From contig OX597815.1 in NCBI GenBank assembly GCA_951406725.2, positions 103,912,001 to 103,976,000 of the forward strand: a stretch of 64,000 nucleotides of DNA. The letters are read 5' to 3'. A program made the position numbers and the translations under genes. Every line of letters begins with the position of its first letter. Within the stretch, counting starts at the first letter, position 1. The DNA is from Octopus vulgaris (taxonomy: Eukaryota). A model generated the notes under the pieces. The model was given only the letters and a program-made list of their open reading frames with translations, ran no database searches and had not been told where the DNA came from. Positions 1 through 64,000 of the stretch are shown here, in pieces.

Positions 1-188
1 CCTTACCCTTCCAGCTGAACTGGGCTTATCAGGATATATGAGTGTATGTGCGTGTGCTTATAATTCTGTTATTATGTAAGCGAGCAGATCTACATGTTTA
101 ATGCTAATCAGTAAATCCAGTATCTTTATATCTTAAATTTGACGATAGCAATATATTTGCCAATTTAATTTAAAATATTTAAGGTCAT

Positions 189-844
189 TAAGGCGGCGAA
201 CTGGTAGAAACGTTAGCACGACGGGCAAAATGCTTAGCAGTATTTCGTCTGTCTTTACGTTCTGAGTTCAAATTCAAAGCCCTACTCATAGTATCACATT
301 TTTGTGTCGTGGTTAAAATAGGTTCCAGCAAGTTAAGTGGAATTGCTTAATAGAACTACCATAAAATGACGCTTCTTTTCTAAGATAACATCATCTTTGT
401 GTGTACTCGGCGGATACATATCCCATATAAATGTTGGTGTATACATGGGATATGTTCTTGTATATATGTATGATTTTTAGATGATTAGACAGGACTGCCC
501 AATGGTATTATTTGTATTTATTTGATTTCTGAGTCCAAATTAGGACTTGGCATTCAAATACCATCATAAATCATATTATCGCTTTGATCGCACTGGCAGA
601 AGGTGCAAAGTCGGTCAAATACAGTCTGCAAAAATGTCTTTTCTCTGCAACTGAACATCTGAAATACTTAGTGGTATTTCGTCTGTCTTTACGTTCTGAG
701 TTCAAATTCTGCCGCGGTCGACTTTGCCTTTCATCCTTTCGGGGTCGATAAATTAAGCACTGGCGTCGATGTAATCGACATAGCCCCTTTTGTCTGTCCT
801 TGTGTGTTCTCTCTATGTTTAGACCCTGTGGGCAATAAAGAAAT
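189..844 (+). mobile_element. tRNA-derived SINE, interrupted by a ~385-bp insertion (276-660)
   Basis: Head GGCGGCGAACTGGTAGAAACGTTAGCAC...GAGTTCAAATTC with A/B-box-like motifs; body GCCTTTCATCCTTTCGGGGTCGATAAA recurs throughout the window; flanked by direct repeat AAATATTTAAGGT(C/T)AT at 173-188 and 845-860 (TSD). Confidence 0.8.
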
Positions 845-1419
845 AAATATTTAAGGTTATGGAAAAAAATATCTCGATAATAATGATGCGTGTATGTTTG
901 TTATTTAGAATATTAATCGATACAAAGGCAGCGAGCTAGCAGAAACGTTAGTGAAATACTTAGTGGTATTTCGTCTGTCTTTACGTTCTGAGTTCAAATT
1001 CTGCCGAGGTCGACTTTGCCTTTCATCCTTTCGGGGTCGATAAATTAAGTATCAGTTGCATACTGGGGTCGATCAAAACGACTGCCCTCCCTATCTCAAA
1101 ATTTAGGGCCTTGTACCTAGATTAGAAAAGAATATTAATTGATACACATTCATGTATGTTGAAAGCATTAGCAAGTTTCTCATACATATAAGTACATGCA
1201 TGCATACATATATACAAACATACATACATACATATATACATATATGTAAGAACATATCCCATGTATACACCACCATTTATATGGGATATGTATTCGCCGA
1301 GTACACGCAAAGATAATGTTATCTTAGAAAGAAGCGTCATTTTATGGTAGTTCTATTAAGCAATTCCACTTAACTTGCTGGTACCTATTTTAACCACGAC
1401 ACAAAAATGTGATACTATG
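287..1419. repeat. ~185-bp inverted duplication (287-471 vs ~1236-1419)
   Basis: CATAGTATCACATTTTTGTGTCGTGG...GGGATATGTTCTT at 287-459 is the reverse complement of AAGAACATATCCC...CCACGACACAAAAATGTGATACTATG ending at 1419, with only a few mismatches. Confidence 0.9.
927..1130 (+). mobile_element. tRNA-derived SINE (same family as 189-844)
   Basis: GGCAGCGAGCTAGCAGAAACGTTAG...GAGTTCAAATTCTGCCGAGGTCGACTTTGCCTTTCATCCTTTCGGGGTCGATAAATTAAGT. Confidence 0.8.
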
Positions 1420-2824
1420 TTGAAAATGATATTATTCTTATAGAGATTGTTCCATATCAGTTTCGATTGTTCTTCATTTAATGAATCAGTAATAACTAGT
1501 ATGTTTGAAGAAGTGTAAAATATTTTATAATTCTTCAAATATAATATGCTGAAATATGTTGTACCTACTATCCTTCCTTTTCGCTGTATGCCGATATCGT
1601 GATATATTCACAAATATACTTAATTTAGCTTAAAATAGTATCCCTTAACTTCGATTATATACAAAATGGCAGTTCTAATGCGATGCTCTTCATCACTATA
1701 CATAAGAGCTTTTTCTTTAGTTATTTATTAATTCAGCTCCCAGCTTCACACCTCCATCTGGCCTTTAGATGGCTTTAACAGAATCCAATGCGTTGCATTG
1801 CAAACTATTTAGCCAGATCAATGGTTTCAAGACTTGTAAGTGATTCCATATAGTATGATGTATTCATCCCGTTTCCACTCCTATTTTCGGATCTCTAGCA
1901 TTAACGTTGAGTGGGGGTTACCTCCCAAAATAATCCATAAAAGGAAAATATTCCTATTCTATATATTAAATTTCATCATCAGACCATAACACCCATATAT
2001 TATGTATCTGCTAAACATAGTCATAAAAAGTTAATGTAGGCATCCGCTCTTAAGAAGTAGCTTCTTTCTGTATACAGTGTATCACTGGCTTGATATTAAT
2101 CAGAAGCAATTGAGTATTTTGTTTCCTCTTTTTTATCCAACGTTGACTCTGATCAAGTAGTTCTATGATCAGAGACTTTCCAACCAACGTAATTCCATCC
2201 TTTATGAAGCTCTAAAATCTCTATGTTATTTTTTGTATCGTTTCAATTGTCAAGACAGTAGGGTGTGTTTTGGAAACAATTAAGTTGTTATTTCTAGCAT
2301 GTCGGCTGCCCATATCGTGTCTCCAACGGCTGGCTCGAATTAATGCTTTATAATTCCCTAAATGCAGACTATTGGACCTTGGGGAGAGAAAAATGACACA
2401 CGGAATGTCGTAAGCAACGCAAATAACAGCTAGAAACTTGTTAATTTATTTAAACGGAACCGATTTAGTTTATTTCCTGTATAGAGTGTCTAACGACTAC
2501 ATTTTACTTCTGTCATACTGTATGTGAATCCATGATCATGCATTTACGAGCGTGAAAATATATATGCATATATGGTTGCCTATATATATTCTGTATTTAT
2601 ATACACCGGCACTCTCTTTTATGAGTACGCACACATTTTCCTTGTTTGTTTATTTACGTATGTACTTATGGAACGGCATAGCGGACAAACTATTTGGAAA
2701 ATATAAATTATACACGTGACATAGTAAATTTTATGATCTGTTTCAGAACTATCCAAGGAAATACTATTATCACCGATGTATACATTTGCATCCCCTCGGT
2801 GTCTAATTAGTTTAGTAAGTTCTG

Positions 2825-2885
2825 ATGTACAAAACTCTCGGCCTTTGTGCCACTCTGTTGCTTCTGCTAAATATTAATAATGTAT
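2825..2885 (+). CDS. possible first coding exon (signal peptide) of the CARP-like gene
   Basis: ATG followed by hydrophobic MYKTLGLCATLLLLLNINNV. A phase-1 GTATGT donor at 2886 would splice in frame to the 2991 exon, giving ...NNVYG|SPSSAWSAWWRYEGISG. The donor lies inside a (GTAT)n microsatellite, so this is uncertain. Confidence 0.4.
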
Positions 2886-2990
2886 GTATGTATGTATGTA
2901 TGTATGTATGTATGTATGTATGTATGTATGTATGTATGTATGTATGTACGTATGCACATGCATTCATGAATCTATTTATCTTTCCTTCAG

Positions 2991-3044
2991 ATGGCTCCCC
3001 GTCATCGGCCTGGTCAGCATGGTGGCGTTATGAAGGTATTTCCG
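2991..3044 (+). CDS. exon of a carbonic anhydrase-related protein (CARP, CA10/CA11-like) gene, N-terminal WxxWWxYxGISG motif
   Basis: Good acceptor (ttatctttccttcag) and donor (G/gtgagt); 54 nt, phase 1/1; encodes xGSPSSAWSAWWRYEGIS(G), matching the invertebrate CARP N-terminal motif W.EWWTYDGISGP. No downstream exon recognised in the window. Confidence 0.72.
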
Positions 3045-4169
3045 GTGAGTAATTCTTTTATTTTATAACTAAATACAGTTTGCCTGAAAGCCGAGAAAAC
3101 GCAATAAAGCACACTTACTCGGAAAAATACGTTCGTCAACAAACACAAATATATTTATGCATGTACACGCAGCACACATTCACACAAAACGCACATTCAC
3201 AAATACATACAACCTCACAATTGTGTGTGTTCAAAGTTAGCAAGAAACAAAGATTACACAATTCATTCGAGACTTCAATATATGTACAGACCTATGAAGT
3301 TCATGTTTATGTCTATATATCCAGTTCTGTCTTTGACTAAGCAGCAACTTAAGAACAAAATAAGTTTGAAAAGTTGAGATTCTCAACGGACATAAGCTGA
3401 AATAGTATAGTTTGTGGATAATATTAAAGTTATTTAAAATATTGAAGTTTAAATATACATACTGTGAAGGGAAAAACATACAAGCAGGAGAAATGTTATC
3501 TAAGGCCTTTAAAATCATCTTTGTGTGGTGCTTCAAATATATACTCATTTATACACGATAAAGTCAGCTTGTGATATAATACTGAGCGAAATGGCTATTG
3601 TCCACCTCAGCTTCAACTCTAGGAATTTGAACAATAACGATTTGAACAATTTCATGGTTGAAATAAAACCAGAAACAATATTTTCATGAATTTGTGATTA
3701 GGATATCATTGTTCAAATATCTTTCAGTAAATGAGAATATAACTATTAACCAATGTAATTTTATAGTCAAATATTAATGGAAATAATTGCTAAAAAGTTA
3801 ATGCAGGAATAATTAGTGAAAATGAATAGGTATTTATAATGAGGGTTGTATATTTACTACAAAATGGCATTAAAGTAATACTTGTTTTCATTTTTAACAA
3901 ATATACAAGCGCATACATATAGACAAAAGGGTGTAAGAAAATAACACTCAGCACATTTGGTGAGTTACCTATAATTTTAATAACAATTTGACACAGTTCC
4001 TACTAACTTAAAATTTCGTTGGTGAGTAGGGTCGTTCATCACATCCGAAGTTAGGTCATCCATCTGATGAAAGGGATGTATCGTACGCACCGACGAAACT
4101 TTAAATCATGCGGAACATAGTCCAGTTATTATGAAATACGTGTGCAAGCATGTATATTTTTTTTGTTTC

Positions 4170-5426
4170 ATCTTGTTTCAGCTCACGAGCAGTGATCATT
4201 CTGGGGCACCACCATTCAGTGTTGCTACGTAATTTTACTTCACGAATGCTTTTTAGCAATTGACATTTGGTGCATGAGAGGGCTTGGTGCAGCTGCCCTC
4301 ATCTGCACCTCCTGCCGCGAAGTTGGTTCATCTGGGACACCTTACAGGAAGAGGTCCAGCTTTATTTTGAAGACACCAACATCCCCCCCATGCAGGTCTC
4401 TCAGGTCCTTCAGGAGATTATTGAAGAGCTGTGGACCTCTGAAGCTCAGGCTATTGCAGTATCTTGTCCTACATCTTGATGGCAAATTTGGAGTCCTTGG
4501 CACTATGCAGCGGCGCCCAGTTCTAGTATTTGTGTAACTCTCGAGGCCAAAGGTTTGGGACAAGTCCATCCAGGATCTTCCAGATGTATATTATGGCATA
4601 TCTTTCTCGCCTACGCTCTAAGGAATAGAGTCTTAATCTCTTGAGTCTTTCCCAATAGCTTATATGCTGCATAGATGCTATCTTCGTGTAGCTTCGTTGG
4701 ATTGCCTCAAGTTCTGAGATTAATTTGACACTGGTTGGTGACCATAGCTGAGAGCAATAGTCAAAGTGGCTTAGAACAAGTGTCCTTCAGAGGACCATCA
4801 TGGTTTCCTGGTTTCTTGTTCTAAAAGTTCTAAGAATCCATCTGGTCAGCCGCCTACATTTCATTGTCAATTTAGCAACATGCACATGAAAGGTTGCATC
4901 ATTACTCATGTAAATCCCCAAGTCTCGCACTGATTGTGCCTCTGGGATGGCAACCATCCAGGTCCAGTGTATTTATTGGGCATTGCATGTAGTTTTGCAT
5001 GCTGATAGCACAAAGCTTGAAACTTTTCAGCATTAAACTGCATGCTATTCTTTTCAGCCCACTTGTATATTTCATCCAGCTCACATTGCAGGGGCATAGT
5101 GTCTTCAGGGTTCTTGTATTACCTGTGAAACTTTTGTATCATCTGCATAACTTGTGATCGTAGCTCTCTGTGTGACTGAGGGCATTCTGAGAGTGCCATT
5201 ATGAACAGTAGTGGTCCCAAAACCATGCCTTGCGGAACACTGCTCACTATTTGCGTGTCATTGGAGGTGGCCCCATTGGCTACTACCATCTGACTTCTAT
5301 CCTGCAGAAAGTCATGAAGCCATTCTCCAATTTTCCAACTATGCCATGATCACGCAGTTTGTGAAATATCATTCCATGATCGACTGTATCAAAGACCTTT
5401 GCAAAGTCGAGATATATCACTTCCCC

Positions 5427-5428
<2 letters not shown>
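4170..5428 (-). mobile_element. decayed, 5'-truncated CR1/L2-group LINE (RT C-terminal half plus 3' end)
   Basis: Fragmentary minus-strand peptides [72 protein letters not shown], with frameshifts and stops; 5' end abuts (TA)n at ~5428. Confidence 0.85.
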
Positions 5429-5491
<63 letters not shown>

Positions 5492-6201
5492 GCATGTATG
5501 TATAAGTATGTAATACGTATGTATGTATCTATGTATGTATGTATGTATGTATGTATGTATGTATGTATGTATAGGTATGCATATATGTATGCATGCATGT
5601 GTGTATGTATGTATCTACATATATGGTCTTGTATTTGTCACGATAATAGGTATCTCTGATGGGAACTTTTAAAGAGAATCTTTTGACGAAGATAATTCTG
5701 CCATTAACAGAACTGCTATTTTGAACCAATGGACAGTTTGTTATTTTCAATAGAACAACTTCAGTAAGGAACCGCAAATGTTAGTCAAATATTTATCTAA
5801 TTTCCAAGTGGATAAACTAAAGCAAATTTTATTAATTCCCATGACCAATGACTCAGCGCAGATTAGTGACGTTCAACAAAAACACAACATATTAATTGAT
5901 AAAGCTAATATATCATCTATTCAGCCTTTCTGACTCCAAATGAAACATAAGTTATCGTTTCTACACAAAGGGAATCTATTTTTTCTCGTGGCATTCTTTA
6001 TCAGGTTAAAATATTTATATCATTTTTATACATTTATTACAATATTTTGATTTTCTTATGTTTAAACCCTTTGTCTCATTAAGGCACAAAATAATTTGAT
6101 AATGCTTGTACCATATGCATAATCTTATTTAGTTACAAAATGCACCAACTTTTAATCATTAAGGAAAATAGATGTATATGTGTGTGATTGCGAGTGTAAG
6201 C

Positions 6202-6326
<125 letters not shown>

Positions 6327-6957
6327 CATCTATATATATATGCATGTATATATACACACATATATATGCATGCACACGTAGCGTGTATATTTATGTGTGT
6401 GCACATACATAACCATATATACATATATTATACTCATATATACACACACGTAATATATTTCTACATACATATACACATAAAAGCATGCATGTATGCAAAT
6501 ATCTATATAATATAATGCTTGTATGGGTGCGCATATACACATATACAAATATACTCGTACGTATGTTTGTGGCGGTGTTGTATGTGAGTGAATGCATTTA
6601 TATATAAATTCATATTTGAATCATTACATTATGTATGGACAATTTGATTATATGTTTTGTCTCTTGATCCTACAAACATTATGATATAATACTATTAACT
6701 TCAAAGCTGGGATTTCTTTAACAGTCGGTTGAGCGTGTTCACTCACGAGTACGCATGCAATCATATATATAATTCATTCCGCAAATACACATGTGCATTA
6801 TATTCTACATGCTTACAAGATTACACATAGTTATACTTACATGCATACACACACTCATACACATATACTCACATGTGTATGTATGCATGCATTTTTATTA
6901 TATGCTTGTTCGTAATTATGTATGCATATACACATACATATGTGTGTGTGTGTATAG

Positions 6958-6988
<31 letters not shown>

Positions 6989-8265
6989 TATACATATGTG
7001 CGCGCGCGCATGTTTGAATAAATATGGGTGCGTGCGTGCATAGCGTGTAACCCTATATGTATTTGCGTGTTTGAAAGCCCATGTGTATATGTTTGGTATA
7101 TAGTAATATTTTTTGTATCAAGTGTTTCCACTTTTTCTTGCTTCGAAGGAGTGATCATTAAATATCATAATTTAATAAAGGTGAGGAATTATTGAAGAGG
7201 AAGAAGTGTCCATTCAATAATCCACAGAAAATGTCAAACAATTCAATTTACTCTGCATAGCTTCATGTTTCTTCTTTATCTTTTTGGTTTTTGTTGTGTT
7301 TTTTTCCTGATTTCATAGAAATATCATTTCCCACACGCACACAGAAACATCGTATACACTCAGATACACTCATTGTGTGTGTGAATGTGTGAGTGTGTGT
7401 GTGTACACAGAGAGAGAATGTGTGTGTATACGTGTGAGTGTATGTGTGTGTGTGGGCGTGTATGTACGTGTGTACACGTACTCTTCAACGAAATTAAGCC
7501 CACGAGAGCTTTTTCAGATGTTTCTCGTGTGTATTGCGTCGGTCCTAAAGCTGCAAATTAACAACTCTTGAGGATTCATTCATCTCTCCTTTTTCTCTCT
7601 TTCAGTTTCTACTCACCTCTCTCTCTCTCTTTCTTTCTATCTATCTGTCTAGCTATCTATTTATCTGCCTTGCTATGTTTTTCTCTCAGTCGTATTTCTC
7701 CTCTTTACCCTCTTGGACCTTATTTAAAAACAAGACTATATAAATACAAATGCAACGTATGCTATTACTATACGCATCCCACACACTAAGAATTATATCC
7801 AACTAACGTTGGATACTACGTCAGTTAAATATCCAACGCTCAGATTTTATGTTCTTGATAAAGAATTTTATTTTATTTTCCTTTAGAATCATAAAATCCC
7901 AAGGTTAATCAAAGTTTCAACAAGTTTAACCTCATTCATAAGTCGGAGTTCCCATATTGTAAACCTGCTACAAGTTAGAGGCAAATCTGTCTCTTAAAAC
8001 ACCTGACAAGACAGCGTGCAGCTAAATATATTATGACTGACAAAAAAAGATTAGACGTCATAGGTGCGCAGTATTTGATCATAACTCAGTAAGATCAGTG
8101 TCGATCTGACATCAAAACAAATAACATCTGGAAGAGAAGTTGGATATTACAAAACAAAGAAGTATATACTCAATTATTATGCAAAATAAATATATGGTTA
8201 TTTATGTAATGGGGGAGGGATATTTTGTGTACATACATACATACATACATACATGCATACATACA

Positions 8266-8298
<33 letters not shown>

Positions 8299-8337
8299 GC
8301 ATACATACATACATATATACAGCTGCATATATATATA

Positions 8338-8720
8338 TACGAGGTGCATTCATAAAGCATCCGATTTTATCTTTCGGGTCACAACTAATGCCACATGGGC
8401 AAAATCCTCCGTTAAAATAGAATGCGCTGATCCTGTTTTTATTCTCGCTCCGTGAGCGATTTATTGCATTGTTACACGACGTCTTCCATACCTGTTCGGC
8501 TTCTCATTCGGCCCCTCGTTTCGGTTTGTAGATAGCCTGCCTGCCTGAGGATGCTTCGCTCTCCCCTGAGTTACAGCCATGTTTGAAGCGGTTTTGCCAC
8601 TCCCTGATGTGAGATCTGCCCAAGGCATCATTGCCAAAGATCCCCTGAATCTTCTGAATGGTTTGCACTCGTTCATCAACAAGCTTTTGGGAAAACTTCA
8701 TGCAATAACGCTGCCTGATG
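8338..8720 (-). mobile_element. mariner (Tc1/mariner) remnant
   Basis: TACGAGG-type TIR start at 8338; peptide QRYCMKFSQKL..TIQKIQGIFGNDALGRSHIREWQNRFKHG..SGR is a mariner transposase N-terminal HTH. Confidence 0.75.
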
Positions 8721-8889
8721 TGCGCGCGCGTGTGCGTATGCGTGCGCGCGTGTATATCCATGTGTGTATGAGTGTATGTGTGTGTATATGTGTCTCTGTG
8801 TGTATGCGTGTGCGTGTGTGCATGCGTGTGTATTCGTGTGTGTGTGTGTGTGTGTGTGTGAATGCATGTGTGTGTATGTATGCGTGTGT

Positions 8890-9190
8890 TTGCTTTCCAA
8901 CCACATGGTTCTTGTTTCAGTCCCACTGCGAAGCATTTTTAGCCTTCAGTTTAAGACTTATATGTGGATTTGGTACAGGGAAACTCACCCACACACACAT
9001 CTGTGCACGCATGTGTTTATGCTTGTCACCAACCACAGCTTGGCAACAGGTTTGTTTGTTTACGACCTTGTAACTTAGCGGTTTGGCAAAAGAGGTCGTT
9101 AGAATAAGGACCAGGCTTATAAAAAAACAGTACTGGGGTCGATTTCTTTTAGTAAACACTTCAAGGGCTGTAGTTTAATAAATGAAACAG
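8890..9190 (+). mobile_element. decayed SINE
   Basis: CTTTCCAACCACATGGTTC...CAGTCCCACTGCG head and TACTGGGGTCGATT body; reverse-complement relative of the 9280-9745 copy. Confidence 0.6.
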
Positions 9191-9279
9191 GTAAACAGTA
9201 AAAAATAAAATATACTTGTTTATCTTCACTTTTATTCAAAAAGATCTTTTAAATTTAATACTTATAATTTATTCTTTTA

Positions 9280-9745
9280 CTTGATTCAGTCATTTAACTG
9301 CAGCCATGCTGGAGCACATTCTTCAAGGGTTTTAGTCGAACATATCGACCCCAGGACTTATTTTTTAAGCCTGGTACTTATTCTATCGGGACTCTTTTGC
9401 CGGACCGCTAAGTTACGAGGGCATAAACATAACAACACCGGTTGTCAAGCGGTGATGGAGGGACAAACACAGACACAAAGACACATACATAGGTATACAC
9501 AAACATGTATACACATATACACACACATACACACACACATGAACGCACACACATACACACACACTCACACACACACACATACACACACACATATGATGAG
9601 ATTTTTCAGTTTCCATCTACTAAATCCACTCACAAGGAATTAGTCGGCCCGAGGCTATAGTAGAAGACACTTGCCGAAGGAGCAACGCAGTGGGACTGTA
9701 CCCGGAATCATGTGGTTGGGGAGCAAATTTTTTACCACACTGCCA
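9280..9745 (-). mobile_element. tRNA-derived SINE with internal (CA)n
   Basis: GGCCCGAGGCTATAGTAGAAGACACTTGCC...GCAGTGGGACTG...ATGTGGTTGG (reverse-complement tRNA-like head) and LINE-like tail TTCAGTCATTT...GCCATGCTGGAGCAC. Confidence 0.8.
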
Positions 9746-10482
9746 CGTCTACGTCTGGCCATGTTTTCCATAAGCTCGTCCTATTCCCTTCCTCTACACT
9801 TTTATCTATTAGACCTATTTCCCATATTTACTTGGTTGTGGTAATGTTACCCACCCCACAAACTATTAATGATTTCGAAATTTTAGTGTAAGTAGCGTAT
9901 TTTCTATTAAGACCATAGAAAGTTAAATATTTTCCTTCACTAAAATTTTTTACGAAAACTAAAACATTCTAAAAGTCAGTTCCTTTACAAGATACTTTGA
10001 ACTTGCTGAACTATTGTTCTCAGTACCTTGTATCACTAAAAATGGAAAATTAATGAAGGAAACTTGAAGGAAGCTATGATACAAGTTATTGATAATGACA
10101 TCCCTGTGTGATCTGATTAGCGTAAAAAGTAACTTAGCAATTATACCTGCCATGTTAATTTAAACAACCTTTTAGCAACCTCCATCTAATAAATTTTCTC
10201 AACCCTTTTGTTTGTTATTGTACATTCTCCACTCCCGTTCAACACATCTCTTTTACCAATTCTTTCGACTGACTTATTTGCTTAATTTGCATCTTGACTT
10301 TTAAGCACTGTAATGTCCTTTAAACATGTTATTCCTTTATTAAAAATAAAACCCATTTTACACTCCCACTCATTGTATAAATTTTCCTGCTTTTTATAAA
10401 TACATGACGAGGCGATGTTACTTCCATTGACTGAAAACGCTGATAGGCGAAACTTGAAATTCCAGTCAGCTTCATCATCATA

Positions 10483-10553
<71 letters not shown>

Positions 10554-10602
10554 CAGACATACACAAAGACACACACACATGCACATACACACACACACAC
10601 AT

Positions 10603-10643
<41 letters not shown>

Positions 10644-10686
10644 CATATATGGGGTTCATGTAACTATACATAAAGGGAGCGATTTG

Positions 10687-10718
<32 letters not shown>

Positions 10719-11379
10719 TAGATAGATAGATACATACATACATACATACATACATACATACATAAAAATAGATATGCAGGCAGATAGATAAACCTGCGAA
10801 ATCGAGACAACCCACAGGGATAAACAAAAATCGATATAGTTACACCCCCCATCCCTCACCTTCAAGTGTTTGTCAGGATCGATTGGCCCCTGCTCACTGA
10901 CAACCTAAAACATGACAAGGGTAGCAAATAGCAAAATCATGGCAACATGGACGGGCTGACTATAGTTTCCCGGGTCGATGACATCTCAAAAGCGGCAATC
11001 CAAGGAGTTCAAATCGAGTGAACACTGGTATATGAAGTTGGGTTTATATTCGCTACCCTTCCAGGTCTTACATGTCATGAAATTCCCCCTCAATTTTACT
11101 ATCCAGTTTTCAATCCAATGTCTTTCTGCACCACGTTTGATACTCAACTTTACAAATTTGAGATGGCTGGTGAATAACCTTCATAGTTTCGTTGATGATG
11201 TTAATGATGCGAGTGTAGGAGAAAGCCCTGCTAGGACAAAATTCCCTAGAAAAAGACCCTGAGGACAAATCGCACTCCTACAACAAAACGAACAAGAATT
11301 TTAAAATCATAAGTTTTACTTTTATTATTTGTAGTTTATGAACACATCTCTGAGATGTAAAATATTCTTTTCTTTTCTA

Positions 11380-11763
11380 GACACAAGGCCCGAAATTTCG
11401 GGGGTAGGGAGGCAGTCGATTACATCGACTCCAATACGCAACTCGTACTTAATTTATCGATCCCAAAAGGATGAAAGGCAAAGTCAACCTCGGCGGAATT
11501 TGAGCTCAGAACATAAAGACAGATGAAATACCTATTTCTTTACTACCCACAAGGGGCTAAACACAGAAGGGACAAACAAGGACAGACAAACGGATTAAGT
11601 CGACTTTATCGACCCCAGTGTGTAACTGGTATTTATTTAATCGACTCCGAAAGGATGAAAGGCAAAGTCCACATCGGCGGGATTTGAACTCAGAACGTAG
11701 CGGTAGACGAAATACCACTAAGCATTCCGTCCAGCGTGCTAACGTTTCTGCCAGCTCGCCGCC
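11380..11763 (-). mobile_element. two nested/tandem tRNA-derived SINE copies
   Basis: Two AAGGATGAAAGGCAAAGTC..GGCGG..TTTGA(A/G)CTCAGAAC blocks; ends with CTGCCAGCTCGCCGCC (reverse-complement head). Confidence 0.8.
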
Positions 11764-11879
11764 TTTGGGACGTAACATATTACATTAATTATATGACAAA
11801 CCTATAACAAAAATTAGCATAATAAAAACTAAATCATACCATATCTTTGCAAAATTCAAACAAACACAAAATTCTATTC

Positions 11880-12000
11880 TACTCTAAGCACAAGGCCTGA
11901 AATTTTCGGGGTCGATAAATTAAGTACCAGTTGCATACTCGAGTCGATCTAATCGACTGGCCCCCTCCCTAAAATTTCGGGCTGTGCGCCTAGAGTAGAA
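11880..12000. mobile_element. SINE fragments
   Basis: TTTCGGGGTCGATAAATTAAGTACCAGTTGCATAC..GTCGATCTAATCGACTGGCC body of the 927-1130 family. Confidence 0.65.
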
Positions 12001-12113
12001 AAGAAAAAATATATATGTGTATGTGTCTATGTATATATATATATATATATATGAAATATGCAGGTAGATATGTAGGTATATGTGTATGTGTGTGTGCAGA
12101 GAGAAAGAGAGAG

Positions 12114-12144
<31 letters not shown>

Positions 12145-12249
12145 ACGAAAGAGTTTGAGTTAAAGAAGAAATAAAGGAGGGCAAGAGATATTATCGCCTA
12201 TTTGCACACAATCAATTGCAGTGAAGCAAATAGAAACACACATCCAAGT

Positions 12250-12321
<72 letters not shown>

Positions 12322-13224
12322 ATGCACATATGTATTATGCGCGCGCATACTGAAACAGTGCTGCCAACGTAGAATATAATTTCTCATTTACCTAACCTTT
12401 TGCCTCTTTTGTCAACTGGAACTGCCCCTTTCCTCTCTACTTTTCCCTAATGTTTAATTAGCAGACGTGAACGTCAAGAGTGTTATCATTTTATATTCTA
12501 GTATCAAATATTTAGACTGTTTTTAAGCTGTAGTATCAGGTGAAAAGGTCATTAGTTATAAAACTGTCCTGTTCCACTTGATAATTTCGTGAATATTCAC
12601 CTTGCATAAATGAAAAAAAATCAAATGACCTTTGGAAAATAAAGGTTTGTTTGTCGGTGTTAAAATTGTAGTTCGGAATTCTGATCAAAACTCTTAACAT
12701 GAAAACAATAAAATCCTTAGCATTTTATATTACTAATGAATATTTTCCTGTTTCGCTTATTTTATGTTAAATTCCACAGTGAACGACTTCAAAGTGATTT
12801 TTGTAGCCTCTCAATCTCTGATGTGACTCCTTTTAGTGACCCCTTTCCTTCTCAAATGTAACATAACTAAATCTTTGTCTCAAAGGCATTCGCATTCTCT
12901 TCGTAGCCAGAAAGTCATCTCTGATCATTTCCAAGTTTTTTCGAAGGTAAGATGCTCTCCCACAGAGACATGGCCACGCATCACAGACGGGAGAGTTGCT
13001 ACAAACAAAATCATTAAAAACCTGATTGATCTGACTGGTTGTCAAATCTGCACCTAATTTCCCTCTACGACAATAAATCCACTTCAGTACAATTATTCTT
13101 CTAGTTTTCTATGACGGTTTCTACTCCTTAAAAAAAGCAGTATACACATCGCTAAACATTACCCTTTCTTTGTCATTTCCATTATACTTCACATCAAATT
13201 TCCTAACATATTTATCTATCTCTC

Positions 13225-13327
<103 letters not shown>

Positions 13328-13334
13328 TTATTCT

Positions 13335-13558
13335 TTTACTTGTTTCAGTCATTTTTACTGTGGCGATGCTGGAACACCGCCTTTTAGTTGAAGAAATTGA
13401 CCCCTGGACTTATTCTTTGTAAAGCCTGGTACTTATTCTATCGGGCTCTTTCGCCAAACCGCTAATTTACGGGGACATAAACACAAGATCGGTTGTCAAG
13501 CGATGGTGGAGGGAAAAACACAGATACAAACACACAAATATATACTTATATTTGTGTT

Positions 13559-13615
<57 letters not shown>

Positions 13616-13768
13616 CTGTGTGTCTGAGAGGCGTCTTTCAGTTTCCGTCTACCAAATCCACTCACAAGGCTTTGGTCGGCCCGAGACTATAGTAGAAGAC
13701 ACTTGCCCAAGGTGCCGCGAAGTGGGACTGAATCCAGGACCATGTGGTTGGGAAGCAAGCTTTTTACC
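13335..13768 (-). mobile_element. tRNA-derived SINE (family of 9280-9745)
   Basis: Colinear with the 9280-9745 copy over tail, body and head. Confidence 0.8.
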
Positions 13769-15819
13769 ATGGTATACTCTAAAGCTCCTTCCTGTTACTG
13801 TTGCTGCTGGGGTTATTGTTTGGTTCAAGGTCAGCCATCCCTGTTTCAGCAGATTAAATGTCATCTACCCATCAACATAGCGTCTTTCTGTAAACCAGTA
13901 TTGTGTAACTGTAGGGAAATTCAGTCGGTATCTCTAACTCGCTATGCTTACCACGCAAGCTATTTCTTTTTGGATCTCTTCGGTTGTTAAAATTGAGATT
14001 TACGGCATAGACAGAATGTATGATTCTGGAATATGAATTGCTATATTCACTGGTTTTATATCTATAATGCAACTTAGGGTAGAGTTCATTTATTCATATA
14101 CACCTGAATACTATCATTATTATTATTTTGTTGACCTATCTTTAAAAACGTTTTTAGTTTCACAAGAGAGTTTCTATGTAAGCGGTTGAACGGATAGAAA
14201 TAAAACTCTTACATACACTCTAATTAATTAAAAGTACTGACATGGCTTGAAAGCCGTTGATCATAGACCTGCTGTTTAAGGGCTTAGGTGGACTCAGTAA
14301 AACCAGCATATGTTGCAATGGTCACACTGATAGTATTCTTAAGCATTTCATTTTCTCTTGGACTTTACTAAATACTGCTGAATATATATCTTATGGATAA
14401 TTGGTCAGATGATGGTCTGCATTTCACTGAGTATATTCTATGGAACAAAATCAGTAAAATGGAAGGAAAGGAAAGGAACATCAGTCAATCGTTAATAATG
14501 CTGAATGTGCAAAACGCTGAACGGTAGGCTCATGGACATAAAATGTTACAGCTCATAGTTATATCTTATATTCGGAGATCGAATATAGCAGAGGACAAAT
14601 TTGCTCTCGGGCTGAATCTAAGCTTGTGAGTGTATGTGTGTGTGTGCGATAGAGAGAGAGAGGGAGAGAGAGTCTTCTCAATTGATTCACTTTGTGCTAG
14701 TGTCAAAATTTTTTATCAAATCTCACCCCAGCAGTGTCCGTAACATTCAGATGTATCAACATTAAAATATTATAGTTAGACATTACTGTTAAAATATGGA
14801 ACAGCTGTGTCTAATGTAATGGAGTTAGAACCATCGGAGAGACCAGAAATTTCAATGGAATACACCCGTAAAATTTTTTTCTTCGATATTCTGATGATTG
14901 AGTACTAATATTTTTACTTCTTGAGGTATATAAAAGTTTAATATTCTTAAAGACTAAATAGTGTTTTCAACGACAACTACAGGATGAGTTTGTACGCCCG
15001 CCTCTCTCTCTCTCTCTCTCGCTCTCTCTCTCTTTCTTTCTTTCTCTCTCTCTCTTTCTTTCTCTCTCTCTCTCTCTCTCTCCACTTTTCTATCCATCCC
15101 TATCCATCTGAGTATTTATGTGCACCTGTTTATACATCCGTTTTTGTACACTTATGTAATATGTGTGTACGCCTTTGTAGGATACTTTTTCTAAATGCAT
15201 TATAAAACAACGACTTTCTCTTAAAACTGAATATTCAATCGGTCTTTTTTTAAATAAACAGCAAAATAAACTATCTAATCTAACTACGGTAATAAAAGTA
15301 ATTACTGTCGAGTCGTATTTTGTTTCTATTTAATTACATTTTCCTCTAAAAAAAATTACCGTTTAAATATTTCTATGGAAACATAAGCAACAAATTTAGT
15401 AATATTCGACTTCAATCAAATTCTAACACATTATTATTTTATAAAGTAACTATTAAACGTACCTATTTCATATTTACGTTTCAATGGTCAATATACAATT
15501 TCATATGTTAACCTTTCAAACGATTTAATATGTTTTAACTAAACTTAATTTTTAATCAGTTTTATATCACTTTATAAGCTCACCGTAATTATAATGATCC
15601 TGGAGTTTCTGTTTGTTATCATTGCTGCTTGTTCAGAACCAAGTTTACTAAATTATACTTTCACTATATAATTGTTATCTCTCGACGTAAGGTAATCCAA
15701 GAGTAGGCATCGTTCTAGCTATGCCATCTGCAAAAGCTTTTACCACATACATACACACATATATACATACGTATACATTTATACACATATATATGCATAT
15801 ATATACATATATACACACA

Positions 15820-15868
<49 letters not shown>

Positions 15869-16084
15869 ATATGTATACATATATATACATATATATATAC
15901 ATGCATATATACATATTTACATACATGTATATTTATATATATATATATATAATCCAAATTAGAAAACAAGGGATTATCGTATCTTTCATGACTAGTTACA
16001 GTCGTTTCTGTACCAACAATATTTTCAACACCAATTCACGCAAACTTTACATGTGCAAAGTTTAGAAGAAAAAAGCCAGAAATT

Positions 16085-16268
16085 CTATGAGAGGGTGCAA
16101 GTTGATTACATCGATCCCAAGTGCTCAATTGACACTTGTTTTATCGATCCTAAAAAGTTGAATGGTAAAGTTGACCCAGGCTGCATTTGAACTCACAACG
16201 TAAAGTCAGAATAAATGCGACAGGAAATGTTTTACCGGCGCGGTAGCGATTTTGCCAGCTCACCGCCG
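16085..16268 (-). mobile_element. decayed SINE
   Basis: GATTACATCGATCCC...TTTGAACTCACAACGTAAAG...TTTGCCAGCTCACCGCC. Confidence 0.65.
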
Positions 16269-16750
16269 TAAAAATTATATGTCATTGCGGTCTTAAACAT
16301 TAGACTGGCACTTCTTCAGAGCTGCATTTTACGTAGACACAATGTAAGAGCGAAGTTTTGAAGCAGGTCTTAAGAAGCGCCAGGCTAATGCTTAAAACCT
16401 CAAAGAAAAAAAATAGCGTTGGTACATCAACAATTGTAACTGGTCACTAAGATGCGGTAAACTTATTTTTTTCTTCTTATTTGTTTTATATTTTACCTTT
16501 CGCTGCACCACATAATAGTTTCACCGCTTTGACACCTGAAGAATTTCGATCTTCCTTAAGAATGGAAGCCAAGAATATATATGGCGTAAAGCTCGATATA
16601 GGTCGTGCTTTAGAAATAACCCGCTTTTATATCCTTCCGAAATATTTTATATATATATACATGTATATATGTAAATATGTATGTATGAATGTATGCATGT
16701 ATGTATGCATGTATGTAATGTAATTATATATGTATATATATATATAGGTA

Positions 16751-16783
<33 letters not shown>

Positions 16784-16818
16784 GTATGCATATACACATA
16801 TAGATATGTATATATGTA

Positions 16819-16890
<72 letters not shown>

Positions 16891-16894
<4 letters not shown>

Positions 16895-17793
16895 AAAAAC
16901 AAGTCAAAAATAGAAAATGCTAAGATGATTTTATAGTGAATCTTTCAGTACCGGTTTCGGTCATTTTGAGACCTTTTCAACTGTAACGATTAAATAATTA
17001 AATTTTGAAAAATTTAGAAAAATTAGAAGAAAGGTTTTTTTAAAGGAATACTTCCATAGTAGTGTTCAGATATATGTGGCATTCTGCCTTTCTCTGACTC
17101 CCTTGTTTGCACTTGTGTATTCGAGGTCGTTGTGAGTTCTTGAGGGGGTGGGAGTGGGAAAATCTGGGCTGGTCAGTGGCGACCGGCAGTCGCTGCGTAG
17201 GCGTTATACTTTAAGACATTAGTGGGGGTAGAAGGTGGAGAAGTAGAAGAAGAAGAAGAAGAAGAAGAAGATGACGGTGCCGATGATGATGACGATGAAG
17301 AAGAAGAAGGAGAAGGAGAAGATGACGATGATGATGGTGGTGATGACGATGACGACGATGATGATGATAACGATGATGATGAAGAAGGAGAAGAAGAGGG
17401 AGAAGAAGAAAAAAAACAGAGAAGGGAGAATATGAATGGGTGAAGATATAGCTATTTTGGGGCGATTAGTAATGGATTCTATGGAATGTAATATTTGTGT
17501 GTGTATATATATTTCTTTTATTCTTAAGTTGAGCTATATTAATTGTTTGTCGTAGACCCGTTAAGAAGTGGCCTGTATTTTATAATAAAGAGATTTTCTT
17601 TACTTATTCGTTGTCTCGAGGTTGTATCGTCCCTAAATTGGTAGAGGGGGAAAATTCTGAAGTTTGGTGTTTTTTTGTTGGCGCAAGTATCTATGTGTTG
17701 GCTAAAAGCTATTTTTCTGTTTTGGGGAATTTTTATCTGGGATCTGTGCAGGGCCATTCGTTTACGCAAACCATTTTTTGTTTGGCCTATGTA
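16891..17793 (-). repeat. downstream (3') pseudo-LTR: end of GIY-YIG coding region plus 3' UTR
   Basis: 903 bp; differs from 21130-22027 by one substitution (gctAtttt/gctGtttt), a 1-nt A-run change and 6- and 12-nt indels in the GAA/GAT tract, as far as I can read by eye. Confidence 0.95.
16944..16986 (-). ncRNA. minimal type I hammerhead ribozyme (U3-A8 variant)
   Basis: Minus strand reads UUACAG-UUGAAAA-GGUC(UCAAAAU)GACC-GAAA-CCGG-UA-CUGAAA: stem I CAG/CUG, core UUGAAAA, stem II GGUC/GACC, GAAA, palindromic ACCGGU stem III, GUA cleavage triplet. Confidence 0.8.
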
Positions 17794-19863
17794 CTGCTCT
17801 TGACACCCGGAGCAGGTTAGTGAGTATATTAGGTTCTCCGAAGCACATGTGAAGTTGCTTTTCACTGTAAACCGTTGTCCCTGTTTGAAGGAGAACTCAG
17901 AACCCTCGATTAGATAGTCGCATATCCCGCAATTGGGTCTTCCACATTTTTTTACTGTCGGCTTCTGTGTTGAAGAGTGAATTCGGGCTTGTGTTAGAAG
18001 ACTTTTCATGGATCTAGGCTGTCTTTTGCTTTTTATGATCGTGTGTGTTTGGAGGATTGTGTTCATTCTGTGGTCTTTTTTTAGGAGGGATATGTTGTGG
18101 AGGATGGTGCCGAAGGCTTCGTTATTGAGAGGGTTGTGTGTGGAGATGTATGGTAAGGCTTTTGGTTGTAAGTTTTTCTTTGATTTGGGATGTCTCAGTT
18201 CCTTGATGTTAAGTTGAAGGGCACGTTGAATGCACTTGTCAATAAGTGAAGGTGGATAGTTCCTGGTGATAAGGGTATCTTTTAGTTCTTGTAGTCGTGT
18301 GTCTCTGGTGTTTGCGTTAGAGACTATAGTGCATATCCTTTTTGCTAGATTGAAGGGGATATTCATCCTAGTGTGTCTGGGGTGGCATGAATTGAATGGA
18401 AGATATTGCTTAGAGTCTGTAGGTTTATAGTATATGTCTGTTTCTATTATATTATTAGCTTTCTTAATGAGGATATCGAGGAAGGGAAGTTGTTGCTGGC
18501 TATATTCCATCGTGAATTGGATGTTTACGTCCAGCCCGTTTAAAATTTCCTGGAATTCTATGAGTTTTTCTATATTTTTATGCCAAAGAATGAAACAGTC
18601 ATCTAGGTATCTCTTCCAGTTGTTTTCTATGTAGATGGAGAAAGGGCTGCCATATCTTTCTAGAACCTTACGATATAGACTGATCTCTAGGTATCCTATG
18701 ACTAGGTTGGCAAAGGAGGGGGCCATTCGTGTACCCATCGCAGTCCCCGATTTTTGTCGGCAGAAGTTGTCATTGAAGGCGAAGAAGTTATTTTCCAGGA
18801 TGAATTTAACCCCTTCTATCACGAATTCTTTTTTGATGCGGTGTGGTAGTTCGTTGGCGTGATTCTCTAGCCAGAATTGGATTGCCTCTAGTCCTAGGTT
18901 GTGGGGGATATTGGAGTAGAGGTTGACTACATCGAAGGATACCAGTATGGTGTTTTGGTTTATAGTATTCGGTAGGTGATTGAGCATATCTAAGTCGTCC
19001 CTTATATAGCTTTTGACATGTTTGAGGAGTGGTTTTAACAGGGTGTCTAAAAAGTTACTGAGGCGGTGGGTTTCGCATGCGGGACCTGCTATTATGGGTC
19101 TCAATTTGAGGTCATTAGGATTAGGGACTTTAATTATTTTGTCTGTGGCTATCTTGCATGCGTTGCTTATTTTTTCACTTTTGTGGATCTTAGGTATACC
19201 GTAGAATTGGCTAGTTTTACTTGTGAAATTGGTCATATAATCATATTCTTTGTCGGTGAGCCCTGCTTTGTATGGGTTAAATATGGATTTTAGTTCCCTC
19301 ATTATTTTTTGTTGACTGTAGTTTTGTGCCTTTTCATAGTATGTTGTGTCTTCCAGCATAGAAAGAACCAAGGTTATGTAAAAAGTCGTATCCATTAAGA
19401 CAACAGCACTCCCTTTATCGGCCTCTTTGATTGTTATTGTTTTATCTTGTTTTAATTTGTTCAACTCAGCCCATTCTTTTTTGCTGAAGTTTGGTTTGTG
19501 TTTTTGTTTGTGCATATGTTGATATGGGTAATTAGATATGTGGTCACAGAAATCATCAAGTGTTTTGTTCTTACCTTTCGAGGGGGTGTAGTTACTCCTA
19601 TTTCTGGCTAACGATTCGTCCTCGTTGTATTTATCGTATAGCTCCTCAGTAAGTCTTAATTTTCTGCAGAATTCTGCGATGTCTTCTTTCATTTCGTTGT
19701 AGTTGGGGTGTTGTGGGGTGGGTGTAAATTTGAGTCCTTTGGAAAGTATGTTTATTTGGTTTGCTGTTAGTTCCTTGTGAGTTAGATTGATAATTTTTAT
19801 TACTTTTGGTTCCTCCTGCTTGTTTGGTGCTATCTTGTGTCCCTGTGTTTGCGTATTGGGTCT
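17539..19863 (-). CDS. PLE ORF2: reverse transcriptase + Cys linker + GIY-YIG endonuclease (probably a -1 frameshift fusion to ORF1; first in-frame ATG at 19692)
   Basis: Motifs IINLTHKELT..INILSKGLKFTPTP (upstream of the first ATG), EADKG, FYGIPKIHK, LRPII, SFDVVNLYSNIP, GTAMGTRMAPSFANL, RYLDDCF, LPFLDI, YYKPTD..SCHP, CGRPNCGIC, NLIYSLTCSGCQEQYIGQT, RMALH; no stop codons. Confidence 0.95.
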   Translation of the reverse strand, partial: RPNTQTQGHKIAPNKQEEPKVIKIINLTHKELTANQINILSKGLKFTPTPQHPNYNEMKEDIAEFCRKLRLTEELYDKYNEDESLARNRSNYTPSKGKNKTLDDFCDHISNYPYQHMHKQKHKPNFSKKEWAELNKLKQDKTITIKEADKGSAVVLMDTTFYITLVLSMLEDTTYYEKAQNYSQQKIMRELKSIFNPYKAGLTDKEYDYMTNFTSKTSQFYGIPKIHKSEKISNACKIATDKIIKVPNPNDLKLRPIIAGPACETHRLSNFLDTLLKPLLKHVKSYIRDDLDMLNHLPNTINQNTILVSFDVVNLYSNIPHNLGLEAIQFWLENHANELPHRIKKEFVIEGVKFILENNFFAFNDNFCRQKSGTAMGTRMAPSFANLVIGYLEISLYRKVLERYGSPFSIYIENNWKRYLDDCFILWHKNIEKLIEFQEILNGLDVNIQFTMEYSQQQLPFLDILIKKANNIIETDIYYKPTDSKQYLPFNSCHPRHTRMNIPFNLAKRICTIVSNANTRDTRLQELKDTLITRNYPPSLIDKCIQRALQLNIKELRHPKSKKNLQPKALPYISTHNPLNNEAFGTILHNISLLKKDHRMNTILQTHTIIKSKRQPRSMKSLLTQARIHSSTQKPTVKKCGRPNCGICDYLIEGSEFSFKQGQRFTVKSNFTCASENLIYSLTCSGCQEQYIGQTKNGLRKRMALHRSQIKIPQNRKIAFSQHIDTCANKKTPNFRIFPLYQFRDDTTSRQRISKENLFIIKYRPLLNGSTTNN

Positions 19864-21065
19864 AAAAAATGAATGCGGTGGTTGGGACGGTAGCTGTTAT
19901 ATAGTTGTTCTTTGTTGATGTGGGGTCTCCTGTTGTGATTTATGGTGTGTGTTCTTGGAGGAGTATTGAGGAGAGCATCCCGATATCCCATATTCGGGTG
20001 TGGTGTTCTAGGAGGCCTTCGTTGGTAATCATTGTAAGTGGTGTGGGTTTGTTGTGCATGGTTGTTTAACCGGTTGATGGGACGGAGATTTCGTTGGTAA
20101 CTCTTTTGGGTGGGGATAAGGTTGCAGTGTCTATGCTGTGGGTGTTGATTTATCCATTCTCTGCTTGAAGTGGGGGTATTCCTGATATTGTAACGCTGGT
20201 TGCTTACAGAGTTAGGGTTAGGTCCTGTATTCTTTTTTTGAAAGTAGTGAAGGTTCCTATTTTTAGACAGGTGTGTATCGGTGTTTGGGTGCTGTTTTGG
20301 TTTTCTTATTTTCTGGAAAGGGTTGTTGGAGGCGTGCTCTGTTTGAAAGACGGCTTCATAGTCTGAGAACCAAATGGCGCTTTTCTCCCAGCGTTGGAGA
20401 GATTTTAGTTCTTCTTCTTCACAGTCCTCTTTCCATAGTTTGGAGAACTTCTCTTGATCTGGGCCTTGGGTCATTTTGCGAATTTCTTCGTTGATATCTT
20501 CATCGGTGGATTTTATTTTGTCCTCATTCGTTTGGGCCCTCAATTTCAGAAGTTCTATTTCCATTTTCATTTTTTCCAGTGCCATTCTCTCCCTGAGGTG
20601 TCTTTGTGTTTCAGGTTCCTCTGTAATAGCTTTGAACTGGAATTTGCGTGGGAGGATTAACGGGGTCCGGTTGAGCCATTTTTCGTATATATCCGCTTTG
20701 TTGTTGTTTTGGATCATCTTCCAAAAGGCGAACTTTCTATCACTGAGTGATTTGTTCCATTGTGGTATTATGTGGTGTTTCATTTGGTATGTTGTTGGGG
20801 TATTGATCCCATATATTGACGCGTTTGGAGGTCCTTGGTTAGCGTTGTTAGAGAAAAATGTTCTAATTGTTTCGCATAAGTTTCCAAGGTTTTCGACAAT
20901 TTCGGAGGTTGTATTTTTCGTATCTGTTTCCTCATTGTTCTCTCGATTAGGTTGATGTGTCGCGTCGAATTTGTTCAAAAATGTTGACAAATTTGTGTTG
21001 ATTTTCTTGAGTTCTTTCAGTATTTCTTCATTTATGGAGGTGACTGTGTCTGTTTTTGTCGGCAT
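19830..21065 (-). CDS. PLE ORF1: 411-aa protein with predicted coiled-coil segments and a basic N/H/R/P-rich disordered C-terminus; function unknown
   Basis: Stop-free ORF from ATG 21065 (MPTKTDT; the track start at 21116 is a GTG); heptad-like INEEILKELKKINTNLSTFL and LEKMKMEIELLKLRAQTNEDKIKSTDEDINEEIRK; lies between the two pseudo-LTRs on the RT strand. Confidence 0.85.
   Translation of the reverse strand: MPTKTDTVTSINEEILKELKKINTNLSTFLNKFDATHQPNRENNEETDTKNTTSEIVENLGNLCETIRTFFSNNANQGPPNASIYGINTPTTYQMKHHIIPQWNKSLSDRKFAFWKMIQNNNKADIYEKWLNRTPLILPRKFQFKAITEEPETQRHLRERMALEKMKMEIELLKLRAQTNEDKIKSTDEDINEEIRKMTQGPDQEKFSKLWKEDCEEEELKSLQRWEKSAIWFSDYEAVFQTEHASNNPFQKIRKPKQHPNTDTHLSKNRNLHYFQKKNTGPNPNSVSNQRYNIRNTPTSSREWINQHPQHRHCNLIPTQKSYQRNLRPINRLNNHAQQTHTTYNDYQRRPPRTPHPNMGYRDALLNTPPRTHTINHNRRPHINKEQLYNSYRPNHRIHFLDPIRKHRDTR
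19863..19869 (-). promoter_or_regulatory. putative -1 ribosomal frameshift slippery site U_UUU_UUA
   Basis: caT TTT TTA gac lies in the ORF1 frame (X XXY YYZ register), 10 sense codons before the ORF1 stop; the -1 frame continues AGA CCC AAT... without a stop into the RT. Confidence 0.75.
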
Positions 21066-21129
21066 TTTCTGTATCTCGTGTGGGTTAATGATATGTATAA
21101 GGGTGGAAAGGAACACACGAGTTGATATA

Positions 21130-22027
21130 TATGAAAAAACAAGTCAAAAATAGAAAATGCTAAGATGATTTTATAGTGAATCTTTCAGTACCGGTTTCGG
21201 TCATTTTGAGACCTTTTCAACTGTAACGATTAAATAATTAAATTTTGAAAAATTTAGAAAAATTAGAAGAAAGGTTTTTTTAAAGGAATACTTCCATAGT
21301 AGTGTTCAGATATATGTGGCATTCTGCCTTTCTCTGACTCCCTTGTTTGCACTTGTGTATTCGAGGTCGTTGTGAGTTCTTGAGGGGGTGGGAGTGGGAA
21401 AATCTGGGCTGGTCAGTGGCGACCGGCAGTCGCTGCGTAGGCGTTATACTTTAAGACATTAGTGGGGGTAGAAGGTGGAGAAGTAGAAGAAGAAGAAGAA
21501 GAAGAAGAAGAAGAAGATGACGGTGCCGATGATGATGACGATGAAGAAGAAGAAGGAGAAGGAGAAGATGACGATGATGATGGTGGTGATGACGATGACG
21601 ACGATGATGATGATAACGATGATGATGAAGAAGGAGAAGAAGAAAAAAAACAGAGAAGGGAGAATATGAATGGGTGAAGATATAGCTGTTTTGGGGCGAT
21701 TAGTAATGGATTCTATGGAATGTAATATTTGTGTGTGTATATATATTTCTTTTATTCTTAAGTTGAGCTATATTAATTGTTTGTCGTAGACCCGTTAAGA
21801 AGTGGCCTGTATTTTATAATAAAGAGATTTTCTTTACTTATTCGTTGTCTCGAGGTTGTATCGTCCCTAAATTGGTAGAGGGGGAAAATTCTGAAGTTTG
21901 GTGTTTTTTTGTTGGCGCAAGTATCTATGTGTTGGCTAAAAGCTATTTTTCTGTTTTGGGGAATTTTTATCTGGGATCTGTGCAGGGCCATTCGTTTACG
22001 CAAACCATTTTTTGTTTGGCCTATGTA
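21130..22027 (-). repeat. upstream (5') pseudo-LTR, i.e. a 5'-truncated tandem copy
   Basis: 898-bp copy of 16891-17793, including the last ~84 codons of the GIY-YIG domain (track ORF 21773-22003). Confidence 0.95.
21184..21226 (-). ncRNA. minimal hammerhead ribozyme, second copy
   Basis: Identical to 16944-16986, offset by 4240 nt. Confidence 0.8.
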
Positions 22028-22118
22028 AGCAACAGGATATCAAGTAGTAATGCAGAACGGCCGTTTCAAGCGGATCCATTTAATCAAACAATGCAATCAT
22101 CACATCAATTTAAATACA

Positions 22119-22201
<83 letters not shown>

Positions 22202-22479
22202 TTAGTGTATACTCCGTTACGGACGTGGTAGACTACAGTATAAAGCTCGTCCACTTTCAGAATTGCCCAGTACTATCCTGTAGTATTAGTAGTATTATCA
22301 CATACCATCAAGTTCAATTTGGGGCATTCGTCGTGTGTGAATACAAAATTCAAGAAATAAATTGGAGTCACAAGTTGGACAGATATTTCTTAATTGCTAC
22401 AATTGTTTCGAGGCAATGTAGTTCTCCAGGAGTACACCATATGTATGTATATATATATATATATATATATACACATCAA

Positions 22480-22765
22480 ACTGACATTCCGGTACGATCA
22501 ACGGAAGAGCCTGCTCGTGAAATTCCCGTGCAAATAGCTGAGCACTCGACTTAACGTAGTTCTCGGAGAAATTAAGCGTGACACAGATTATGACAAGACT
22601 AGCCTTTTGAAATACAGGTACTACCCATTTTGTTGCCAGTGACTGGACTGGAGCAACGTGAATAAAAAAGCGTCTTGCTCAAGAGGCACAACGCGCCGCC
22701 GAGTAACGAACTCATGACCTTAGGATCGTGAGCCGACTACTCCTAACCATTAAGCTATGCGCCTT
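22480..22765 (-). mobile_element. tRNA-derived SINE, possibly with a CORE-like central segment
   Basis: GGACTGGAGCAACGTGAATAAA..GTCTTGCTCAAG..ACAACGCGCCGCC..CGAACTCATGACCTT..CCTAACCATTAAGCTATGCGCC. Confidence 0.7.
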
Positions 22766-22805
22766 CTCATATAGACACACTCAAACACACAAATATATAT
22801 ATATG

Positions 22806-22872
<67 letters not shown>

Positions 22873-22989
22873 CATGTGTGTGTGTAAACACATACATAAT
22901 TACATACATGCAGATATCCATATAGATTTATATACATATATATATAGACATAAATACATATATATGTGTGCGTATTTATATAAATATTC

Positions 22990-23838
22990 ATGTGTGTATC
23001 CGAACTATTGCCATAGTAACAAAGCTAAAGCACGCAGAGTGAATCCGCTTGGCACAGCTTGATCTTCATCTGTAATGTGCATGTGCAGTAAATTTTAATG
23101 TTCTAACTCACTTCCGCTGTTTACAATAGTGCTTGGAAGGAAGGTGTGTAGCGTGTGATCATTGCATTGACCATAATAGAGAAAGTTGTCATGGCGATAC
23201 CTGCTCAGAGGCCTACGCAAAGGTGTAGAAAGTGTATGGAGAGAGGTGTATGAGCCGCTACCAAGTGTACGAGTGGTTCAGACGTTTCTAAGATGGCCGA
23301 AAAAATGTTGATAGTGACGAACTTTCTGGGAGACCTGCAACCAGCAGAACTGAGAAAAACACCGCAGATGTTGCGAGCATCTGCGAGGGGAAATCGTCGA
23401 ATCAACATCCGTGAGTTATCAGTAGATGTGCAGATTAGTTACGGTTCAGTTCAGTCCATTATCACTGAAGATTTGGGTATGAGACGCGTGTCTGCCAAGT
23501 TTGAGCCAAAACTGCTTTCAGCTGACCAAAAAGACATTCAACTTTCAGTTACACAAATCTCCTTGATTGTGTCGTCGAGAACGATGAAATCGTTTTGAAA
23601 ACTTTTCGTACCCTCTGAGCAAGAATCACCAAGCTATTGGCAAAATTGAATGCAGATTTAACGCTACACACATTACTTCCAAGCACTACTGCAAACAGCG
23701 GGAGTGAGCTAGAACGTTAAAACTTAGTGCGCATGTACCAAGGGAATTGACGGTCAATCTGTACCAAGCAGTTTCAGACTGCATGCTTTAGCTCCGTTAC
23801 TATGTCAACAGTCCGGATACTTATTGATTAGACTACGT
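22990..23838 (+). mobile_element. internally deleted mariner transposon
   Basis: Broken peptide ..KVYGERCMSRYQVYEWFRRF*DGRKNVDSDELSGRP..NRRINIRELS..ISYGSVQSIITEDLGMRRVSAKFEPKLL (bipartite HTH plus a WVP-equivalent linker); right TIR CCGGATACTTATTGATTAGACTACG followed by TA. Confidence 0.85.
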
Positions 23839-24501
23839 ATGAACGCGTCTTATAATAATCACAGGGTTTTTTCGAAATAATTATTTCAGAAGGTATTCGG
23901 AAGTTGTGCCGCGGTAGAAATCTTTGCAAATCTACAGTAGCTCTAACTTGGCACTACTGTCACAATCTATCTTGTTTATATTATACACAAGTTCAAGTGC
24001 TTCAATGTTTACTTCCGTCTAAAATCATACAAGTATTTAGTTCAACTTAAAAACAAAAATGCTTAAGAAATTTTGCTTAAAAACTTAAGCAAGTATTAAT
24101 TAAAACAATAATTTTTACCTTAATTAACTAACATATTACGATGATTATGGATGATCTCCAAGATAAACAAGAAATGCCAGTTATTGTCAAGCGTGATTAA
24201 ACATAATTTCATCAAAGTGCTTCAAGTTTCCGAGAAGTATAACTAGGAATGCGTTCTCCACTGTGGCCTTTTCTAAAGATAGTAACCTGCGTTTTTTAAG
24301 GGATATTTAGCAGCAATTTCTAGTGGATCGAGTATCCATGTAAGGATTCATTTGTTAGCCCCACATATTCCAGTAATGTTCTGTATTCATAATTATTCAA
24401 TTATGCTGCATACCTGTTATAAACATCAGGATTCAGTGCCGTTGTCATAATTTAAAATTGGCAAATATATACATCGATATTAGATAGTCATATATATATA
24501 T

Positions 24502-24672
<171 letters not shown>

Positions 24673-26434
24673 TACATAGATATTTCTTTAAAGAACTGTT
24701 CCATAGTTTGCAGAAAATATTACGGTACTTCAAGCTATTTTACCAATTGTTACCAATTGTTGTTTCAGTTAAGGTAGATGTGTGGTAGGACAATGAAATC
24801 AGAAGCATATCTGTTTTGACCGAACAGAAAACCTAGCGTAAGTTATTTTGGCCGTTAGCCGGTTTTGAATTGTATCTCCACTTCAAACCAATAACTCAGA
24901 TATCACTTGTTGGGTTTACAAATTTTTGGTACCAGTTTTGTCACGTACCATGATAAATTTTATTCGAGAATATTTGGTCTTCTGAAATTCTTTTTATATA
25001 CATATAAATGTGAATTTATTTTCGGTTATGTGACATATTCTGTTTGTGTAATCGAGGGACCTATCTATATACAGTATCAAAATGTAAGATATTATGTATT
25101 CCACGGACACTTCTACTCTTAGTGTAATGTCTAAACAGAGTTATGGTAACACTGAGTGCGACGGCAATGAACACCTGATTAACAATTTGTCCAATAATTA
25201 GACGTTTATGCTTTAGTTTGAAATGCGTTATAAAAGTGAAAAAAATTGCTCACAATTCTGTGTACTTGAATGAGAACTAGAAACATATAATTACGAAGGG
25301 AACTGCTCGATTATTTAGCCATGCGGCAATAACTAATTCACTGGTTGTGAATAGAAACAGGAGCTTTTTGCTCATAATAATGTCAATAATGATTTACCCC
25401 ATAACCCACAGTTTCCTTTGAACCTGTAGAGTTGTCACAATCAGCACTAGCACTTGATTAATAGTATATTTTAAAGGCATAAAAATTTAAAGATAAATTG
25501 ACTGATGAGATTTGATCTCGGGACAAAAAAAAAACCATGTATCTAAACGACGCGTAAAATTCAGCAACAACTTTAATGGTTCTTCCACTCTGCTTGATTA
25601 AAAACTTCCCGGTAATTTATTTATATACTAAAAGGTGCTATATGTATATTTTATTTCGTATTAACATACTAAGTAAATTAATATTATTGGGAGCTATTGT
25701 AAAACGAGAAATATTGATAAAAATATAACCAAAGATTAAAGTTAAAATATTCAAAAGATATGCCAGAAATAATTTCAAATTATTTTTCCATTGCCCTGGG
25801 GAAAGTAATTTAAAGAAATACCGATTATTTATTAAATTTATTTTATATTCTGTCAAGTGAACTCGAAGGCGTAATGTATCATAAATATAATATTTATTTT
25901 GCAGTTTTAGTAATTCGGTAAATAAATGACTTCAACAGATCGTTTTTTAGTTTGTTTTAGCCTTGACAATCAAAGCTATGCTAGAACAAGCATTACTACG
26001 ACGACGTGTGGAAACTGGAAAATGGTGTTCTGGGCGAGTCGTGATGGCCAATCTAAATATGCATCAACCCGTATATTCAATTTTTATTTTGTAATTTTAC
26101 TACTTTTAAAATTAGAGTCGGACGTTCATTTATATATCACAAACTTGACAGAGACAATAGTTTGTGTTTAATTCAAAAAAAGAGCTGAGAAAAAGGCAGA
26201 AAGTTATAAACTAATATTAGCGTGAGGAGGTGATCAATTCAAAAGTCCCTGTCATTCGATCTGTTAGAAACAGTAGACGCCATAACATGTAATGCCAAAC
26301 TGTCTTTCCTGCTTTCTCCTTCAGATTCTCACTCACTCGCGCGCTCTCCTTCTCCCACTTTCTTTTTCTCCTCCTTCTCTCTCTCCCTCCTTCTTTATTC
26401 TTTTACATAAATTTCTCTCAACTTTTATTATTCA

Positions 26435-26837
26435 CTAGCAGTATCGCCCGGCGTTGCTCGGGTTTGTAAGGGAAATAACTATATAAGCATTTTTAGAGAG
26501 TTATAGCCAAAAAATATAGCAAAAAAATGCATTAAAAATGGAAAAAAAATTATGGTAAATTTTTTTATTAAATCGTTGTCTCATCGCAGACATTTTTAGA
26601 GAGTTACTTCCCTTATATAATAGCGAAAAAAATGCATTAAAATGGAAAAAATGATGGTAATTTTTTTTTTTTTAATCGTAGACTCATCGTAGATGCGCAC
26701 TAATACCCAGAAGGGCTCGATATGAATCATGACTATAAGATACCCGGTTTTGGTTAAACTGCACCGCAAAATGTGGGAGTAGTTAGGAATCTAAATCGTA
26801 GGAGACAGACACACAACCTTACTTTTATATATAAAGA
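26435..26837 (-). mobile_element. non-autonomous Helitron (~403 bp)
   Basis: Minus strand starts TC(TTTATATATAAAAG) and ends with hairpin CCCGAGC-AAC-GCCGGG then CGATACTG-CTAG; inserted between A and T with no TSD; contains an internal duplicated block. Confidence 0.8.
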
Positions 26838-29800
26838 TTTTCATTCGATGAATCTGTCTCTTCATTTCTCTGTCAATTTCTTCCTCCGTGTTTGCGACTC
26901 AGACTGTTTCTTCGTTTCTTATACCACCTTCATGCTTCCGTTTTCTTCTCTCTCACATTCAAGCATACAACAGAGCTAAACCGGAAACAAGTAATTTGTA
27001 TATACTCTCCATTTGTGACCATACGTTTATTTTCTATATGACAAGTATTGTTTGCGTATAGCCTTATCACTCTTGATTGACGACAAGATCAATAATCACC
27101 AAAAACGTCTAAAGTGTAGATTGAAATGATGCACCTTACCAAAATCACCGAAATGTATTCATCTCTTCTCTGCCGCTTATAATATTTAATTTGGTCATTC
27201 ATTTATGTATCACAGAGTTGAGAACCTTTCTAAAACATTGTCACTCTGCCTTTTACTAACAGCAAGTGTAATTAAGTCTAGCGTCAACATCTCAGTTTTT
27301 CTTCCTCTCACACTAACCTTCATCTTTAACTTACCTCTCTGTCCCTCCCTCTCTCTGCCTCCCTCCCCATTCTCTCTCCTCTCCGTTCTCTCTACCCTCT
27401 CTCTCTCTCTCTCTCTTCCAGTCTTTCGCAGTCATATTTCTGTATGTGGCACATTCACGCTTTATGTCGTGTTTTAATGTTAAACTCATGCAACATGATA
27501 TTACGTTTCTTTTTTTTTTTTTTTGTAGGGGTTGTACCACTTCAGAATGAAAGCACTTTCTGAAAAACATCAGTCAATCTTTTATATCTTTGTAAGGTGA
27601 TCCTTTTTAGTGCCTTCGGGAGTAGCTGGAGGAAGGAAAGATGTTCTTTAAAGGGATCCCTAAGCTTATTGCTTGTAACACAAATGACATCCCTAAGAGT
27701 ATTAGTAGACTAAGTGATATAGCTTAAATCGGGCAACTGCCAACATCTTTTTCACCTTGTAAGTTAATTTCTATGTATGGCAACATGCTAATGGAGAGGT
27801 TGTACTAGATGAAAAGGCATAAAAAAAAATTACTTTCATAATTTTATGAGCATTTTTGAGATGACATTAACATTTATATTCTGGGATAGAGCTCAGAATC
27901 TTTTGCATTCGTTCATCTTTTTTTAGAGGAAGTCATCGATATATGTCCAAGAGATCAGAATGCCATAATCTTCGTGTGCAATAGTGGACCTTATGGTAAT
28001 TTCATCACTTTTTATTCATACTACTAAATGAATCAAAATCCCGGAAGAGCTTTTTCCAGAATAGTTTAACACCGACAGAGAGAGCTATTAGCAAATGAAT
28101 TTTTTGTTCTTGATTTCATGGTTTCCAGATCAATAGACCTTATATTTCCATCACGCATATTTTGAGCTATACGTTGCTAATATACATAATTCAGAGTGGG
28201 AACAGATCTATGCCTCATGTAAAGGTTTTAATTTAGAACTAATTTCACCCTAACGTGACTTATTTTGTTATATCGGCGGAATTTTGAAAGCACACAAGCA
28301 AGGACCAGGACAATGGTCTAACCAGATTCTGATGTGAAGCTTATAAATTTCTAAAAATAAAAACGTTATTTAATTATTTTAATATTAATTTAAAACATAA
28401 CTTGATTTAAAACCTTAATTGAAAACAAAACATGTATGGAGGAACTACAATAGTCTTTTTTCATCTGGCTTTATTTTAGCAGTTATCTATTTAAGAGAAT
28501 TCATTTCAGAAACCATCAAGTCTCATTATATAGAGAGCGAAAGCAAACCGGGAAATATTTTATTAAACATTATAGAACAAATATAGGCCTTATGTGTTTT
28601 AGCTGATAAAACGCTCGTTGTGAAACTACATTATTTATTGGTAAGGTCGAAAAATATGGTAGAGCGTGGGCAGGTGAGAATAAATGGAATCCATGCCACG
28701 GTGGATCATGAATTTCTGTACATTGCTGATGTTCCTTTTTGTGTCACCTGTATTTGCTTTACTGCCAGTGCACGTTATTTCTTTGCATATAATATTCAAT
28801 GTACGAAACGCTTCTACAATTTCAGTTTGACAGCGAATGATACTGGAGTCCATATCTTCTAAAATCTACTCATTTGTCCTCATTATCTGCACAATTAAAA
28901 TGTTTTGCATCTAGATTTAACAATGTTACGTGTTTAAATTGAACGAAAATTTTCCTGTACTACTTATAACAAAATCTAAGGACATTCAGTAGAATTCAAC
29001 TACAATTTTCTGACGAGCATCATATAATTCCTTCAGCCTGTACAATTTCATCCTGGAATATTTTTCTTTTGTGTTCTCTCTGCAATTTCTGTTCTATATT
29101 ATCACATTTTCGAGACAATCTAAATACTGCCTTTTTCAATATGTTTGAATGTAGATTTCTACATATTTCGCATATTTTTCACATCGTTTTTCAAGAGCCG
29201 AATCAAACGAGAAGCCATCAATACAATTAGACTACGTTTCTGTAATTATATAAATTAAGTCTTCTTTCGCGTTTTACTCCAGAATATAAGAACAACTAAG
29301 AATTCATAAGAACAGCGTGTTTCTATTATATACTTTACCTCGGTAAGCTGATTAGTTGTACAGTTTTATAACTCAGCATCCAGATTCTTTTTAGAGCAAC
29401 TACTAGTTCTGAGGAAATTCTGCAACACTTCCTTTACTGCTGAATTCCCCCTGGCGCCTATAACAAAACATCTTTTTAGACTCTGTGCAAAATATTTATT
29501 CTGACTGTGTTGTTCTTTACATTGTACATTTAGTACTGAAGAAGAGGTACACAATTAGAGAAAAAAATTCCAGATTTCAAACATATACCTTGGTTTTACT
29601 ATTGGTACTTATCACATGAATTCAGCCAAATTTAAATTATGTGCGCAACATTGTGTAACGATTACATTTAGATCAACTTACCAATCTTTGTGACTAAATA
29701 TATCTTACTCGACTTGATGCATGTTCCGTTGTAACATAAAGCCATTAGCAACTTTAAAAAAGGTTTTCATATCTTGCTCCAGGCAATTCGATGAATTACA

Positions 29801-29927
29801 TGAATCGTTCTGCTATATCATTAAGCTTATTAATGATAATCGCACAAGATGCTGCAGATGACGTCGGGAATGGATAATAATATGAAATGACAGAGGTGAA
29901 TTAACCAAACCCGAAAGAATCTTTCTC

Positions 29928-29929
29928 AA

Positions 29930-30004
<75 letters not shown>

Positions 30005-30012
30005 CCTCATCA

Positions 30013-30061
<49 letters not shown>

Positions 30062-30104
30062 CATTATTTTCATCCTTATTACTATTATCATCATCATCAT
30101 CATT
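29928..30104. repeat. compound (TTA)n/(TCA)n microsatellite
   Basis: Read directly. Confidence 0.95.
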
Positions 30105-30512
30105 AATGTTTGCAAATACAAGCGCTACCAATTGAAAACTACGAATAACGGAAACTAGGGAATGCACGCCGTTTCAGAACTTTTCTCTCCACATCATTAT
30201 TGTTCCCCCAGCGCCTCTCACGCAAATGAAGCTTCACTTGCTAGATCAACTGATTACTAGGCTTCATTCAATATAGTTTGAACTATTGGCCATCGTCTAC
30301 TTTTAACCAAATTTCAGAGGCCTGCTTTCTCCATTGTAGTCTAGGTACAGATATTGATGGTATTTCGTTTACCTTGGGTTAGGCCTAGCGACACTACCCA
30401 TGACATCACACCATTTCTCTACTGAATCCTCTTTACATTGCTCGAAATGTTCATAACGGCCTATCTTTCGAGTCTCAATGATATTTATCCATCTCTCTCT
30501 CTCTCTCTCTCT

Positions 30513-30556
<44 letters not shown>

Positions 30557-30669
30557 TTGGAAAAAGGATGCGCGGCGTTCGATCATATAATAATATAAAT
30601 AATATATAAATACATGCTTATATGCATACATATATGTACATACCTGCATATATATGTATATATACATGC

Positions 30670-31350
30670 ATATATGGGTACAGGACGTCAAAAAACGTTC
30701 AATGCAATGAGAAACGAAAACATAAAAGCAAAATCATCGAAAACAAACTTTTTTCGAACAACGAAAAAAAAAACAAACAGAGAAATGAGACATGCAATTC
30801 CCCTTCATCAGTTGCCCCTGTTTCATCTACTCCGCGTCACGAAGATAAGGACAATACGCGATTTCGTTGAAACAATCCTTCCCGGAAAGCAAATTAAATA
30901 AAATTTGGCATTTTTTGCGGAAAGTGGTAACAAGAACAGGACAGTGAGAACAAGACAGTAAAAACAAACGGTGAGGGCTGTTGAGCCAAGACGATAGAAA
31001 AATTATTATGAACGCTAGGAGGATGCTACTTCTTAAGTGTCTACTGGGACAGAAACTTCTAAGGTCATGTTTGTCAAGATATTCATTGTCATGTGTCAGT
31101 CTGACAGAGTAGGAGGCCCAGTTCCTCCCTGTTGACACTGCGGAACTCCACTTCGCTCTCGCTGACAATCTCCACGCACTTCTCCACCGCAAAATCCACG
31201 TCAATGGATGGGTGTAGGGATATCACATCCATGCTGCCCACTATGCATCCTGTCAGGTCACATGTGTTGTTACTGTCTTTGATCCTACTGAGGAGATCAT
31301 CCGTGCTGTCATAAACATCTGGTGACATCTGGGCAATGAGGCGTATGATC
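30670..31350 (-). mobile_element. deleted remnant of a second, unrelated PLE family (RT fragment joined to a probable 3' UTR), within (TA)n
   Basis: 31090-31350 encodes STDDLLSRI...[17 protein letters not shown]...[10 protein letters not shown], a PLE RT motif 3/A region distinct from the intact element; TA-rich arrays lie on both sides. Confidence 0.7.
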
Positions 31351-31354
31351 ATAT

Positions 31355-31441
<87 letters not shown>

Positions 31442-31769
31442 CACACACACACATATATATATATACATATATACAAATATATATATATATATACATATAT
31501 GTATATATATCAACATTTTTATAATAAACATTTTGTTTATTATAAAAGTGATGGTTTAGAGTGGTTCGACGATTTAGCGTCTATTTTCAGTGTACAGGCA
31601 TGATAACCTCAGTACCCTTAATTATGATTGTATTTTATATTATTATAAATCTCTTTATACATATAGAGAGAGATTTATAATAATATAAAATACAATATAT
31701 ACATATATGTGTGTGTATACATATATATACATATATATATATATGCATATGTATATGTATGTATATATG

Positions 31770-31915
31770 TAGGCGCACGCGTGGCAGCGTGTTAAGAAAT
31801 TTGTTTCTAAACTACATGGTTCCGCATTCAGTTACACAACGAGGCACCTTGGGCGAGTGTCTTCTGCTTTATTCTCTCAGGTTGACCAAATCCTTGTGAA
31901 TGGATTTTGTAGGCG
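31770..31915 (+). mobile_element. decayed SINE head
   Basis: GGCGCACGCGTGGC...CATGGTTCC..TTCAGT...GGCACCTTGGGCGAGTGTCTTC. Confidence 0.6.
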
Positions 31916-33126
31916 GAAAGAGTCCTAGTTTCCGCCACCAAAGAAATATGTGGGTGGACAAAATCGACAAACAGACACTCACACGTGCATATGTGTATAT
32001 GCCATTATGGAAAAAGATAAGTTTACATTCTGGAAGTAACAAGACAGTCAAAGACACTTTCGTCTGCGTCAATCGCCGTTGTCAGCACGACAGTTGGACT
32101 GTCTTATCTCAAGTAGCCAAAGGACTTGGGTGTGCATAGAAAACAGAATAGAAAACATTTATAAATTTTCGTAATTATTTTTGCTGATTGTGGCTATTGA
32201 ACGAGAAACACGTCTCGAGGAGTGTCCTCTTATCTGCAGATATTAAACTTGTCTTTTTCTTTATTAGCATGAAAATATTGAAGAATTCTTAATTCTTGAG
32301 ATTGTCTCCTGTTTATGAGACATCCTCTAGATGCAGTGAATAATTAGCTGTATCATGATATTTGTATGATATTTGATATACCTGTATTTGTCTATAGTAT
32401 TTAAATTCACGCCACTTGCTACCTTACGTTTTTCTTCAACGTTCATTACTTTGTTTAAATTATCATATTACATTATTTTAACTCTAGTTCTGATTAGTGG
32501 GTATTGTGTGTTTGTGTGTATACACACACAAACACACGCAAACACTCACATACACACACAAACGCTCATACACATACTCACACACATACACACAATGAAT
32601 AGTATTCTCTCATAGTCCCAGAAATACAGTCCTGCAATTTCTTGCTAAACAACATGCACAAATGGTTTGTTTATAGTGACCAATTATGTGTGCTGGGCAT
32701 TAGCTCGTTTCGTCCATCAAATTGATGTTACCTGAACAGACGCGTGATGTCCACTTGTTAGGCGTCGAAGCGATCGCAGAGCAATGCGAAGTGAACAGTT
32801 TTACTCAGGAACACATAGCACAACTCGTCCCAGAAATATATATATATATGAAGGCGCATGGCCTACAGGCGAGAGGTTGCCCTCACGATCGCCAGATGGT
32901 GGTTTCCATTCTTGGGGCCGGTATTGCTATAGTTTCTTGAGCAAACCTCTTTATCTCATATTTCATTGCGATCATTTCGTCATCTGACGTGTAGTACACT
33001 GTGCACCTCTTCAGACAGCGTCGATTTGGTGCAAATACTGAGTTAAAGCACAGCACATGCATTTGATTACTATAAACTAATCATTTTCGTAGGTTGTTTA
33101 GCAAGAAATTATTAGACTATCTTTCT

Positions 33127-33167
<41 letters not shown>

Positions 33168-33171
<4 letters not shown>

Positions 33172-33366
33172 CCAAAAGAGCGAAGAAAAAACACAAGAAA
33201 GAAAAGTAAAACCGCGAGGACGTGGTACATGCAAAATATTAACAGACGCTCAGGGAAAGAAAGAAGGGTAGTTATACGTCTCGAGCAAAGCTCTTCGTCA
33301 GAATCGGGAGACAGAGGAAAGGCCAAGAGAAAAGTAAGACGAAAGAAAAAATCGCCAACGTTCCAC
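33168..33366 (-). mobile_element. short PLE pseudo-LTR-like repeat next to (TA)n with a degenerate hammerhead; related copy at 46170-46360
   Basis: Both copies share TAATCCAAA...GAGGACGTG...GACGCTCAGG.AA..GAGC...GCTCTTCGTC.GAA...AAAATCGCCAACG; minus strand CUGACGA-A-GAGC-UUU-GCUC-GAGA-CGUA. Confidence 0.6.
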
Positions 33367-35858
33367 ATGTATGTATGTATGTATGTATTTGTGTATGTAT
33401 GTATGTATGTACGAATGTAAGTACGTACGTATATATGTGAGTATATATATAAAATATAAACATTGTATAAATATTATATAACTGTAGAAATAGTTTTATG
33501 TATACACATAAAACTGTGTTCGACTATGTTCGTGTGTGCCTATATGTAAGATTACATGTATGTATCTATGTATGTGGGTCTATATATATATATATATACG
33601 TATGTGTCTATGTGTATATATGTGTGTGTGTATGTATAAATATGTATGCATGTATGTATGTATACACAGACTGTATGTTGAGTATTGAGTATTTTATGTC
33701 ACTGACTGAAGTACATTGTCTGCGAAAAAAAACTATAACAGATGTAACGTAAAACGCATTTTTATTTCTGTCTCCCCAATATACTATCGTATTGTTTTGC
33801 TACCGTTATTCACTGTTCAATTCTATTGTTTACGCTGATGCTTTGCTTGTTGTCTTATATTTTCATTTATATTTACCTTTCTATTGTTTCGCTGTACAAT
33901 GAACCACTTTCAGCATTAAATCACTAAAGCTAAGAGCAAACAGTCAGTCAGCATCGTTATTGATGGCAATAGTAAAAATATTGCAATAAAGAATGCTGGG
34001 GTAAAAAAAAATAAGAAAGAAAGAATTCGATACCACGTGCCTGATTGTAAATTGTGTTGTATGGTGGTGCAAAGAGATATTCTATGATTCACAAAATGAA
34101 GAGAATGTCTTTTCGCAGTGAAATCATTCCATTTGCAATCATCAACATTAACGAAACTACCTTAGAAGAAAGAAATTCAATTAATTAAAGAAATATATTT
34201 TCTTTTCGGTGAATTCTATTTCAAATGTGTTTATCTTCGCTTTAGTCTTACTGCGGGTATGTGTGTTTGTGTACGTACGTAGTGCGTATGTGCATGTGTG
34301 TGTGTTGTGAGTGGGTGGGTTGTTGTGTGTATGTGTCTATTTGTAATTACGAGTGTGCGTGTGTGTGTGTGTATTTATGCCGTCTGAGTGTAAATGGGGT
34401 TTTCTGTAAATTCGTAAGAATGAGTCATTGTAGTATGTGTGCGTTTGTGTGTATGTTTATGTATTGCTTACGTTTGTGTGTCGGTTTGTATGTATAAACC
34501 TTGTTATAGCTGTGTGTGCGTCAATGTATTTATATGTGCTCATGTTTCTGTGTGTGTGTATATATAGAGAGAGACAGAAACTCATGCACACACACGCGCG
34601 CGCGATGACACATATACTATACACACACGCACACACATTCACACTCATATGCATTTTGTTTTAGTTTTGTGTTTTTGTTTGTTTTTTCAGTTTCTCCAGA
34701 TTTTTTTTCCTTTCCGTTGTTTATTCTTACTCTTCACTGCCGCCTTCTGTATAACTTAATTTCGTTTTCCTATTTGTTTTTGAAAATGTGTACGTTTTTA
34801 TCTTATTACTTGGTTGTAAATTATTTTTGTTATTACCCTAGAATTTGACTCTATACCTTTCCTTGGTATATATTGCCTTGCTATGATACTGGTTTGTTTT
34901 CATAGTAGGCATATAGTTTTGTCACATGTATTTAGATATGACAATTATCAAATGTACGAAATGTAGAATATTGACAAAAGTATTTTATGATACAACATAT
35001 ATAGTATATGATTGCTCTTTCTAGAACACGGAATTTGTTTATGAAGATGAAATTTTGTTGACACTTTCAGTATCATAGGCTGCACCAACTTAACCAGAGA
35101 GAATCTGTAAAATTTATTGTTCTCTCTCTTAATATTATGTTTACGTTTAATTGTATTGATTTCGTATTCCGCTGTATATTCCCTTTCCAGCGATTGCAAA
35201 TAGAATCACTAAAGCACATGCATGAACACGGTTATACACAGTTTCGTTTAATTTCACCTATTTTCCGAAATGCAAATTATAATGTTTAGGTTGTAGTAGA
35301 TAGACAAGCGTTTTACAGAAAGAGCTGAATGCATTAATTTCAGAGTTCAAACTCACGCGTGGTTTTTGTATTTCAATCCTTCACGTTGTCATTTAGGTTA
35401 TGGTCAAGTCTCATAGAAATGAAATATAACCAAAATGATTCCAGCAATGGCCATACAGTCTTTGTTCGTGATATTTCCGTAAACATTATTTAATGTGTAT
35501 CTTTCTGTTTGTAAAGCGGTGAAGTGTGATTTTAGAGATATGTGACTGATATTTTTAGCAGATCGTATGACCACGTAAACAGCTTCCTCATTGATAAAAC
35601 ACGTATCTAAATACATTGAGCTCAACTCGGTTACTTTTTTAATATCCATAAAATTGTGTTTAGACATAGATATTCGCGTTATGTGCAACATGATGCGAAA
35701 CATCAAATAATTTAATGAAGTTAAATGCAATATACATCAAAAGCATCATTACGTTATCAGTGTTGTGACGATATAATTTGCTGTAAATATCAGCATAACT
35801 AGCTATTCGGTTTCTCGATCCGGGTTCCTACACCTCAGCCACAATAAATGGTATTTAC

Positions 35859-36002
35859 AAAAGGAAGAACAGGACAAACAACTGGAAATAGAAGGAATTA
35901 CATGAACAATTCATGCAACATCGAGGATGTTGGTCCTCAATTTTGCATGAATTGTTCATGTAATTCCTTCAATTTCCAGTTGTTTGTCCTGTTCTTCCTT
36001 TT
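35859..36002. repeat. ~69-bp-arm fold-back palindrome at the truncated end of the R4-like LINE
   Basis: AAAAGGAAGAACAGGACAAACAACTGGAAAT...CATGCAACATCGAGGA-tgttgg-TCCTCAATTTTGCATG...GTCCTGTTCTTCCTTTT, about 3 mismatches. Confidence 0.9.
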
Positions 36003-36960
36003 ATTCTTGAATTATCCTCCTTCTTTGGTAACGCTTTGAATATTTCTAGACGCCGATAGTATCCTTTCTTCACTACGTAAAAACATAGCTTTTTGAAACC
36101 CAATATTGTAGTACCAATTATGCCTTCTGCGTTTAAAAATTGTCTGCCTCATTCCTTTCTTGGTCCGAAGAGCTTGTCGATATTACTTTCAAAATGGGGC
36201 ACGCTGTGCATTGGAAGCAGTTTTCCAGTTCTTCTGTCTAATTCCTGCCACTCTGTGTATTTTAGAGAAGATACAGAGTATCTTTAATAGTGGCACCGGT
36301 CATGTATTCATTGCTTTGATAATATTTCCAGCATTTAATTTTGTTTCGAGCACATTCCTAACTGTTCACTTATATTCTTTGGAGATTTTCTCTCATTTCT
36401 CCTTCCACATTATCCTCTCGTCCTTGATCATTACAAGGTACGTGTATCCCTCATTATTTCTCAGTAAGTTTATGATATCCTCTTGTTGTAAATGTACACC
36501 ACTAGAACTGACCTTTTGGCTTTTCTCCATAATTAATATTGCGTACTTATTTATCCCAAACTTTATCACTTATCTTTTCTAACTATTCTGACCGTTTTAT
36601 ATGTTCAGATCTTTTTCATTTCTGTATTATTAATTTTCGCCTTAGTTTTGGCAAATTCATAGGCAGGCCTGGATTTTCTTAGTATTTTTGTCAAACCGAC
36701 TTACGTAATAACAAAACATAATAGAAAAGACAAGTTTCCCTAGAATAACCCCTACGTATTTTCTCGTTTCATAACGATCCATTTGTGCATGTTATTTCTA
36801 CTTCCCACGATCTGAAGTTTTTTTTTCATTGATCCCACGCGTTCTCAGATACTTCAATAGTCAACAGTATGGAATAATATCATAAGATTTCTTGTAGTCT
36901 ATCCAGCTAAAGGTTAAGGTCGTCTCTGTTGGTTGGGCCTCGTTTACTAATATGGTAGCT
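35934..36960 (-). mobile_element. decayed R4/Dong-like (RLE-type) non-LTR retrotransposon, RT region
   Basis: Minus-strand remnants WIDYKKSYDIIP, GYTYL, KISKEY..VRNVLETKLNAGNIIKAMN, ELDRRTGKLLPMH..H.ESNIDKLFGPRKE.GR, WKLKELHEQF. Confidence 0.75.
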
Positions 36961-37957
36961 TATTATTTAAATAGAAAAAAGTAACATCTTTAAGCTTTCT
37001 TCGTATCTCCAAGATTATTTAGGGCATGTCACGGAATACAAGTGAAATAACTCTGATAAATGCAGAGTTAACCCATAACTTAAATACGCTATTCAGGAAC
37101 AAGAGCAGACGTACTGTTTATCAAATAAATTTTATTTACAATGCTTCGGTCATTCAAAATTCATGGCAGAATACACTTGTCCAAGTTGCCGTGCAGTTCT
37201 TTTGAATCTGAACCCGCTTAGTTGCGAAACAATCATCTGACCTATACAGCAAACCTATTAGACACACATTTTTACGGTACGTGGATTCCATTGTCTAATT
37301 ACAGAAATGAAATGAGATTTAAAAAATAAATTTGTGTTTTTTGTTGAGATACAAAGAAAATACAGCTTCGAAATTGTTGGTAATAAAGTTTATAATATAC
37401 ATCTATACACTGTTTACAGTCAATCCGACATGAGGCATTAAGTGAAGTTTTCGAAGCGGTTTATTATACTCCTGACGGTTAACGGGATGAAGATTATTTG
37501 TGGATTATTTATAATGCAGCTTATTTTAAGTCACAGCATAATGTGTATGTAGCTATAAACATGGAACAGTATATATACTCACGTGTATACAAATATCAGT
37601 ACACAGCACAGTAAACATAAAGAAGTGAAGACAGAGAACCATATACATAGATATACTGAAAGAGAACAGTAGTATACAGTTATGAAGATAGAGCACAATG
37701 TATATGCAGGCAGAGCACAATGTACATAGGCGTTTAGGATAACGATGATGATAATGTATAAATAGTTATGATGAGAGAGCACGCTATACGCACATATGCA
37801 TTTATATAAAGATATTTACATACATATGTGTGAATATAGATGGAATTAAAGTCTTAAAGCACGTCTGCTTTTCTACTGCATGTGTGAATTTGTAACTCCT
37901 ATTAGCGAATGAAACATATATAATAGTGAGTAAACAATGCGAAAAATAAACCCTGTT

Positions 37958-38026
<69 letters not shown>

Positions 38027-38063
38027 CAGACAGACAGTCAGACACACACAGAAAGATAGATAG

Positions 38064-38094
<31 letters not shown>

Positions 38095-39887
38095 TATAGT
38101 AATAAATACATAGAACAATGATGTACATAGACTTCACTTCATTCACGGGGGAGTTAGAAGTAAATCACTTCGCAATCATGGGGCCTTTTCTGATTTCGCT
38201 CCGTGACATTTAGGGTAAACGTCTTCTATTATAGCCTCAGATCACTCCAAGGCTTCTGACTGAAACTGACAATTGACAAAACGTAAACTGTAGGACTGTT
38301 CTTGTAATTCAAAATGCCAGCTTTATCGCACTCTGTATCATACTGATTTTGTCTCAATATTAAGTCGATGTTGCACGTGATTATGGAATACTCAGCCGTT
38401 TAAAGACGCATACAATGAGTAGGTAGATGAACTGAACGAAATTGAACTACTTACTTATTGTAGGTAATTGTAGGACGATTCATTTTCTTTATAAGAATGT
38501 AAAGAGAGAGAGAGAACATTACATGAAACACATGGAGACAGCCTAGAGTATATAGACGTGGAAATAGTGAAAATTAAATTGAGCTATTTTCTTTGTATAG
38601 ATCTTAGTTAATGTTTTGAATAGTTTTCTATGTTCAGTATTTAATCTTAAAGTAGATACAGTTATTCTCCATAGGACGCTTTCTAGAATCATATTTATTT
38701 TCTGCATTAATCATTTAATATTTCAAACTCATTACTTTGGTTCCTTTATAGTTTATACATTGCAGCACCTGACACCAAATACAGACACGCGTTTTTGCTA
38801 CTACACTACCTAATCGTATTTTAATATACCTAAGGGTATTTGTTTTAATGCACCTAATACAATACAAATCAGTAGTTTCTTTCGATAAACTTTAACTTGC
38901 AACAAAGCCACTCATATTATCACTATAACTATAAGTTTTAAAAGTATATATTGTTTCAGACTAAAAAAAAAAAGTAATATCACCTAACTGAACTACTATT
39001 AATAATTATGGATATGATTTAGTGAGTTAAAATATAATTTAAACGGAAAGCAAGAATATAAATACCGTAGTTATATTGAGGTGAAATTTGGAACTAAGTG
39101 GAATAGCTGCAATCTAACAAACTTAATTGATATATGAGAATATTATCTGCATACATTTTATTTATTTCTAGATTCATTATTTATTAATATCGTCAAACTA
39201 GGCTGTATTTGCAAGACAATACTCAGCACCACAGTACAGATGTGGTTGCTTTGTATCACGTCCCCGGAATTTTGTTGTATAGAGTTGGAAATAACTTTAT
39301 ACTTGCTAATTTACCTTATTAATATTGGTAACTGAAAATTGTTTACCAGCATAATCTAGATGCTACATAGACATGGAAGATGGAGCATTTAAGTCCTAGA
39401 AAGGATACACTGGTAAACAATTTCAAAAACCCGTTATTCATACATACAGGCAGAAAAATATACTCGCAAACACATACGCATGCACATACATGTACAGACA
39501 CTTTCGGACACATATACATATATTCACATATATGTGTATATACATGCATGTGTATGTGTGTGGGGGGGGTGTTTGTGTGTGTGCACAGGCATACCTCGAC
39601 TTCTGTCGCTTCGATTTAAGTCGTTCTCGATTATACGTCGGTTTTCAAAAATAATATATGGGAAAATAAAAATCAAGTTAAGTCATTTTATACGACTTTA
39701 CGTCTGTCCGCCACTAGAAAACCGTTAAAAGCACATAACATCTGTACAATACATAAGAATAAAATCATATTAAAATACGTACAGTAAATGTTAAGATACG
39801 TACCATAAAGCTGTGCAGCTTCTTGAACGAAATCATGAAATCAGCTCATATTACAGTGTTGTTCCAATAGCTACCGTTAGACGTTGT

Positions 39888-40464
39888 CTTCTTCTTCTTC
39901 TTCTTCTTCTTCTTCTTCTTCTTCTTCTTCTTCTTCTTCTTCTTCTTCTTCTTCTTCTTCTTCTTCTTCTTCTTCTTCTTCTTCCAATCAGGACTCACGC
40001 CATTAGCTACAATGAATAATCTGTAATTGGAGTCTACTCTAAGCTACTAAGAATGCGTGTGGCAACTTGAAGATCCACCCACCACACGCGATAGACTGGC
40101 GGTTGCACGGGCGTGAAAGTTACGTTGTTATCCTCATTCCGTATACGGTGGCTTTTTAACGGGTGGAGAGCTGAACCATCCTGGGGTACAGAGGATTCGC
40201 AATCTAGACTAGGGTCTGAAAGTTTACCACACCATAGTGGGCTACACCATGGTTCCTCTGCTTTGTGGAAGAAGTAGGAAGAAAGAGTTAGAGAAAGTTG
40301 TGGTGAAAGTGTACAGCGAGGTGCACCAGTCTCCCCCACCGGAGCCTCGTGGAGCTTAGGTGTTTTTGCTCAATAAACACTCGCAATGCCTGGTTTGGGA
40401 ATCGAAACCGCGTTCTTACGACCGCGAGTCCGCTGCCCTAACCACTGGGTCATTGCGCCTCCAC
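39888..40464 (-). mobile_element. full-length tRNA-derived SINE with (GAA)n tail and 9-bp TSD
   Basis: Head GTGGAGGCGCAATGACCCAGTGGTTAGGGCAGCGGACTCGCGG...GGTTTCGATTCCC; TSD AGACGTTGT at 39879-39887 and 40465-40473; ~95-nt (CTT)n on the + strand. Confidence 0.9.
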
Positions 40465-40577
40465 AGACGTTGTTGTCACTCGTTATTCCTGCGATTGTTT
40501 TGAGTACAGATTTGTTTGCATCTGTTTATTGGCTACTTCCTCATTCTCATGCATTTGTGACATTATTTTTTACCCCC

Positions 40578-41731
40578 ATGGCTCCTAAGAAAATTCATAG
40601 TGAAACTGTTAATCGTCATGCTATAATGCTGGAAGATAAACTGGCTAAGATATAACGCCATGAAGAAGGTGGAAAAGTGGTAGCAATTGCACGATCTTTT
40701 GGAATGAGTCGGACAACTGTATCGATGATTGTACAGAATAAGGACAATATTTTAGCACATATCAAATCTGAAGCCCCAGAGATGAAGAACACTGTCATCA
40801 ATAAGAAAAGAGGCAAAAACTTTGAACAAATGGAAAGTCTTTTTTCTCTTTGGATTGAAAGGTTGAATCGTCAGCGTGTTACTGTTAGTCGAAAAATCAT
40901 TCAAGAGAAAGCGTTGTCTCTGAGGACCTGAAGAAAAAATATCGAGATGAGAAAGATGCAGAGCTCAAAGTACTGCAGGGAGAAGGGGATTCTTTTTAAG
41001 GTTTTAATTATCTTAGATAATACTGCTGACCACCCGCAAAACATCATAGATTTTGACCCCAACATTACCGTGGTATAACTCCCTCCGAACACCACGTCTC
41101 TTCTGCAGCCAATGCGGCAAGCAATAGCTGCAACTGATCTTGATGAGTTCATCAAACTTCGTGACTTTTGGAAGAGATATGGTATCTACAAGGCTGTACA
41201 GAACATAGCAGTAGCATGGAATGATGTACAGAGCACGGCTATGAACGGTGTATGGAAGAAGCTATACCCGCAACTAAGTAGTTTGATAATGTTGCCATCA
41301 ACAAAACTTTGGTGACAACGAGCAAAGAATTGGAAATGGATTTTGAGGAGGAGGATTTCACAGATTTATTTGAAAGAGACAAGCAGCCCCTGACGAACGA
41401 GGATTTGATAGAGTTTCACGAGCACCAAAATAAAGAAGAAAAGGAAGTCAAACTTGAGCCACGTAATTTTACCATTAAGAAAATGCAGCAAGCATTTGCA
41501 TATATCTAAAAAGGTCTTTCTATGTTCGATGATATGGATCCGAATGCTCAACGCTTTTCCAAGATTATTGGGGCTTGTCACGAAGCTTTTGCTCCTTATA
41601 ATGTAATTCTCAAGGAAAAGAAGACAATTCAAAGAACTCTCAACCGGTTATTTAAGCGCATTGAATAACAAGAACAGCCAGAGTCAGCTGTTGATGTTGA
41701 CGATCCACAGCCATCTACATCCGCGATGTAA
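40578..41731 (+). pseudogene. Tigger1-like transposase pseudogene (CENP-B-type HTH plus partial DDE)
   Basis: MAPKK..., IARSFGMSRTTVSMIVQNKD, MESLFSLWIE, IIQEKALSL, KVLIILDNTADHP, PPNTTSLLQPM, AWNDV, GVWKKLYP, PLTNEDLIE; stops, frameshifts and a large deletion. Confidence 0.85.
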
Positions 41732-41994
41732 ACCAAGAAATTGTATGTACGTATTGTTAAATTTGAAATAATTTAGTTTTTTTTTTATTATTGCAAAATA
41801 ATAATAATTACTGAATTTGTTTTTTAAGCTTAAAAAGGGCTATTATTTGACTGTTTCATTGCAAGCTGCATTTATAAATAAAGTACAGAATTGAGAATGG
41901 TTATTATCGGTTTAGCCCTAGAGGCAATTTAATTCAACTTAAAGATTGGTTCCAGTCTCCTGGAACCAATTAACGGCGCAGGCTGAGGTATGCT

Positions 41995-42045
<51 letters not shown>

Positions 42046-43000
42046 GTCAGTAATCATGATCAGAAGAAAATACACTTATATTATCGCAGGCACATTCTCA
42101 AATACTATTAAAACGAAATAGGAGAAAATACAGAATAAACAGAAAAAACAGAAACGGGAACCTTCCAATGTTGGGGCGTACATTAATCATGCTTATGTTA
42201 ACAGTTTAAGTTTCTCTTTCAAACAGTGAACAAATAAATATGTGCATTTTTCACGAATAACTAGTGAGTGGAAATTATGCGTTATGTGAATGTGCATAAT
42301 ATGGGTTTATGAATTCATAGCGTCATATAGTCAATGTGTAGTCGTCTACACATGCGCAACACCATCAAAAGCCGAAATATAGAACAAAGTTCATGGCTGT
42401 CTTTCAGTATAGCAAAGATAGATAACTCGTTATTTTCTGGTGGGTTATATTGGGTCCAAGTCAATATAATGTACCACTATATGTTTATAGCCGCATGTAG
42501 TAGTTGCGTTTTATGCACAATTTGTAGCTACCTCCTGGGAATGGATATTACTTTGATGAATAGTGTTTTTAAGTGGGAAAAATCTCCAATAGAGAAACAC
42601 TTAACACCTTAAATGTCTCTCAAGAGAGTCACCACATATACCAGCAAAGTAATACCAACGCCACCACAAAGTGATTATAGATTTAACATGAATTAGATAT
42701 TGCGGAATTTATGAACAAAAAAAAATGGAAGTCTTATCGTTTATTAAGAAGGTTAAGAAAAGTGATTTACTGGTTCGATCTAGTTATTATATTCAAACAA
42801 TGTTCTTTTTCTTTACACATGTTCTTTTATTTCTCAAACCCATAGATGGTTACTTTAGCATTCTTGTCTATGTCATTGGACACTGAAATTAGACATTCAT
42901 ACGGTTAATCATTTAAGTTAAAATTCAGTCCATATTAAAACTGATGTTTCAAATTTCAAATTCGAATATACCATTTCATTCATATATATATATATATATA

Positions 43001-43112
43001 TTGGCCTGCTCGCTTAGCCAGCGGGGTGGCGTCATTCGAAGGCTAAAACAATGCGACCGCATTGTGACCAGCGATGTGTAGCAACATCTGATGGTCTGGT
43101 CGGTCACGTGAT

Positions 43113-43119
<7 letters not shown>
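43001..43119 (+). mobile_element. short interspersed-repeat fragment (probably a SINE 3' end) embedded in (TA)n
   Basis: GC-rich 119-bp island between TA arrays, ending in tandem GTCACGTGATCACGTGAT. Confidence 0.45.
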
Positions 43120-43169
<50 letters not shown>

Positions 43170-43495
43170 AGCAAAAAGACCACCCTCGGACGGTTTTCTG
43201 CTAGCCCCTTGATAATATTTTCACATTTGATTCTCATTTCTAATAATTTTTATATTTTACGTCTAATTATTTCTTTGTATAATAGTGCTCACTTGCTTAG
43301 TAAATATTGCTTTCATTCTTTTATCACAGTCATAATCTCTCTTTCGTAAACAAACATCACGGTTGTCCAACAACAGAGGGAGAAGCATGTTGTCAAATTA
43401 TACTTTCCCCTCGAAGCAACATAGAGATTTCAATTCAGCAATCCATCTGTAAGCTTTACAGTGTGTTTGTATGAGAGAGAGAGGAGAGAGAGAAA

Positions 43496-43553
<58 letters not shown>

Positions 43554-43964
43554 ATTGCAAACAATGAATGAAATAAGCACGAAATGAAAAAATGGTATAA
43601 ATAAAAGGGCAGTACTGCAGATGTATACGCTCCCGACTTTGTTGCCTCAAAACATCCAGAAAAATGGATACTTTTTAACAATTATGAATTTTTAACAATT
43701 ATGAATTTTTAACAATTAGGAATTTTTTGCAACCCACTCCCTGCCCCGATTGTTTCTGTTTAGAAATTAAAATATTGGAGAACCTAAGAAGGTCGTTTAT
43801 CCACAGTGGTTTTTAAAAATTGCGGAGATGTACTTGCATAGCAAGTTACTTGATCTGAGATCATGTGGTGAAACAAAAGCAATTGCAGCTGGGAAGATAT
43901 TTGTAAACCATTGAAGAACACACAAATACCGTTAGCTTCACTTCAACATTAAAACTTCATTTGT

Positions 43965-44009
43965 GTCAAAATATTTTCGTCGCTTTAAAACCGCAACCTA
44001 TTCACTGAC
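43965..44009 (-). ncRNA. minimal hammerhead-like motif (G3-U8 core) in a probable PLE remnant
   Basis: Minus strand: GUCA-GUGAAUA-G-GUUGC(GGUUUUAAA)GCGAC-GAAA-AUAU-UU-UGAC, with stem I GUCA/UGAC and palindromic AAUAUU stem III. Confidence 0.6.
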
Positions 44010-44065
44010 AAAACTTCACTAAAAGTGATGCAGCACGAAGTTTTGTCATTGAATAGCAGTGAATA

Positions 44066-44104
<39 letters not shown>

Positions 44105-44130
44105 CACGCACACACACACACACACACATG

Positions 44131-44171
<41 letters not shown>

Positions 44172-45478
44172 ATTGCCTTACGTTTGTGTATATGTGTCTT
44201 TATGCCTGTACGCGAGTGTGTATTGGTGTGTGTGTGCGTGTGTCACTGTATAAATAATATTTTGAAACTGTGAATAAGGTGCAATTTTTGAGTACTTGTC
44301 GGTAATATTTTGTTTCTTTTTTTCTCCTCGTCTTCTAACAGTAATTACCTAACTGGACTCTTCTAACAGCTATCCTGTGTTCATTCAATAAATAATATTT
44401 TTACATTAGATATACATTAATAGTGAATTAAACTTAAAAGAGAAAGTGAGAGACTTTGCAAATGAAAATGGAATACTCTACAGTGAATGCGATGAATATT
44501 TAAACTTGTGACGAAATGGACGCAGTGAATATTTAAATTTGCGAGAAATTGGGGTTTTCAAAATTCAATAGACTTCATAAATATAGGAAATTTCATAGAA
44601 TATATAAAAATATTTCCAGACGGTCAAACCCTTTAATAATAGCTTTCTTTTAGTACTTTTAGTAATTGTTACTTACCAAATTAATAAGCAGCTTTCTCCA
44701 TTATAGTATAGTGTGTATATATATTGCTTAATCACACTAACATGTATACATGTAATTATGTATGTATGTATGTATGTATGTATGTATGTATGTATGTAGT
44801 GAATCAATTTCAAATTACGGCTATGATATAGTAAAATATCTCATATAAACATACAAAGTGGAAAAGTTCAGAAACAGAAAAGTACGATAAATAAACTGTC
44901 ACACAGTAAAGTATACTGCAACTAAATATAGAGGTATGTTAGTGTGTTTAAGAAATTACTTTCCTATGTGGTTTTGGGGCTGAGTTTAGCATCGGTGCCC
45001 GAAAGAGACGCAGCTTTCTTATACCTTTGGAGTTTACCAATGATTTAACCAAAAAAAAAATATAGTAAAAAGATTGAACTGCTATGAATGAAATTGCTTC
45101 ATATTTACAGCGAAAAATACTAGCCTTATCATAGAGAATATTGTCTATTTATGCACGGTATTCACTATACAGATATAAACACGAAGTTCCTAATTCAGTG
45201 GAATGTCTAGAAACTCAACAGCAAAAGTAACAACGTCAAAAATAATAAACAAGATTGCAGACCAACACCGTAGTCGTTACGAAATACATAAATCATTCAG
45301 AAAGGAAGCGGATGTTTTAGTCTGGCCTTAACAGCTATAGCGCAAACAATTAAAAGCGACGCTAAGATATGGCCTTGGACATAAAAGACAAAGCAAAATG
45401 AAATAAATAAAAAAACAGAATTACAATGATAGGCAACCCTCTCTCTTTCTCTCTTAACCTCTATCTGCGCGTGTGTGT

Positions 45479-45529
<51 letters not shown>

Positions 45530-45599
45530 CATACATGTATACATACATATATACATAAATACATACATGCATACATACATACATACATACATACATACA

Positions 45600-45631
<32 letters not shown>

Positions 45632-45904
45632 CATACATAATGCCTAATTGTATCTAGAGAGATTTATTCTGCCAATAAAAACACGCACTAGCTGTTGTTC
45701 ACTTGTTCACTTTATTATTGTGAATTAAGTAAACAATTAATAAAATATACGTTGTTTCACTTATCAATGGCCACAATGTGAACGCATTTTTGGTTTATGA
45801 GTAGTCAGGGAGTAGATGCGTGATGAAGGTACACAGTTGCTGATGATGATCACACACACATACACAAAAAACAGGATGCACGTATACAAATGTGCAAGTC
45901 TTCA

Positions 45905-45953
<49 letters not shown>

Positions 45954-46123
45954 CAAACAAGCGACAAGGATGTCCAGGTATCAGTGCATTACGGCCGTTT
46001 ATATATATATATATGCCTGTGTGTGTATACAGTTATTCCCTTATTTGCAGATATACTCCTCCACTAAGCTATATATATATGTATATATGTATGTATGTAT
46101 TATGTATGCATGTATGTATGTAT

Positions 46124-46169
<46 letters not shown>

Positions 46170-46170
<1 letters not shown>

Positions 46171-46360
46171 TAATCCAAACAAGAAAGCACAAAAACCCAA
46201 CAATGCGAGGACGTGAAACAAATATAGTATTATTGGACGCTCAGGAAAGAAGGAAAGAAGGAGGGTTTAACGTTTAGAGCGGAGCTCTTCGTCGGAAACA
46301 TAGGAGAAAGAAAGATCCAGAGAAGGGAAGACAGAGGAAAAAAATCGCCAACGGTACACC
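46170..46360 (-). mobile_element. PLE pseudo-LTR-like repeat between (TA)n arrays
   Basis: Colinear with 33168-33366; minus strand CCGACGA-A-GAGC-UCC-GCUC-UAAA-CGUU. Confidence 0.6.
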
Positions 46361-46392
<32 letters not shown>

Positions 46393-46646
46393 GCCTCTGT
46401 GTGTATTTGCGTGGACATAGTCCCTGTGGGTGCCCAACCGCGAGATTGTAACACTAAATCAAACATCCACCGTTGCCACGATAATTTTGCTTGGGGGTTA
46501 TGTTTAGCGTACATATAGCTACCTCAGTCACTTGTACGCCAATTTAGCGTCAATGTAGTTCAGTTGGTCAATTAAGGAAAATTCTCGATCGGAAATTGCA
46601 ACAGACATTCACTTATATACACACACTAACACTCTCAACACACACA

Positions 46647-46697
<51 letters not shown>

Positions 46698-47749
46698 ATT
46701 CACTCACACACACACCACACTCACGCTCTCACACAAACGCATACTCACTCACACGCTGAAAGAATCACATATACGTACATACACGCATATATATATGCGC
46801 ATGCATATCGTGTTCCGTATCGTATTCCTGCACTTATTCGTGATGATCGCAATTATTATGTTCAGCCATTGAGGTGTAGTCAAGTTAGTTCACTGCCATG
46901 AATGCTGAAGTAGCTTTTATCCCGTTCATACAATTTACTAAATGAGAGTTTTTGATGCTCTCTTCATTTGTATATTTTTCTCAGTTCGAAGATTAGCTCC
47001 ATTTTCAATGCCAAGGTTAGTAGCATCCTCACCAAGACTTTTTCCAGCATAAATTACTGTGTATCTTTTTCTTCTTTGTATCAAGGATTAGAGAATTAGA
47101 GCCTTCAAATAACGCCCAGAAGGGAGCTTCTACACAGGATCAGTCCTTTGTGTTGAACCAGTTTATTGCTTGCAGTTAAGTATTGAACATGATTCTCTGA
47201 ACGCATCACAACTGGAGGATTAATTCTGCCGACTGAATGAGTGTCTTCCAGAATAATAATATTACTTCTTGTTATATTGTTCTAAATGTTGCCATTTTAG
47301 CAATATACACATGAAATGTTACGTAATTACCTCGTTATAATTCCCAATCCGCCATCACTTTGTAATGTATTGGATATTTGATACAGAAGTGCTTGAAACA
47401 TTCCAGCAGGTTGTTTTCATCAGGCCACAAGTGTATGCTACATAAGTCCATTTGTAGAATTTTGACATCAGCAGAACTCTTTATTCCCTTTGATATTTTA
47501 TTATTATCAGTAAGGTAGTGAAAATAGCCGTTCTAATAACTGAATATCTCTAAAACGGCTATTACCAAAGAAATTGCCCAGAAATACTTACCGCGTTTCT
47601 TCATTTAAAATTCAATAGTTCCCAATATAAACAAGCACACAACAGAGACACATTACACATGCACATACGCGTGTGCGCGCACACACACACACATACACTT
47701 ACACACACAAGCACATACACATACATTTATAGACAGACAGACAGATAGG

Positions 47750-47820
<71 letters not shown>

Positions 47821-48349
47821 AGAGAGAGAGAGAGAGACTGACAGATGAACAGATGAATGGATGGATGGATAGATAAAAGTATAGATATAGGTATATGTAG
47901 TTACAAGCACACACACACATATACATGTTCATATATATGTGTGTATGTGTGTGTAGAGAGAGAGAGAGAGAAAGAGAGAGAGATAATGAAAGATTTGTCG
48001 AAGCATATTATAGTAGAATGCGTGATTTAAATTAAGGTAAACGAAATAAAAAATCTTTGTGAGAATAGGGCAAAATTTAAAAGGCAACAGTTTCAAAGAA
48101 GTACTGCGATGAACTCTGATTTACATTTCAGTTATTGTCGTTTTCGTCGTTGCTTCTCTTGCTTTTGTCGTTTAGCACCAGCTTAAATTCGAATAGAATT
48201 ATAATTAAAAACATTCCAACAATAATATAAAGATATACAGCGCCACTGTCGTGTATCTATAGGCATTTGGGTAGACCACTTAGAGTAAAATACTCTAATT
48301 GCTAAGATTATTTTAACACATATTCGTACCTAATTTCAACACACGGCAA

Positions 48350-48820
48350 ACAGTATACAGGGGAGGGTGTAATCGATGCCAGTGACCCCAGTATTTGACT
48401 GGTACTTTATATAATTGACAACCGAATTGACCTTCGTGGTATTTAAATTGATAACGTAAAAAGCATTAAGAAATACTGCAAGGTATATTTAAGGGATCCA
48501 TCGCCTTAATCTGGTTTCTACTTCAGGTACAGGGCAATTAATTTACTATAAGAGAGACTTATATGCTTACATCCATCTCAGTTTGATTAATTTTTTTATC
48601 ACCGAGAGATGAAAGGCATAGCTGACATCGTGAAGATTTGAAATCAGAGCGAAAGAAATACCGCAAACAATTTTGTCCAATGCTAATGCTAAAAGATGTT
48701 TCTAATTTTTGCACAAGACCAAGAATTTTGAAGAGAGGTGATTAGTTGATTATCTCGACCTGAGCACTTGACTGGTATTATATCTTATAGACCCGGAAAG
48801 GATGGAAGGCAAAAATTACT
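48350..48820 (-). mobile_element. cluster of old SINE fragments
   Basis: Three degenerate GACCCCAGT..ACTGGTACTT / GATGAAAGGCA blocks. Confidence 0.55.
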
Positions 48821-49127
48821 TTGGGTAATATATATATTACCCGACCGTAATATATATATTTAAAATTGTTTTCGATTTGCCTTGGGTCCTTGGGTTCACT
48901 TTCTTATCCATATCTAGCACAACCGAAAGTAGGTGGAGAGAAAACTACAAAGCAGTAAATGTTCAATACTTTATTTATCAACACGAGGCAAACATGACTA
49001 TGGCGAAAATTGAAAAAAGAAATGTCCGAAACGGTAAAACAATCTAACCGAATCCCAGCACGCCACGGCTGTATGGCCGCCTATTGTATGCGCGTGTATC
49101 TATGTACACACACACACACACACACAC

Positions 49128-49163
<36 letters not shown>

Positions 49164-51407
49164 GTAACGCTCGTCTCTTCCAATGTGTGGAAGAAACCAC
49201 GATTCATGTTTTGCTGCTTTAAGAATCGCGACCCAAAGCATCGTGTTGTCATTATGCCGTAAACCTATTCCGATAAAATCTCTAAGATAGAGGTAGTACG
49301 TTTAAAGTTAATTACAGATTAGTTCTACCATTCGAGAACACGTACAATTTATCCGACGAGTTTCCACACGGTTAGAATCTAACGAAATTTCTTCAGAATA
49401 TTAAAGTCGACATGTAGACTTTAGCATGAGGTACCTCGAACTGTCCTCACATTTGTAACTATTTGTTTGCAAAACCTTAAAATGTTAATATGTACTGACT
49501 TTTTTCACTTAAAAATTTATTTAATTTATTATTGCATTTCTTCTCGTTACTAGATGTTTAGTTACTGCCCCACATTTCAAACGGTTTTTTTTTTTGTAGA
49601 TTTTATTTATCATTCGCTGAGATCTTAGACTCTTTTAGCTATAGCGAATTTCTCTTCCGTGTTTGCTTCAGTTTTATAGCCAATTTATAAGAAGTATATA
49701 ATGACTCTAAATTCCGGATCTTTCGATATTTAACTTCTTCCAATATTTGTTCTGAATTTATCAAGATTTGCAATAATTCATTGCATTCATTGATGCAAAA
49801 TATTTTGGGATTCACTATTTTAGTAGAAAAACAGCTATTTATTTGAAGAGTGTCTTAAACTGAGGTTTTATTGATCTCTTATCAACAAAATGCTTCGGAA
49901 AACTGAAGTCAATTATTGACTCTATATGTGTTTTTCGCAAAGAACAAGATGATCTTTTGTAAATACATTAATCAATAAGAACGAACATCACAACCCATCA
50001 GTCATCAACACAAAGGCATACAAGAAAATATTTCTTTTTATTTCTGCGCTAGCAACCTTCCAGTTGCGTGCCGCAAAGATGACAAGTTAAATGCCCAATA
50101 ACCCACACCCTAGATGTGACCTTCGTATTCTGCCACTAGCCTGTGAGCTGATGCTTGTTACACCCACTCGCCCTATCGTATTTTTCGTCCTAGGTCTTTT
50201 AGATAAAGCAGCATACACTCACATATGCTTACTGCGGTTGAACATCACCCATGGGCACTACCAAATTATCTTTTAAGGTCCTATGAAACCCCACTTCCAT
50301 GTTCGTTGATCCAGAAGTGTATTGCTCTTCTATATTTCTGCGTGTTGTTACTCGCTTAAGAAAGTTATCTCTCATAGCATGCTTCCCACGTGTTTATTTT
50401 TCCTAAAGCCCACCCTCACCAAGAGACACTTTGTGGCTCCCTATGCCAAAAAAAAAAAGATACTATTTTTATTTTAAACAGTAAGTTTCTTTTCCTTCTC
50501 AATATCTGCGTTTTTCAATTTTATTCCTTATTTTATTCATCTTCGACATATTTTTTAATCTGCGAAAATTCTTTTAGAAGGTTGTTCCTACCAGTACTAC
50601 AACAATGAATGCCATCTTAATAAAAAATTTTCCCAACAGCAAAATATATATCCAAATTGTAATGTTTATTTTCTCTCACTAAAGGAGAAAACATATGGCC
50701 TTTCTATGTAGAAGGCCCACACAGACACACTAGTAAAAAAAAATCCAGTTGATAAAGTAATCCATGCAAAAATATGACCATTCAGCTCAAAACACAGGAA
50801 CAACAACAACAACAACATCGGTAATAATAATAATTACCATTAATGATAAATCAAGCAAACAACAAAAGGAATCTAATAATGGGCAAACCAGATGCATCGT
50901 CATGATCTAACATTTTATCTATGATGAGATCAGATGCTCCACTTTGTCGATTAAAACATTAAATTTAACTCTATGTTGAACCTTGTTTTGATTATATCTC
51001 ATCTTCATATCCCACACTGGCGGAATATTTACCAGTCTATGTTTCCATAACTGCATCCAGTGAGATTCTTTAGAAATATATAATCGTAGAATAGTACCGA
51101 ATATTTGCTCGATTTTAATCTTCGTATTTATTATGAACCACTCGAAATTACTAGTCAAGAATGGTGTCCAATGCTATTGTATTTAATGATCTAGACAACT
51201 ATACTTTCTAGCTGAGTAGCAAAGAGCCAACGTCGTTATTCATAGTAGCACAGAATTAATACCGTGATTTTGAATGTTTGACTATTGTTTACTTGTTACT
51301 AGATATGTATCTGTTACTTAAATTTGTTCCGATATTATTTAAATGTACCTTGAATGCAAGAATCTGTTTGTTAATATAGCAGTGTTAAACTTTCATTCCA
51401 AATCAGA

Positions 51408-51443
<36 letters not shown>

Positions 51444-51531
51444 TTGTGTACATATACATATATATATATATATATGTTTTATATATATACATATATATAT
51501 ATATACATATATATATACATATATATATATG

Positions 51532-51583
<52 letters not shown>

Positions 51584-51916
51584 TACATACATATATATAT
51601 GTATATATATATACATATACATATATATACATATGCATACATATACATACATATTCATATACACATACATACATATACATATATATATACATATATATAC
51701 ATACACATATACATATATATATATACATATACATACTTGTATATACATATATACATATATATACATACACACATACATATATACATATATATACATATAC
51801 ATACTTGTATATATGTATGTATATGCATATGTATATATATATATGTGTGTATATGTATGTGTATATGTGTATATGTATGTATATGTATATATATGTGTGT
51901 CTCTGTGTGTGTGTAT
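51408..51916. repeat. compound (TA)n/(TACA)n/(TG)n microsatellite (one of dozens in the window)
   Basis: Read directly; source of many spurious ORFs. Confidence 0.95.
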
Positions 51917-52619
51917 AAATCTACCTGCTGTCATGTTTCTTAGACAGAATGTAGATAAATACCTGTGATTTCATAGGATTACCAAGTAATTGAACATCGC
52001 TATAAAATAGCTTATAATGTTTCAAATGAAATTCAGAGTCGTTCACATAGCCTTGAAATTTCCCCCTGAGGTACGAGGCATTTACATTCTTGGCATGCGC
52101 AAATAGAACATTTGATGATACCAACTTGATCATTCTTGTAGATGATGATTAAAAAGATAGAGCGAGAGCACTAGCTTGTGGTAGACCTTGCCATAGATTT
52201 CGTGTGAGATTCTTTTTGCTATTCAACATTGCAAAAAGTGTTTATTTCTCAATATAATGCTATTAAACTGTGGGAGATTGTGAGATTAATACAGTTTGTT
52301 AGCTTGTGTGTGTCTTTTTTTTATCCTTATCAATAAACGATGATTAACCATATTGTAAACCATAGTTAGAATTTTAAAAATAATAATAATTTTCTGCAAC
52401 TTTCCATTGTTCCTACAAATGAAACTTCTCTTTGCGAGTCTTCGTCAGAAACTTTTTTCTGAAATATCTCTCTTTTCACACTTTCAATTTATTCACTGTA
52501 TTTTTTATATTTATTTTTCCAAACCTGTAAACGTAAATAGCGGAGAAAATACTAGCATAATTTGGATTCAAAGCAGAAATATGAGACGAAATTAATCTTT
52601 TTCAATATTTGATCTTTTA

Positions 52620-53000
52620 CTTTATTCAATCATTGAAGAACGGCCATGCTGGGTTACGGCCTTGAAGGGAATGTGAATAAACACCGGCTGCCAAGCGATG
52701 GTGTGGGAGACAAACACAAACACAAATACACACACACAACCAGACATATGTATGCATGTATGTATGTATATGTATGTATGTATGTATGCATGCATGTATG
52801 CATGTATGTATGCATGTATGTATGCATGTATGTATGTATGTATGTATGTATGTATGTATGTATGTATGTATGTATGTATACAACGGGTCTCCACTGTTTC
52901 TGTCTACCAGATTCACTCATAAGGCTTTGAATGGCCTGGGGTTATGGTAGAAAACACTTGCCCCCAAGGCAGCGCAGTGGGGCTGAACACGAATCCACGT
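52620..53000 (-). mobile_element. decayed SINE (9280 family) with an expanded (TATG)n
   Basis: TTCAATCATTG..GGCCATGCTGGG tail; GGTAGAAAACACTTGCCCCCAAGGCAGCGCAGTGGG head. Confidence 0.7.
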
Positions 53001-53575
53001 GAATGCAAATCGAGCCTCTTCAACATTTTTATGCGTGAAGCGAACATACAGGAAAGTATTCAGTCGATCAGTTAATAACTTCTGACAATTCGTGGTCACA
53101 TTGATTTTACTATCTACTGACACTATTTAGACATATATCGGATTTACATAATGAAGAATTCCTTTCACTGAATGAGAATGCATTTATATTGACTTTTCAT
53201 TGGTAGAGATAAAATCACAATTACACATATTAAATTGATCTCTAATAATAAACTCTGATAAATATCCAATTGGTAATTAATTAGAAAGATATGTGTGTGC
53301 GTGCACGTATTTGCTTACTTTGTATATGTAAGTTTACGCATATGTCAAAAGAGAGGGAGAGAGAAGATGGGTAGCAATGCGTCAATAACTCTGCTAGGCT
53401 GCGTGTATGAACGGCGTATTTCAGTGTGTACGCATGTCACATTTCAAAATGTACACGTAGTTCCAGCGCCTCTAAGTCTATCAGCGTTATGGAAAATAAT
53501 AAAATACATACGCAAGGTAGCCAGAAAAATCACACACACGCTAGCACACACACACATACATATATACACACACAT

Positions 53576-53628
<53 letters not shown>

Positions 53629-53730
53629 TCAATATAGGGTGGCAAAAAAATTTTGTAGAATCTTATTGCCACAATCTTATTGCCTAGTGGGAAAAAAATT
53701 AAATAGTCATAAACCATTTTTAAGTTCAAC

Positions 53731-53932
<202 letters not shown>

Positions 53933-53980
53933 ACATATATATATATACATATATATATATGTGTGTGTATATATATACAC

Positions 53981-54013
<33 letters not shown>

Positions 54014-54048
54014 CACACAGAAAGACCGGACAGATAGAGAAGATAGGG

Positions 54049-54124
<76 letters not shown>

Positions 54125-54625
54125 CATTATATATATTACAAGTGTATGTATGTATATACGTTTATGTATGTATGTATGTATGTATGTGTATGTAAATATT
54201 ATTTCGCTTGGGATTAACGCTACTAATAACCTTAATATGGATATACTTGAGAATAATGTTTCAGTCGAGTACAGAGAAGTAATATGAAGTTAAAATGTCA
54301 AAGGAAATTAAATTGTAATGAACTTCATTAGCTAACGGCTGTTTCTGCTATACGATGCAATACACTCATAGTTGAATGTTTGCGTATCTCATTAGAGTTT
54401 AATGAAGCTATACCAACCAAATCTCATTGCTAACGATGTACAGAAGTCTCATGATCTGGCTGTTCCGGCGCCATACCAGGAGATTCTTTTCTGCTAACGA
54501 TAAATTTGTACTTTTATGCACCATGCCTCTATATAGGAGGATCTGCAGTATTCGGTATTCTAACCAAACATTCACGTTAAGTTACCTATGGGTGTGTGTT
54601 TAGAGGTGTGTGTGTGTGCATGTAC

Positions 54626-54671
<46 letters not shown>

Positions 54672-54675
<4 letters not shown>

Positions 54676-55010
54676 TCATCGTCATCATCATCGTCGTTTA
54701 ACGTCCGTTTTCCGCGCTAGCACGGGTTGGACGGTTCGACCGGGTTTTGAGAAGCCAGGGGCTGCACCAGGCTCCAGTCTGATCTGGCAGAGTTTCTACA
54801 GCTGGATGTCCTTCCTAACGCCAACCACTCCGCGAGTGTAGTGGGTGCTTTTTACGTGTCACCTGCACAGGTGCCAGGAGGGTCCGGCATCGGCCACGAT
54901 CGGTTGGAGCTTTTAACGTGCCACCGGCACGGAAGCCAGCCAAGGCGGCGCTCGCAACGGCCACGTTTGGATGGCGCTTTTTATGTGCCACCGGCACAGA
55001 AGCCAGTCGG
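54672..55010 (-). mobile_element. SINE-like repeat with an (ATG)n tail and internal subrepeats
   Basis: CATCATCGTCGTTTAACGTCCG...GCTGGATGTCCTTCCTAACGCCAACC followed by three TTTT-ACGTGCCACCGGCAC-like units. Confidence 0.65.
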
Positions 55011-55098
55011 GTATATATATATATATAATATATGTATGCATATATACATATATATGTATAGATAGATACATACATACATACATACATACATACATACA

Positions 55099-55156
<58 letters not shown>

Positions 55157-55410
55157 CATACAAACATATATATCATTTGCATTTTATCTAGTTTCAGCTC
55201 ATGAGCTGTGGTCATGCTGGGGCACCGCCATTTATATAATATTTATATAATATATATAATATATATATATAATATATGTATGCATATATACATACTATAT
55301 ACATACATATACATATATATATGTAGGCTATTTTTAGAAATCAATCCGAAAGACATATGCTAACATAAACACACAAACGCATTAGTGTGGGAATTAATTT
55401 TTGGTAATTT

Positions 55411-55503
55411 TTGCCCTGATGAGACTTTCACCTTTTAAATGCATAATGCAATCTTGATTGCAAAATATGAATGAAGGTAAGAAATTGAAACATACGTAAG
55501 CGA
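55411..55503 (+). ncRNA. degenerate hammerhead-like motif with a long stem II
   Basis: UUGCC-CUGAUGA-GACUUUCACCUU...AAGGUAAGAAAUU-GAAA-C(AUAC)GUA-AGCGA; canonical core but imperfect stems. Confidence 0.45.
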
Positions 55504-55557
55504 TATGAAACTGACTATTACAAAAATAAGATTACTTTTTCTGTGTTCAAACTCACC

Positions 55558-55601
<44 letters not shown>

Positions 55602-55769
55602 TGTTTATTTCCTCGTGTTCCTTTCTGTTGAAGAGCGTCGGCTTGAAACTTAAAATACTTTCTCATCTTACTGAGCGTGAAATTAATACACCTGCTTGTT
55701 ATTTATGCACTCCACTTCGTCTTTTGTTTTTCTGCAAATTTCAACTACATGTAAGTATGTGTGTGTATG

Positions 55770-55985
55770 TGTGTGTCTTTGTGTCTGTGTTTGTACCCCA
55801 CCACTGCTTAACCAGTGTTAGTGCGTTTACGTCCCCGTAATTAACGGTTCAGAAAACGAACCTATAGAATAAATATCAGACTTTAAATAAAAATAAGTCC
55901 TGAGGCCGATTTGTTCGGCTAAAATCCCACCAAGGCAGTGCCGCAGCATGGTCACAGTAGAAACAAGTAGAAGATAAAAGATAAA
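55770..55985 (+). mobile_element. SINE 3' half
   Basis: GTTTACGTCCCCGTAATTAACGG...TAGAATAAATATCAG...AAGGCAGTGCCGCAGCATGGTCACAG. Confidence 0.65.
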
Positions 55986-56899
55986 AGATGATTTATATAT
56001 GTATATGTATATGTGTGTGTATGTGTGTGTGCGCGCGCTCATATTCATGAGTGAGTGTGTATGTTTTGGTTGTGTGACACTGTGTTTGTGTACGTGAGTA
56101 CTTGTTGCTGCATACAAACGTACTCACGGGGAAACTGATATAATAACGAATCGGTTGTTTTGTGGGGGAAGCATTGCTGCATAATATATAAATATAGATG
56201 ACATATATCGCTCAAATATTCACGTTGCTTGGTGTAGAAAAGAAATATTCAGCCGTTGTAAAATGGTAAATTTAAGACAATAATTAAGTAACCTTTGCTA
56301 CAACCACAGCAACCAAGACTATAATGACCACCATTACCCGACCACTACCACAACCATCACCACCACCATCATCATCATCATCATCATCATCACTTCCACT
56401 ACCATGGCTACTACAATCGTCATCATCATCATCAACACCACCAACACTACCACCACAACCATCACTACCCTATTCATCATCATCACCACCACTATCATTG
56501 TGCTGTATAGTTTTGGGAATGTAGAATTGTGCTTGTTTACTATATCAGCTTTGCATTGTTGTGTATAATATGTTCAGCCTTTCTTCATGTTTTATTGTTG
56601 GTCGGTGTTTGTGGTGTAATGCATGTGTAATTATGACTTTTTTCTGTTGGACGGGGATCATGTAGATTTTATAATAGCTGGGGTGTGTAATATTTATGAG
56701 CGGTGGCTGTGTACAATGGAAGTGTTTTGCGTTGTTGGTATTACACTGTCGGGTATTGGTAATGTAAAAGTACGCATTGCGTTATTTGACTGGGTTATTT
56801 GCTAGATATTTGATTTGTGTGGATATTTAACAAGGAATATGTTGCATTCATTGAGTGTGCAGCTTGTTACACTCTCACTGCATGCAACACATTTGTGAT

Positions 56900-57230
56900 A
56901 TTGATAAAATTTCTTTGCGCAAGATTCGCTTTGTGCCTGGCAGGGTTCAGTTGTTTTTGGGGTTTTTTCAATTATATTTTGTATATATCGTTCATATTTT
57001 TTACATGGTGCTTTTAATTTCGTAACCTATATTTTGTGCATTTCAGTCTCAATACGCTTGTACTTCGATAGTTTCTTCACTTTGTTTCGGATATTTTGGC
57101 CAGCAAGAATCGAAGTAACTATCAGCGTGCAAACTTTTCTTATTTAATTTGGGTAGTCTGTCTCCATGTTCATTTCCTTTTTATTTTCCGCAGGCATGGC
57201 CAGGATGATTGTAGGCAAAAACTTGTAATA
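56900..57230 (-). mobile_element. highly decayed R4/NeSL-type restriction-like endonuclease remnant
   Basis: Minus strand IVTSILAGQNIRNKVKKLSKYKRIETEMHKI resembles the (I)DV.IP...NI..KE.EKL.KYK.LE.E motif. Confidence 0.5.
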
Positions 57231-58264
57231 TTCCGTATTTGGTTCGCGTTCATATCACTTATTAATATTCGTTTTCGCTTGAAAACTATTGCCTACTTGA
57301 CGAAGTTGCTGACTAGATCATATACATTCTGATTCAGTAGATACTGGGCAGCAAAATGTGATGTGGTCAGCAGCTTCATCGTACTAAGTACATACTCTGA
57401 TTTAATGCTAGCACATTTTTTTAGTTATATTTTTGTGGATATTTGTGGGTAAGTACAGCTAACGCTATATTTCTATTTCAGATTTTAGCCGAGATCGTAA
57501 AAACGAATGTTGATTTTTCACTCTTGTTTACTTCCATGTTATTTGCAATGATTACTAACCGCTCTTGCTGCTCGGCAAGTCCTTGTTACGGGTAACCTAT
57601 AGAACTAAACTGACGTGATCTAATATACATACATTGATATAAATGCAGGATGTGAGAGACGAATATCAATACAAATATTAAAAATAAAATCTAGCAGCCC
57701 CCCACTGGTCAAATAAATTCTAGTTATAACCATTCCGTGTATTTAGAGGTGTGCATGACCACATTGTCTGATGTATCCTTCTCATTTTAAGTAAGTAGAG
57801 TGTAAAATGTTAAAGGTCTGGTTGATACTTCAAGCCAGTCGAATAACCACGTAGAGACTCCCACTTTGGCTCACTTCATAGCTGCAGAAATTTATGGTAA
57901 CATATAATCTTGTTTCAATGACTGTAGATTCTGAAATAATATTCTCTCTCTTTTACCAGTATCCGTGCGCAAAAAATTGATATTAGCTGTGAAATTGTCT
58001 ACAAAATTGGCAACATGCATTTTTTCGTATGGTCCTTGAGAAAAAAAATTGAAACTTTATTTTTTTAAATAGCAAATATATTATTTTATTGTCATGTTCA
58101 GGGAATTAACTTTTTATTGGAGTGAATACGTTCAGTATTTTTAGTATCATTTATTCTCCTAGCAATATTTTACATTATTTAGCATGTCAACCTCTTCTGC
58201 AGCACCATAGTTCATAAAAAGATAATTTCAAACTAACATATTGGATATAGTATCGTATATATAA

Positions 58265-58317
<53 letters not shown>

Positions 58318-59916
58318 CATACATACATACATACATACATACATACATACATACATACATACATACACATGTGTGTATCTTACATGCATATATTTTCGCA
58401 TTTATAAATTCATATGTGTGCACAAGCGTGTTCGTGTATTTGTGTGAGTATATGACTGAGTACGTGTGTTTAATGTGAACATAATATAAAATGTAATTTA
58501 ACTATAAATGCGTGTGAATGAAATTTGAAAATGTTGGAAACAGATTCAGAACATCGGAGGTGTAATAATAAAAAACATAAAATGAAAGCCATATTGAAAG
58601 TATCAAGAGGAAAGATGAACATAGAAACAAAACAAAATCACAGAATATAAAAAGAAAAGGAACATGTAAGGAATATGTTAGAAGGTATATTAGAATAGAA
58701 AAAAATCGAGAAGCTAAAACTAAAACTGAACAACGCCAGGATAGCTAAATCTCGACAAGAATTAAAAATTGAACAATCCTTGCACGAATATTATCTCACT
58801 GCTATGGGCACCAAACACGAGATATTATCTTCTTTGTTTATTCGCACTTTCCTTTCTCGTATAAAAGAGAACTTTTTCTAGGGTCTAAAATCGTCGAAAG
58901 ATTTCCTGCTGGCAAACAAACAATAAAAACTATGGTGTTTTAAATGTTTTGTTTTGTTTGATTTTATGAGTAAGTTGTTCAAGCTTCACGACAACCCCAG
59001 TATGTGTAACTGGAATTTTTATTTTTAAAAATTACTATTTTTTTTAATTACTATTTTCCTTTAAGAGATATTTTGAGAAACAATACCTAAATTATTCTGT
59101 AGTCTTTTTTTTATATAATTATTGTTATGTCATTTGGATTTTCATACGAAACAAATACAAACAAAATATCAGCTAACGGTATTGTTCTATTAATATATCA
59201 CACTGTGCTATTCAATATATTGTCCAGAAATATGAAAGTATTAACTCTCATCTGTTCTACCATTATATACAATTATATATCTATTTCTCACGGCATCTCC
59301 TTTACGAAATATAGATCATGTATTTTTTTCTGTATCACCACAGTATTAGTGAGTCATCTAACAAAAGACCAGGCAAGGTTCTATATCCTAAATTGCTATA
59401 CAATTATGTCTTTAATATTTTCTGATTCATAATTTGGAGAATTTTTTTTAAATTGAAAACATATACCAGTACAGAAGCATTATCTCATGATAGCACTTTA
59501 CTATAGCGCCCCTGCCATGCCGTGTTATAGTTCCCTTACCACCTCTACAATTCTCTATGATTCAGTATAACCGTACATTATATATGATGAAATATATTAA
59601 TATTAGTTACGAATACATGTTCCCTAATGTCCTTATAACCCATAGCGTAGTTTTTCTCAAACGGACATACCGAAAAGTAAAATTATTTGAGAAATTTGGA
59701 ACATACACCTTCCTCTTTTTTAACACGAAGTAAAATTCTCCTTTCTTTGTTTCACAAATTTAAGATATAACCATCCGTCTTTTTTAACGTGTATGTAGGA
59801 AATTTGAAAGATATTTGGCTGTTATTTCTACTAGATACGACAACTATATAGAAATCCCTTGACAAAACAGTCCAGCAACCACAGTCGTAGAAGCAGCCAT
59901 AGCAGCGGCGGTGGTG

Positions 59917-59982
<66 letters not shown>

Positions 59983-62900
59983 AAACGGTCTCCCAGGAGG
60001 GGCCGTCCTCCCTTTTTCGGCCATTATATGTAAGAATTCCATAGTTCAATGTTAGGTGATTTGGTCGTCTGTCTCTCCCTTCTATTGAAATTCCACCGAT
60101 GTTGTTTTCCGCTTCGATTTGTCATCCCACTGAAATCAATAGATTGTTGCTGTTTTTTTAGCAGATAGAACAGCTACGTAATGGTAATCTCATTGTCTCC
60201 TCAATAACAATATTCCCATTGAAGGGATATGTGAATCATAATCATAAACACAGAAACTGGGTTCGTTTTGAGAAAAAAAGTGAGAAAATTAGAAGCCAAA
60301 ATTAACACTTAAATGAAAACAAAATGCAAATTAGACTAGAAAACGGCTATATTAAAAGAGAAACGGGCAAAAACAAGAAACAAATAGTCAAGTAAGGTGT
60401 GAAAACACGGTAGGTGGTGAGGGTTAATAAAAAAAATCTAAAGTATAGGAGTGGTTCATGATATTTCATATCGAACTATAAAATTGAAATAAAAGTGAGT
60501 GTAATAAAAATTCAATACCAAAATAGCAGACAAATAACTCTACTAGCAGTTGACTATCAAATTAACGTGTTTAACTAATTTCTATAGTATGCTACTTTAA
60601 CGTTTCGACATAGAAAGAGAAAAAATTATTATCTGGCTTATTTTGGTGATGCGCGTGTGATTATTTCGTGATACTTCCTTAAATCATTAGAACACTCCTT
60701 CTTTATTCATTAATTTCATCCAGCGCTCAATTCACGCTTTTTTTATCATCATCATCATCCTCATCATCATCATCATCATCATCATCATAATCATCATCGC
60801 CAACACCACTACCATCGCCACTGCTACTTCCACTATCATCGTTACTATCTACTATATTCTATATCATAGTGTTGTTGCTTAGTTTTGGAGAAATAATTCA
60901 ATGGAAATAGGAAAAGAAAAGAGAAATAATACAATTTTTCCAGCTCAATTAATTTGTCATGAAATGTTATTTCCAAGAAATGTTATAAAAATGCTTCATA
61001 AAGAAAATTGAAAATGATGCAGCAAGTTAAAGGGGAATATGGTAAGTGCTTCATTATTATGACAGTCTTTGATAAAACTAATATCTGTACGTGCTGCCAT
61101 ATTTACCGATCATAGTTCTGTGAAAAGGATAGTTCAGCATTGAAACAGTGAAAGCTGGTTTTATACGCACGCTTGACCTTTTAGGCCAGCTGCAAATGGT
61201 AGCCGAATCTACCACAATTCACACCCTACAGTCTTAAACGATGAGAAGCACATAGAAAATGCTAATCTACAAATTCATAACAGAGATGTTGAGCTGAAGT
61301 AACGTTGATCAGAGACCTTTTCAATCAGAATTTACCTAGGATTAAGTGACAATTTCAGCATTCCGAATATTGTACATTTTCAACGGTAGAATAAGTAATG
61401 CCAAACATCATTTTATTATTATATGTTAGTCAGATGGAAAAGAAACAGTACCAGTCTTCATATTTTAGTACTCATAGGTTGGATGAGATAAAGTTCATGT
61501 CCCCCTCCATGTCTGCAGGATAAATGCTGGCGCCCTTGAAAAGAAAGAGTAAACAAAGTGGAGTTAAATGCAATAAGGGTGCCACGGACAGATAGAGTAA
61601 CGAGAGGATAAATTAATGTTGGTATGCAAGATCCTGTTTCAGAGGATATTTTGGCCACGATAGATTAGATTAAGCAGAATAAAAGAACAGCATGTATGTA
61701 GGCCACACGCTGTAGTGTTGGGGTTAGGAAATGTTTCTCAAGCAGATGGGCTGCCTACATTTGGATGGACACGATTTATTACACACTGCTTTGAATTCAA
61801 AACATGTTAGTCGTCACTTTTAGCATATTAGTCCTTCCACTGTTGATAAAATACAAACTTGCTAAAAACCAATACTTCAATTAAATACTGAAACAATTAC
61901 GGTTCCAAAATGATGTGCGGGTTATTGTGGCTGTTTATGAATTCTGTTTCTTTCTGGCGCATGTGACTCCAATGTGACTCATTCTCTTTTAATTGAGTAT
62001 TCAGGTTAGCAATCTGGCATCAGGGAAATATTTTTTCGGTTACATGAATTTATAATTTCAAAGAAAGTAGTGTAATTCCTAACGAAACTTTTAGTTCTTT
62101 TCATAGAGTAAGTGTGTGATCAAATGGTTGCGAGCTGCAAGTTATGATGTAACCAATGGTATTAAAACAGCGTTATTAAGAATGTAATATCTGATAATTT
62201 TTAAGTGATCTCATGATCTGCTCTCAAATAAAATATTCCCGCTTTCAAATGATGAAAGATTTAAGAGGTGAAACTATTTCTAAAGTGACAAGTGGTTAAA
62301 TGTTCTTGTGTACTATTGAGATTATTGCGTTAACTAACTTTATATTAAAGACTGGACAGCTATATAATCTCGCAAACAACGTTACTGATAAAGTCATAAA
62401 TTTCATATTGAAACATTAAGTTATCAAAGTATTTGAAGCCAATACGAAACTATATATTTTAATATATAGATTTATACTTTAATAAATTGAATTATATTTT
62501 CTCTATGTACTGATTTGATTTTCTCCGAATGAAAATGCAACGTATTTTCAAAATCTAAAATTAATTATAAATTATATGCCTGAAACTGAATGCAGAGTTC
62601 CGAAAATTAGTATTTTCAATGTCTAACTCTTCTCTATTTTTATCTTCTATTTAACTTCGTGTCATTGTTCATCATTAAACGTTTCTTTGCCAATTAATCA
62701 ATTAGATATGATGTCATTTCATATTGTAGACTTATTGAAAACAAATTCACAAAATTCTACTGTCCTTGTATTTTCACCCTAAGATATATTCACATTTATG
62801 TAAGATATCGAACACAATGAGGTTTTTGTTTTCGGTCGTAGATATTTCATTTTGTTTCAGCACCTAATTTCCTTGGAAAATACATGAATTCCGCATATAT

Positions 62901-63094
62901 CTCTTGAAGAATACGACCAATAATAAAATATTGTCATGATGCCCAGTTAGAAAGGCAATAATATTCAAATAATGTTTTCTAAATAGTTGTTAATCTGGCC
63001 GTTTAGTTTCATCCCACTTGTTGCTACTCAGTCTTTTACTTTTTTCTGGATATAAGGATGCCTACATTATCTAGTTTGTACTTTCTAACCTTAA

Positions 63095-63290
63095 ATGCTA
63101 CGTTAAAGAAGATCCCATAAAATTCAAATGATCACTGGACAAATTTCTTCAAAATATCCTGGATCAACTTCCTACACTCGGATATGTCTCCAGCAATAAT
63201 AACTCTTTGCTAGAGTGGGCCATGGTGCCCCATATGTGATATGGCCTGGGCCTATACTGGCCGAAACCTATCAAAGTTATCAAAGTTTAG
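63095..63290 (+). mobile_element. 3' end of a CR1/L2-group LINE
   Basis: LDKFLQNILDQLPTLGYVSSNNNSLLEW, then GGTGCCCC..ATGGCC..GGCCGAAAC and a tandem ATCAAAGTT tail. Confidence 0.7.
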
Positions 63291-63764
63291 AGAGACAGAG
63301 AGACAGAGAGAGAAAATTAAATTTTTTAATGGTAGTTATAGTTGTATGAATGATATAAGTAGCAGGATGGACCATACTGACAATAATCATAATAGTATGC
63401 ATAGTATGAAGAACGCCACTAAGCAAAAAGAACAGACAGTAAGAAAAGTCAAAGATAAGACATTTGTGCAATTAGAACATAACAATAGAGTACCTAGCAA
63501 CAAAAAAAGTGTACAATTTACTTAACTGTGTGCCAAATAAAGTACAAAGTGGCTTAGATATGAATGAACCTACTAAGCGGTCCCATTCAGATAGGGTAGG
63601 TAAAACAATACATAATCCCTATAAATATTAATATACAAATAATTGACAAATATGTCAAGTATAATAGCAAACAAACCCAATGCCGTAAAAAACAGATAAA
63701 TAGATACACACTTTTAGAAAAAGCTTAGGTAGAAATGGAAATATATACCTCAGTAACATGGATA

Positions 63765-63975
63765 CCTCTAGCTATATCGGATGATATATAATTCCCTTCG
63801 GAAAATAAGTAGTTTCCAACATACCAAAATTACTTTATTCGGCATTAACTAAACATTTTCCAAAAGACAGTTAATGCTATTGAAGTTTTATTAAACATAC
63901 CATTGCATTAGCTTTCTGTAGTAGTAAAATATCTAGCACAAATTCTAGCAGCACGCAATGGAAAATTTAACAGTT
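63765..63975 (+). mobile_element. decayed fragment of a third PLE family (post-RT linker region)
   Basis: YIIPFGK*VVSNIPKLLYSALTKHFPKDS*CY*SFIKHTIALAFCS..LAQILAARN resembles the PLE motif WFNPPFS..V.TNI....L+.KHFP.....IFN..T+K+SYS...N+..II.AHN. Confidence 0.55.
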
Positions 63976-64000
63976 TCCATATGAACAATAACAATAATAG

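What the first reader, a model, noticed from the sequence alone, without database searches (positions are those of the whole stretch)
16944..21226. Paired variant hammerhead ribozymes that would excise a 4240-nt unit-length RNA
Seen: both pseudo-LTRs contain CAG-UUGAAAA-GGUC..GACC-GAAA-CCGG-UA-CUG on the sense strand. The core differs from CUGANGA at positions 3 and 8 together (U3-A8), preserving the tertiary 3-8 pair. Stem III is the palindrome ACCGGU. Established: PLEs carry minimal type I hammerheads whose palindromic stem III favours dimeric cleavage. Inference: the two copies could pair, cut after GUA (21189/21188 and 16949/16948) and release a 4240-nt monomer starting 123 nt before the ORF1 AUG. 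Its 5'-OH and cyclic-phosphate ends would be compatible with circularisation, which could explain the permuted partial-tandem insertion. The element may be processed out of host or antisense read-through RNA without a promoter of its own.
Basis: partly seen in the sequence, partly recalled or inferred. Interest (0 to 1): 0.75.

Follow-up and report, generated by a model that had tools for sequence, protein, structure and literature searches.

The report
Genomic scars of transposon ribozyme cutting
A jumping gene carries a known kind of self-cutting RNA motif at both ends, and elsewhere in the same genome pieces of it are fused to U6 spliceosomal RNA exactly at the predicted cut, which likely records that these motifs cut, and that the cut end gets re-joined, in living cells.

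Summary
In detail: two identical type I hammerheads (U3-A8 core, ACCGGU stem III) lie 4240 nt apart in the repeats of a young Penelope-like element (PLE). New is genomic evidence that the cut happens in vivo. U6 snRNA is joined exactly to the first base after the cut in 7 insertions of this family; in a blind test, U6 joins in four other families also fell on hammerhead cuts. Stub copies start at the cut. No insertion ends there: 3' ends lie at +64 or +98, and 22 of 22 inverted insertions use one of each. The two repeats of an insertion share inherited variants (124 of 147), as copying one RNA more than once round would give. Likely: cut, ligation (circle, rarely U6), internal priming in (TA)n. 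The circle itself, dimer dependence and promoter-independence are untested; copies with dead ribozymes also spread. ORF1 and RT-endonuclease overlap at a conserved U UUU UUA site (likely -1 frameshift; this scan noted that before in another genome, e1-7582939).

The parts
16886..22027 (-). Whole insertion: one unit of a Penelope-like element preceded by a 5'-truncated partial copy (1.2 units)
21125..22027 (-). Upstream repeat (pseudo-LTR): end of RT-EN ORF, 3' UTR, hammerhead, first 64 nt of the unit
   Evidence: 97.7% incl. microsatellite gaps; 0 of 488 unmasked columns differ from the downstream repeat
16886..17793 (-). Downstream repeat ending in the short (+64) tail
21186..21223 (-). Upstream type I hammerhead, U3-A8 core, ACCGGU stem III; predicted cut between 21189 and 21188
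   Evidence: cut position marked by U6 fusions in other copies
16946..16983 (-). Downstream hammerhead, identical; predicted cut between 16949 and 16948
21125..21133 (-). Internal end point +56..+64 (CATATATAT), microhomologous to the (TA)n target; likely first priming site
   Evidence: 22 of 29 copy ends
21091..21097 (-). Internal end point +92..+98 (ATACATA), 34 nt further: the PLE 'tail'; likely second priming site
   Evidence: 7 of 29 copy ends; contigs join (TA)n at 21091
19830..21065 (-). ORF1, 411 aa, no Pfam family; conserved region predicted as long helices (residues 92-243), low-complexity linker, conserved FL-x7-DTR(W) end
19862..19869 (-). U UUU UUA G in ORF1 phase (Phe-Leu) inside the ORF1/ORF2 overlap: candidate -1 frameshift site (rival: splice acceptor)
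17539..19896 (-). ORF2 open frame (785 aa stop to stop, first ATG at 19692), -1 to ORF1: RT (DKG, YLDD), CX4CXXC linker, C-terminal GIY-YIG endonuclease
   Evidence: RVT_1 E 2.4e-8; GIY-YIG E 0.001, below cut-off
16790..16890 (.). Host (TA)n microsatellite joined to the element's 3' end

Best explanation
This is a young Penelope-like retrotransposon whose repeats carry conserved U3-A8 hammerheads that likely cut the transcript after GUA in vivo, probably as dimers, leaving a 5' end that a host ligase likely re-joins. Shown: motif, conservation, copies beginning exactly at the cut, U6 fused at the cut, 3' ends fixed at +64/+98 in (TA)n, repeats of one insertion sharing their variants. Inferred cycle: (1) a transcript through both repeats is cut at one or both ribozymes, giving 5'-OH and 2',3'-cyclic phosphate ends; (2) an RtcB-type ligase joins the 5'-OH to a cyclic phosphate, normally the unit's own 3' end (circle), rarely U6; (3) the RT-endonuclease nicks (TA)n and primes inside the 5' UTR, one DNA end at +64 and the other at +98 of the same RNA; (4) on an unjoined RNA it runs off at +1 and leaves a 64- or 98-bp stub; on a joined RNA it crosses the cut and can go more than once round, which gives partial tandems, arrays and inverted two-arm inserts. 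Cleavage is not needed for every insertion. Odds by step: cleavage in vivo at this site 0.9; RNA-level ligation at that end 0.7; dimer dependence 0.7; circle as main template of full-length copies 0.5; no promoter of its own 0.15.
For: U6 3' end (five T) joined exactly to +1 in 7 insertions, 8 arms, of this family (L241, L251, L357, L364, L365/366, L376, L377); U6 identity above Rfam's gathering score and ending on the adjacent base; no U6 join at any other place of the unit among the U6 ends read. Blind test: for four other U6-capped tails, a hammerhead cut lies directly upstream of the join base in 13, 12, 9 and 12 of 15 loci each (the fourth within 1 nt). Five inverted inserts carry U6 at the same join on both arms (L365/366, L380, L395, L400, L412), which favours one pre-joined RNA serving both arms. 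RtcB joins U6 cyclic phosphate only to 5'-OH RNA (PMC6789731). 24 of 43 hits at the cut are true 5' ends, 11 with no matching base upstream, including near-perfect young copies L256 and L263. Inherited variants lie in both repeats in 124 of 147 cases; within-element difference 0.77% against 3.2% between elements; the window copy has 4 private variants in both repeats. Upstream repeats run from 78 nt to several units. One short and one long end in 22 of 22 inverted inserts of three families. Fold conserved with compensatory changes in families whose proteins are 44-57% identical; pairing through the palindrome is predicted to gain about 7.5 kcal/mol and builds the dimer fold.
Against: No raw reads were available: ends, strand and circles could not be seen. 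The pile-up of plain 5' ends at the cut is modest: controls gave 4 of 5 at -21, 10 of 20 read (37 hits) at -8 and 10 of 20 read (29 hits) at +5, about twofold (rough p 0.008; exact ends p 0.003). The U6 fusions of this family come from older subfamilies (tails about 84-95% like the references), and L364 and L365/366 may be one event. A reverse-transcriptase jump from +1 to U6 would leave the same join. 19 of the 43 hits keep the upstream side with a deletion or change at the cut, 11 of them a deletion that removes GAAA and stem III, and two sibling copies share C3.A8: copies with a dead ribozyme spread. One element (L062) has repeats from two subfamilies. In the anole PLE, cleavage needed protein, was not needed for insertion in vitro, and no RNA reads ended at the cut (PMC11167929). 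PLE hammerheads cut slowly in vitro. Family B has a U.U pair closing stem II.
Confidence: 0.68

Rival explanations
1. Cut but never ligated: the RT reaches the cut 5' end at +1 and jumps to the 3' end of the same RNA (or of U6), so more-than-unit copies and U6 fusions are template jumps at the cDNA level, not circles.
For: Imprecise joins at the cut with a few bases lost upstream (L244, L247/248, L249, L253, L260, L262); chimeric repeats in L062; filler bases at stub and inversion junctions; U6 also joined to many other RNA starts.
Against: U6 on both arms at the same base in five inserts would need two independent jumps to U6; U6 joins of this family are exact with five T in 8 of 8 arms; ligation precedes copying for U6/L1.
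Confidence: 0.2
2. Full-length copies come from uncut read-through transcripts driven by a promoter in the upstream repeat or array; cleavage is a side reaction or a brake that yields only stubs and U6 fusions.
For: Penelope's pseudo-LTR is a promoter; unprocessed RNA was the main template in vitro; arrays of 2-3.3 units exist; copies with dead ribozymes spread; all 40 best ORF1-bearing copies cross the cut (query biased that way).
Against: A linear source cannot lengthen its upstream repeat nor equalise its two repeats, yet inherited variants are in both repeats in 124 of 147 cases; the fold is kept with compensatory changes in thousands of copies.
Confidence: 0.25
3. The motif is an inactive relic kept only as a protein-binding or promoter element.
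For: Below Rfam's threshold; short 2-bp stem III; slow cleavage of such motifs in vitro.
Against: U6 joins at the exact scissile bond in five families with three different 3-8 pairs (U-A, C-G, G-C) are hard to get without cleavage.
Confidence: 0.04

Closest known systems
Hammerheads of Penelope-like elements (Cervera and de la Pena 2014, PMC4209133; read: introduction, results, discussion)
   Same: Type I motif in both pseudo-LTRs; U3-A8 core (about 1300 hits in Schistosoma mansoni); small palindromic stem III; dimer cleavage; proposed ligation to circles as template for more-than-unit copies.
   Different: That paper states there was no in vivo evidence; here genomic copies mark the cut base and a join to U6.
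Neptune/Nematis-type endonuclease-bearing PLEs (Craig et al. 2021, PMC8557442; passages and one supplement file searched)
   Same: RT plus C-terminal GIY-YIG, CX2-5CxxC linker, partial tandems, inverted 5'-truncated arms, 30-40-bp tail often at one end only, (TA)n targets.
   Different: Canonical form has one ORF; here ORF1 and RT-EN overlap in the -1 frame. Their Fig. 1 legend mentions an optional frameshifted ORF1 but I could not see for which clades; a two-ORF Neptune is reported in PMC12602865 (passages) without a frameshift.
Anole Poseidon element PAc (Frangieh et al. 2024, PMC11167929; main text read)
   Same: Two internal RT start sites downstream of the hammerhead define the tail; both DNA strands are cut and extended; AT-rich targets; predicted dimer through a long N-terminal helix.
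   Different: PAc starts had no homology to the target and no strand difference; here both end points are microhomologous to (TA)n and inverted inserts always use one of each. They saw no RNA ends at the cut.
U6/LINE-1 chimeras (Moldovan et al. 2019, PMC6789731; abstract and discussion read)
   Same: U6 3' end joined to a retroelement RNA and then copied into the genome; needs cyclic phosphate and 5'-OH.
   Different: In L1 the 5'-OH comes from an unknown nuclease at variable sites; here the join is at one base set by the element's own ribozyme.
Non-LTR retrozymes (Cervera and de la Pena 2020, PMC7229834; passages)
   Same: Type I hammerhead, monomer release, RtcB circularisation, tandem insertion; a family of about 359 bp is in this genome.
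   Different: Short and non-coding, circles shown experimentally; no circle is shown for a 4-kb coding PLE.

Membership tests
Type I hammerhead ribozyme | Core YUGANRA...GAAA...UH with a Watson-Crick 3-8 pair | tested here: met
   U3-A8; single breaks are rare (U.G 5, C.A 9, against 2097)
Type I hammerhead ribozyme | Stems I and II pair, with compensatory changes in relatives | tested here: met
   AGUC/GACU form
Type I hammerhead ribozyme | Reaches the gathering score of an Rfam hammerhead family | tested here: not met
   HH9 22.9 bits against 52; minimal PLE variants need not fit these models
Type I hammerhead ribozyme | Self-cleavage after NUH | tested here: inconclusive
   No assay possible; indirect support from U6 joins and stubs at +1
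Dimer-dependent (double) hammerhead | Palindromic stem III, cleavage only as dimer | not testable with these tools
   ACCGGU invariant in the five aligned motifs; dimer fold predicted; activity untested
Endonuclease-bearing Penelope-like element | RT followed by C-terminal GIY-YIG | tested here: met
   relatives annotated likewise
Endonuclease-bearing Penelope-like element | Pseudo-LTRs, tandem and inverted arms, 30-40-bp tail | tested here: met
Endonuclease-bearing Penelope-like element | Single ORF (canonical description) | tested here: not met
   Two overlapping ORFs in this and three sister families; a fused product by frameshift would restore the usual layout
Neptune or Nematis clade | CX2-5CxxC linker before the endonuclease | tested here: met
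   CGRPNCGIC in ORF2; feature taken
Neptune or Nematis clade | Placement in the RT tree | not tested
   No reference sequences were at hand
RtcB-type U6 chimera | U6 3' end with its U tract joined to a site that yields a 5'-OH | tested here: met
RtcB-type U6 chimera | Join made at RNA level by the ligase | tested here: inconclusive
   Two-arm inserts favour it; a template jump is not excluded
Programmed -1 ribosomal frameshift | X XXY YYZ heptamer in the upstream frame inside a -1 overlap, conserved | tested here: met
Programmed -1 ribosomal frameshift | Stimulatory structure downstream | tested here: not met
   No shared stable fold in the three families folded (-2.5, -6.5, -13.0 kcal/mol over 73 nt); pseudoknots not modelled
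Programmed -1 ribosomal frameshift | Transframe protein made | not testable with these tools
   needs a reporter or proteomics

The most novel reading that the evidence does not exclude
PLE hammerheads cut in vivo and feed the host RtcB pathway: the unit RNA is circularised and copied as a rolling template by a dimeric RT-endonuclease that primes the two broken DNA ends at two fixed sites of one RNA molecule, U6 fusions being the mis-ligation products; the enzyme is made by a gag-pol-like -1 frameshift from a helical ORF1. U6 pseudogene junctions would then map active ribozyme cut sites to the base in any genome with PLEs.
Probability: 0.4. Interest if true: 0.8.

Novelty: new variant of a known kind. 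Interest (0 to 1): 0.62.

Why it matters
What PLE hammerheads do in cells is stated as unclear (PMC8557442), and the one biochemical study found no RNA ends at the cut. U6 joined at the scissile bond in five families is a base-exact record that these weak, variant ribozymes cut in the germline and that the cut end is a ligase or jump substrate, the step the circle model lacked. Two-arm U6 inserts and the one-short, one-long end rule point to one RNA serving both DNA ends, which would explain the tail and the inverted inserts. The test needs only a genome and can be repeated in fish, amphibian, mollusc or flatworm assemblies. I found no paper reporting U6-PLE fusions (searches; subscription papers are mostly missing).

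Tried and rejected
RNA evidence: no RNA holder on record; eight runs laid were contigs only and show neither ends nor strand; their 3'-biased cover is not used. No contig joint ends at the TTTTTTAG site, and a pattern search for spliced genomic copies gave 2 hits, neither spliced; donors in ORF1 are not conserved in phase: the splice reading of the ORF junction is disfavoured, not excluded, since PLE copies keep introns. A chance indel in this copy as cause of the two ORFs is rejected. A common 5' start of full-length copies (promoter signature) was not found: extents are continuous. First within-versus-between comparison was distorted by a subfamily indel and was redone (L066, L067 and extra array units left out). 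Host-gene context: 140 of 182 frames scanned, only transposon fragments, so read-through orientation cannot be told. ORF1: no Pfam hit, Atlas hit 0.76 only, model pLDDT 58.5; no fold search was run. Only 2 ORF1 relatives were found; longer or fused forms were not searched. The -8 and +5 controls weakened the plain 5'-end pile-up. Lunse et al. 2017 and the Terminon paper were not held: the first is cited by title through PMC6765202; the second may already describe frameshifted ORF1s. Supplements of the 2014 and 2024 papers were not read and may list more variants. The complex insert L183/184 was left out of the 22 inverted inserts.
Full report
Observation. The repeats are about 900 bp long. Rfam sees a weak hammerhead match at both (E 0.029, below the gathering score). 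The genome (2.8 Gb) holds 2097 exact copies of the U3-A8 motif, 10 with C3-G8 (one of this family, L165; the rest other hammerheads), 5 with U.G and 9 with C.A, all controls 0, and 5951 further U3-A8 + ACCGGU motifs against 82 controls.

The element. [quoted passage not shown] The family is young: 104 scored RT matches are 97-100% identical. Sister families with ORF1 about 44% and ORF2 about 56% identical keep U3-A8, ACCGGU and paired but different stems I and II; on five aligned motifs 7 of 13 pairs change on both sides. Folding gives stems I and II in the monomer and predicts about 7.5 kcal/mol gain on pairing two copies through the palindrome.

What is already known. Cervera and de la Pena 2014 report U3-A8 in PLE hammerheads, palindromic stem III, dimer cleavage with low activity, and propose ligation to circles as template for more-than-unit copies, noting the lack of in vivo evidence. 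A review cites dimer cleavage by Lunse et al. (paper not held). The tail, often at one end only, is described; internal RT starts, protein-assisted cleavage, no need of cleavage in vitro and no RNA ends at the cut; a promoter in Penelope's pseudo-LTR.

Where copies end. No copy ends at the cut. Of 30 best matches to the 3' end, one continues and 29 stop at +64 (22) or +98 (7), fused to (TA)n through a CATATAT-like microhomology; the longer loci agree, with one irregular end (L067). Families B and C have the same two ends (+45/+87, about +142/+183). In inverted inserts with both ends seen, one end is short and one long in 14 of 14 (this family), 2 of 2 (B) and 6 of 6 (C); chance at most 2e-7. 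Upstream repeats reach from 78 nt before the cut to whole extra units (35 of 36 pairs measured). Since priming is inside the unit, every long copy must cross the cut.

One template or two. In 31 partial tandems, variants shared with other elements lie in both repeats in 124 of 147 cases (118 of 127 without the chimeric L062); repeats differ by 0.77% within and 3.2% between elements; the own repeat is uniquely closest in 11 and tied in 13 of 31; the window copy has no difference in 488 unmasked columns and four private variants in both repeats. This fits copying one RNA more than once round (circle or self-jump); amplification from uniform arrays or gene conversion is not excluded.

Scars of the cut. 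A search for sequence starting at +1 without the bases just upstream gave 43 places; all were read: 24 are true 5' ends, 11 of them with no matching base upstream, and 19 keep the upstream side with a deletion or change at the cut. The true ends are 64- or 98-bp stubs or arms of inverted inserts. Controls at -21, -8 and +5 gave 5, 37 and 29 hits with 4 of 5, 10 of 20 and 10 of 20 read being true ends and 2, 1 and 2 exact: a modest excess only (rough p 0.008 and 0.003 with my exposure estimates).

U6 fusions. Two stubs are joined at +1 to the 3' end of U6 snRNA (67.1 and 55.5 bits, gathering 44; the match ends on the adjacent base). A search for U6 3' ends gave 119 places, 100 listed; I read the first 30 and 40 further regions, chosen by leaving out those whose printed 17 letters were starts of common short repeats or already read, plus the hits of a direct search. 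Seven insertions, eight arms, join five T of U6 to CTGAAA at +1 and end at +64 or +98; none joins elsewhere in the unit. L364 and L365/366 may be one event, and these tails are of older subfamilies; young copies are among the plain stubs (L256 100%, L263 98%). Blind test: four other U6-capped AT-rich tails were searched in the genome; in unfused copies a hammerhead cut lies directly upstream of the join base in 13, 12, 9 and 12 of 15 loci (the 15 include 1, 1, 1 and 2 U6 fusions; the rest are truncated or changed copies), with U3-A8, U3-A8, C3-G8 and G3-C8 cores; two of these families show PLE protein nearby, two none within 1.5 kb. Five inverted inserts have U6 on both arms. RtcB joins U6 cyclic phosphate to 5'-OH RNA before retrotransposition of U6/L1; hammerhead cleavage gives a 5'-OH (established chemistry, recalled), and RtcB circularises retrozyme monomers. 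Searches found no report of U6-PLE fusions.

Against an obligate cut. Eleven hits carry a deletion that removes GAAA and stem III, and L176 and L178 share C3.A8 and other marks on different chromosomes: copies with a dead ribozyme at the copied end spread. RNA data gave nothing on ends or circles. Promoter-independence has no support; no host exon was found.

ORF junction. ORF1 and ORF2 overlap in the -1 frame in every junction shown and in families B, C and D, apart from single copies with indels. U UUU UUA G sits in ORF1 phase in all, and FL-x7-DT(R/G)W ends ORF1 in five aligned proteins, two from other sources (W is a stop in this family). The codon where family B has an ORF2 AUG is AUA, CUG or UUG in the others, and this family's first AUG lies past the conserved KGLKFTP motif. 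The 120 best ORF2 relatives are 557-803 aa. ORF1's conserved part is predicted as long helices, like the N-terminal helix of the single-ORF anole protein (inference). A -1 frameshift is likely (0.65); no shared stimulator was found; TTTTTTAG as splice acceptor is the rival.

Verdict. The finding as written is a new member of a known kind. The follow-up adds base-exact genomic evidence that these ribozymes cut in vivo and that the cut end is joined to another RNA, and that one RNA likely serves both arms of an insert. The circle stays an inference. Interest 0.62.

Noticed in passing
window 19862-19869 (-); L218, L232, L233: U UUU UUA G in the ORF1/ORF2 overlap, conserved with FL-x7-DT(R/G)W across four families of this genome and two outside proteins: candidate -1 frameshift in an endonuclease-bearing PLE.
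   Followed up: partly
L131-L160 (e.g. G000:C1:20002279-20004541): Tandem arrays of about 359 bp with a canonical C3-G8 hammerhead and the same ACCGGU stem III, in the inverted layout typical of PLEs: a non-LTR retrozyme family.
   Followed up: no
L463-L477 and L418-L432: Further hammerhead variants that U6 joins mark as cutting: a G3-C8 core, and a core with GCAA in place of GAAA.
   Followed up: partly
L354, L360; L415: U6 3' end joined to a U6 5' end (tandem or circular U6), and U6 alone inserted as an inverted pair in (TA)n, as if moved by the PLE enzyme.
   Followed up: no
L340, L343, L350-L353, L355, L358, L359, L363, L367: Many U6 3' ends are joined, through a few variable bases, to the starts of common short interspersed repeats.
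   Followed up: no
L383, L396: U6 joined to tails that resemble the first bases after the cut of families C and B; too diverged for an exact test.
   Followed up: partly
L165 (G000:C13:524780-524806): One young family copy has both C3 and G8, the canonical pair; single changes are each about 0.2-0.3% of copies, so a double is unexpected. One case only.
   Followed up: partly
L237: Inverted insert whose two arms both begin at about +1 and are joined by a 28-nt palindromic filler.
   Followed up: no
L081-L086: Arrays of 2 to 3.3 near-identical units.
   Followed up: partly
L062: Upstream and downstream repeats come from different subfamilies: a recombinant or an insertion into an older copy.
   Followed up: no
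window 20406-20637: A contig joint that skips 230 nt of ORF1 in three runs; ends are not GT-AG, probably a deleted genomic copy.
   Followed up: no
window 21124-21181: In run X17 short contigs pile on the tail but not on the hammerhead: possibly another short repeat sharing the tail; contigs cannot show a start.
   Followed up: no
window 5122-5349 (-), 8507-8938 (-), 40656-41312 (+): Other transposon remains: an RT fragment, a weak Mos1-type HTH, a Tc5/pogo-type transposase.
   Followed up: no
window 17225-17425 and 21470-21655: The 3' UTR holds a (GAA/GAT)n microsatellite that varies in length even between the two repeats of one insertion.
   Followed up: no

Follow-up and report, generated by a model that had tools for sequence, protein, structure and literature searches.

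A two-ORF Neptune-type Penelope-like element of Octopus with a helical, basic ORF1 protein and a predicted -1 frameshift site

Described relatives and layout of the element

Penelope-like elements (PLEs) and telomerase are sister groups. We know of no structural protein in PLEs that bear an endonuclease. In LINE-1, ORF1p is encoded upstream of the reverse transcriptase (RT) gene and combines an N-terminal coiled coil, a basic disordered region and an RRM. Canonical endonuclease-bearing PLEs are described as single-ORF elements in the available portions of PMC8557442 and PMC6515669. The legend of Fig. 1 in PMC8557442 and in its preprint presents some PLEs in which a coiled-coil ORF1 is separated by a frameshift, with a pseudoknot. 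Upstream ORFs are also reported, in the parts of the sources available, for the endonuclease-bearing Chlamys-2/5_cBra (an ORF1 containing a zinc knuckle; PMC8557442 supplement) and for the killifish Neptune element repeat.CL27 (an ORF1 of 420 nt that does not overlap ORF2; PMC12602865). The slip site of HIV-1 gag-pol is given as U UUU UUA in the part of PMC4373837 at hand.

The window, a stretch of 64,000 nt of Octopus vulgaris DNA, contains a 411-codon ORF that is the ORF1 of a young Neptune-type PLE (Table 1). The ORF2 frame, -1 relative to ORF1, is open from 19896 to 17539, and the two ORFs share 67 nt. Counted from the slip site, the first Met of ORF2 is codon 60, past a conserved GLKF motif at codon 45. 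ORF2 matches RVT_1 (Pfam, E 2.9e-8) and GIY-YIG (E 0.0012, under the curated cut-off), and by these matches and its motifs has the PLE-type RT and C-terminal GIY-YIG of endonuclease-bearing PLEs. A CX2-5CxxC finger and a long spacer lie between RT and endonuclease in 13 out of 13 complete ORF2s, as compared by eye with the Fig. S2 text of the PMC8557442 supplement; the Neptune assignment is a motif likeness judged by eye. The copies bear an endonuclease and are scattered over many contigs, unlike the endonuclease-less telomeric Athena/Coprina. All five families that we distinguish in the genome have two overlapping ORFs instead of the single one of canonical Neptune and Penelope elements, and the ORF2 of the window shares only 27-28% identity with those Neptune-like families of this genome that have a single ORF. 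Searches of viral and prokaryote collections gave no relatives of the RT start.

The two pseudo-LTRs are direct repeats of ~900 nt, which fits a partial tandem insertion, and tandem units are also present at two other loci (L061 and L126). The hammerhead-like motif within them is weak (Rfam HH9, 22.9 bits, E 0.031, under the gathering score of 52), with a degenerate core.

Table 1. Coordinates of the element's features in the window
Feature	Coordinates	Strand	Remarks
ORF1	19830..21065	-	411 aa; ATG at 21065, TAG stop 19832-19830
Slippery heptamer U_UUU_UUA	19863..19869	-	ORF1 frame, Phe400-Leu401, then GAC; predicted -1 frameshift site
ORF1 stop TAG	19830..19832	-	exactly 10 sense codons downstream of the heptamer
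ORF2, counted from the slip site	17539..19869	-	776 codons; PLE RT (YLDD), CX4CX2C linker finger, GIY-YIG
Upstream pseudo-LTR	21125..22027	-	partial tandem copy of the 3' end of the element; direct repeat (97.7%) of 16886-17793
Downstream pseudo-LTR	16886..17793	-	adjoins a (TA)n tract
Hammerhead-like motif in pseudo-LTR	21170..21234; second copy 16930-16994	-	weak

The ORF1 protein and its relatives

The first-pass annotation described 411 stop-free codons encoding an N-terminal heptad helix, a Trp-punctuated helical core and a basic tail, and our analysis recovers this layout. The motifs quoted for the core are present in the translation. An AlphaFold2 model of residues 1-272 (120 sequences; pLDDT 87, pTM 0.66) consists of helices at 7-37, 49-75, 90-132, 152-198 and 202-243, and is devoid of beta-sheet. 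The protein can be divided into the heptad helix (7-37), a second helix (49-75), a conserved three-helix core (90-243) and a basic low-complexity tail (256-411; 27 K+R, 7 D+E, 15 H, pI 11.3). As that annotation also held, ORF1 has neither a CCHC zinc knuckle, its three Cys being scattered (Cys64, Cys215, Cys314), nor an RRM: Pfam gave no such match in ORF1 or in 120 family members, the model is all-helical and the tail is of low complexity.

The core has 577 homologous clusters elsewhere, the best 150 of which are all of at most 609 aa. A word search for fused ORF1-ORF2 forms (939-2680 aa) returned none, a weak result given that it caught only 6 relatives of normal length. Pfam gave no match to ORF1 under E 0.1, and no Pfam family matched more than one of the 120 members. 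A sequence-profile search of the PDB recovered designed or generic coiled coils only, and a fold search of the model in BFVD and the PDB found nothing at E 0.001 or better. The best VIA match is a syntaxin-Habc-like scaffold (Z 8.8, rmsd 6.4 over 124 residues), a score within the range of generic helical bundles, and generic helical bundles were all that the fold searches gave when checked for a capsid fold. The ESM Atlas search yielded no usable match and was uninformative. This lack of matches does not show that the fold of ORF1 is new.

Purifying selection acts on the core (roughly residues 90-245) across the five families: dN between them is 0.19-0.43, akin to the 0.17-0.36 of ORF2, while synonymous sites are saturated, and ORF1 is therefore no chance frame. 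Within family A the contrast is modest, with a pN/pS of 0.32 and zero stops for alleles common to several copies, and of 0.52, not 1, for private ones. Of the 60 own-genome loci that were retrieved, 59 have ORF1 immediately before a PLE RT, and bivalve gene models have the same order, in agreement with the earlier view that a retroelement carries it. It is extremely unlikely that ORF1 is a passively carried fragment of a captured host gene, which the first-pass annotation had named as a refuting outcome. We found no host-gene match nor any other point in favour of such a capture, against which stand a selection equal to that on the RT, the position of the homologues upstream of PLE RTs wherever the context is visible, and the scarcity of Pfam matches among family members. 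These results support ORF1 as a retroelement-encoded, selected and unannotated family in the gag/ORF1 position. We lean slightly towards an RNA-binding, oligomeric role, with the RNA binding predicted from charge and position.

The proposal that ORF1 is apparently unrelated to L1 ORF1p and Gag, and possibly a new family, fared less clearly. In Neptune elements with a single ORF, the N-terminal domain can be aligned to the ORF1 core, non-significantly but in a plausible register. ORF1 could be a diverged form of that domain, cut off from the polyprotein by an acquired frameshift and then no new protein family; we give this origin serious weight while leaning against it. Neptune-like single-ORF families of this genome (L162, L166; frames of 1,008-1,214 codons) have an N-terminal domain with an IPKGF/TPRGF loop, followed by a low-complexity linker and the RT, and hhalign places the loop, together with the helix that follows it, over the invariant-Pro loop and EIELLK helix of ORF1. 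However, the score of 13.5 (probability 0.3%, at a template depth of only 2.2) is matched by 7 out of 60 block shuffles, the HMM of the ORF1 core finds nothing in these elements, and one further comparison was also negative. This reading differs from the frameshift explanation given below on origin and agrees with it on mechanism. Since the Neptune register is plausible and PLEs with a coiled-coil ORF1 are presented in the available part of PMC8557442, 'new family' may overstate the case.

The junction between ORF1 and ORF2

The overlap of the two frames, and the likely -1 fusion of ORF1 to RT and endonuclease, had escaped the first-pass annotation. The heptamer U_UUU_UUA conforms to X_XXY_YYZ and lies in phase within the -1 overlap. 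It is intact in 30 out of 30 best copies, including that of the window, and 54 of another 59 loci of this genome that include the ORF2 start also have it; some copies (L067, L090) have lost it with both frames open. All five families, with ORF2s 56-72% identical, keep the -1 overlap and the in-phase TTT TTA, despite saturated synonymous sites and a T6R that each ORF1 contains just once. At greater distances, the ORF1 core is found upstream of the ORF2 start in 18 of 41 metagenome loci. Among these 18, T TTT TT(A/G) is in the ORF2 frame in 17, the core stands in a -1 relation to ORF2 in 14 (the relation is not clean at L125, L129, L134 and L156), one has a stop ahead of the heptamer site (L139), and all lack an ATG from the upstream stop to the first motif of the RT. 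A codon starting with G follows the heptamer in 21 of 25 junctions. Phe-Leu occurs within the last 40-5 residues of 82 out of 115 homologues of at least 250 aa; two control windows gave 11 and 9.

Given the conserved in-phase heptamer, the -1 overlap and the lack of an ATG before the first conserved motif of ORF2, gag-pol-like -1 frameshifting at U_UUU_UUA is, on sequence grounds, likely. The overall reading, a two-ORF Neptune-type PLE encoding a helical, basic ORF1 protein and reaching its enzyme by a minority -1 slip, we regard as probable. Most ribosomes would stop after ORF1 and produce an abundant helical, basic-tailed protein, the predicted coat of the element's RNA, and a minority would slip and read on into a fusion of ORF1, RT and endonuclease, about 1,175 aa long. 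This slip would keep the ratio of ORF1 to enzyme high, as in gag-pol, and the N-terminal helices common to both products may bring the enzyme into assemblies of ORF1.

ORF2 might instead be made separately, through reinitiation after termination or through internal initiation, at an AUG or a near-cognate codon that overlaps the ORF1 stop; ORF1 would then be free, as L1 ORF1p is. A candidate start exists at ORF2 codon 13, which is an in-frame ATG in families C and D, ATA in A (where the ORF1 stop overlaps it) and in B, and CTG in E. We consider this improbable: reinitiation leaves the invariant in-phase T TTT TTR unexplained, in 4 of 25 junctions the heptamer is precisely where the ORF2 frame opens, and the 18 distant loci all lack an ATG ahead of the first RT motif. 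A spliceosomal intron could also bring the two ORFs in frame, as PLEs may contain introns (legend in PMC8557442) and Mytilus gene models link ORF1 to the RT, leaving out part of the junction. These joins are predictions that lose part of the conserved RT start, four sequencing runs (only guessed to be RNA) have no joint at the junction, and splicing would give no reason for the conserved heptamer, making an intron very unlikely. Finally, the T6 run at the junction and the fused frame of one copy (L103) are what one long ORF might leave if an inherited deletion or a sequencing error in the homopolymer had split it. The phase is identical in the 30 copies, in the five families and in 14 distant loci of unrelated assemblies, and contigs of other sequencing runs cross the site gap-free, which effectively refutes a broken ORF.

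The stimulus for the slip, whatever its nature, is a matter of speculation. No conserved hairpin was found downstream of the heptamer in 25 junctions (mean folding z -0.04 to -0.43 versus shuffles); the junction of the window's family folds at only about -2 to -4 kcal/mol, and hairpins are clear only at L151 and L133. There was no conserved signal of H-type pseudoknots or long-range pairing at the junctions in a simple search that could miss weak or protein-stabilised folds. The ORF1 stop lies exactly 10 codons past the heptamer in 26 out of 115 homologues, and spacings of 1-31 codons occur. Ten codons correspond to one ribosome length. A general periodicity of 10, 20 or 30 codons was weakened by the finding that 7 of the 9 rows with a 20-codon spacing belong to one subclade. 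A ribosome terminating 10 codons on might hold the trailing one on U_UUU_UUA, in which case enzyme output would be set by the translation load of ORF1 itself. That these elements form a large undescribed branch of endonuclease-bearing PLEs with a gag-pol strategy, their own particle- or RNP-forming helical protein and a structure-free, queuing-driven -1 frameshift is doubtful as a whole.

Significance and comparison with known systems

An ORF1 with a frameshift is already known for some PLEs; here it would occur in an endonuclease-bearing lineage described as single-ORF in the available part of PMC8557442. This two-ORF, putatively frameshift-coupled lineage, active in the Octopus genome and seen in bivalves, provides a defined candidate RNA-packaging protein. 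Its layout explains why annotation may overlook ORF1 or invent introns at the junction. Its dozens of natural U_UUU_UUA/G cassettes, in which no RNA stimulator is obvious, also offer material for testing if the position of a stop codon and the queuing of ribosomes are able to drive -1 frameshifting.

ORF1 shares with LINE-1 ORF1p the position before the RT gene, the N-terminal coiled coil and the basic disordered region, but its model has no RRM beta-sheet domain and its frame overlaps the next at the slip site, with no spacer. We take the PLEs with a frameshift-separated coiled-coil ORF1 to be the endonuclease-less Athena/Terminon elements; the window element, by contrast, encodes an endonuclease and occurs on many contigs. 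Both place a coiled-coil ORF1 upstream of a PLE RT and combine it with a frameshift, which in the window element is predicted, whereas the pseudoknot of the PMC8557442 legend was not found there. The Neptune clade, as presented in the accessible part of PMC8557442, is alike in its pseudo-LTRs and adjoining (TA)n, and perhaps in its hammerhead motif, for which the window element has only a weak candidate, and differs in its single ORF, where the window element has two that overlap at a slippery site. Chlamys-2/5_cBra and repeat.CL27 have an upstream ORF as here, with no frameshift signal reported in the available parts of PMC8557442 and PMC12602865. Compared with HIV-1, the window element is devoid of a conserved stem-loop, a CCHC knuckle and a protease, and its core is all-helical and elongated; nevertheless, going by the available part of PMC4373837, the two have an identical heptamer, usually with a G-starting codon next to it, a structural gene that comes first and an RT in the -1 frame.

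The ORF1 protein and its setting

A frame of 411 codons had been described in the first-pass annotation, and it is borne out on the minus strand; the accompanying view of its product as a coiled-coil protein with a basic disordered tail, possibly of a new family, is supported in part when taken as a whole. Residues 1-272 are predicted to form five long helices without any sheet (AlphaFold2 with 120 sequences, pLDDT 87). With a pI of 11.3, the tail (256-411) is basic, and N, R, P, H, T, and Q abound in it; three cysteines are scattered along the protein. A full HMMER search gave 577 clusters of relatives at 50% identity (E up to 0.001). Homologues in the best 150 of these are at most 609 aa long, and the 20 clusters looked up, including those of Mytilus and Pinctada, are named solely as hypothetical proteins. 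No Pfam family matched more than one of 120 ORF1 family members.

Features of the element and its surroundings (window positions)
Feature	Position	Strand	Remarks
ORF1	ATG 21065 to TAG 19830	minus	411 aa
T TTT TTA heptamer	19869-19863	minus	within the ORF1-ORF2 overlap, in the ORF1 phase; ORF1 stop ten codons further on
Flanking repeats (pseudo-LTRs)	16886-17793; 21125-22027	minus	~900 nt each, 97.7% identical; ORF1 between them
Hammerhead-like motif, one per pseudo-LTR	21170-21234; 16930-16994	minus	22.9 bits; gathering score not reached
Three short upstream ATG frames	21204-21322	minus	19, 5, and 14 codons; within the pseudo-LTR, 5' to where ORF1 starts
RT-like fragment	31089-31580	minus	resembles another RT; inside a microsatellite
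Presumed decayed mariner-type transposase fragment	~23250-23650	plus	by-eye resemblance

The downstream ORF2 encodes a PLE reverse transcriptase (RT) together with a GIY-YIG endonuclease. In all 13 complete ORF2s examined, the linker has a CX2-5CxxC finger and a long spacer, matching by eye the Neptune rows in the portion of the PMC8557442 supplement consulted; this motif likeness suggests that the two-ORF element is of Neptune type. In both pseudo-LTRs the hammerhead-like motif is degenerate in its catalytic core and may be inactive or variant. Head-to-tail tandem copies of the two-ORF element occur at L035-L037, L039-L041, L058-L059, and L126, spaced by ~4.4 kb in the window's genome and 3.7 kb in L126. 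The RT-like fragment matched nothing in Pfam and, by tblastn, none of the set of PLE ORF2s.

Selection on ORF1

At least five families of the element, A (that of the window) to E, populate the 2.8 Gb genome, and their ORF2s are 56-72% identical. Between families, the ORF1 core (95-255) is 48-67% identical, with dN of 0.19-0.43 at saturated synonymous sites; ORF2 has dN of 0.17-0.36, and the ORF1 tail is only 14-37% identical. Among 51 distinct family-A copies, alleles common to at least three have a pN/pS of 0.32 and no stops, private alleles 0.52 and seven stops. ORF2 starts 3' of ORF1 in 59 of the 60 fetched loci of families A-E. Position directly upstream of the RT and constraint among families, two of the checks proposed in the first-pass annotation, are both upheld. 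The between-family dN and the ORF2 linkage make it unlikely that ORF1 is a captured fragment of a host gene. A family D copy has an integrase-like frame of an LTR element (L085:1-1026) immediately upstream of it.

A candidate frameshift site at the ORF1-ORF2 junction

ORF2 lies in the -1 frame relative to ORF1, which it overlaps by 67 nt. The heptamer is unbroken in 30/30 loci (fetched from 41 matches and counting the window's own copy) and in 54/59 further loci, and is the only T6R occurrence in each family's ORF1. An assembly error is excluded as the cause of the frame break by the same heptamer phase in distant loci and by contigs from two other runs, which cross the junction without gaps. 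These contigs, if of RNA origin as we guess, also disfavour splicing of ORF1 to ORF2, since no joint lies at the junction. Two public Mytilus gene models (P0174 and P0175) do splice ORF1 to the RT start, P0174 continuing into a fibrinogen-labelled host exon; these splices probably arose in annotation, from the proposed frameshift. Downstream of the site, the first Met comes behind the conserved GLKF motif in families A, B, and E, and is codon 13 in C and D. Reinitiation at ORF2 is disfavoured by the distant loci with an ORF1 core, 0/18 of which have an ATG ahead of the RT's first motif.

These 18 loci come from a search of metagenomes that used the RT start as query (41 loci, 34 holding the RT start) and have an ORF1 core at most 1.5 kb upstream. 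T TTT TT(A/G) occurs in the ORF2 frame in 17 of them, and the core is in the -1 relation in 14; L125, L129, L134, and L156 appear broken, and in L139 a stop comes earlier. Neither ORF1 nor the site occurs in L153 and L158-L161, which are the five most distant loci (27-32%). Among the 115 of 153 homologues with at least 250 aa, 82 have Phe-Leu in the last 40-5 residues; in the two control windows just before, the numbers are 11 and 9.

Stimulators were sought in 25 junctions selected for carrying the T6 run. In 20 of them position seven is A and in five it is G; a G follows in 21. Downstream folding is on average no better than in shuffles (mean z -0.04 to -0.43), and a simple search for pseudoknots and another for long-range pairing (14 elements) gave no signal. 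For folding, the exceptions are L151 and L133, which have clear hairpins just after the heptamer (z -4.7 and -2.6) that end at the ten-codon stop, possibly an ancestral stimulator since lost in other families. The stop lies exactly ten codons past the site in 9/25 junctions and 26/115 proteins, against ~3.4% expected from local stop frequency. These cases are not independent, because they concentrate in one branch of a quick tree of 92 rows (24/41 rows, SH-aLRT 95), outside which the spacing varies. The geometry fits ribosome queuing at the stop as stimulator, a speculation to which we give little credence; alternatively, a hairpin of similar length may have been lost or be hidden. In the parts of the sources consulted, yeast disomes stalled at stop codons are 30 and 33 nt apart (PMC7685019), and in HIV the ribosome can slip while its A site holds the codon that follows U UUU UUA (PMC4373837). 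In coronaviruses, by contrast, the stop position acts on frameshifting through pseudoknot refolding (PMC8168617, in part).

Expression, origin, and comparison with known elements

We propose that most ribosomes likely make ORF1 alone and a minority likely slip to give an ORF1-ORF2 fusion of ~1,175 aa. By analogy, and given its position and charge, ORF1 would recruit the fusion into its oligomers through the helical N-terminus and bind element RNA through the basic tail. The elements make up a widespread lineage, of Neptune type by its motifs, whose two ORFs are likely coupled by frameshifting and whose helical ORF1 is unannotated.

In single-ORF Neptune-like families of the same genome, one frame carries an N-terminal domain, then a low-complexity linker, then the RT; ORF2 and the RT-EN of these families are 27-28% identical. 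ORF1 may be this N-terminal domain, split off: hhalign places the IPKGF loop and next helix onto the invariant-Pro loop of ORF1, with a score equalled by 7/60 shuffles. Two of these families (L162:1540-5184; L166, minus strand, a 1,008-codon frame) are very abundant, young, and C-rich; their N-terminal domain is unannotated and their linker is rich in Pro.

We found no description of a frameshifted ORF1 in endonuclease-bearing PLEs in the literature searched, though it may already have been annotated; the portions consulted of PMC6431247, PMC3846280, PMC4209133, PMC5718144, PMC6515669, and bioRxiv 2026.07.22.740005 contain none. In the sections consulted, canonical endonuclease-bearing PLEs are termed single-ORF (PMC8557442), upstream ORFs of another kind are reported in Chlamys (PMC8557442) and killifish Neptune (PMC12602865), and mention is made of esterases in some Neptune-like PLEs (PMC5408684). 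A simple search found no pseudoknot at the two-ORF Neptune-type junctions, whereas the Fig. 1 legend of PMC8557442, as far as consulted, gives one to some PLEs with a frameshift-separated ORF1. We take those PLEs to be Athena.
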